A stretch of 11,907 nucleotides of DNA. Origin: Polyangiaceae bacterium (lineage in GTDB: Bacteria; Myxococcota_A; Polyangia; Polyangiales; Polyangiaceae). The position numbers and the translations under genes were made by a program. This document shows, one piece after another, positions 1 to 11,907 of this stretch. Positions within the stretch are counted from its first letter, which is position 1. Each line of letters begins with the position of its first letter. The stretch spans positions 1 to 11,907 of the forward strand of contig JAWKRE010000002.1 of the NCBI GenBank assembly GCA_041389765.1. Reading direction: 5' to 3'. Under the pieces are notes generated by a model that was given only the letters and a program-made list of their open reading frames with translations, did no database searches and was not told the DNA's origin.

Positions 1-994
1 GTGATAGCGAGTCCGCCTTCGCCCCGACATCCGCGCTCGCCGCCACGTCCACCAGGTCCGACTCTTTCAGCTCCACCGGCTCCGGCGGAGGCGCGGACAC
101 GCTCTGGATGCTCGACCACGAGGCCGCCGCGATGCTCGCCTCCGGCGCCGCGCCCTGCACGATCGCCACGAACGCGTCCGTCAGCTCCCGCACCGATTGA
201 AAGCGCTCCTCCCGGTTCTTCGCCAGCGCCCGCGCAAAGAAAGGATCCAGCGACTCGGGCAGCTCCTGCACGAACGTCCCCACCTTCGGCGGCGGCTCGA
301 CAAGCACCTTCGACAGCACCGTCCCGAACCCGTCGCCCGAAAATGGCAGGTGCCCTGTCAGCATCCGATAGGCGATCACCCCCACCGCCCACACGTCCGT
401 CCGGTGGTCCACGTCCTTGTCCCCCCGCGCCTGCTCCGGGCTCACGTAGTGCGGAGTCCCCACGATCTCCCCTGTCCGCGTCGACTCCCCCCGCAGCTCC
501 CCCGGCTGCTTCGCGATCCCGAAGTCAAGCACCTTCAGGATCTCGTAGTCGTCCACGCGCGCGAGAAACAGGTTCCCCGGCTTGATGTCGCGGTGCACGA
601 TCCCCGCCTCGTGCGCTCGCCGCAGCGCCTTCGCCACCTGCACGAGCAGGTCCGCCGTCTCGCTCACGGGCATGCGCCCCATGCGCCGGAGCCGCGTCCG
701 CAGGTCCTCCCCGCGCAAGAGCTCCATCACCAGATAAGGAGTCCCCTCCTCGACCCCGAAGTCCTGCACGTGCACGACGTGAGGGCTCTCGATCGCCGCC
801 GCCGCCCGCGCCTCCCGCTCGAACCGCACCACGAACGAGCGCGACCCCACGAACCGGGCGTCGAGGAACTTCACCGCGAGCTGGGACCCCAGCTTCACGT
901 GCCGCGCCACCCACACCGAGCCCATACCCCCGCGCGCAAGCTGGGCCTCCAGCCTGTACTTTTCCGCAATGACAGTTCCCGCCGCAATGCGCAT
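1..994 (-). CDS. Hanks-type Ser/Thr protein kinase, intact, 3' end (C-terminus) runs off window start
   Basis: Minus-strand translation from the ATG at 992-994 reads MRIAAGTVIAEKYRLEAQLARGGMGSVWVARHVKLGSQLAVKFL. This gives the Gly loop (GGMGSV), the VAIK-type Lys (LAVKF), [14 protein letters not shown] at rc ~575-616, DFGIAK and SPEQ. An in-frame TAG lies 5 codons upstream of the ATG. I translated 2..540 fully and found no stops and no frame change. The annotated antisense ORF 197..1021(+) is its shadow. Confidence 0.9.
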   Translation of the reverse strand, partial: MRIAAGTVIAEKYRLEAQLARGGMGSVWVARHVKLGSQLAVKFLDARFVGSRSFVVRFEREARAAAAIESPHVVHVQDFGVEEGTPYLVMELLRGEDLRTRLRRMGRMPVSETADLLVQVAKALRRAHEAGIVHRDIKPGNLFLARVDDYEILKVLDFGIAKQPGELRGESTRTGEIVGTPHYVSPEQARGDKDVDHRTDVWAVGVIAYRMLTGHLPFSGDGFGTVLSKVLVEPPPKVGTFVQELPESLDPFFARALAKNREERFQSVRELTDAFVAIVQGAAPEASIAAASWSSIQSVSAPPPEPVELKESDLVDVAASADVGAKADSLS

Positions 995-1235
995 TCGCCG
1001 TGGAGCCTAGCGCTGCAATGACGCACGGGAAGGCGCCCGCGAATCGAATTACGCATCTTCTGTGATCTGGCCGGAACATTTGACAGTTCCGCCCAGCAAA
1101 TGGTCTCATGCCCGCGCGGGAGCCGCGCCCTCACCCCCTCATTGTGCCGCCCCGCGTCACATTGCGAGCAGGTCGTCAACCGTCATTGCGCACTGTCATG
1201 GACATGAGTCCCCCCCGTTGCCGGTTCGCAATGAC
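965..1235. promoter_or_regulatory. Leader/promoter region of kinase 1 with repeated CGCAATGAC / GTCATTGCG motif and palindrome AATGCGCATT (986-995) overlapping the start codon
   Basis: Direct reading: CGCAATGAC at 965-973 and 1227-1235, tGCAATGACg at 1014-1023, reverse GTCATTGCG at 1182-1190, and half-sites at 983-991 and 1160-1166. A perfect 10-bp palindrome lies at 986-995. The 14-mer tgacagttcc(c)gcc occurs at 970-983 and 1081-1093. Confidence 0.3.
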
Positions 1236-1238
1236 GGG

Positions 1239-2048
1239 TCAGCGCGCCTTCGGGTCCACCCGGTCCACCTTCGCGCAGCGGCGCGAGTCCGTACACAGCG
1301 CACCATTCGGAATACGACAGCACACTCGCCCGCCCGAGCAGCTCGCGTCCGCCTTGCACCGGTTGGCGGCGCAGCATGCCAGTCCCTTCTTCCCCGCAGC
1401 GTCGAAGTCCTCCTGCGTGTAGCAGGGCGTGCAGGGCTTTTCGCCTCCTGGCAGCGACGCCGCCGCCGCCCGCACCTCCGCGTTCTCCCGCAGATCCAGG
1501 CTCTTCTGGAAATAGGCCCGCGCCCCCGACACGTTCCCCGCCCCCTTCTCGATGAGCCCCAGATTGTAATACACCGCCGCGAGCGGCATGGGGCTCTTGG
1601 GCTTCATCGCCAGCGCCCGGTCGCACTCGGCCTTTGCGTATCCCAGCTTGCCAGCCTGGATGTTCTTCCAGCACCGGTCGTTCCACTCCCACCCGCCGCG
1701 CTTGTCGATGAGCCCCACGTCCTCCGGAGGCAACACCGGCTTTCGCGCGTTGGTCCCGTCGTTGTCCGAGGCGGCTCCCACCGGCACGGGCACAGGATTG
1801 CCGTTCGCGGCTGTCGGCACGGGCGAGGGCACGGGCTCCTCCGCCACGATCCCCCCCGCCCCGCACTCGCACGGCAAGAACCCGCTCCCCTCGGCGTTGC
1901 ACGCCTGTGATCCCTGCGTCCCTCCCGGGCACGCACAGGCAGTCTGCTGCCCCGGCACACACTGCTGCGACCGGCAGGCGAAGACCCCCACCGAAACGAG
2001 AAATGCCGCGGCCACGAGCCCCACCCCCTTGCGCAAGATCGCCATCAT
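1239..2048 (-). CDS. Secreted/lipoprotein-like Cys-rich protein with one TPR-like motif (hypothetical), intact
   Basis: ORF track 1239..2198(-). The plausible start is the ATGATG at 2043-2048. It gives MMAILRKGVGLVAAAFLVSVGVFAC, a signal peptide with Cys following (lipobox-like). A Cys-rich segment follows (CVPGQQTACACPGGTQGSQACNAEGSGFLPCEC), then a Pro/Val linker. A TPR-like helix pair follows (KLGYAKAECDRALAMKPKSPMPLAAVYYNLGLIEKGAGNVSGARAYFQKSLDL), then a Cys-rich C-terminus. There are no frame breaks. Confidence 0.6.
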   Translation of the reverse strand: MMAILRKGVGLVAAAFLVSVGVFACRSQQCVPGQQTACACPGGTQGSQACNAEGSGFLPCECGAGGIVAEEPVPSPVPTAANGNPVPVPVGAASDNDGTNARKPVLPPEDVGLIDKRGGWEWNDRCWKNIQAGKLGYAKAECDRALAMKPKSPMPLAAVYYNLGLIEKGAGNVSGARAYFQKSLDLRENAEVRAAAASLPGGEKPCTPCYTQEDFDAAGKKGLACCAANRCKADASCSGGRVCCRIPNGALCTDSRRCAKVDRVDPKAR

Positions 2049-2361
2049 GCCTGTCACGCTACCACGACAGCGAACCCTCGCGATAGCCTGTCGCGGCGCC
2101 CACCATGCAGCGAATTGCCGCCACGCGCCCCCCAAGCACGTAGCGGAGGACCGTCCCGGTCCTGGAACAAGGCTTCCGGTGGCGCGGCACGCCGCCAAGC
2201 GGAAACGCGAAGAGCGTGGCGCATCAGGCTTGGATCCAAGGTGTTCTGTGGCGCTTTCCGCCAGACGAAAACGCGAGCTCGGCGAGACCGTCGGAACGCC
2301 CGCCCTGCGTGGAAGTCCCGCCAGACGCCCGCCCAGCAGGTAAATCCACAGACTGCTAGTT

Positions 2362-3463
2362 CTAGAATCTCCCCCCCACCGACAGGGCAGCTCCCTCCGG
2401 CGTGACGATGGGCGAGATGGCCAGTGTCCGCCTCACTGCCCCTGTCTTCTGCTCCTTGGGCCCGCTCACGAAGAACAGCACGAGCCCCGCCCCCGCCGCC
2501 GCGAGCCCCACCGGCAGCGCGATGGTCGAGACGAGCGCCTTCGTCCCCGCATCATTGATGACCGCCCGCCCCGCCGGACTGCACACCTTGCCGGGACACA
2601 GCGCCGGATCGCTCTCCGCGTTCCCCACGTCCGCCGCCGCGAGCCCCCCCAGCACGCCCCCCACCGCGGCCCCCGCAATGCCCACCCCCATGAGCACGTA
2701 CGAGGCTGTCCGCATCCCTGACCCCTCCTCGCCCCCGCCTGTCGCCGTTGCTGTCGGCGCGGCTGTGACCATGGCAGTCCCTGTCGGCGCAGCCGTGGTG
2801 TCCGGCGCGGTCGTGCCGCTCGCTGCGGCCGTGGCCGTGGCTGTCGGCGCAGGCTCGGGCGACTTCGTGAGAGGGGGAATCGCCGCCGTCTTCGAGTCCG
2901 CGTTGGGCCCCACGTTCACGGTGACTGTATACGCCTCATACCCCGGCGCCACCGCCTCGATCGTGTGATCGCCCGGGTCCACGAACAGGGGAGTCCCCAG
3001 CATGGCGGCCCCCATCTCCACCCCGTCGCTCTTCACCACGAGCCCCGGCACCGCCGCCGCCGTGATGGTCAGTCGCGACAGCTTCGGTTCGAGCTGCTTG
3101 GCCAGGTCGCGCGCCCCTGCTCGCGGTCCTGCCCGAGCTGCCCCGCGAGCACCGCCGCTTCCTTGTATTCCGTGAACGCCGACGCCGTCTTCCCGAGGCT
3201 CTCGTAGCACCGCGCCAGGTTGAGCTGAGTCCCCGGCGACGGATCGAGCTTCTGGCTCTCCGCGAACTTGGGGCAAGCCTCCGCGTACTTCTTCTCCCCC
3301 ATGAGCTTCTTGCCCGCCTGAAACAGCGACTCTGCCGCGACCTTCGCGCCTGCGCCGGGGCCGCGGGCGCGTGAAGCGCAGCGCTCACCGCGAGCGCGAC
3401 AGCCACGATGAGCCGCCGCCCGTGAAGCGCCCTTGTCGGTCTCGAACCGTCTCTAGCGATCAT
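2362..3463 (-). pseudogene. Signal-peptide TPR-like + PEGA-domain protein with two C-terminal TM segments; needs 2 frameshifts (about 3115 and about 3340) to read
   Basis: Three minus-strand ORF pieces join into one protein. Piece 2936..3463 gives the N-terminus MIARDGSRPTRALHGRRLIVAVALAVSAALHAPAAPAQA (signal peptide). Piece 3069..3302 gives GEKKYAEACPKFAESQKLDPSPGTQLNLARCYESLGKTASAFTEYKEAAVLAGQLGQDREQG (TPR-like). Piece 2362..3276 gives ARDLAKQLEPKLSRLTIT...VVKSDGVEMGAAMLGTPLFVDPGDHTIEAVAPGYEAYTVTVNV (PEGA-like), then a T/A/P linker and two hydrophobic helices. The junction at 3114-3117 is repaired by adding one C to a C4 run, which gives ...DREQGARDLAKQ. Confidence 0.7.
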
Positions 3464-5268
3464 CGAAGATGCTCTTTCCCTTGGTATCGGCGGGCTTTGC
3501 CGTCGAAGTAGCGGTCGCCTTGGCCCGCCCGCACTGCCGGTCGCGCCTCTCCCCGAGGTGGGATGGTTCCGCCGGCGACTGCCGCACTGGTACGTGGCCC
3601 CCGCCGCCGCGTCGTCGCTCGATGTCGACCCGCTCGCCGTCGCTGACGCCTCCGGAGCGGGAGTGTCCGTCGCCGCCGCAGCCGCGCTGGCAGTGGCGGT
3701 GACGCTGGCAGTGACACTGGCAGTCTCGCCGGAGGAGCCACGCTCGTCGCCGGAGAGCCCATCGCCTTCTCCGCCGCCGCCGTGGCCGGGCCGGAGCCGA
3801 CGCCGACCCGATCCCCACGAGCAGCGCCCCCGCGATCGCCCCGCCCGCGACGAGCACCGCCGCCGCGATCAGCAGCGGCGCCTTGCTCGAATTCGCCGGT
3901 GGAGGCGCCGGCGCCGCGATCACCATATCCGGCGCCGTCGACGGCCCGATCCCCGCCCCGCCCTTTCGGCCCCGAGCGCCCCCGGAGGCACGGTGTTGCC
4001 CGTCGCCGCCGCCTGCCCCGGAGCCCCTGTCGCGCCCGCGGCCGGCCCCGGCCCCGAGGCCCCGGTCACACCCCGGCCCCCGCCTGTCCCGGAGCCCCCA
4101 CCTGTCCCGGAAGCCCCGCCGCCGCCCCCAAAGGCGCATCGAGCGCGATGGTCCCCCCCGCCAGCGGAGCCCTCCCCGCCTGCCCCGCAGGCATCGCAGG
4201 CGCGTCGATCGCGACCGTGCCCCCGCGATCGGAGGCCGCGGATCCATCGCCAGCGTCCCCCCGCGTGCGCGCCGAGCCGGTGGGGATACGGGCTGTGGGG
4301 ACACCCCCGTGGGCGGCGTCAGCCCCGCAGCGCGGGCGATCCGATCGATGTTGGGCTGCGATCGTGCGGGCGCGAACGGCGCCAGCGCCACCGCAAACTC
4401 CGCGATGCTGCCATACCGCTCTGCCCTGTCGCGGGCGTACGCGCGCTCCAGCACCGGCGCGAGCGAGGGCGCAGATCCGGCTGCACGTTCGCGAGCGGCG
4501 TGGGAGTCCCCGTGAGCACCTCCGCGCAGAGCTGAGGCAGAGTGTCCGCATAGAAAGGCTGCTTGCCCGCGAGCAGCTCGTAGAGCGAGATCCCCAGAGC
4601 GTAGATGTCCGTGCGGTGATCGACCCCCGCGTCTGCTGCATCTGCTCCGGCGACATGTACAGCGCGGACCCCATCGCCGTCATCGTCTTGGTGAGGTTCT
4701 CGGTGGACTCTGCCATCTTCGAGATGCCGAAATCGAGCACCTTCACCAGCGCCGAGCCGTCGTGCCGCCGCGTGAGGAACAGATTGGCAGGCTTGATGTC
4801 GCGGTGAACGATCCCCGCGGCGTGCGCCTCCGTGAGGGCCTCCGCCGCCTGAAGCATTGTAGTCCACCGCGTCGTCCAGCTTCTGCACGCCGTTCTTCAT
4901 CAGCTCCCCCGCGAGGTCGTGCCCTGGAGGAACTCCATCACCATGTACGGAGCCTCGTTTTCGAGCGTCCCGACGTCGCTCACGCGCGCCACGTGCTCGC
5001 TCTTGATCTTCACCGCCGCCTTCCCTCGCGGAGAAAGCGCGCCACCGCCTCCGGGTGCTGCGAACGTGGATGTCAGGAACTTGAGGGCGACCCGATCATC
5101 GAGCACCATGTGCCGCGCCTCGACGACGACCCCATCCCCCCTGTCCGATCACGCGGTCGACTCGATACTTGCCCGCGAGGACGGTGCCCGGCGCGACAGG
5201 CGCGTCGTTGGCGACCGCCGGCCCTGCCGACTCCGGGGTTCCTGCGGGGTAGTGGTGGACTCCGTCAT
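3453..5268 (-). pseudogene. Receptor-type Hanks Ser/Thr protein kinase (catalytic domain + Pro/Gly linker + single TM + repetitive extracellular tail), at least 7 frameshifts
   Basis: The pieces on the minus strand are as follows. An ATG at 5266-5268 sits 5 nt after the upstream gene stop. GTVLAGKYRVDRVIGQGGMG lies in a second frame. Then comes VVVEARHMVLDDRVALKFL...APYMVMEFLQG (ORF 4900..5109), then [20 protein letters not shown] (4319..4900), then [28 protein letters not shown]...VLDFGISK...YMSPEQ (4066..4857). The kinase continues with [24 protein letters not shown] (4319..4900 again) and ...[19 protein letters not shown], followed by the TM helix KAPLLIAAAVLVAGGAIAGALLVGIGS (3453..4454). 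After that comes (VTAS)n low complexity. The shift at 5130-5133 is a missing C in a C4 run. The exact 3' end is ambiguous, between 3453 and 3470. Confidence 0.85.
3683..3725 (-). repeat. In-frame 12-nt tandem repeat (gctggcagtgac, about 3.5 copies; encodes VTAS repeats) in the post-TM tail of kinase 2
   Basis: Direct reading of ctggcagtggcggtgacgctggcagtgacactggcagt. Confidence 0.7.
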
Positions 5269-5274
5269 GACCGT

Positions 5275-7225
5275 TACCTGCCCAGCTTTCCGAGGATCAC
5301 ATCATTCGAGCCGACCGGCGTGACCGCCCCACCGCCGAAGTCCGCAGTCTGGCTGAACGAGCCCGCCAGCAGCGAATACCCGGCCCCGTCGACAGAGCCA
5401 GTCCACCGTGCCCCCAGCGCGTGAACCCACTGCACGTTGCCCGAGCTGTTCAGCTTGGCGACGAACGACCCCGCCTTGGGCGTCCCGGAGTCGGCAGCAT
5501 GGTGTTGCCCAGCATGAAGGGCTCATCGTACACCCCGGCGATCCACGGCCCGTCCGTCGTCGCCGTGACGCCGTGGAGCCTGTCGTTCCCGGCCCGCCGA
5601 ACTGCTTTTGCCACAGGACAGTCCCGCTCGAATTGTAGGCCACCACCACGATGTCCTGCGCGTCCGGCGTGAGCACCGTCCCGTTGAAGTTGCTCGGCGC
5701 GGTCAGCGTCCCTGCCACGATGGGCCCCGAGAGCCCCTGCGCCACCTTCGAACGAGAACCCACCCACGTCCGCCCCCTTCATCCACAAGGGCGCTCCGTT
5801 CAGGTCAATCTTGGCGAGGAAGAACGTCTGTCCCGCCGCGAGCGGCCCTGTCCCGATATCGAACCCCGGAGTGCTCGTCGTCCCCACCACGTACGCCGCG
5901 CCGCCCACGTAGTCTCCCCCAGGCTCCCTGACCCGAACATCCCCTCATCCCCTGACCCGCCCAGGTTGATCTTCCACTTGACCTGATTGGCCCCGTCGTA
6001 TTTCACGAGGAAGATGTCCGACCCCCCCACCTTCGCGATGGGGTGCGTGTTTCCCTGAGCCGACGAACACCGAGTCGCTGTCGAACTCGCCGGCCACGAG
6101 GTACCCGTCGAACACCCACTCTGTGCTCACACCTTCTGGTTGTTCCCGCCCCCGTACCCCAGGCTGAAGATGTGATTCCCGGACGTGTCATACCGCGCCA
6201 CGAACCCGTCGAACCCCTGTGAGATCCCCAGCGCGCCCCCGCCCGGGTCGAAGTTCCCGAACAGATAATACCCCGCCGCGAGCACCCCGTTGTTGTTGTG
6301 GAAGCTCACGTCGTTGATCGCCTCCGACGCGTCCCCGGAGAGCTGCTTGCTCCACCCGAACGACCCGCCGGGTTGTAGACAGCCAGGTACACATCCCCCC
6401 AGTCGTTCCCTGCGAATTCATGAACCTGCCGCCCATGTCGAGCGACCCCTTGAACCACCCGAGAATACGGCCTTGTTCGAGAACCCCGCGACGGCCACCC
6501 CGAGCTGTACTCGCTGCCGAACCCCCTTGGGAACGACCACACCGCAGTTGAACCCGTTGCAGTCCTCGTCCTCCGGCGCCCCGCAGAACTCGTCCGCCGG
6601 CACCACCTGCCCCAGGCACAGGTTGGGGTTCATGAGATCTGGCAGGATGCCAGTCGCCGGACACTGCAACGTCGACGACTTGCACTGTCCCACACCGGCA
6701 GTCCCCGCGGGCCCCAAAACACGTGAGCGCCGTGTCGGTGTGCAACACCCGTTCTCCGCCAGCGAGAACCCGTCGCAGTCGTCATCCTCCGGCGTCGTGC
6801 AATCCTCGAAGTTGCCGGGCAGCGTCTGCCCCTTGCAGGCGTCGAAGCCCGTCCCCTCCAGGTTGCACTTCTGCTGCCCCTTCTTGCAGACCCCCACGCC
6901 CTCCGTCCCGTTCGGCCCCTCGTAGCAATCCACCGACTCGCCCGGCGTGCAGATCATGCCCCGCCGGTGCCCCCGGTGCCGCCGGTGCCGCCGCCGCCTT
7001 GCGCTGTCCCGCCGGTGCCGCCGCCGCCTTGCGAGGTGCCCCCGGTGCCGCCGCCGCCCTGCGACGTCCCCCGGTGCCGCCCTGCGTCGTGCCGCCGGTG
7101 TTGCCGCCGGAGCCCCCGTCGGCCGCGTCCGTGAAGTCGTCGATGCCGAGGATCAGCCCGCACCCGGTGGAGGCCAGGGTGAGCGGAAACGTCGCGGCGA
7201 TGAAGCGAAGGGTGTACGTTGCATG
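5275..7225 (-). pseudogene. Lipoprotein with Gly/Thr-rich linker, Cys-rich E-x-C-x3-E-D-D-D-C-D/N-G repeats (MopE/'putative metal-binding motif'-like) and SBBP beta-propeller repeats; at least 6 frameshifts
   Basis: The ATG at 7223-7225 plus one C-run repair gives MQRTPLRFIAATFPLTLASTGC, a lipoprotein signal. The linker is GGSGGNTGGTTQGGTGG(TSQGGGGTGG)x3. The Cys-rich block is at 6418..6957(-): CTPGESVDCYEG...EDCTTPEDDDCDG...EFCGAPEDEDCNG. SBBP-like repeats are spread over three frames: FDGFVARYDTSGNHIFSLGYGGG, SDIFLVKYDGANQVKWKINLGGSGDEG, FLAKIDLNGAPLWMKG, VVVAYNSSGTVLWQKQFGGPG and FVAKLNSSGNVQWVHALG. The protein ends ...SNDVILGKLGR with TAA at 5275-5277. The shifts at 7068-7072, 6959-6962 and 7210-7212 are all minus-one events in homopolymers. 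Confidence 0.8.
6958..7100 (-). repeat. In-frame about 30-nt tandem repeat (gccggtgccgccgccgccttgcg.ggt.cc, 4-5 copies) encoding the GGTGGTSQGG linker; one copy carries a frameshift
   Basis: Direct reading of 6958-7100 shows near-identical 30-mers. The last copy lacks 6 nt and has a C5 run where the others imply C6. Confidence 0.7.
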
Positions 7226-7394
7226 GGGATCCTCGGCGCGGAGGACGCGCCCCGCCCGATGATCGCCGAACGTGCAGCGCCATCGCAAGCCTCTCGGCGC
7301 CGCCGCCGGCCTTCTTCTCCCGGCGGTCCCCCTCCGAGGCCCTCTTCTGCGATTTACGTGACCCGAGCGCGCCGAACCCTCTACCCTTGCCGCG

Positions 7395-9021
7395 ATGGAA
7401 GAAGGCGCGGATCCCAGGCAGGAAGGCACCGGCACCGAGTCCGTCTACGCTCCCCCAAGGCATGACGGCCCGCTCGACGATCTCGTGTCCCGCGCGATGG
7501 AGCCTCGGCACCGAGCCGACCGTCCGGCAGCAGAACGGCATCTACGAGGTCGTCGGCGAGATCGTCTCCCGTACAACAACCACGATCTCGCCCCCGCCCG
7601 CATCCGCGATCGCAAGTGGGCGATGCAGGACATCGCCGCGTCTCTGGATCAGCATGTCCGCCTGTGTCCCCACGTACATGCTCGCCTCCTCGCTCATCTC
7701 CGAGGGCATGAGCTGGTGGCAGGCCGTGCTCACCATCTTCCTCGGCAACTGCGTCGTCCTCTTGCCGATGGTCGCCAACGCCCACGCCGGCACCAAATAC
7801 GGCATCCCGTTCCCGTCTACTGCCGCCCTTCGTTCGAATCCTCGGCGCCAACGTCCCCGCGCTTCTCCGCGCCCTCGTCGCGTGCGGCTGGTTCGGAATC
7901 CAGGCCTGGATTGGCGGCTGGGCCATCTACAAGATCCTCACTGTCTACTTCCCCGCCTGGGAGAAGCTCCCGAAGTCCTACGGAGGGATCAACGGCGCCG
8001 GGCTCGTCTGCTTCCTCTTCTTCTGGGGCATCAACATGTTCGTGATCTACCGAGGAATCGAGTCGATCCGCATCCTCCTCAACATCAAGGCCCTCTCCTC
8101 ATCGCCCTTGGCCTGGCGCTCCTCACGTGGGCTTACGTCAAGGCCGGCGGCTTTGGCCCCATGCTCACGAAGCCCTCTGCCTTCGAGCCCGGCCAGCCCA
8201 AAGCCGGCCAGTTCTGGACCTTCTTCTTCCCCGCCCTGACAGGCATGGTCGGCTTCTGGGCCACCCTCTCCCTCAACATCCCTGACTTCACCAGATACGC
8301 CTTCTCCCAGAAGGACCAGGCCGCCGGCCAGGCCCTCGGACTCCCCACCACCATGGGCCTATTCTCCTTCATCGGAGTCGCCGTCACCAGCGCCACATTG
8401 GTCATCTACGGAGAGACCGTCTGGGACCCCGTTGTCCTGATCCCAAGTTCAAGCACCCGGCGATTCTGGTCTTCGCCCCCGCCGCCCTCTGCATTGCCAC
8501 GCTGGCCACCAACATCGCCGCCAACGTCGCAGCCCTGCCAACGACTTCGCCAATCTCTGGCCCTCCAAGATCTCCTTCCGCCGCGGCGGCTACATCACCG
8601 GTGTCATCGGCATTGCCATCCTCCCTGGCGCCTCGTCGCCGACCCCACCGGCTACATCTTCACCTGGCTCGTCGGCTACTCCGCCTCCTCGGCTCGATCG
8701 GCGGAATCCTCATCTGCGACTACTTCGGATCCGCCGCGCCAAGCTCGATCTCGTGAAGCTCACAGGAAGGATGGCCCTTACTGGTACACGGGTGGCTGGA
8801 ACTACAGGGCCTCTCGTCGCCTTGATGGCCGGCATCCTCCCCAATCTCCCCGGCTTCCTCGGCACGATCAAGGTCGCCAAGGTCGCCCCTCTATGGATGA
8901 CCCTCTACAACTACGCGCCTGGTTCGTAGGCTTCGGCCTCCTTCCTTGGTTCTACACCGTCCTCCTGGGGAGACCGCGCCCCTGCCGACTCTCCCCTGCC
9001 GGGCAGACCACCCCCGCCTGA
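7395..9021 (+). pseudogene. NCS1 family nucleobase:cation symporter (PucI/allantoin-permease-like); at least 6 frameshifts
   Basis: The following plus-strand pieces lie across three frames: RLPYNNHDLAPARIRDRKWAMQDIAASL; then WISMSACVPTYMLASSLISEGMSWWQAVLTIFLGNCVVLLPMVANAHAGTKYGIPFP; then [40 protein letters not shown]...MFVIYRGIESIRILLNIKA; then PLLIALGLALLTWAYVKAGGFGP...WATLSLNIPDFTRYAFSQKDQAAGQALGLPTTMGLFSFIGVAVTSATLVIYGETVWDPV; and finally ...LYNYAWFVGFGLLPWFYTVLLG. This matches NCS1 hallmarks (NGHAGTKYG.PFPV, ILNIPDFTR, LY..SWFVG) as I recall them. The N-terminal start is ATG 7395 or ATG 7497. One shift at about 7648 is a tc-dinucleotide indel. Confidence 0.85.
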
Positions 9022-9027
9022 CCTGCC

Positions 9028-9118
9028 GACTCCCGCCTTCGACTCCCGCCTTCGACTCCCGCCTTCGACTCCCGCCTTCGACTCCCGCTGTTGACCCCCG
9101 CCTTCGACTCGCCCCGAA
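9028..9118. repeat. 13-bp tandem repeat gactcccgccttc: 4 perfect copies (9028-9079) plus 3 degenerate copies, intergenic between convergent genes
   Basis: Direct reading shows perfect copies at 9028, 9041, 9054 and 9067. The copies at 9080, 9093 and 9106 carry 3, 1 and several mismatches. The unit length is not a multiple of 3. Confidence 0.9.
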
Positions 9119-9130
9119 CAGGACCGACGC

Positions 9131-10019
9131 TCAGCCTTCGTTGCGGACGCCCTTCTCGCGCGCTGACTGCACGAGGAAGAGCGCCAGCATGTACACATTG
9201 GCGACCGTCAGCCGGAACAGCACATATTCCGCCAGGTACCCTGTGCATGCGCAGACGCCGAGCAGGAGCCCGTGAGTGGAAGGCCTGAGAAACGCCCACC
9301 CCCGCGCCACCGGAGCCAGCGCCCGCCCGTACCGAGACGCCTGCTCCCGGTTGCTGCCGCTCTCCTTCTTCTTCCGCCCCAGCGCCGACTGCACCTGAAG
9401 AAACAGCGCATAGATCCGATAAAAGATCAGGTGAAAGAACGAGGCTCCTCGCCTTCGAGCGCGCGATATCGGCCCGTGTCTCTTCGAGATCATCCCCTCC
9501 GGTAGCTCGACCCTGAGAGCGTCAGATACCGATTCTTGAAATGATCAAACAGCGTCCCTTGCAGAAGGATGCTCAAGAGCCCCCCCACCGCCAGCAGCGC
9601 CCCTTGTCCCCGTGAGTCTCGTGCAGGTGAAGCGCCAGCGTGACCCCTGTCGCCACCCCCACGATGTAATCGCTCATCCCATCCAGGATGCGCCCGAGCC
9701 GCGACGACGTGCCCGGCGCGCGTGCGAGCTGCCCGTCCGCACAATCGAGGATCCCGTAGAGCAGCGTGAGCCCCGACGCGATGTAGATCGAGCGTGCGTC
9801 CGTGAACCGAAAGAGGACCGCCCCCGCCAGCCCGCTCGCAATGCTGAGGACGGTCATGCCGTTCGCGCTCAGCGGTGTGGGGAGCGCCAGCCGCACGAAG
9901 AGATAGGCAGTCGGCCGAAAGAAGTAGAGATCGAACGGAGTCTCGACCTGCCCCGGCTTCAGCGTGGCCCGGAATGACGCGATCTTCGGTTTCGCAGCGT
10001 GGCTATCGGCGGTCACCAT
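9131..10019 (-). pseudogene. CDP-alcohol phosphatidyltransferase family membrane protein; 2 frameshifts (about 9600 and about 9495)
   Basis: The minus-strand piece 9573..10211 contains MVTADSHAAKPKIASFRATLKPGQVETPFDLYFFRPTAYLFVRLALPTPLSANGMTVLSIASGLAGAVLFRF...LLYGILDCADGQLARAPGTSSRLGRILDGMSDYIVGV. This is the D-G-x2-A-R-x8-G-x3-D-x3-D signature. The protein continues in 9490..9744 (ALLAVGGLLSILLQGTLFDHFKNRY) and 9131..9493 (...TGYLAEYVLFRLTVANVYMLALFLVQS...), ending at the stop at 9131. The start is taken as the ATG at 10017-10019. The ORF is open upstream to 10211, so the N-terminus could be longer. Confidence 0.8.
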
Positions 10020-10274
10020 GGACAGGCATCCAGAGGGCTCAGCGGTGCGCCGAGCAGGCCCCACAAAGCGCACACCCCGAGCGCGCCTCTGCCCCGCGAG
10101 GTCCGCCTCGGTCATCCAAGCGTGCGTGCTGGAGAACACCGTCATCACATCATCGACCGACGGAGGCGGCGTATCTTCCAGCGGAGTCCCCGGAAGCGGC
10201 CGGAACACCACCGGCAGCGGGATCGCCCTGTATCCAGCACTGCCCGCACCGCAGACAGCGTATCTTCCAGCGGC

Positions 10275-11129
10275 TCAAGCCCGATGATGATCTGACTTCG
10301 ACACCTGGTTCTCCCCGAGGATCTTCACCGCGTACGCGAGGGCTTGGAGGTAGCGATCCCGCGAGATGGCCGCCTTCCCGGCATCATCTGCCTTCGAACG
10401 TCCTCGTCCCAGATTTCGAGGTTGAGGAGGATGGAATCGAGCCCCGCATCCTTGAGCCGATCGACAGTCGTCCGTATCGGGCGGCGCCATCTCGACGCAG
10501 ACAGGGATGCTCGCGTGCTTCTTCAATTCCGCGATGGCATCGGCCTGTGCCGAGCGCTCTTGTCCGTGAGCCACGTCCCCCGCCGAACGAGATCTCCGCC
10601 GCCGGATTCTCCTCCAGCGCCACCTTCACCACCTCGATGATGGGCTCGATCGCTCGCCACCGCGCCTTCTGGTCGATCTTCATCGCACAGAACTTGCACA
10701 TCTGATCCCCTGCCAGTAATCGCACCCCTGATAAATCGCTGTATACAGCGAAGTGTCACAGTGCGCCGACACCACCATGGACATGGGCGTCCCATCCTGA
10801 GTGGCCCGCGAATACCAGCGAGGCCACGCAAACGGCGTCGCGGTGACAAGCCGCTCCTCCCCTTCGTAGACGACGTAAGTCCCGTCTTCTTTTGCGAGGT
10901 GGAGCGGAGATCGCCGCGCAAACGGTTCGAGGACGGGCGCATTGACGGCAGTGTGCGACTCCCCGTCATGGAGCCGAAAAAACCGCCCTTGCGACAGGCC
11001 CGCCCGCTTGTGCCGATAGTGATTCTCGTCCGTGAGCTCCGCCCATAGCTCGTCCGGCACAAAGAGCCCTTGCGCAAAGATCTTCGCCTTCGCGAGCATC
11101 AGCCTCTCGGTGATGGGCCGGCGTGCCAT
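10275..11129 (-). pseudogene. Radical-SAM-like Fe-S enzyme with about 150-aa N-terminal extension (function unknown); at least 4 frameshifts
   Basis: The N-terminal piece 10680..11294(-) reads MARRPITERLMLAKAKIFAQGLFVPDELWAEL...MSMVVSAHCDTSLYTAIYQGCDYWQG. It runs into 10384..10725(-), DQMCKFCAMKIDQKARWRAIEPIIEVVKVALEENPAAEISFGGG, which has a Cys cluster and a GGE/GGD glycine motif. Then comes ...AIAELKKHASIPVCVE (10275..10574 frame), then TVDRLKDAGLDSILLNLEIWDEDVRRQMMPG (third frame), then KAAISRDRYLQALAYAVKILGENQVSKSDHHRA and the stop at 10275. The pattern (cluster, GGEP-like motif, ...LkdaGld.i.lslE...) fits the radical SAM fold. The family assignment is uncertain. An alternative start is at 11294. 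Confidence 0.5.
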
Positions 11130-11408
11130 GTCCGGCGCCGAGGGGACGGAAGCACCAGCACCCCCGGTGGTCGCCGGCCCCGCCCTGTCCGGACCGAGGG
11201 TCAGAGCAGGATCCAGGACACCGGCCGAGCCGCCCGCCGGAGCAGAACCTTGCCGATCGCCCGCCTGAACGAGAGGAAGTACACGCACCTGCAAGAGCGT
11301 AGGAGCAAACGCACTCCGTCGTCAAACCCCCCCGCGCCTTCCTGTGTGGATCGACCCACTGAACCTGTTAGTCTCGGTGTGCTCCAGCAATCGCCAGGTT
11401 CAACAGTC

Positions 11409-11648
11409 ATGACGGAGAGCGAGCTTCTCGACCGCTTTGGGGTGTCTCCCGCCGAGGCCGATCTCGACGAGATTCGGTCCCTTCTCCACGAGCACGCCGC
11501 CAGGGAACGGGACAGTCAAGGAGAGGGCGACACAGAGGTCATGAAGCTCTGTTGTGTGCAGCTATTCTCTGTCGGATTGCTGGAGGAGGCGGTACTATGG
11601 CGTGGGCGCCCAAGGAACGCCGTAGGCGCCCGCCTTTACCCCGCGTGA
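11409..11648 (+). CDS. Small hypothetical protein (79 aa) in a lower-GC patch
   Basis: ATG at 11409, from ORF track 11070..11648, gives MTESELLDRFGVSPAEADLDEIRSLLHEHAARERDSQGEGDTEVMKLCCVQLFSVGLLEEAVLWRGRPRNAVGARLYPA. The composition is less Ala/Arg/Pro-biased than the GC-frame artefacts around it. Local GC is visibly lower, and codons such as TTG, TGT and TTC are used. Only a weak SD is present. Confidence 0.35.
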   Translation: MTESELLDRFGVSPAEADLDEIRSLLHEHAARERDSQGEGDTEVMKLCCVQLFSVGLLEEAVLWRGRPRNAVGARLYPA

Positions 11649-11797
11649 GGGTGGCAGAGGACACGCCCCGTCGTCAGCTCCGCCACGAGCCACCGACGCA
11701 CGGTGCTTGCCGGCGGCTCGTCTCCCCTCCCGCGCCCCTCCCGCCCCAAGCGCCATCCTGCGCACAGCCCCCATTCCGGCTTGCCAGCGCCCCGTGA
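11597..11797 (+). CDS. Possible overlapping small ORF (66 aa, Arg/Pro-rich) with strong SD GGAGGAGG 7 nt upstream; may be spurious
   Basis: GGAGGAGG at 11582-11589, then ATG at 11597, gives MAWAPKERRRRPPLPRVRVAEDTPRRQ.... It overlaps the previous ORF by 52 nt in another frame. The product is compositionally like GC-driven junk. Confidence 0.2.
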   Translation: MAWAPKERRRRPPLPRVRVAEDTPRRQLRHEPPTHGACRRLVSPPAPLPPQAPSCAQPPFRLASAP

Positions 11798-11816
11798 TTT
11801 GTGAAAGCCTCCCCTC

Positions 11817-11907
11817 ATGGCCTCTTCGCCCCCACCGGGCGAGCCCGCCCATCTCCCGTCCCCCAACCTCGCGGCCCCCGTCGCCAGCCTCCCCACCCCC
11901 CCGGTCG
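11817..11907 (+). CDS. Possible 5' end of a gene running off the window (MASSPPPGEPAHLPSPNLAAPVASLPTPPV...)
   Basis: ATG at 11817 is followed by an open frame to the window end. It is not in the ORF track because no stop is present. The N-terminus is Pro-rich. This is very tentative. Confidence 0.15.
   Translation, partial: MASSPPPGEPAHLPSPNLAAPVASLPTPPV

Follow-up and report, generated by a model that had tools for sequence, protein, structure and literature searches.

The 9-mer repeats clustered around the start of a Ser/Thr kinase gene in this uncultured Polyangiaceae myxobacterium are, as judged from comparison of sequences, the first codons of the kinase gene itself, one conserved promoter box, and mirror-image duplicates. 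Since the copies derive from the kinase's codons, the promoter box and mirror duplicates, they do not make up a conserved set of regulator sites. With a probability of about 0.4, we consider them to be lineage-specific nested inverted repeats produced by duplication at the locus, any effect of which would be exerted at the RNA level and on read-through transcripts only. The repeats would be built from a single word, ACTGTCATTGCG, and the source copies would be features that the kinase gene needs anyway.

Copies of the repeated word around the kinase start

The lipoprotein and kinase genes are both located on the minus strand, and the sequence 995-1238 is the spacer between the lipoprotein stop and the kinase start. 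The kinase start codon is ATG at 994-992 (minus strand). As the initial annotation described, this ATG is contained in a perfect palindrome, AATGCGCATT (986-995); an in-frame TAG is located 15 nt upstream. The motif cluster was described as lying upstream of and over the kinase start, which holds for the copies in the spacer, but those at 965-973 and 983-991 are within the kinase coding sequence. The lipoprotein gene is called identically in the sister MAG GCA_041389705.1 (locus L001, 5172-5981), and its TPR matches stay under the Pfam cut-off. The upstream gene and the copies are as follows, the signs of the copies referring to the strand that carries the GTCATTGCG orientation.

1239-2048, minus strand: upstream gene for a 269-aa TPR, Cys-rich lipoprotein-like protein, from translation; stop TGA at 1241-1239
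1227-1235, minus strand: copy A, exact; the mRNA-sense strand reads GTCATTGCG
1193-1200, plus strand: partial copy B', ACTGTCAT, an 8-mer identical to the 5' part of copy F plus flank; read from the sequence and covered by the palindrome alignment
1182-1190, plus strand: copy B, exact, in opposite orientation (mRNA-sense CGCAATGAC); mirror partner of copy F
1152-1166, plus strand: copy C, GTCAcATTGCG (1156-1166), degenerate with a 1-nt insertion, and the overlapping distal box, from sequence and ortholog alignment
1138-1146, plus strand: degenerate copy D', CTCATTGTG, 7/9 match, inside a 39-nt insertion
1014-1024, minus strand: copy D, GTCATTGCA (1022-1014), a one-mismatch copy that overlaps the proximal GCGTCA box (1024-1019)
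983-995, minus strand: copy E, CGCATTGCG (991-983), degenerate (CGCAATGCG, 7/9 match), codons 2-4 (R-I-A), together with the ATG and the palindrome, from translation and orthologs
965-979, minus strand: copy F, GTCATTGCG (973-965), exact, codons 8-10 (V-I-A); GGAACT (codons 6-7) precedes it, and the two jointly give the coding copy of the 10-mer GGAACTGTCA (979-970)

Within the window (the whole 11.9-kb stretch of DNA analysed), the exact 9-mer CGCAATGAC/GTCATTGCG is found only at 965-973 (+), 1182-1190 (-) and 1227-1235 (+), the signs here being those of CGCAATGAC. The expected count is 0.09, and three copies were reached in none of 200 shuffles; per 10 Mb of genome, some 50 copies of the 9-mer would arise by chance. 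Four full copies had been claimed; three are exact, but the fourth, TGCAATGAC at 1014-1022, carries a single mismatch. Exact and degenerate copies together span less than 280 nt, and the pentamer CAATG/CATTG appears seven times in the region, against an expectation of about 1 over eight such regions combined. A naive count was not unusual, since GC-rich 9-mers recur: 34% of order-2 Markov windows contained some 9-mer at least three times per 280 nt. The naive count was replaced by a score weighted with word probability, in a look-elsewhere-corrected simulation. The composition-weighted score of the cluster, 6.03, exceeded all of 600 simulated windows (maximum, 5.8), indicating that the cluster at the kinase start is real, local and enriched over background, as the initial annotation had suggested. 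The duplication of a 14-mer at a distance of 110 bp was borne out for a 10-mer, TGACAGTTCC, which is an exact duplicate (970-979 and 1081-1090, with 111 nt between), while the 14-mer itself matches at 13/14 positions with one indel and its local-alignment score was equalled by 14 of 1000 shuffles.

No further exact 9-mer was found in about 48 kb of additional same-species sequence (about 64 kb sampled altogether), in agreement with the view that the word does not belong to a dispersed repeat family. Since the copies are truly clustered at this locus and the word does not form a dense dispersed repeat, neither of the two outcomes that the initial annotation had set against its own proposal, genome-wide commonness and a dispersed repeat, was obtained. 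Insertion of a dispersed REP-like or MITE element behind the lipoprotein gene is very improbable, although the arrangement resembles REP/BIME elements and MITEs in being an inverted repeat that can form a hairpin and occupies an intergenic spacer immediately past a stop codon. Unlike such elements, the sequence has no further copies in the sampled 64 kb, and the additional 48 kb gave no blastn-short match to the spacer; a REP copy density of 1 per 10 kb would yield zero copies in about 48 kb with a probability of about 0.01. In addition, the arrangement GTCATTGCG-N25-50-CGCAATGAC was found over 185,579 species genomes in scattered unrelated taxa and at a chance-level number, and one hairpin arm is common to the kinase coding sequence.

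Conserved boxes and the kinase promoter

The 9-mer array is absent from all seven orthologous kinase loci, both upstream and at the start. The orthologs conserve about 140 nt of upstream DNA in other boxes, namely GCATGAGACC, TGTCAA, GYGTAnnnnGnTTCGC and GCGTCA. In the window the following elements were identified.

1102-1111, minus strand: conserved box GCATGAGACC, shared by the window, L002, L003 and L004
1067-1096, minus strand: central local palindrome CTGGGCGGAAC-TGTCAAAT-GTTCCGGCCAG, a hairpin in MFE structures; the best symmetry centre adjoins it
1039-1054, minus strand: conserved box GYGTAnnnnGnTTCGC, from ortholog alignment; the window reads GCGTAATTCGATTCGC
1004-1009, minus strand: TAGGCT, a probable -10 hexamer separated from the ATG by 9 nt; TAnnnT in orthologs

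The central palindrome encloses the TGTCAA box (1085-1080; TTGACA on the plus strand), which is invariant in six loci, and also the upstream copy of the 10-mer GGAACTGTCA (1090-1081). At both places carrying this 10-mer, the window differs from the ortholog sequence. The proximal box GCGTCA (1024-1019) is present at the aligned position in 8/8 orthologous regions, and its inverted partner, the distal box TGACGCGG on the sense strand (1159-1152), is also present in L003 and L002. A DNA pattern of the conserved block matched L001-L005 and nothing in genome_contigs or metagenome_contigs; likewise a back-translated pattern of the kinase N-terminus matched nothing in metagenomes. The exact CGCAATGAC copies of locus L008 are located solely in coding sequence (AAMTS repeats), and were set aside as coincidence. 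An upstream ORF was considered that would start from the ATG within GCATGAGACC; its frame stays open in the window as well as in L002 and L003, but in L004 codon 6 is a stop, and the ORF was rejected. By alifold, the 140-nt block gave only a weak consensus structure (-7.95 kcal/mol; covariation term, +0.53).

Conserved codons of the kinase N-terminus, R-I-A and T-V-I-A, account for copies E and F. The R-I-A and (V/I)-I-A codons are retained in orthologs, but as ATC rather than ATT. ATT is a rare codon, used for 7 of 129 Ile across 10 genes; in the kinase gene 2 of 14 Ile codons are ATT, and both fall within motif copies. The palindrome over the ATG corresponds to Met-Arg-Ile written as ATG CGC ATy, for which the orthologs read ATGCGnATC. 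The first 12 kinase codons are rich in rare A/T-ending codons (GGA, ACT, ATT, ATT, GAA).

In 8/8 orthologs a TAnnnT hexamer with variable inner bases ends 6-9 nt before the start codon, with a per-sequence chance of 0.003; the same geometry was found for 5 of 41 other genes of the MAG. The 9 nt between TAGGCT and ATG (ccacggcga) include no Shine-Dalgarno-like run. At 16-18 nt upstream of the -10 element, no TTGACA-like -35 hexamer was detected, the sequence being CTTCCC in the window and CTACGC or CTGCGC in orthologs, and a sigma-70 consensus scan gave a promoter on neither strand. [quoted passage not shown] Sigma-A-type promoters of high-GC bacteria can give rise to leaderless mRNAs, which have been documented extensively in Actinobacteria. 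The kinase gene resembles them in TAnnnT at 6-9 nt before the start, the lack of a Shine-Dalgarno sequence and the A/T-rich first codons, but differs in the absence of a recognisable -35-like hexamer and in the conserved boxes within the upstream 140 nt, the leaderless 5' end here being a prediction from sequence. Among myxobacteria, Myxococcus pexR has been proposed to be transcribed in this leaderless, sigma-A-type manner (PMC12754779).

The protein-binding sites of the kinase promoter are likely to be the other conserved boxes and not the 9-mer. Since several orthologs retain both GCGTCA and its inverted partner TGACGCGG, some protein probably binds GCGTCA-like sites. Compared by eye with consensus sequences, the elements were poor matches to sigma-54 (TGGCAC-N5-TTGC), the Myxococcus LexA box, the Cheo box, attC R''/R' cores, DnaA boxes, Fur, CRP/FNR and MrpC.

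To the initial annotation the cluster looked like an array of operator sites. In its explicit form, a regulator recognising GTCATTGCG (core GTCAT) would repress the kinase promoter, possibly by looping, which we regard as rather unlikely; the assignment of sites in the promoter spacer (D, -28 to -20), past the start (E and F) and at upstream auxiliary positions (A, B and C) is doubtful to the same degree. Local over-representation of the 9-mer in both orientations is consistent with such an array, and, given the inferred -10 element, D, E and F are placed where repressors act. Conservation of GCGTCA and of its inverted partner about 95 bp upstream, and the departure of both GGAACTGTCA sites from the ortholog sequence, also point in this direction. 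As in the multi-operator loops of lac (O1/O2/O3), gal (OE/OI) and deo, copies of the word are spread over about 270 bp, in the gene and far upstream. Unlike the sites of these systems, however, the individual copies are without dyad symmetry, and their centre-to-centre spacings, calculated from the coordinates as 18, 31, 143, 25 and 45 bp, are irregular and inconsistent with helical phasing. Copies C, E and D' match poorly, and the array is not conserved at the seven orthologous loci. No DNA-binding domain was found among the 7 neighbouring proteins, so that the neighbourhood is without a cognate regulator gene, and there is no second target in about 64 kb of genome. Three of the copies fall on conserved codons or on a conserved promoter box, and the mirror order of the copies indicates duplication. 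Thus the operator proposal gained no support from the analysis.

Mirror symmetry and predicted RNA-level pairing

Copies B, C and D' mirror the source copies D, E and F, together forming an imperfect palindrome that covers about 230 bp and has the conserved TGTCAA box at its centre. The alignment score of the palindrome arms was 34 against 12.3 +/- 4.5, equalled by none of 500 shuffles. After scanning of all centres, the symmetry remained at z 4.5 (0/60), the orthologs ranging from z -0.9 to 2.5; for the inner arms alone, p was about 0.009. The structural elements involved are listed below.

1112-1150, minus strand: 39-nt lineage-specific insertion, from alignment, with copy D' and a GCGCGG/CCGCGC hairpin
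1180-1237, minus strand: A:B stem-loop with an 11-bp stem, CCGUCAUUGCG / CGCAAUGACGG, and a 36-nt loop, from inverted-repeat search and folding
1147-1193, minus strand: anti-start segment complementary to 1000-962, from RNAduplex

Taken alone, the 39-nt insertion showed no significant similarity to the promoter arm (equalled by 551 of 2000 shuffles), and its interpretation as an inverted copy of the promoter was dropped. The upstream neighbour gene is different at every orthologous locus (SIR2, HAD hydrolase and aminotransferase; lipoprotein here). For the lipoprotein homolog P0002 the kinase is not adjacent, so the gene junction is not shared. We infer that the copies originated by inverted duplication on a local scale, or by templated repair, at a junction where another gene had taken the place of the upstream neighbour.

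The A:B stem-loop begins 2 nt past the lipoprotein stop codon and folds at -28.0 kcal/mol (z -2.9) on the sense strand and at -27.8 kcal/mol (z -3.3) on the plus strand. On the lipoprotein mRNA, copies A and B would fold at the 3' terminus into a terminator-like or stabilising hairpin. Of the features of an intrinsic terminator, a stable stem-loop after the stop is present, but a short loop and a U-tract are not: the stem is followed by GGUUGACG, and a terminator scan of the minus strand made no call. Strong folds are common after stop codons in the MAG (best 70-nt MFE of about -11 to -44 kcal/mol), several of them being compact hairpins near the stop. The energy of the A:B hairpin is ordinary for this GC-rich genome, and its loop is long (36 nt). 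For hairpins that lack a U-tract and follow genes of GC-rich bacteria, a role as terminators or 3'-end stabilisers has been proposed. The A:B hairpin is similar to these in its position past the stop and in the strong folds that follow other genes of the MAG, but differs in the unusual length of its loop, in a stem of only 55% G+C, and in that one arm repeats coding sequence of the next gene.

The initial annotation alternatively proposed RNA structure around the ribosome-binding site. No Shine-Dalgarno sequence exists and the mRNA is predicted to be leaderless, but complementarity to the start region was indeed detected. By RNAduplex, the anti-start segment pairs with the start region at -47.2 kcal/mol (z -3.4; 0/300 shuffles), forming 33 pairs, 4 of which are G.U, and this pairing is included in the full-length MFE structure. 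Every non-Watson-Crick pair is G.U on the sense strand, a bias that concerns 4 positions only (p about 0.06); by strand, the duplex was -47.5 kcal/mol on sense versus -34.6 on plus. The predicted unpaired probability of nt +1 to +30 was 0.08 in the read-through RNA versus 0.31-0.46 in orthologs, where the anti-start pairing is not conserved (z -0.4 to +1.05). For the leaderless transcript, too, folding predicts a mostly paired 5' end (unpaired probability, 0.18).

Transcripts reading through from the upstream gene would carry the B-C anti-start segment, which is able to form pairs along the initial 33 nt of the kinase ORF, and only the kinase's own transcript, beginning at the ATG and lacking B-C, would show a free 5' AUG. 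Since the predicted kinase transcript is without B-C, an RNA-level effect is possible solely on read-through transcripts, the kinase transcription start, the 3' end and read-through itself all being putative. The 9-mer would then require no dedicated DNA-binding regulator. A selective need for the anti-start segment is not obvious, because read-through RNA would in any case be translated poorly from an internal AUG that lacks a Shine-Dalgarno sequence. The A:B hairpin would form co-transcriptionally, ahead of the synthesis of E and F, in competition with the long-range pairing.

Long-range sequestration of translation starts is exemplified by the rpoS leader, the expression platforms of translational riboswitches, and translational coupling hairpins. 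As in these systems, an upstream segment here is complementary to the start codon and first codons, and an identical competitor (copy A) could serve as an anti-sequestor. The differences are that the segment is located 150-200 nt upstream, probably in the 3' UTR of another gene, that the kinase mRNA appears leaderless, that neither ligand-binding nor conserved structure is found, and that the pairing is not kept in orthologs. It is an improbable extension that copies A, B and F, being identical or complementary 9-12-mers, constitute a translation-sensing switch between two neighbouring leaderless genes. In such a switch, copy A, which begins 2 nt past the lipoprotein stop and hence inside the footprint of the terminating ribosome, would rival copy F (kinase codons 7-10) for copy B, and translation of the upstream ORF would set, on read-through RNA, whether the kinase start is buried in the duplex of about 33 bp or free. 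The duplex could target the RNA for RNase III-type processing, and the anti-start element would stem from inverted duplication of the kinase gene's own 5' end.

A small antisense or divergent RNA was also considered, for which TTGACA (+, 1080-1085) and TCTCAT would drive a plus-strand transcript through 1116-1240; this we consider highly unlikely. Invariance of TTGACA in six loci and the 17-18 nt to TCTCAT, kept in the window, L002, L003 and L004, are in line with such a promoter, but TCTCAT is without the position-2 A found in every other -10 hexamer of these genomes, and the consensus scan gave a sigma-70-like promoter on neither strand. Equally remote is the function assigned to this RNA, of which the B:A hairpin would be the 3' end and which would act on the 3' end of lipoprotein mRNA or on kinase mRNA. 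The hairpin does fold slightly better on the plus strand (z -3.3), yet the long-range duplex is 13 kcal/mol weaker on this strand, and the region downstream of TCTCAT is not conserved between orthologs. No Rfam match was obtained; a scan of 700-1600 against Rfam 15 with E up to 10 yielded only a chance-level snoRNA match (E 6.6).

Finally, the upstream copies may be a functionless relic, the neutral leftovers of a recent inverted duplication or template switch at a rearrangement junction, an explanation that is possible though it falls short of being probable. Variation of the upstream neighbour gene among all orthologous loci agrees with it, as does the limitation of the mirror symmetry to this lineage without conservation of the pairing. 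For the coding and promoter copies the corresponding proposal, tenable but again doubtful, is that they are by-products of other constraints and that the RNA pairings are without consequence; the palindrome over the ATG results from Met-Arg-Ile, and the first 12 codons are generally rare and A/T-ending. On the other hand, there are no mismatches in copies A, B and F, and the arms B/C and E/F are kept far better than the remaining palindrome. The only two ATT codons of the kinase gene both fall in motif copies, the helix mismatches are all G.U on the sense strand, and the hairpin is placed exactly behind the stop codon. These features speak against neutral leftovers.

Implications for Polyangiaceae

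A convincing-looking operator array can arise from ordinary parts, here conserved codons with a rare synonymous codon, one promoter box, and mirror duplicates at a rearrangement junction, which calls for caution in motif annotation of GC-rich genomes. The comparison also defines conserved cis-elements of a Polyangiaceae operon encoding the kinase, a TPR/PEGA protein and a P-domain protein. These elements and the leaderless kinase mRNA are directly testable predictions. If the anti-start pairing is functional, the kinase gene would be a case of a gene insulating itself from upstream transcription by means of a copy of its own 5' end.

The repeat cluster and its locus

The window forms the end of a contig of an uncultured Polyangiaceae bacterium, and its positions 1-3000 differ by a single base from the same locus in the sister MAG GCA_041389705.1 (L001). 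The lipoprotein-like gene and the kinase gene are both on the minus strand, so that the repeat cluster covers the 244-nt intergenic spacer and kinase codons 1-10.

Genes and repeat elements around the kinase start (window coordinates)
2048-1239, minus strand: gene for a TPR, Cys-rich lipoprotein-like protein (269 aa); stop codon TGA at 1241-1239
1237-1180, minus strand: stem-loop of copies A and B (-28 kcal/mol, z about -3), starting 2 nt past the lipoprotein stop codon
1022-1014, minus strand: copy D, conserved GCGTCA box plus TTGCA
994-992, minus strand: start codon ATG of the Ser/Thr protein kinase gene, which continues past the window edge; in-frame TAG 15 nt upstream
991-983, minus strand: copy E, codons CGC ATT GCG
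973-965, minus strand: copy F, codons GTC ATT GCG

The 9-mer CGCAATGAC is present in exact form at 965, 1227 and, on the opposite strand, 1182, the expected count being 0.09 per window. Of the four full copies listed in the initial annotation these three are exact, but the fourth (1014) carries one mismatch. Degenerate copies are located at 983-991, 1138-1146, 1156-1166 (with a 1-nt insertion) and 1193-1200. The palindrome AATGCGCATT over the kinase ATG (986-995) and the duplicated motif, the 10-mer TGACAGTTCC at 970 and 1081, were found as described there. A naive look-elsewhere test was unimpressive, because 34% of simulated windows contain a GC-rich 9-mer in three copies inside 280 nt; the probability-weighted word score of the cluster was matched by 0 of 600 simulated windows, which upholds the clustering near the kinase start.

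Within about 64 kb of sequence from this species (L001, the further sequences L130 and L131 of the same MAG, and the remainder of the window), the exact 9-mer was confined to its three sites and nothing similar to the spacer was found. A dispersed REP-like element, which the initial annotation had considered, is therefore very unlikely. Scanning of the hairpin arms against 185,579 species genomes, a collection that excludes the source genome, gave chance-level matches only, in unrelated taxa. The 9-mer cluster is real, local and lineage-specific. Two copies each of a GTCATTGCG...CGCAATGAC arrangement were noted in contigs L011, L060 and L062 of unrelated taxa (an alphaproteobacterial MAG, Acetofilamentum and Nostocales), and these may be separate local repeat families. 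Occurrences of CGCAATGAC in the ortholog locus L008 (4146-4244) were rejected as true motif copies, being a coincidental part of 18-nt coding repeats (AAMTS) in the kinase C-terminal low-complexity region.

In the wider locus, L001 1921-9959 (window about 5299 to beyond position 1) resembles a tandem pair of modules, one consisting of a kinase (613 aa), a TPR/PEGA protein (368 aa) and the lipoprotein, the other of a kinase (464 aa), a TPR/PEGA protein (367 aa) and a proprotein-convertase P-domain protein. Window 3000-7168 shows 140 mismatches and 68 gap openings against the sister MAG; the second kinase within it (L001 1921-3762) is intact in the sister MAG and reduced to short ORFs in the window, which could reflect a pseudogene, strain variation or assembly error.

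Tandem repeats elsewhere in the window
9027-9110: 13-nt unit CGACTCCCGCCTT, 6.5 copies, 88% matches; period no multiple of three
6961-7100 and 3820-4120: repeat periods 9/30 nt and 18/36 nt; probably coding low-complexity repeats

Conserved boxes upstream of the kinase

Kinase orthologs were recovered at 55-73% identity (loci L002-L009), with the downstream order of kinase, TPR/PEGA protein and P-domain protein kept. The upstream neighbour gene is different in every lineage, and thus the spacer lies at a synteny break. About 140 nt upstream of the kinase start are conserved among the orthologs as separate boxes.

Conserved elements upstream of the kinase (window coordinates, minus strand)
1159-1152: TGACGCGG, inverted partner of GCGTCA, present in some loci
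1111-1102: box GCATGAGACC, conserved in orthologs
1085-1080: box TGTCAA, conserved in orthologs, invariant
1054-1039: box GYGTAnnnnGnTTCGC, conserved in orthologs
1024-1019: box GCGTCA, in 8/8 loci
Ending 6-9 nt 5' of the start codon: TAnnnT hexamer (-10 element), in 8/8 loci, inner bases variable; chance 0.003 per sequence
Whole block: window 995-1111; L002 1267-1396; L003 2558-2685; L004 2870-3000; L005 2896-3000; L008 2904-3018

A sequence-only model of this block gave matches solely upstream of this Polyangiaceae kinase orthogroup, and RNAalifold gave only an unconvincing consensus structure for it (-7.95 kcal/mol, covariation term +0.53). Since the block is orthogroup-specific and without convincing conserved RNA structure, it is most simply taken as promoter and putative regulator-binding DNA, in which no -35 element was recognisable for the kinase promoter. 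These boxes, and not the 9-mer, have the appearance of genuine conserved regulatory sites. As to the proposal of an array of operator sites, the cluster is indeed real and local, but the array was found in none of the loci L002-L009 and the conserved sites are other boxes; we consider a true operator array unlikely.

On the plus strand (window 1080-1109), the TGTCAA box reads TTGACA, a perfect -35 hexamer, and its spacing of 17-18 nt to TCTCAT is kept in four lineages, but TCTCAT is without the usual A at position 2. The pair could be a divergent promoter; that the region specifies a divergent small RNA is most improbable.

Mirror symmetry and origin of the copies

Outward from about 1085, the sense (minus) strand read geneward aligns with the plus strand read away from the gene over roughly 115 nt, with a score of 34 versus 12.3 +/- 4.5 in shuffles (0/500 as good). 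Maximised over all centres, the symmetry gave a z of 4.5 (0/60), against -0.9 to 2.5 for the orthologs. Around TGTCAA lies the central palindrome CTGGGCGGAAC / GTTCCGGCCAG, and copy D is paired with D', E with C, and F with B: the upstream copies are mirror images of the gene-proximal copies. Copy A is outside the palindrome and is the exact complement of copy B. Taken alone, the 31-nt core (CATTGCG-GCGGG-AACTGTCATTGCG versus CATTGCGAGCAGGTCGTCAACCGTCATTGCG) gave p of about 0.013, and the inner arms about 0.009; for a 39-nt insertion in the distal arm (1112-1150), present in this lineage only, the mirror relation by itself was not significant.

Copies E and F fall in the conserved peptide M-R-I-A-x-G-T-(V/I)-I-A, and the palindrome over the ATG arises because Met-Arg-Ile is written ATG CGC ATy. 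The ortholog Ile codons at these positions are ATC (e.g. GTCATCGCG in L002). Among 129 Ile codons in ten genes, 7 are ATT; the kinase has only two among its 14, codons 3 and 9. The unusual aspect of the coding copies is codon usage. Kinase codons 6-7, GGA ACT, are likewise rare and create the 10-mer that recurs in the flank of the TGTCAA box.

Predicted pairing and leaderless start

Sense-strand 1193-1147 is complementary to 1000-962, corresponding to kinase positions -6 to +33, with a duplex energy of -47.2 kcal/mol (z -3.4, 0/300 shuffles equal). This pairing is included in the full-length MFE structure and brings the first 30 nt down to a predicted accessibility of 0.08. The helices contain four non-Watson-Crick pairs, each a G.U pair on the sense strand, and the same duplex on the plus strand is 13 kcal/mol weaker; this bias hints weakly at RNA-level selection. 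Comparable upstream complementarity was found in no ortholog, and the A:B stem-loop has no U-tract and a stability ordinary for sequence that follows stop codons in this MAG. A functionless relic is possible, albeit doubtful. We favour, with a probability of about 0.4, nested inverted repeats of local-duplication origin, of which the likely role, if any, would be at the RNA level: A and B may provide the upstream gene with a hairpin at its 3' end, and the kinase start may be occluded on read-through RNA. These statements on transcripts derive from sequence geometry and folding predictions.

The initial suggestion of RNA structure around the ribosome-binding site calls for revision, there being no Shine-Dalgarno sequence at the kinase start. 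The TAnnnT hexamer 6-9 nt before the start codon, without Shine-Dalgarno, is the arrangement expected of a leaderless mRNA; since the kinase's own transcript would begin at the ATG, the pairing would be possible only on lipoprotein read-through transcripts. Leaderless geometry has already been proposed for myxobacterial genes (PMC12754779). TAnnnT preceded the called start codon by 5-10 nt in 5 of 41 other genes (L001, L130 and L131; expectation about 0.4%), including the lipoprotein gene (window 2048), which may mean that leaderless mRNAs are widespread here.

Follow-up and report, generated by a model that had tools for sequence, protein, structure and literature searches.

Gene content of the contig end

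The window, the whole 11,907-nucleotide stretch of DNA analyzed here, makes up the last 11.9 kb of a contig of 203,907 bp from a Polyangiaceae metagenome-assembled genome (MAG) with locus tags R3B70_, and it carries kinase, lipoprotein, TPR protein, transporter, phosphatidyltransferase, and radical SAM genes (Table 1). The locus is also present in an independent assembly, the NCBI MAG GCA_041389705.1 (contigs JAWKRI010000075.1 and JAWKRI010000159.1, labeled L001 and L003), which served as the reference for all indel counts. In the DNA alignment, window positions 1 to 7165 correspond to the reverse complement of L001 and positions 7111 to 11907 to L003 1-4841; the sister contigs break at window positions 7111 to 7165, with variant tips. 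All six genes that are broken in the window are single full-length open reading frames (ORFs) in the sister assembly, as established by alignment, gene calls, and Pfam searches, and the expected Pfam domains were found in its genes. By these gene calls, six of eight genes are broken; an earlier note on this DNA was right that the damage spans several genes, but its count of seven of nine did not hold.

Table 1. Features of the window, with counterparts in the sister assembly GCA_041389705.1 (contigs L001 and L003)
Feature	Coordinates	Strand	Counterpart or remark
Ser/Thr protein kinase gene, first 331 codons, intact	1..994	-	Pfam Pkinase on the 464-aa orthologue
269-aa TPR-containing lipoprotein gene (R3B70_00865), intact	1239..2048	-	exact protein in two NCBI MAGs
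368-aa TPR protein gene, broken	2362..3463	-	5 indel events at 3114-3425; intact in L001 3752-4858
Indel-bearing stretch	3114..10729	.	126 events in 7616 bp (1.65 per 100 bases)
Substitution-bearing stretch	3430..11124	.	about 255 mismatches to GCA_041389705.1
613-aa Ser/Thr kinase gene, broken	3453..5268	-	intact in L001 1921-3762; Pfam Pkinase 9e-42
Large lipoprotein gene, broken	5274..7224	-	open 637-codon frame in L001 2-1915
NCS1 nucleobase:cation symporter gene, broken	7395..9021	+	intact 545-aa P0001, L003 286-1923
13-bp tandem repeat CGACTCCCGCCTT, 6.5 copies	9027..9110	.	between the convergent NCS1 and transferase genes
CDP-alcohol phosphatidyltransferase gene, broken	9131..10019	-	intact 297 aa in L003 2047-2940
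Radical SAM gene, broken	10039..11129	-	intact 367 aa in L003 2960-4063
Right flank	11125..11907	.	identical to GCA_041389705.1, without a called gene there

The two left-most genes are intact, as had been claimed. The first of them, a kinase gene, is cut short at position 1, where the source contig ends. Its deposited protein, MEZ4293497.1 (331 aa, labeled "partial"), is identical to the translation of the window, down to a V variant that results from a single mismatch at position 51. The second shows no differences from L001. The zone without events, previously placed at positions 1 to 2048, reaches further, to position 3113, and this segment matches the sister assembly with that one mismatch only. 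The large lipoprotein, described as "SBBP" in the earlier note, had no Pfam match; it has an N-terminal signal peptide with a lipobox at about 7160 to 7224, and its start, MQRTLRFIAATFPLTLASTGC, was taken from L003. The intact NCS1 protein P0001 matches Pfam Transp_cyt_pur at 6e-122, and the 120 listed homologues (8000 scored) are all single proteins, nearly all of about 490 to 545 aa. The 13-bp repeat that follows the NCS1 gene has one unit fewer than in the sister assembly, and the deletion cluster at 9085 to 9093 sums to 12 bases. No RNA element was found by Rfam in the whole window, and no riboswitch upstream of the NCS1 gene.

The annotation of the source contig (proteins MEZ4293497 to MEZ4293516) enters the gene fragments as proteins (about 13 accessions, MEZ4293499 to MEZ4293512). 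Only a 229-aa fragment (P0148), named "hypothetical protein", is kept of the TPR gene at 2362 to 3463, and the transferase is represented by a 148-aa "CDP-alcohol phosphatidyltransferase family protein" (P0151) that ends in the out-of-frame tail RCWRWGGS. At least one further disturbed patch lies on the source contig beyond the window, in the last ~40 codons of a CMD-family protein (P0157 compared with P0156), which indicates that the defect is patchy along the contig and not bound to one gene neighborhood.

A third copy of the NCS1, transferase, and radical SAM genes, again intact (proteins MEZ4302035 to MEZ4302037), is present on a contig of 14,248 bp that was submitted in the same batch. 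This contig ends adjoining the last single-nucleotide polymorphism (SNP) of the window, the pattern expected of a strain branch point in the assembly graph. A scan of genome contigs with the intact 269-aa protein as the query, in a collection that includes neither the source nor the sister assembly, yielded only a 39%-identical relative from an Archangium MAG. A scan of metagenome contigs with the intact NCS1 protein returned 80 loci of at most 80% identity; neither a nearer allele nor a copy of the window was among them. A literature search on the assembly accession found no paper.

Indels and substitutions relative to the sister assembly

The frameshifts are confirmed as present in this neighborhood, far above chance, and the disturbance is larger than first described. 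Between 2.3 and 11.1 kb the phase of GC3 changes dozens of times, and the alignment to the sister assembly contains 126 indel events, of which 77 are deletions and 22 are insertions of one base and 27 are longer. With events no more than 10 bp apart merged, these make 86 sites, 72 of which are net frame changing; the previous "at least 25" was threefold too low. The frame-changing sites number 2 in the TPR protein gene, 18 in the kinase gene at 3453 to 5268 (38 indel events), 17 in the large lipoprotein gene (at least 25 indel events), 18 in the NCS1 gene (23 frameshifting events), 4 in the transferase gene (11 frameshifting events), and 8 in the radical SAM gene (10 indel events), all of the last at or below position 10729. 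They are distributed along the whole length of the genes and shift the frame in both directions.

All 126 events fall between positions 3114 and 10729, a stretch that is taken to be low-quality consensus. At the same rate, 71 would be expected in the remaining 4291 bases, where none was found (P about 1e-31), and the strongly uneven distribution reported before is thereby borne out. The indel-bearing stretch is approximately one long read in length.

Deletions outnumber insertions, 95 to 31. The share of C runs that are contracted rises from 0.8% for single C and 1.6% for C2 to 2.9% for C3, 14% for C4, 28% for C5, and 63% for C6 or longer. Most frame-changing tracts are C4 to C6 (runs of 6 or fewer) or not repeats. 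The junctions listed in the earlier note were recovered, with C deleted at 3114, 5134, 6959, and 7068, GG inserted at 7210, and T inserted at 7641 and 4858. Its generalization that every junction is a slip in a homopolymer or dinucleotide run is correct for part of the events only; 30 of the 77 one-base deletions (39%) and 11 of the 22 one-base insertions lie at non-repeated bases. On the given strand, T deletions are three times as frequent as A deletions (P = 0.005), an asymmetry that is only suggestive; the corresponding comparison of C and G runs (P = 0.14 to 0.19) is limited by the rarity of G runs, of which only 15 are of length 4 or more.

The substitutions follow a different pattern. 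The stretch from 3430 to 11124 is a truly different strain allele, which the earlier note overlooked. Over 2542 clean codons, Sd was 142 over 1961 sites and Nd was 58 over 5665 sites, with pS of 0.07 and pN/pS (dN/dS) of 0.14, and the co-occurring strains thus differ by ~7% at synonymous sites. Within single genes, dN/dS is 0.19 in the 613-aa kinase (88 mismatches) and 0.03 in the radical SAM gene, whose 5′ 400 bases carry third-position substitutions only. None of the clean codons contains a nonsense substitution, in agreement with the earlier report, and the kinase and transferase motifs are still readable. These values are those of ordinary strain divergence under purifying selection, and the two alleles diverged as functional genes. 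The indel and SNP intervals are offset at both ends (P = 3e-5 and 0.0015), which indicates two separate layers; the segment from 10730 to 11124 is free of indels and has 19 substitutions, of which 17 lie at spacings that are multiples of 3.

Two other accounts of the mismatch between the assemblies were considered and rejected. A faulty sister assembly is at odds with its full-length genes, its complete Pfam matches, and lengths that agree with the listed homologues, and a paralogous decaying duplicate is at odds with flanks that are both identical to the single-copy locus of the sister assembly.

Origin of the frameshifts

The earlier note offered two readings and chose neither; its interpretation overall is partly supported. 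The first, homopolymer error of the long-read type at low coverage, is supported by the intact sister genes, the purifying selection, the scaling with run length, and the identical flanks. We consider it highly probable (roughly 0.93) that the frameshifts are assembly consensus errors and not mutations of the organism, because the sister assembly has the same six genes intact. The hallmarks of a long-read artifact are present together: an intact independent sequence, a deletion bias with run-length scaling, and no loss-of-function signature in the substitutions.

The consensus over 3114 to 10729 would rest on very few error-prone reads, and its error profile, deletion biased, with homopolymer undercalling that grows with run length and with scattered indels outside repeats, is like that of nanopore-type long reads. 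The weak stretch falls on a strain-variable place, where the assembly graph would split and the coverage per path would drop. The contig would then have taken the path of a minority strain that was never properly polished, and the flanks, common to the strains, would be well supported and error-free. Some length differences may be real alleles; candidates are the in-frame changes of the kinase's low-complexity linker (3640 to 4120) and the missing 13-bp repeat unit at 9085 to 9093. The last 3.1 kb of the contig are clean, although contig ends are usually weakest, which speaks against the consensus-error reading; this clean end may be better explained by a join that was bridged or gap-filled than by simple decay toward the end.

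Homopolymer indel errors in long-read assemblies are said to fragment gene calls (so, reportedly, Watson and Warr in 2019). For nanopore consensus sequences, gene calls fragmented by homopolymer indels are documented, above all in metagenome bins with less than about 40-fold coverage (Sereika et al. 2022, PMC9262707; Kastor, PMC12007338). The window resembles such errors, which are worst in low-coverage metagenome bins, in its deletion-biased 1-bp indels that rise with homopolymer length, in split ORFs that are colinear with intact orthologues, and in fragments deposited as proteins. It differs from the usual case in that the contig is exact outside the error patches and that the errors fall together with a strain-variable stretch. 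What we infer is the platform, the low coverage, and the history of the graph.

A different artifact, be it a chimeric consensus from collapsed reads of two or more strains or the product of a flow-based platform (454, Ion Torrent), is very unlikely. Several strains are demonstrably present, a mixed-strain consensus can give indels where alleles differ in length, and flow-based chemistries also miscount homopolymers. However, isolated 1-bp deletions at non-repeats (30 of 77) are untypical of flow-based chemistry, the substitutions look like a single coherent allele, cleanly patterned at third positions and not scrambled, and a contig as long as 204 kb, obtained from a complex community, points to long reads.

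The second reading of the earlier note, a genuine and very recent slippage-driven inactivation, would give one strain ~70 frame-breaking indels in six neighboring genes, an accessory block that is decaying or has been turned off. The stretch is a distinct strain allele, for which a strain-specific history is conceivable, and many events are contractions of C runs, typical sites of polymerase slippage. Nevertheless, we regard this reading as very unlikely and the evidence as not supporting it. After the first gene-killing frameshift, further indels and substitutions would build up neutrally, whereas the observed pN/pS is 0.14 without nonsense codons, which is not the relaxed selection of pseudogenes or a decaying island. 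The ratio of 126 indel events to 256 substitutions far exceeds expectation for bacterial pseudogenes. In addition, 63% of the C runs with at least 6 bases would have contracted between alleles only ~7% apart at silent sites, 39% of the 1-bp deletions lie outside repeats, the flanks have no indels, and a further disturbed patch occurs outside the block. In a search of 5.8 billion proteins with the 600-aa out-of-frame ORF at 7219 to 9018, no protein of another assembly had any of these frameshifts, and the best match to the out-of-frame NCS1 reading is the intact P0001. Pseudogenes of reductive evolution (Mycobacterium leprae, recent host-restricted symbionts) show a dN/dS close to 1, contain nonsense substitutions, and are spread over the whole genome; the window shares with them many adjacent genes with disrupted frames, but it borders sharply on error-free flanks. 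A variant in which a localized slippage-prone repair or replication event introduced ~70 frame-breaking indels at once into a 7.6-kb block of a minority strain is more improbable still; if true, it would have silenced six genes without an accompanying substitution load.

Contingency loci of Neisseria, Haemophilus, and Campylobacter switch reversibly through one long poly-G/C tract per gene, usually of at least 7 to 8 nucleotides and often near the 5′ end. The window is like them in frame changes at homopolymeric C/G tracts and unlike them in having 2 to 18 frame-changing sites per gene, mostly C4 to C6 or non-repeats, in housekeeping-type genes, and no single tract at a 5′ end or promoter is the sole frame switch. 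Phase variation by reversible changes in repeat length, or programmed recoding by ribosomal or transcriptional slippage, is effectively refuted, its one point of support being the short homopolymers at many junctions: up to 18 frame-changing sites occur per gene, the orthologues and the sister assembly have plain single ORFs instead of one conserved slippery site common to orthologues, no Rfam element was found, and we know of no recoding system that tolerates so many shifts in both directions.

Significance for MAG catalogues

The frameshifts have no biological significance for the organism; their relevance is to data quality. Such patches raise the counts of pseudogenes and orphan genes in MAG catalogues, and they may be misread as gene decay or phase variation. 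The comparison also provides a recipe that distinguishes error from decay without reads, in which the dN/dS of the substitutions is set against the indel load and the two layers are compared for shared boundaries.

Frame disruption and an intact counterpart of the locus

The G+C content of the window is 68%, and in DNA this rich in G+C the GC3 phase marks the coding frame. This phase is steady through the two genes furthest to the left; from about 2.3 to 11.1 kb it changes dozens of times. In the six-frame translation, recognizable fragments of a kinase, an NCS1 permease, a CDP-alcohol transferase, and a radical SAM enzyme are spread across all frames. The frameshifts are therefore a real property of the deposited sequence. 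An Rfam scan of the window gave no match.

An intact version of the locus was found in the MAG GCA_041389705.1. The 269-aa lipoprotein has an exact match on its contig JAWKRI010000075.1 (L001), and a stitched NCS1 query retrieved P0001, a protein of 545 aa that is intact and 92% identical to the crude stitch, from contig JAWKRI010000159.1 (L003). DNA alignment matches window positions 1-7165 to L001, reversed, and 7111-11907 to L003 1-4841. All eight genes at the locus are open in this assembly. For window 11130-11907 (L003 4064-5038; about 1 kb), the intact assembly has no gene calls, only short overlapping ORFs, and the GC3 phase is coding-like in places.

Genes of the locus as called in the intact assembly, with net frame-changing sites in the window
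Product	Window position	Strand	Domain match	Net frame-changing sites
Kinase, 464 aa	1-994	minus	Pfam Pkinase	
Lipoprotein, 269 aa	1239-2048	minus	weak TPR matches (TPR_2, E 7e-6, below cutoff)	
TPR protein, 368 aa	2362-3463	minus	weak TPR_2 match (E 5e-6, below cutoff)	2
Kinase, 613 aa	3453-5268	minus	Pfam Pkinase	18
Large lipoprotein, at least 637 aa	5274 to ~7224	minus	no Pfam match	17
NCS1, 545 aa	7395-9021	plus	Pfam Transp_cyt_pur	18
CDP-alcohol phosphatidyltransferase, 297 aa	9131-10019	minus	Pfam CDP-OH_P_transf	4
Radical SAM, 367 aa	10039-11129	minus	Pfam Radical_SAM	8

Relative to this assembly, the window carries 126 indel events, of which 77 are one-base deletions, 22 are one-base insertions, and 27 are longer. 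Together with the GC3 switches and the six-frame pieces, they bear out the frameshifted stretch described in an earlier note and make it larger than was claimed. Merging events no more than 10 bp apart leaves 86 sites, 72 of which have a net effect on the frame, so that the estimate of at least 25 frame changes was about threefold too low. The individual junctions cited as examples are all correct against the reference alignment. The genes affected, counted by the reference gene calls, number six of eight rather than seven of nine.

Separate layers of indels and substitutions

All indels fall within 3114-10729, and the remaining 4291 bases hold none, against 71 expected at an equal rate. Deletions and insertions stand at 95:31. 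The proposed attribution of all junctions to slips in homopolymer or dinucleotide runs holds only in part: contraction of C runs does rise steeply with run length (C1, 0.8%; C2, 1.6%; C3, 2.9%; C4, 14%; C5, 28%; C6 or more, 63%), but among the one-base events, 30 of the 77 deletions and half of the insertions occur at non-repeated bases. On the given strand, T deletions are three times as frequent as A deletions (P = 0.005), an asymmetry that hints at single-orientation reads, which explain it more easily than does mutation of double-stranded DNA.

Low-complexity coding repeats occupy the Pro/Gly/Ala-rich linker of the 613-aa kinase (window 3640-4120; units of 12, 18, and 36 bp) and the Gly-rich N-terminal part of the large lipoprotein (6961-7100; units of 9 and 30 bp). 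The messiest indel clusters are those of the kinase-linker repeats (3638-3646, 3961-3967, and 4092-4114), where some in-frame changes may be real length variation; indels in the lipoprotein repeats are single-base deletions only. Between the NCS1 and CDP-alcohol transferase genes, which converge, the intergenic space is filled by a 13-bp tandem repeat (CGACTCSCGCCTT; window 9027-9110, L003 1930-2027), with 6.5 copies in the window versus 7.6 in the other assembly, and this one-unit difference may be a genuine allele or an error.

About 255 substitutions (3430-11124) lie in the same region as the indels, mainly at third positions of codons without nearby gaps. Nei-Gojobori counts over six genes gave Sd 142 over 1961 sites and Nd 58 over 5665 sites (pS 0.072, pN 0.010, ratio 0.14), and such codons include no nonsense codon in these genes, as the earlier note had reported for substitutions. 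This layer reflects two working alleles that have diverged in the ordinary way. Its boundaries differ from those of the indel layer at both ends: positions 3114-3429 hold five indels and no substitutions (P = 3e-5), and positions 10730-11124 hold 19 substitutions, 17 of them spaced by multiples of three, and no indels (P = 0.0015).

Origin of the frameshifts

We consider the frameshifts to be, with a probability of roughly 93%, a consensus indel artefact rather than a real biological feature. Long-read-type indel error at low coverage, one of two readings offered earlier, is strongly supported by the intact assembly, the run-length-dependent deletions, and the purifying-type substitutions. Nanopore consensus is reported to retain homopolymer indels that fragment gene calls, notably in bins whose coverage is below about 40-fold (PMC9262707; see also PMC12007338).

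The presence of several strains suggests how such a patch most likely formed. L001 and L003 both terminate at window 7111-7165, in the Gly-rich repeat region of the lipoprotein, with about 49 core bases in common and differing tips. This pattern resembles a break of a de Bruijn graph at a polymorphism between strains. The same submission batch holds a third, intact copy of the NCS1-transferase-radical SAM genes on a 14,248-bp contig (MEZ4302035-MEZ4302037); compared with the intact assembly, its NCS1 protein equals P0001, its transferase differs by one residue, and its radical SAM protein ("partial") differs by two. This contig terminates at about window 11185, adjoining the last SNP. It may represent a second haplotype that was placed in the bin of the window's contig, and the accession numbers are compatible with one bin. 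The assembly graph would split where strains differ, lowering coverage per path, and the long contig would have taken the minority-strain path, which over about 7.6 kb (about the length of one long read) would be backed by very few error-prone reads and would have missed polishing. The strain-common flanks, probably well covered, are exact. The out-of-frame NCS1 reading of the window has no match among 5.8 billion proteins, two large DNA collections (genome and metagenome contigs) yielded neither the source sequence nor a closer allele of the locus, and no mention of the assembly accession was found in the literature.

The other reading offered earlier, real slippage-driven inactivation of the gene block, is very unlikely. 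A single frameshift suffices to kill a gene, and neutral decay to as many as 18 frame-changing sites per gene would be expected to come with far more substitutions, distributed evenly among the codon positions, and with stop codons. The reverse is observed: pN/pS is 0.14, nonsense codons are absent, and there are 126 indel events against 256 substitutions. It would also require that 63% of C runs of six or more had contracted while the alleles came to differ by only 7% at silent sites, and we know of no evolutionary process that matches this indel-to-substitution ratio and C-run contraction. Neither phase variation nor programmed frameshifting fits how many shifts there are, where they lie, and which way they run, or the plain single ORFs that all the relatives examined have.

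Damage beyond the window and in protein databases

Exact-sequence look-up showed that the 269-aa protein is also deposited at NCBI as MEZ4293498.1 (R3B70_00865), encoded on a contig of 203,907 bp that belongs to another Polyangiaceae MAG. The neighboring "partial" kinase MEZ4293497.1 (331 aa) equals the window translation from 994 down to base 1, one variant residue included, and the window therefore begins at the contig's end. Just past the window's other end, proteins of 113 and 125 aa are identical to those of the other MAG. A CMD-family protein (P0157) then matches the other assembly over 386 residues before a scrambled, frameshifted C terminus, a second disturbed patch that lies some 1.9 kb to the right of the window and corresponds to L003 6690-6810. 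Because this C terminus lies outside the window, the defect appears patchy along the contig and not bound to one gene neighborhood, as judged for the CMD patch from protein sequences.

MEZ4293499.1 (P0148, 229 aa, "hypothetical") is a C-terminal fragment of the TPR gene, and MEZ4293509.1 (P0151, 148 aa, "CDP-alcohol phosphatidyltransferase family protein") is an N-terminal transferase fragment ending in the window's out-of-frame tail RCWRWGGS; the source annotation thus enters gene fragments as proteins. Frameshift fragments of 2362-11129 are deposited as separate proteins in the range MEZ4293499-MEZ4293512, and such entries pollute protein databases. What the case offers is a caution that consensus errors in MAGs can be patchy and add fragment proteins to these databases.

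Follow-up and report, generated by a model that had tools for sequence, protein, structure and literature searches.

A conserved gene cassette for a putative receptor Ser/Thr kinase, a TPR/PEGA membrane protein and a beta-propeller lipoprotein in Polyangiaceae

Introduction

Myxobacteria encode hundreds of Hanks-type kinases, and, to our knowledge, hardly any of them has a known input. PknD of Mycobacterium tuberculosis is a bitopic Ser/Thr kinase fused to an extracytoplasmic beta-propeller of the NHL type. In the "three-component" arrangements RcsF with IgaA and RcsCDB, and NlpE with CpxA, a lipoprotein and an inner-membrane accessory protein feed a membrane histidine kinase. In Myxococcus xanthus, the multi-kinase-associated TPR proteins MkapA and MkapB reportedly bind Ser/Thr kinases; they are said to be cytoplasmic, to lack a PEGA sandwich and a membrane hairpin, and to be encoded by genes that do not overlap a kinase gene. 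The locus described here combines a Cys-rich lipoprotein gene, a receptor-type kinase gene and a gene for a TPR/PEGA membrane protein. It lies in a window of 11,907 nucleotides from a Polyangiaceae bacterium (contig JAWKRE010000002.1), and "the window" below refers to this whole stretch. A literature search on PEGA together with kinase or myxobacteria found no such cassette.

Results

Layout and junctions of the module

Reading of the window sequence places all three module genes on the minus strand. The features of the window are:

1..994, minus strand: kinase 1, codons 1-331 of 464, intact, the gene continuing beyond the window
1239..2048, minus strand: gene for a Cys-rich secreted TPR protein, 269 aa, intact, identical to deposited MEZ4293498.1
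2362..3463, minus strand: TPR/PEGA membrane-protein gene
3453..3463, minus strand: 11-nt overlap ATGATCGCTAG, with the kinase stop and the TPR/PEGA start
3453..5268, minus strand: receptor-type Hanks Ser/Thr kinase gene
5269..5273, minus strand: 5-nt spacer from the lipoprotein stop to the kinase ATG
5274..7224, minus strand: lipoprotein gene (signal peptide, lipobox LASTGC, Gly/Thr-rich linker, Cys-rich MopE-like modules, SBBP-type beta-propeller)
7225..7394, no strand: divergent intergenic region of 170 nt between the lipoprotein and NCS1 permease genes
7395..9021, plus strand: cytosine/purine (NCS1) permease gene, divergently transcribed, frameshifted in the window
3100..11907, no strand: low-quality stretch with frame switches in every gene

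The lipoprotein stop codon (TAA, 5276-5274) is followed by the spacer letters cggtc (positions 5273-5269) and the kinase ATG (5268-5266). Direct reading thus bears out the 5-nt gap and the kinase start at 5266-5268 of the original prediction; the TAA named there is also right, but its position, 5275-5277, is one base off. At the second junction, the kinase ends in ...FDDR* (TAG 3455-3453) within gatgatcgctag, and the same letters hold the ATG of the TPR/PEGA gene (3463-3461); the predicted overlap of the kinase 3' end with an ATG at 3461-3463 is therefore real and measures 11 nt. The lipoprotein gene opens with an ATG at 7224-7222, and its signal peptide is followed by a lipobox of the form [LVI][ASTVI][GAS]C (FIAATFPLTLASTGCG, at about 7205-7160). 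The same signal peptide and lipobox are found in the orthologues P0002, L003 and L005.

The intergenic region 7225..7394 probably serves as the module's promoter region. A consensus scan found no sigma-70-like sequence in it; over the module, the promoter and terminator consensus scan detected no promoter, and the terminator-like sites it returned were weak and intragenic. The NCS1 permease gene is kept as the upstream neighbour of the module in L002, L005, L008 and L009.

On the other side of the module, the Cys-rich TPR gene was confirmed as the intact open reading frame that had been predicted. It lies 313 nt beyond the TPR/PEGA stop, and it does not immediately precede kinase 1 as had been proposed, since its stop at 1239 and the kinase 1 ATG at 994 are separated by a 244-nt gap. 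The proposed parallel between two kinases, each preceded by a secreted Cys-rich or repeat protein, was also abandoned, as two Cys-rich TPR homologues are not adjacent to kinases. Neither these two homologue loci nor the gaps gave evidence that the gene at 1239..2048 belongs to the module. The real parallel lies beyond the window: in the near-identical contig L001, a gap of 1 nt separates kinase 1 from a downstream TPR/PEGA paralogue, and a Cys-rich lipoprotein comes next. This second kinase and TPR/PEGA paralogue pair adjoins the module in L001.

Frameshifts in the window copy

All three module genes lack a continuous open reading frame in the window; the list of open reading frames holds only fragments of them. 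Six-frame translation of the module genes requires repeated frame changes, and a GC3 frame plot shows many frame switches from about 3100 to 11907. The original prediction had treated the genes as readable and passed silently over the frameshifts that all three carry. Indels were scored against L001, a metagenome-assembled genome (MAG) contig in which the genes are intact. Positions 3118-7168 differ from it by 68 indels and 139 mismatches, positions 1-3000 by one mismatch and no indel. Frameshifting indels number 25 in the lipoprotein gene, 35 in the kinase gene and 4 in the TPR/PEGA gene. The last four all fall inside 3118-3425, leaving the 3' 229 codons intact, and the deposited TPR/PEGA protein is a fragment of 229 aa. 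The lipoprotein ATG at 7224 and the signal peptide of the gene lie in different frames.

As judged from the pattern of differences, these frameshifts most likely arose as errors of long-read assembly, in an allele that is slightly diverged. One-base deletions are enriched in runs of at least four (16 of 38, against a background of 11%) and concentrate in C/G homopolymers, and 82 of the 136 substitutions in the two genes counted fall at third codon positions. Real decay, with the window copy being a non-functional duplicate or allele of the module (a pseudogene array), would fit the frameshifting of every gene between about 3100 and 11907 next to a clean 1-3000, a further frameshifted TPR/PEGA copy (P0121) on a second contig of the same MAG, and the truncated product in the deposited annotation. 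Such decay is nevertheless very improbable. One indel for every two substitutions is far above natural decay, the homopolymer preference of the deletions also speaks against it, and the third-position bias means that purifying selection has acted on this allele. Unrelated neighbours are equally hit, the permease gene being as heavily frameshifted as the module genes, and the boundary near 3100 is abrupt, as expected from uneven polishing. Because the frameshifts are most likely assembly errors, the organism itself probably carries intact module genes. As a practical warning, the window and its public MAG contain dense indel errors, and gene calls in them are truncated or missing.

Domain composition of the three proteins

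Searches of the window fragments with Pfam and NCBIfam gave matches for the stitched kinase and weak ones for the TPR/PEGA protein, and none for the lipoprotein. Because the fragments matched so poorly, domain analysis was moved to intact orthologues.

The 613-aa kinase orthologue in L001 has a kinase domain, a juxtamembrane region of low complexity and one transmembrane helix. The Pkinase profile PF00069 scores 143.7 bits on it and 134.6 bits on the frame-stitched window translation (cut-off 31.7). All catalytic motifs are present in L001 (GQGGMG 41, VALK 60, HRDIKPAN 156, DFG 180 and SPE 207), while in the window they are spread over different reading frames. The protein is thus predicted to be an active Hanks-type enzyme with a cytoplasmic catalytic domain, in line with the receptor Ser/Thr kinase originally called. 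The extracellular tail assigned to it is also present, although as a sensor domain it does not stand: about 120 aa past the transmembrane helix form an Ala/Thr/Pro-rich, low-complexity stalk with no folded ectodomain, ending in KSIFDDR. The terminal motif (hydrophobic-x-D/E-x-R, ...D-x-R) occurs in 39 of 56 kinases paired with a TPR/PEGA gene, down to 30% catalytic-domain identity; it is not exclusive to them, being found in 8 of 21 other kinases. The motif overlaps the start region of the downstream gene, and it could be constrained at the nucleotide level by that start.

The intact TPR/PEGA orthologue has 368 aa. A signal peptide and a domain of three TPR-like repeats with a conserved Cys pair are followed by a PEGA-like beta-sandwich, a Pro/Thr linker and two hydrophobic helices with a CxxxxC[S/T] loop between them, and the protein ends in a C-terminal beta-hairpin whose last residue is Phe. 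In the alignment, Ser or Thr follows the second conserved loop Cys in most family members. The conserved Cys pair in the hairpin loop could be cytoplasmic or periplasmic. The TPR_2 profile scores 26.8 bits against a cut-off of 27, and PEGA (PF08308) stays below its cut-off on the orthologue (17.5 versus 20.8 bits) and reaches 20.3 bits on the paralogue g367. In an AlphaFold2 model, six helices span residues 26-117, the TPR-like domain and the beta-sandwich have a pLDDT of 96-98, and the hydrophobic helices form a hairpin. The modelled TPR part aligns to the TPR protein 3ma5 with a target TM-score of 0.86, and weak Foldseek matches (E about 1e-2) liken it to small TPR domains, including binders of C-terminal peptides. 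The fold of the beta-sandwich resembles that of transthyretin-like/CarboxypepD_reg domains, and "PEGA-like" is the safe wording for it. The combination of TPR-like domain, beta-sandwich and two hydrophobic helices agrees with the predicted TPR/PEGA membrane protein. At 50% identity, the family has some 15,000 cluster representatives (E <= 1e-30); the homologue profile was built from 10 closer sequences.

For the lipoprotein, neither L001 nor the window fragments gave a Pfam match to SBBP (PF06739), a profile carried by more distant homologues, and the NCBIfam LipL53 SBBP lipoprotein model scores 51 bits against a cut-off of 400. In the AlphaFold2 model of the orthologue P0002, residues 219-644 are all-beta with a pLDDT above 90. 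In the Protein Data Bank this propeller is matched best by that of CylK (E 3e-20), ahead of BamB, PQQ and WD40 propellers. The assignment as a Cys-rich beta-propeller lipoprotein therefore stands on the intact orthologue, with CylK as the closest propeller.

Conservation of the neighbourhood

A comparison of gene order across related genomes, proposed together with the original prediction, gave a positive answer. The order lipoprotein, kinase, TPR/PEGA recurs in six loci (L001, L002, L003, L005, L008 and L009), with lipoprotein-kinase gaps of 4-12 nt and a kinase-TPR/PEGA overlap of 11 nt in all six. The sequence GCATCTTCGATGATCGCT is identical at the four junctions printed in full (L001, L002, L008 and L009), and gene-call coordinates give the same 11-nt overlap for L003 and L005. 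The five loci besides L001 have different downstream flanks, and their lipoproteins share 40-51% identity with the window's orthologue. With a common strand, this close spacing and conservation across species in six loci, the three genes are probably co-transcribed and translationally coupled, a prediction from spacing and conservation only.

Of a wider set of 73 genome loci that contain a TPR/PEGA homologue, 56 have a kinase on the same strand directly upstream of it, against about 4.5% expected from the kinase density in the same 73 loci; the remaining 17 have no such kinase. The stop and start codons of the two genes often overlap by 4 or 11 nt. L020, from Sorangium sp. So ce1000, carries such a pair. 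Similarity to the reference pair co-varies between kinase and partner (Spearman 0.61, and 0.49 without the orthologues). The upstream lipoprotein occurs only with the closest orthologues, whose kinase domains are at least 81% identical, and is absent at 64-73%. From these gene neighbourhoods, the kinase and TPR/PEGA pair is taken as the older conserved core and the lipoprotein as a clade-specific addition.

Two further candidates were rejected. An upstream Cys-rich lipoprotein is not general to all kinase and TPR/PEGA pairs: most pairs have no co-directional gene upstream, and outside the orthologous clade there are at most a few clear cases: the Cys-rich upstream gene of L026 has a lipobox, and those of L033 and L062 are only Cys-rich. 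An open kinase frame runs through the partner gene in L011 and L012, but this apparent fusion is a frame artefact, because the linker is Arg/Pro-rich and out of frame, the partner retains a Met and a signal peptide of its own, and a normal kinase tail (...EDYR* and ...WDQR*) is read in another frame. No true kinase-TPR/PEGA fusion was found.

Discussion

The data lead us to consider it somewhat probable that the three genes form a conserved signalling unit, in which a receptor kinase has its folded ectodomains supplied in trans. The kinase would place its catalytic domain in the cytoplasm and, across a single transmembrane helix, expose only the low-complexity stalk with its C-terminal motif. 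Its main partner in trans would be the downstream TPR/PEGA protein, an ancient and widespread partner of this kinase clade, and the upstream propeller lipoprotein would be an extra subunit in this lineage, probably ligand-binding. Kinase and partners may form a complex at the inner membrane and in the periplasm, in which the C-terminal peptide of the kinase may dock on the TPR groove. Ligands or envelope changes sensed by the propeller or by the TPR/PEGA domains could then alter kinase oligomerisation or activity. That the lipoprotein is tied to the kinase in one narrow clade only counts against this explanation. A broader and more tentative idea, which may well prove wrong, is that TPR/PEGA proteins are obligate trans ectodomain subunits of one clade of "ectodomain-less" Ser/Thr receptor kinases in Polyangiia, recruited by the D-x-R peptide in the TPR groove, with lineage-specific Cys-rich lipoproteins, here the SBBP-type propeller, as interchangeable ligand-binding modules.

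The same pairing could also mean that the kinase has a target or effector, not a sensor, in the TPR/PEGA protein and perhaps in the lipoprotein. Phosphorylation of the loop Ser/Thr after the conserved CxxxxC would then control an envelope process, with surface layer, polysaccharide and adhesion as candidates. The conservation of this residue, the modelled position of the loop at the tip of the helical hairpin, and the likeness of the beta-sandwich to domains often found in envelope proteins all favour such a role, and tight pairing suits a kinase and its substrate as well as a receptor complex. However, the conserved loop Cys pair suggests a disulfide and hence a periplasmic loop, no output domain is recognisable in either partner, and the conserved motif at the extracytoplasmic C terminus of the kinase would be left unexplained. 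A role as target or effector is thus conceivable but rather unlikely.

We give hardly any credence to the idea that the genes are neighbours without shared function, their tight spacing reflecting compact operons in a kinase-rich genome. Polyangiaceae do encode many kinases and secreted Cys-rich and TPR proteins, the fetched loci contain roughly one other kinase match per 39 kb, and the Cys-rich TPR gene and kinase 1 are not a conserved pair. Yet the excess of kinases directly upstream of TPR/PEGA genes argues strongly against chance, the 11-nt dual-coding overlap is conserved, and the triad is kept while the genes flanking it downstream change.

A partner that is conserved over a large clade, overlaps the kinase gene and comes from a family of thousands offers a testable handle on the signal input of a whole class of kinases. 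If the broader idea of obligate trans ectodomain subunits is true, bacterial Hanks kinases would gain a receptor architecture that has not been described for them, modular and built from several subunits.

Comparison with known systems

The best NCBIfam similarity of the catalytic domain is to the PASTA kinases PknB/StkP (267 bits, cut-off 450), with which the kinase shares the layout of kinase domain, juxtamembrane region and single transmembrane helix; instead of PASTA repeats it carries the low-complexity tail and its terminal motif. The modelled three-repeat TPR matches the TPR clamps of Hop/Sti1, CHIP, SGT and Tah1 at the domain level (weak Foldseek matches, E about 1e-2), and the conserved acidic/Arg C-terminal motif of the kinase may extend the parallel; those clamps belong to cytosolic eukaryotic co-chaperones. 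The likeness to RcsF with IgaA and RcsCDB and to NlpE with CpxA is one of architecture, with no homology detected. PknD of M. tuberculosis resembles the module as a bitopic Ser/Thr kinase combined with an extracytoplasmic beta-propeller, and the NCBIfam PknD model matches the module kinase domain below its cut-off. Whereas the propeller of PknD is fused to the kinase, that of the module is a separate, upstream-encoded lipoprotein of the SBBP/CylK type next to a kinase without a folded ectodomain.

Layout and sequence quality of the module

The window has a GC content of 64-78%, and the genes of the module are all encoded on the minus strand, next to a divergent permease:

7395-9021, plus: NCS1 cytosine/purine permease, divergent from the module
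7224-7222, minus: lipoprotein ATG, with the lipobox ...TLASTGCG downstream of it
5276-5274, minus: lipoprotein stop TAA
between 5274 and 5268, minus: 5-nt spacer cggtc, lipoprotein stop to kinase ATG
5268-5266, minus: kinase ATG
3463-3461, minus: TPR/PEGA ATG, within gatgatcgctag
3455-3453, minus: kinase stop TAG after the protein end ...FDDR, within gatgatcgctag

Both junctions named in the original prediction are present, namely the 5-nt spacer and the end of the kinase gene running over the TPR/PEGA ATG, an overlap of 11 nt inside gatgatcgctag. The lipoprotein stop, which had been placed at 5275-5277, lies at 5276-5274.

In the window none of the three genes forms an open reading frame; the ORF list contained fragments only, and a six-frame translation scattered the kinase motifs across three frames. 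A GC3 frame plot was steady over 1-2050 but, beginning at about 3100, jumped between frames many times up to the window end, with frame switches also in the divergent permease and the remaining sequence to 11907. A stitched lipoprotein query retrieved a protein almost identical to it, encoded by contig L001 (JAWKRI010000075.1) of a Polyangiaceae MAG. L001 begins within the lipoprotein gene and carries, intact and in this order, the kinase (613 aa), the TPR/PEGA protein (368 aa), a Cys-rich TPR protein (269 aa) and a separate kinase, kinase 1 (464 aa). The alignment with L001 spans window positions 1-7168. One mismatch and no indels were found over 1-3000, versus 139 mismatches and 68 indels over 3118-7168; frameshifting indels numbered 25 in the lipoprotein gene, 35 in the kinase gene and 4 in the TPR/PEGA gene, and none in the genes for the Cys-rich TPR protein and kinase 1. 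Sequence quality shifts abruptly near 3100, from clean (1-3000) to indel-dense and frame-switching (3100-11907).

Of 38 one-base deletions, 16 fell in runs of at least four identical bases (background 11%). The kinase and lipoprotein genes carry 136 substitutions, 82 of them at third codon positions, and there was one indel for every two substitutions. Because of these three features, the pattern points to sequencing error and not to decay. We read the window copy as a slightly diverged allele under purifying selection, obscured by error-prone reads and uneven polishing, and not as a decayed locus. As a result of the indels and frame switches over 3100-11907, gene calls are truncated or missing here in the public MAG to which the window belongs (locus tags R3B70_). 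The TPR/PEGA gene is deposited there as a 229-aa fragment (MEZ4293499.1), and the Cys-rich TPR protein is MEZ4293498.1. Further frameshifted coding sequence at 9146-11126 on the minus strand is syntenic with 773-2739 of locus L008.

Conservation of the three-gene order

The gene order named in the original prediction is conserved within one clade: a lipoprotein, a kinase and a protein of about 350 aa, the TPR/PEGA partner, follow each other in L002, L003 and L005, and also in L008 and L009, both from the genome scan. Across these loci, identity is 40-51% for the lipoprotein (to the window's orthologue), 81-85% for the kinase domain and 62-70% for the partner. The lipoprotein stop precedes the kinase ATG by 4-12 nt in six loci including L001, and kinase and partner overlap by the same 11 nt; GCATCTTCGATGATCGCT is identical at all four fully printed junctions (L001, L002, L008 and L009). 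As in the window, the divergent permease lies upstream in L002, L005, L008 and L009. Since this neighbor is shared and the genes downstream vary between loci, the unit starts at the divergent intergenic region 7225-7394 and ends past the TPR/PEGA gene.

The kinase and TPR/PEGA pair as core

A scan of species-representative genomes with a TPR/PEGA-family profile yielded 80 loci, in MAGs and genomes of Polyangiaceae, Sorangium, Byssovorax, Labilithrix and Nannocystineae. Upstream sequence sufficed for this comparison in 73 loci; in 56 of them a same-strand kinase domain lies directly upstream of the TPR/PEGA gene, where the density of kinases in the rest of these loci would predict 4.5%. Kinase stop and partner start often overlap by 4 or 11 nt, or are a few tens of nt apart. 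How closely a kinase resembles that of the reference pair co-varies with the resemblance of its partner (Spearman 0.61; 0.49 without orthologues), to which shared phylogeny contributes. The lipoprotein adjoins only the closest kinases and is missing upstream of those at 64-73% identity. Outside the clade most pairs are without a co-directional upstream gene, and another large Cys-rich upstream protein occurs in a few clear cases at most: L026, whose 732-aa protein has a lipobox, and L033 and L062, where it is Cys-rich only. Because the pairing is widespread and the lipoprotein confined to the closest kinases, kinase and TPR/PEGA protein form the old unit, with the SBBP-type lipoprotein a lineage-specific first gene.

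In L061, L076, L087 and L028, the kinase near the TPR/PEGA homologue either follows it directly or is divergent from it on the other strand, and it too ends in a D-x-R-type tail (DDLFDNRR, DPFAKRH, DPFKSRK and GWEDER). In two independent MAGs (L011 5050-5560, L012 3050-3560), the kinase outer tail is out of frame with the TM helix and catalytic domain, and the open frame of the kinase extends into the partner gene, resembling a fusion. This probably reflects indel errors in the low-complexity linker.

In L001, a second, paralogous unit occupies 6226-9959, of which only kinase 1 (window 1-994) lies inside the window edge. There, only 1 nt separates kinase 1 from a downstream TPR/PEGA paralogue (367 aa, ending in SVTGSF), and a further 1-nt gap lies between the paralogue and the next gene, for a Cys-rich lipoprotein that has both a myxo_disulf repeat and a proprotein-convertase P-domain. 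The parallel originally drawn for the Cys-rich TPR gene (1239-2048, minus strand), as a partner preceding kinase 1, is weaker, because the gap is 244 nt, the family is small and two homologues have no kinase neighbor. One homologue, P0245 in L090, heads a run of about 12 small co-directional ORFs ending near a phage-integrase gene, a context that looks mobile or prophage-like, unlike that of the window's gene.

Properties of the three proteins

The kinase matches Pkinase with 143.7 bits and has complete catalytic motifs from the G-loop through SPE. A single TM helix (475-493) is followed by a tail of some 120 residues, with a high content of Ala, Thr, Ser and Pro, that ends in KSIFDDR; this tail forms the outer part, and the protein has no folded ectodomain. 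Paired kinases keep a short motif at the extreme C terminus (SIFDDR, VLDDR, VFGDR, DLYGDRK, NPLEDRQ, DPLSDQR). The last residue is Arg in 33 of 56, and [DE]x0-2Rx0-1 is terminal in 39 of 56, even at only 30% catalytic-domain identity. The motif is enriched in paired kinases and not exclusive to them, because 8 of 21 other kinases of the same loci match too, some adjoining a TPR/PEGA gene in another orientation.

The TPR/PEGA protein scores just below the Pfam cut-offs (TPR_2 26.8 vs 27; PEGA 17.5 vs 20.8), and no Pfam or NCBIfam family spans its full length. The family is very large, with 14,995 cluster representatives hit by the profile at E <= 1e-30. The AF2 model of the orthologue P0122 (mean pLDDT 82) comprises a signal helix, six helices (26-117, pLDDT 96-98), a beta-sandwich (121-186), a disordered linker, a pair of long helices with the hydrophobic segments, and a C-terminal beta-hairpin whose last residue, Phe, is almost invariant; in the alignment, the C terminus is almost always G-x-F. 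Two Cys pairs are conserved, one in the TPR part (ACPKF...C[YH]E) and one between the hydrophobic helices, where CxxxxC is followed by Ser/Thr (LCPxKxC[S/T]P; loop at window ~2560-2600). This second pair may be a disulfide, belong to a metal site or adjoin a phospho-site. Foldseek gave domain-level matches only, the sandwich resembling transthyretin-like/CarboxypepD_reg domains and the helical part small TPR domains, some of which bind C-terminal peptides.

The lipoprotein has no Pfam match, and in NCBIfam it resembles the LipL53 SBBP lipoprotein family only weakly; PF06739 and PF11617 occur in homologues that are more distant. In the AF2 model of its orthologue P0002, 83 disordered N-terminal residues and Cys-rich hairpin modules accompany a beta-propeller (219-644, pLDDT above 90); among solved structures, the propeller of CylK is the nearest (E 3e-20). 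Unrelated Polyangiaceae lipoproteins share C-x-x-[IL]-[LV]-G-[ILMV]-[DN/E]-[DE] straight after the lipobox Cys (CGLILGIDDF, CNLLVGLDDV, CSSILGLNDY, CEVILGMDGH, CNLLVGVEEL), with sites at window ~7170-7140, L001 8727-9959, L012 505-1863, L026 4336-6534 and L041 3384-4460. This short motif may direct sorting or anchoring.

Discussion

The module is a conserved, tightly spaced unit of an active-looking kinase without an ectodomain and two partners, secreted or in the membrane, whose extracytoplasmic domains are folded, and a conserved peptide marks the outer end of the kinase. Most likely, the partners do the sensing in a receptor kinase of several subunits, in which the terminal motif of the kinase could plausibly dock in the TPR groove and the propeller lipoprotein would be a lineage-specific ligand-binding add-on. 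The main rival explanation takes the TPR/PEGA partner for a substrate or effector of the kinase, phosphorylated on the loop Ser/Thr, and is compatible with the sensing reading. The weight of the finding is reduced by the error-ridden window copy and by a mechanism that we infer. A description of a kinase and PEGA cassette was not found in the literature searched. The parts (Hanks kinase, TPR domain, beta-sandwich, beta-propeller) are ordinary, and sensing through accessory proteins is known for histidine kinases.

Follow-up and report, generated by a model that had tools for sequence, protein, structure and literature searches.

Introduction

Known lipid-modifying radical SAM enzymes are almost all chain-acting. 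In the fosfomycin pathway, the radical SAM enzyme Fom3 uses a CMP-activated phosphonate substrate, which is made by a LicC-like cytidylyltransferase. Calditol synthase (Cds) sets a functional precedent, being a radical SAM enzyme that produces or remodels the polar headgroup of a lipid; a 2026 review of lipid-modifying enzymes of this superfamily gives it as the sole headgroup case and never mentions CDP (PMC13459092). The PntC/LicC enzymes make CMP-AEP and CDP-choline for transfer onto lipids or glycans, and the Fom1 CyTase is mentioned in the same work (PMC6697681). Clusters that combine Ppm, Ppd, and AEPT with CDP-alcohol (CDP-OH) transferases are predicted phosphonolipid clusters, and in the 2022 phosphonate inventory that described them a radical SAM protein is mentioned only for a Campylobacter group (PMC8942020).

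What NitD does in the widespread Nit1C cluster has been an unanswered question since 2005 (PMC1199592), and no description of its family (MSMEG_0568/TIGR04043) was found in the literature. The canonical cysteine spacing of the radical SAM superfamily is CX3CX2C, and sibling RadicalSAM.org megaclusters with CX8CX2C and CX9CX2C spacing are already catalogued (PMC9477430).

Here, we analyzed a stretch of 11,907 nucleotides from a Polyangiaceae bacterium (GCA_041389765.1, contig JAWKRE010000002.1), hereafter the window. A preliminary description of the window had proposed that a radical SAM protein with atypical cysteine spacing lies next to a CDP-alcohol phosphatidyltransferase, and that the two genes could be an uncharacterized lipid or headgroup modification pair.

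Results

Two adjacent genes on the minus strand

The window has a G+C content of about 67%. Three-frame translation showed that the radical SAM gene (10039..11288, minus strand) is split over several minus-strand frames into at least six ORF fragments. The ortholog-based repair that had been proposed was carried out, and alignment with the locus L001 yielded an intact reading. The gene had been taken to end at 10275, but it runs about 240 nt further, to 10039, where the stop codon (10041–10039) follows GCALCGACSAHR. The start of the gene as annotated in the ortholog corresponds to MARRPITE at the ATG at 11129. Translation probably begins earlier, at the GTG at 11288: MRxLPL is conserved at the N terminus of the orthologs, and VRVLPL is encoded ahead of the annotated ATG in the window as well as in L001.

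The gene immediately downstream, which opens with MVTADSH at 10019 and ends at 9131 on the minus strand, encodes a CDP-alcohol phosphotransferase of about 297 aa if intact, with scores of 48.8–49.1 bits for PF01066 against a cut-off of 22. Direct reading of the sequence located the complete catalytic signature D-x2-D-G-x2-A-R-x8-G-x3-D-x3-D, DCADGQLARAPGTSSRLGRILDGMSD, at 9669..9746. The intact ortholog, P0121 (MEZ4313989.1, 297 aa), is a polytopic membrane protein. For the named equivalogs (PgsA, PssA, PIP/AIP synthase, ClsA, and DIPPS), all scores were below the cut-offs, the best being archaetidylinositol-phosphate (AIP) synthase with 37.9 bits against 180. The clade of this transferase comprises about 68 clusters at 44% identity or more, below which identity falls to 35% or less; a transferase outside the clade also adjoins a nucleotidyltransferase gene.

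The short gap that had been noted between the two genes is a spacer of 19 nt (10020..10038), identical in length in L001. No terminator-like site was found within it. Upstream, no sigma-70-like promoter was found, and there was no Rfam match to a riboswitch or other RNA in the window. The shared strand and the 19-nt spacer imply that the two genes are co-transcribed.

A radical SAM protein with a variant cysteine motif

The assignment to the radical SAM superfamily was borne out by PF04055 (Radical_SAM), which matched residues 143–291 of the repaired protein with 60.1 bits against a gathering threshold of 29.5. The NCBIfam model NF045502, "variant_rSAM", was passed by the repaired window protein (196.7 bits) and by its intact ortholog P0001 (193.4 bits; cut-off 125), with a match that spans residues ~12–339 and thus includes the N-terminal domain. 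Conversely, the scores for TIGR04043 (cut-off 303.7) were 184.3 bits for the window protein, 205.9 bits for P0001, and 179.3 bits for P0030, whereas P0067, a true member of that family, scores 556.6 bits. These results place the gene in a variant-motif, NitD-like family.

In a homolog search, about 50 clusters at 57–94% identity were followed by a drop to 29–37%, the level of the MSMEG_0568-family proteins. These clusters belong to Polyangiaceae, Polyangiales, Minicystis, Byssovorax, and a few MAGs labelled Planctomycetota, and every carrier is a MAG or a metagenome contig. With library clustering at 50% identity, one full-length representative remains of the clade and 138 (E ≤ 1e-30) of the wider family, some members of which are fused to GNAT, methyltransferase, or ATP-grasp domains.

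The predicted binding loop for the SAM-binding [4Fe-4S] cluster (10681..10733, minus strand) is read in neighboring frames as YQGCDYWQG (10733–10707) and DQMCKFCAM (10707–10681). A single nucleotide is missing at 10711 from a run of C (G on the coding strand), which splits the motif; repair of this deletion against L001 gives C-x8-C-x2-C, exactly as the preliminary description had read it. In addition, a 3-nt deletion at 10729 costs the loop one Gly; intact orthologs read YQGGCDYWQGDQMCKFCAM. The C-x8-C-x2-C spacing was found in all 39 clade sequences, with C137, C146, and C149 invariant, and neither the window protein nor any of these orthologs has the canonical spacing. The three conserved Cys residues lie on the loop after barrel strand 1 of a partial (beta/alpha) TIM barrel. 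Since the spacing is listed at RadicalSAM.org and modelled by the NCBIfam variant_rSAM profile, it is a catalogued yet unstudied variant within the superfamily, not a new one. As both the motif variant and the family are already catalogued, the protein is not a new kind of superfamily member.

Downstream of the Cys motif, the expected barrel motifs were all present, as ISFGGG, IPVCVEMAPPDTDD, LKDAGLDSILLNLE, MMPG, IIIGLEPLED, and VVFRPLPGTPLED. At the extreme C terminus (10042..10077), G-C-x2-C-G-A-C-S was found in 79 of 79 aligned family sequences, with C357, C360, and C363 invariant; this triad is a candidate set of ligands for an auxiliary Fe-S cluster. The remaining Cys residues of P0001 are 124, 137, 146, 149, and 214. 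The core fold is nearest to lipoyl synthase (LipA), BioB, and NifB, and also to HydE and PylB. Membership in LipA/LipS2 was not indicated, the LipS2 profile scoring 33–35 bits against a cut-off of 270, and neither the QueE models nor the Fe-S single-cluster domain models gave a match. No well-characterized family with a canonical cluster was thus found to contain the protein.

The N-terminal domain

Upstream of the barrel, an unplaceable domain of about 150 aa had been reported. Its length is about 135 aa (10725..11129, minus strand); the observation that it has no recognizable relative held, in that it has no fold relative in the PDB, and it belongs to the same protein as the barrel. Residues 1 to ~135 comprise three helices followed by a five-stranded beta unit and carry the invariant motif HYRHKRAGLSQGRFF. 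In each of the roughly 50 ortholog clusters this region and the barrel form one uninterrupted protein, and the NF045502 and TIGR04043 profiles both extend over it, which rules out a separate gene for the N-terminal ORF. Positions G21, G44, S74, Y106, G113, and L128 are invariant in both the clade and the MSMEG_0568-type proteins. The only Pfam match was a sub-threshold chance match to acVLRF1 (17.7 bits against 27.1), and a PDB sequence-profile search with the clade alignment gave no match. The N-terminal region is a domain of this radical SAM family.

Conserved pairing and related clusters

The preliminary description had called for a check of whether the two genes co-occur across genomes. 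In all 17 distinct loci with a readable flank, the transferase gene was found immediately downstream of the radical SAM gene or one gene away. It was immediately downstream in 14 distinct loci, namely the window, L001, L002 (= L004), L003, L005–L008, L010–L012, L017, L018, and L030, and one gene away in L009, L015 (= L016, L022), and L023. The flanking genes of the paired loci were otherwise unrelated. MAGs with the two-gene form include GCA_041389705.1, GCA_046351455.1, and GCA_046351495.1. Across the two homolog lists, at least 16 radical SAM/CDP-OH phosphotransferase pairs agree in the length of their longest contig, and both clades are tight and of similar size before falling to 37% identity or less. 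These results show that uncultured Polyangiales bacteria carry the pair as a genuine and conserved operon of two genes.

Two variant arrangements were found. For variant B (L009, L015, and L023), the genes encode an alpha/beta hydrolase, a FemAB-like protein, the radical SAM protein, an NTP_transf_3 protein (LicC-like cytidylyltransferase), and the CDP-OH phosphotransferase. For variant C (L019, L020, L021, and L029), they encode LPG_synthase_TM, the radical SAM protein, and NTP_transf_3, and a P450 gene also belongs to this variant. The radical SAM gene of L029, which is 90–98% identical to P0041, is itself split by an assembly frameshift. Upstream of these three genes in L029 lie genes for PEP mutase (377.6 bits with TIGR02320, cut-off 319.55), an N-terminally cut phosphonopyruvate decarboxylase (296 bits against 312.5), and an AEP aminotransferase (351.8 bits against 360.8), and downstream lies a gene for a CEPT1/CHPT1-like phosphotransferase (E 2e-13 to human CEPT1). 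The partner transferase of variant C is of a different subfamily and convergent, so that the strict link is to the pathway and not to one protein.

A LicC/PntC-like cytidylyltransferase is encoded in L009, L015, L019–L021, L023, and L029, and the nearest named relatives of these enzymes are "phosphocholine cytidylyltransferase family" proteins. No cytidylyltransferase gene and no headgroup-precursor gene was found within the 6–10 kb flanks of the window and the 13 other two-gene loci. A cytidylyltransferase homolog search gave about 20 clusters at 50% identity or more, none of them named Polyangiaceae. In a neighbor-joining tree, variant C branches first, followed by variant B, and the two-gene Polyangiales form is derived and monophyletic. 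Overall, the radical SAM gene is obligately associated, at the level of the genome, with headgroup-activating and headgroup-transferring enzymes.

Proposed role of the operon

From the gene structure, motifs, fold class, family placement, conserved pairing, and gene content of the related clusters, we infer the catalytic activity, auxiliary cluster, substrate, step order, and lipid acceptor as follows. On balance, the operon probably serves an unusual polar headgroup, which would be tailored by the radical SAM protein and then attached to a lipid. The adjacency in every informative locus and the headgroup genes in the related clusters support the uncharacterized lipid or headgroup pair that had been proposed from the window.

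The radical SAM protein would be a soluble enzyme with a partial TIM barrel core of the LipA/BioB/NifB type and the family-specific domain in front. The SAM-binding [4Fe-4S] cluster would be held on the extended C-x8-C-x2-C loop after the first barrel strand, and the C-x2-C-x2-C tail probably holds a second Fe-S cluster. Reductive cleavage of SAM would generate a 5'-deoxyadenosyl radical, which may modify a small headgroup precursor, an aminoalkyl phosphate or phosphonate, in its free, CMP/CDP-activated, or lipid-bound form. The membrane CDP-alcohol phosphotransferase would then link the tailored headgroup to a membrane lipid through a phosphodiester. For the two-gene form, either CDP-diacylglycerol would be the donor and the tailored alcohol the acceptor, or a CDP-headgroup from an unlinked cytidylyltransferase would be the donor.

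Several observations count against the headgroup reading. No family member, NitD included, has a known reaction in the literature searched, and its sister family belongs to a nitrilase-containing cluster that is not concerned with lipids. The absence of cytidylyltransferase and precursor genes from the surroundings of the two-gene loci, and the convergent transferase of another subfamily in variant C, point in the same direction.

We also consider a more specific form of the headgroup reading, which is conceivable but unlikely. The protein would be the founder of a new headgroup-tailoring class of radical SAM enzymes acting on CMP/CDP-activated or lipid-bound aminoethyl phosphate or phosphonate, with the C-x2-C-x2-C cluster as a substrate anchor or a LipA-like sacrificial sulfur donor. 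The product would be an unseen, possibly sulfur-containing phospholipid or phosphonolipid headgroup in Polyangiales, and the role of NitD would be explained as well.

Membrane CDP-alcohol phosphotransferases can also make soluble products, as DIPP synthase does, and this counts against a lipid product. The product of the same enzymes could be a soluble phosphodiester that serves as a compatible solute or metabolite, like the di-myo-inositol phosphate of IPCT/DIPPS, a reading we regard as unlikely. It would suit the best solved relatives of the transferase, AF2299 (E 3.4e-6) and then the PIP synthases and DIPPS, as well as the best NCBIfam matches of the cytidylyltransferases, which include bifunctional IPCT/DIPPS (35–60 bits, below cut-off), and the transporter genes at some loci (OPT in L030, and EamA beside the outgroup P0052). 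However, the LPG_synthase_TM (MprF flippase-like), FemAB-like, and CEPT1/CHPT1-like genes in the related clusters point to membrane lipids, and the nearest named relatives of the cytidylyltransferases are of the phosphocholine/AEP type rather than the inositol type.

It is less probable again, and on present evidence quite doubtful, that the lipid made or used by the transferase is modified by the radical SAM protein not in its headgroup but in its hydrophobic portion or glycerol backbone, by chemistry such as the C-C, C-S, or ether reactions on chains of Tes/GDGT-MAS-type enzymes. All conserved partners (cytidylyltransferase, AEP synthesis, and phosphotransferases) are headgroup-related. The nearest folds, LipA, BioB, HydE, PylB, and NifB, are those of small-molecule or cofactor enzymes, and the fusions in the wider family and the soluble-metabolite cluster of NitD also argue against action on the chain.

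Origin of the frameshifts

Between 7111 and 11907, the window is 96.1% identical to L001, a Polyangiaceae MAG (GCA_041389705.1), with 117 mismatches and 58 gap openings. Of the gap openings, 46 are deletions and 12 are insertions in the window; over the 4,855 aligned nt they occur at even density in three genes and the spacers, and most are losses of one nucleotide within a short run. The preliminary description had made a single repair, in the Cys motif; the whole radical SAM gene needs ten (10089, 10229, 10298, 10377, 10465, 10547, 10567, 10577, 10711, and 10729), eight of which change the frame. The transferase gene has about 11 indels relative to L001.

The ratio of synonymous to non-synonymous codon differences from L001 was 21:2 for the radical SAM gene, 20:7 for the transferase gene, and 32:14 for the permease gene. 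The synonymous excess in all three genes indicates purifying selection, not decay. The intact radical SAM ortholog P0001 (MEZ4313988.1) is 94% identical to the window protein. By this comparison of sequences, the indels are judged to be sequencing errors. A decayed pseudogene pair with real frameshifts might be read from the number of indels in the two genes and from the truncated 148-aa transferase fragment of the window, which is identical to the GenBank protein MEZ4293509.1 (Polyangiaceae MAG contig). This reading is very improbable, and was dropped, in view of the equal indel density in genes and spacers over 4.8 kb, the strongly synonymous substitutions, and the intact orthologs at 94% identity. 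The assembly is error-rich, and GenBank now lists products of the broken window ORFs as truncated proteins.

In some QueE enzymes, a long insertion separates the first Cys residue from the second, and the preliminary description had pointed out a resemblance to the QueE site; nevertheless, a QueE-type or other characterized radical SAM enzyme with a cluster-loop insertion is ruled out for practical purposes by the lack of a QueE profile match and by a lower fold score than for LipA, BioB, and NifB.

Discussion

The headgroup reading places a curated radical SAM family of blank function, with NitD among its members, in a concrete context that can be tested. Two predictions follow from it: that uncultured Polyangiales make a membrane lipid headgroup not yet described, and that 2-aminoethylphosphonate lipid clusters include a radical tailoring step. 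Three unstudied features meet in one protein: the C-x8-C-x2-C loop, the invariant C-terminal Cys triad, and an N-terminal domain without a PDB fold relative. In the literature, no description was found of the window system as a radical SAM and CDP-alcohol transferase headgroup cluster, nor of the window clade, its strict transferase pairing, or its presence in AEP clusters.

Relatives of the locus follow a Pnt/Kennedy-type logic, with Ppm, Ppd, AEP aminotransferase, a LicC-like enzyme, and a CEPT1-like or clade-specific CDP-OH phosphotransferase. A radical SAM enzyme of the window family is not part of the described Pnt/Kennedy pathways, and the window operon, unlike those clusters, is without a cytidylyltransferase and without phosphonate genes. 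For Fom3, the difference lies in the enzyme: as a cobalamin-dependent methyltransferase, Fom3 contains a B12 domain as well as CX3CX2C, neither of which the window protein has. For Cds, the headgroup is a sugar of archaeal tetraethers, the gene is unlinked to a CDP-alcohol phosphotransferase, and homology to the window protein was detected at the superfamily level only.

Compared with the LipA, BioB, and NifB cores, the window protein lacks CX3CX2C and the N-terminal CX4CX5C of LipA, and its HMM scores are far below the cut-offs of these families. It has in addition the 135-aa N-terminal domain, and its putative auxiliary ligands lie at the extreme C terminus.

The closest described proteins are those of MSMEG_0568/NitD (TIGR04043, Nit1C nitrilase clusters), which form a sister family that is 29–37% identical to the window protein over its full length. 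A member of this family, P0108, lies in a cluster of nitrilase, radical SAM, GNAT, glycosyltransferase, and flavoprotein genes; Nit1C-type genes of these kinds (nitrilase, GNAT, glycosyltransferase, and flavoprotein) are found in none of the window, L001–L003, and L030, unlike in L028. The NitD-type relatives have C-x9-C-x2-C in 36 of 40 sequences, whereas the window clade has C-x8, and the window protein and its intact ortholog score 184–206 bits, below the TIGR04043 cut-off of 303.7. Common to both families are the N-terminal domain, the extended Cys loop, the barrel motifs GGT, PP, MPGK, QVSS, GL, and GTPLE, and the invariant C-terminal GCxxCGACS.

Sequence quality of the window

Alignment of window positions 7111–11907 to a 96%-identical relative produced 58 gap openings over 4,855 nt, with 1-nt deletions in short runs predominating in the window. 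This richness in indels probably extends beyond 7111–11907 over the entire window, and frameshifts appear to affect all of its genes. The GenBank entry for the CDP-alcohol phosphotransferase (transferase) gene, MEZ4293509.1, is a truncated 148-aa product.

N terminus and upstream region of the radical SAM gene

For most orthologs, alignment A3 revealed a short conserved peptide with the pattern M-R-x-L-P-L, and then a variable linker rich in Pro and Ala, ahead of the residue corresponding to the annotated start at ATG 11129; in the window, the peptide and linker occupy 11288–11130 on the minus strand. In L001, the intact Polyangiaceae MAG locus used as the reference, approximately 975 nt upstream of the annotated start (9026–10000) carry no gene call, and of the part of this stretch that precedes the probable GTG 11288 start, the window includes approximately 620 nt (11289–11907). 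Neither an Rfam match nor a sigma-70-like promoter was found upstream of the gene (window 11289–11907; L001 9026–10000). A plus-strand ORF (11070–11648), of which the portion from 11410 opens MTESELLDRF, was also present in the upstream region.

Some proteins of the wider family carry the radical SAM module joined to a methyltransferase, GNAT, or ATP-grasp domain, and others have it after N-terminal regions of 430–620 aa without a Pfam match (architecture examples: P0365, P0424, P0434, P0384, P0416, P0420, and P0445).

Neighboring genes

A frameshifted NCS1-type permease gene (7219–9021, plus strand; Transp_cyt_pur in the intact relative) is convergent with the radical SAM/transferase operon. 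The permease also lies downstream in L001, and likewise in the two-gene locus L002, there beyond a six-gene insertion. The permease is common to close relatives only, and therefore no functional link to the operon is implied.

The insertion in L002 (12257–18741), missing in L001 and the window, separates the transferase from the permease and encodes an unknown 328-aa protein, an MBOAT protein, an 80-aa protein, an SDR-MaoC fusion, an FkbH-like protein, and a MaoC dehydratase, which may form a lipid or acyl-carrier tailoring set. In some lineages, transporter genes adjoin the radical SAM gene (L030 8076–10001; L014 1613–2536): the end of an OPT-family gene coincides exactly with the radical SAM start in the two-gene locus L030, and an EamA-family gene comes after outgroup protein P0052 in L014. 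The outgroup locus L026 (6001–7748) carries a tandem pair of 291-aa CDP-alcohol phosphotransferase paralogs, adjoining a protein with an ATP-synt_ab Pfam match and a 300-aa gene without a Pfam match.

Elsewhere in the window, a frameshift-broken Ser/Thr protein kinase (2362–5109, minus strand) showed Pkinase matches in two ORF fragments and weak, sub-threshold PEGA and TPR matches in its C-terminal region, and a Cys-rich protein with TPR is encoded at 1239–2198. Several overlapping Gly/Cys/Thr-rich ORF fragments (5302–6957, minus strand), for which no Pfam match was found, may represent one frameshifted secreted repeat protein.

A 2-aminoethylphosphonate cluster in relatives

In the variant C relatives L029 (1451–10741) and L019 (89–7045), the radical SAM gene of this family belongs to a complete 2-aminoethylphosphonate (AEP) cluster, the composition of which is not described in the phosphonate surveys PMC6697681 and PMC8942020. 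The cluster combines the synthesis genes for PEP mutase, phosphonopyruvate decarboxylase, and AEP aminotransferase with those for a P450, LPG_synthase_TM, the radical SAM protein, a LicC/PntC-like cytidylyltransferase, an unknown protein of 184–307 aa, and a CEPT1-like phosphotransferase.
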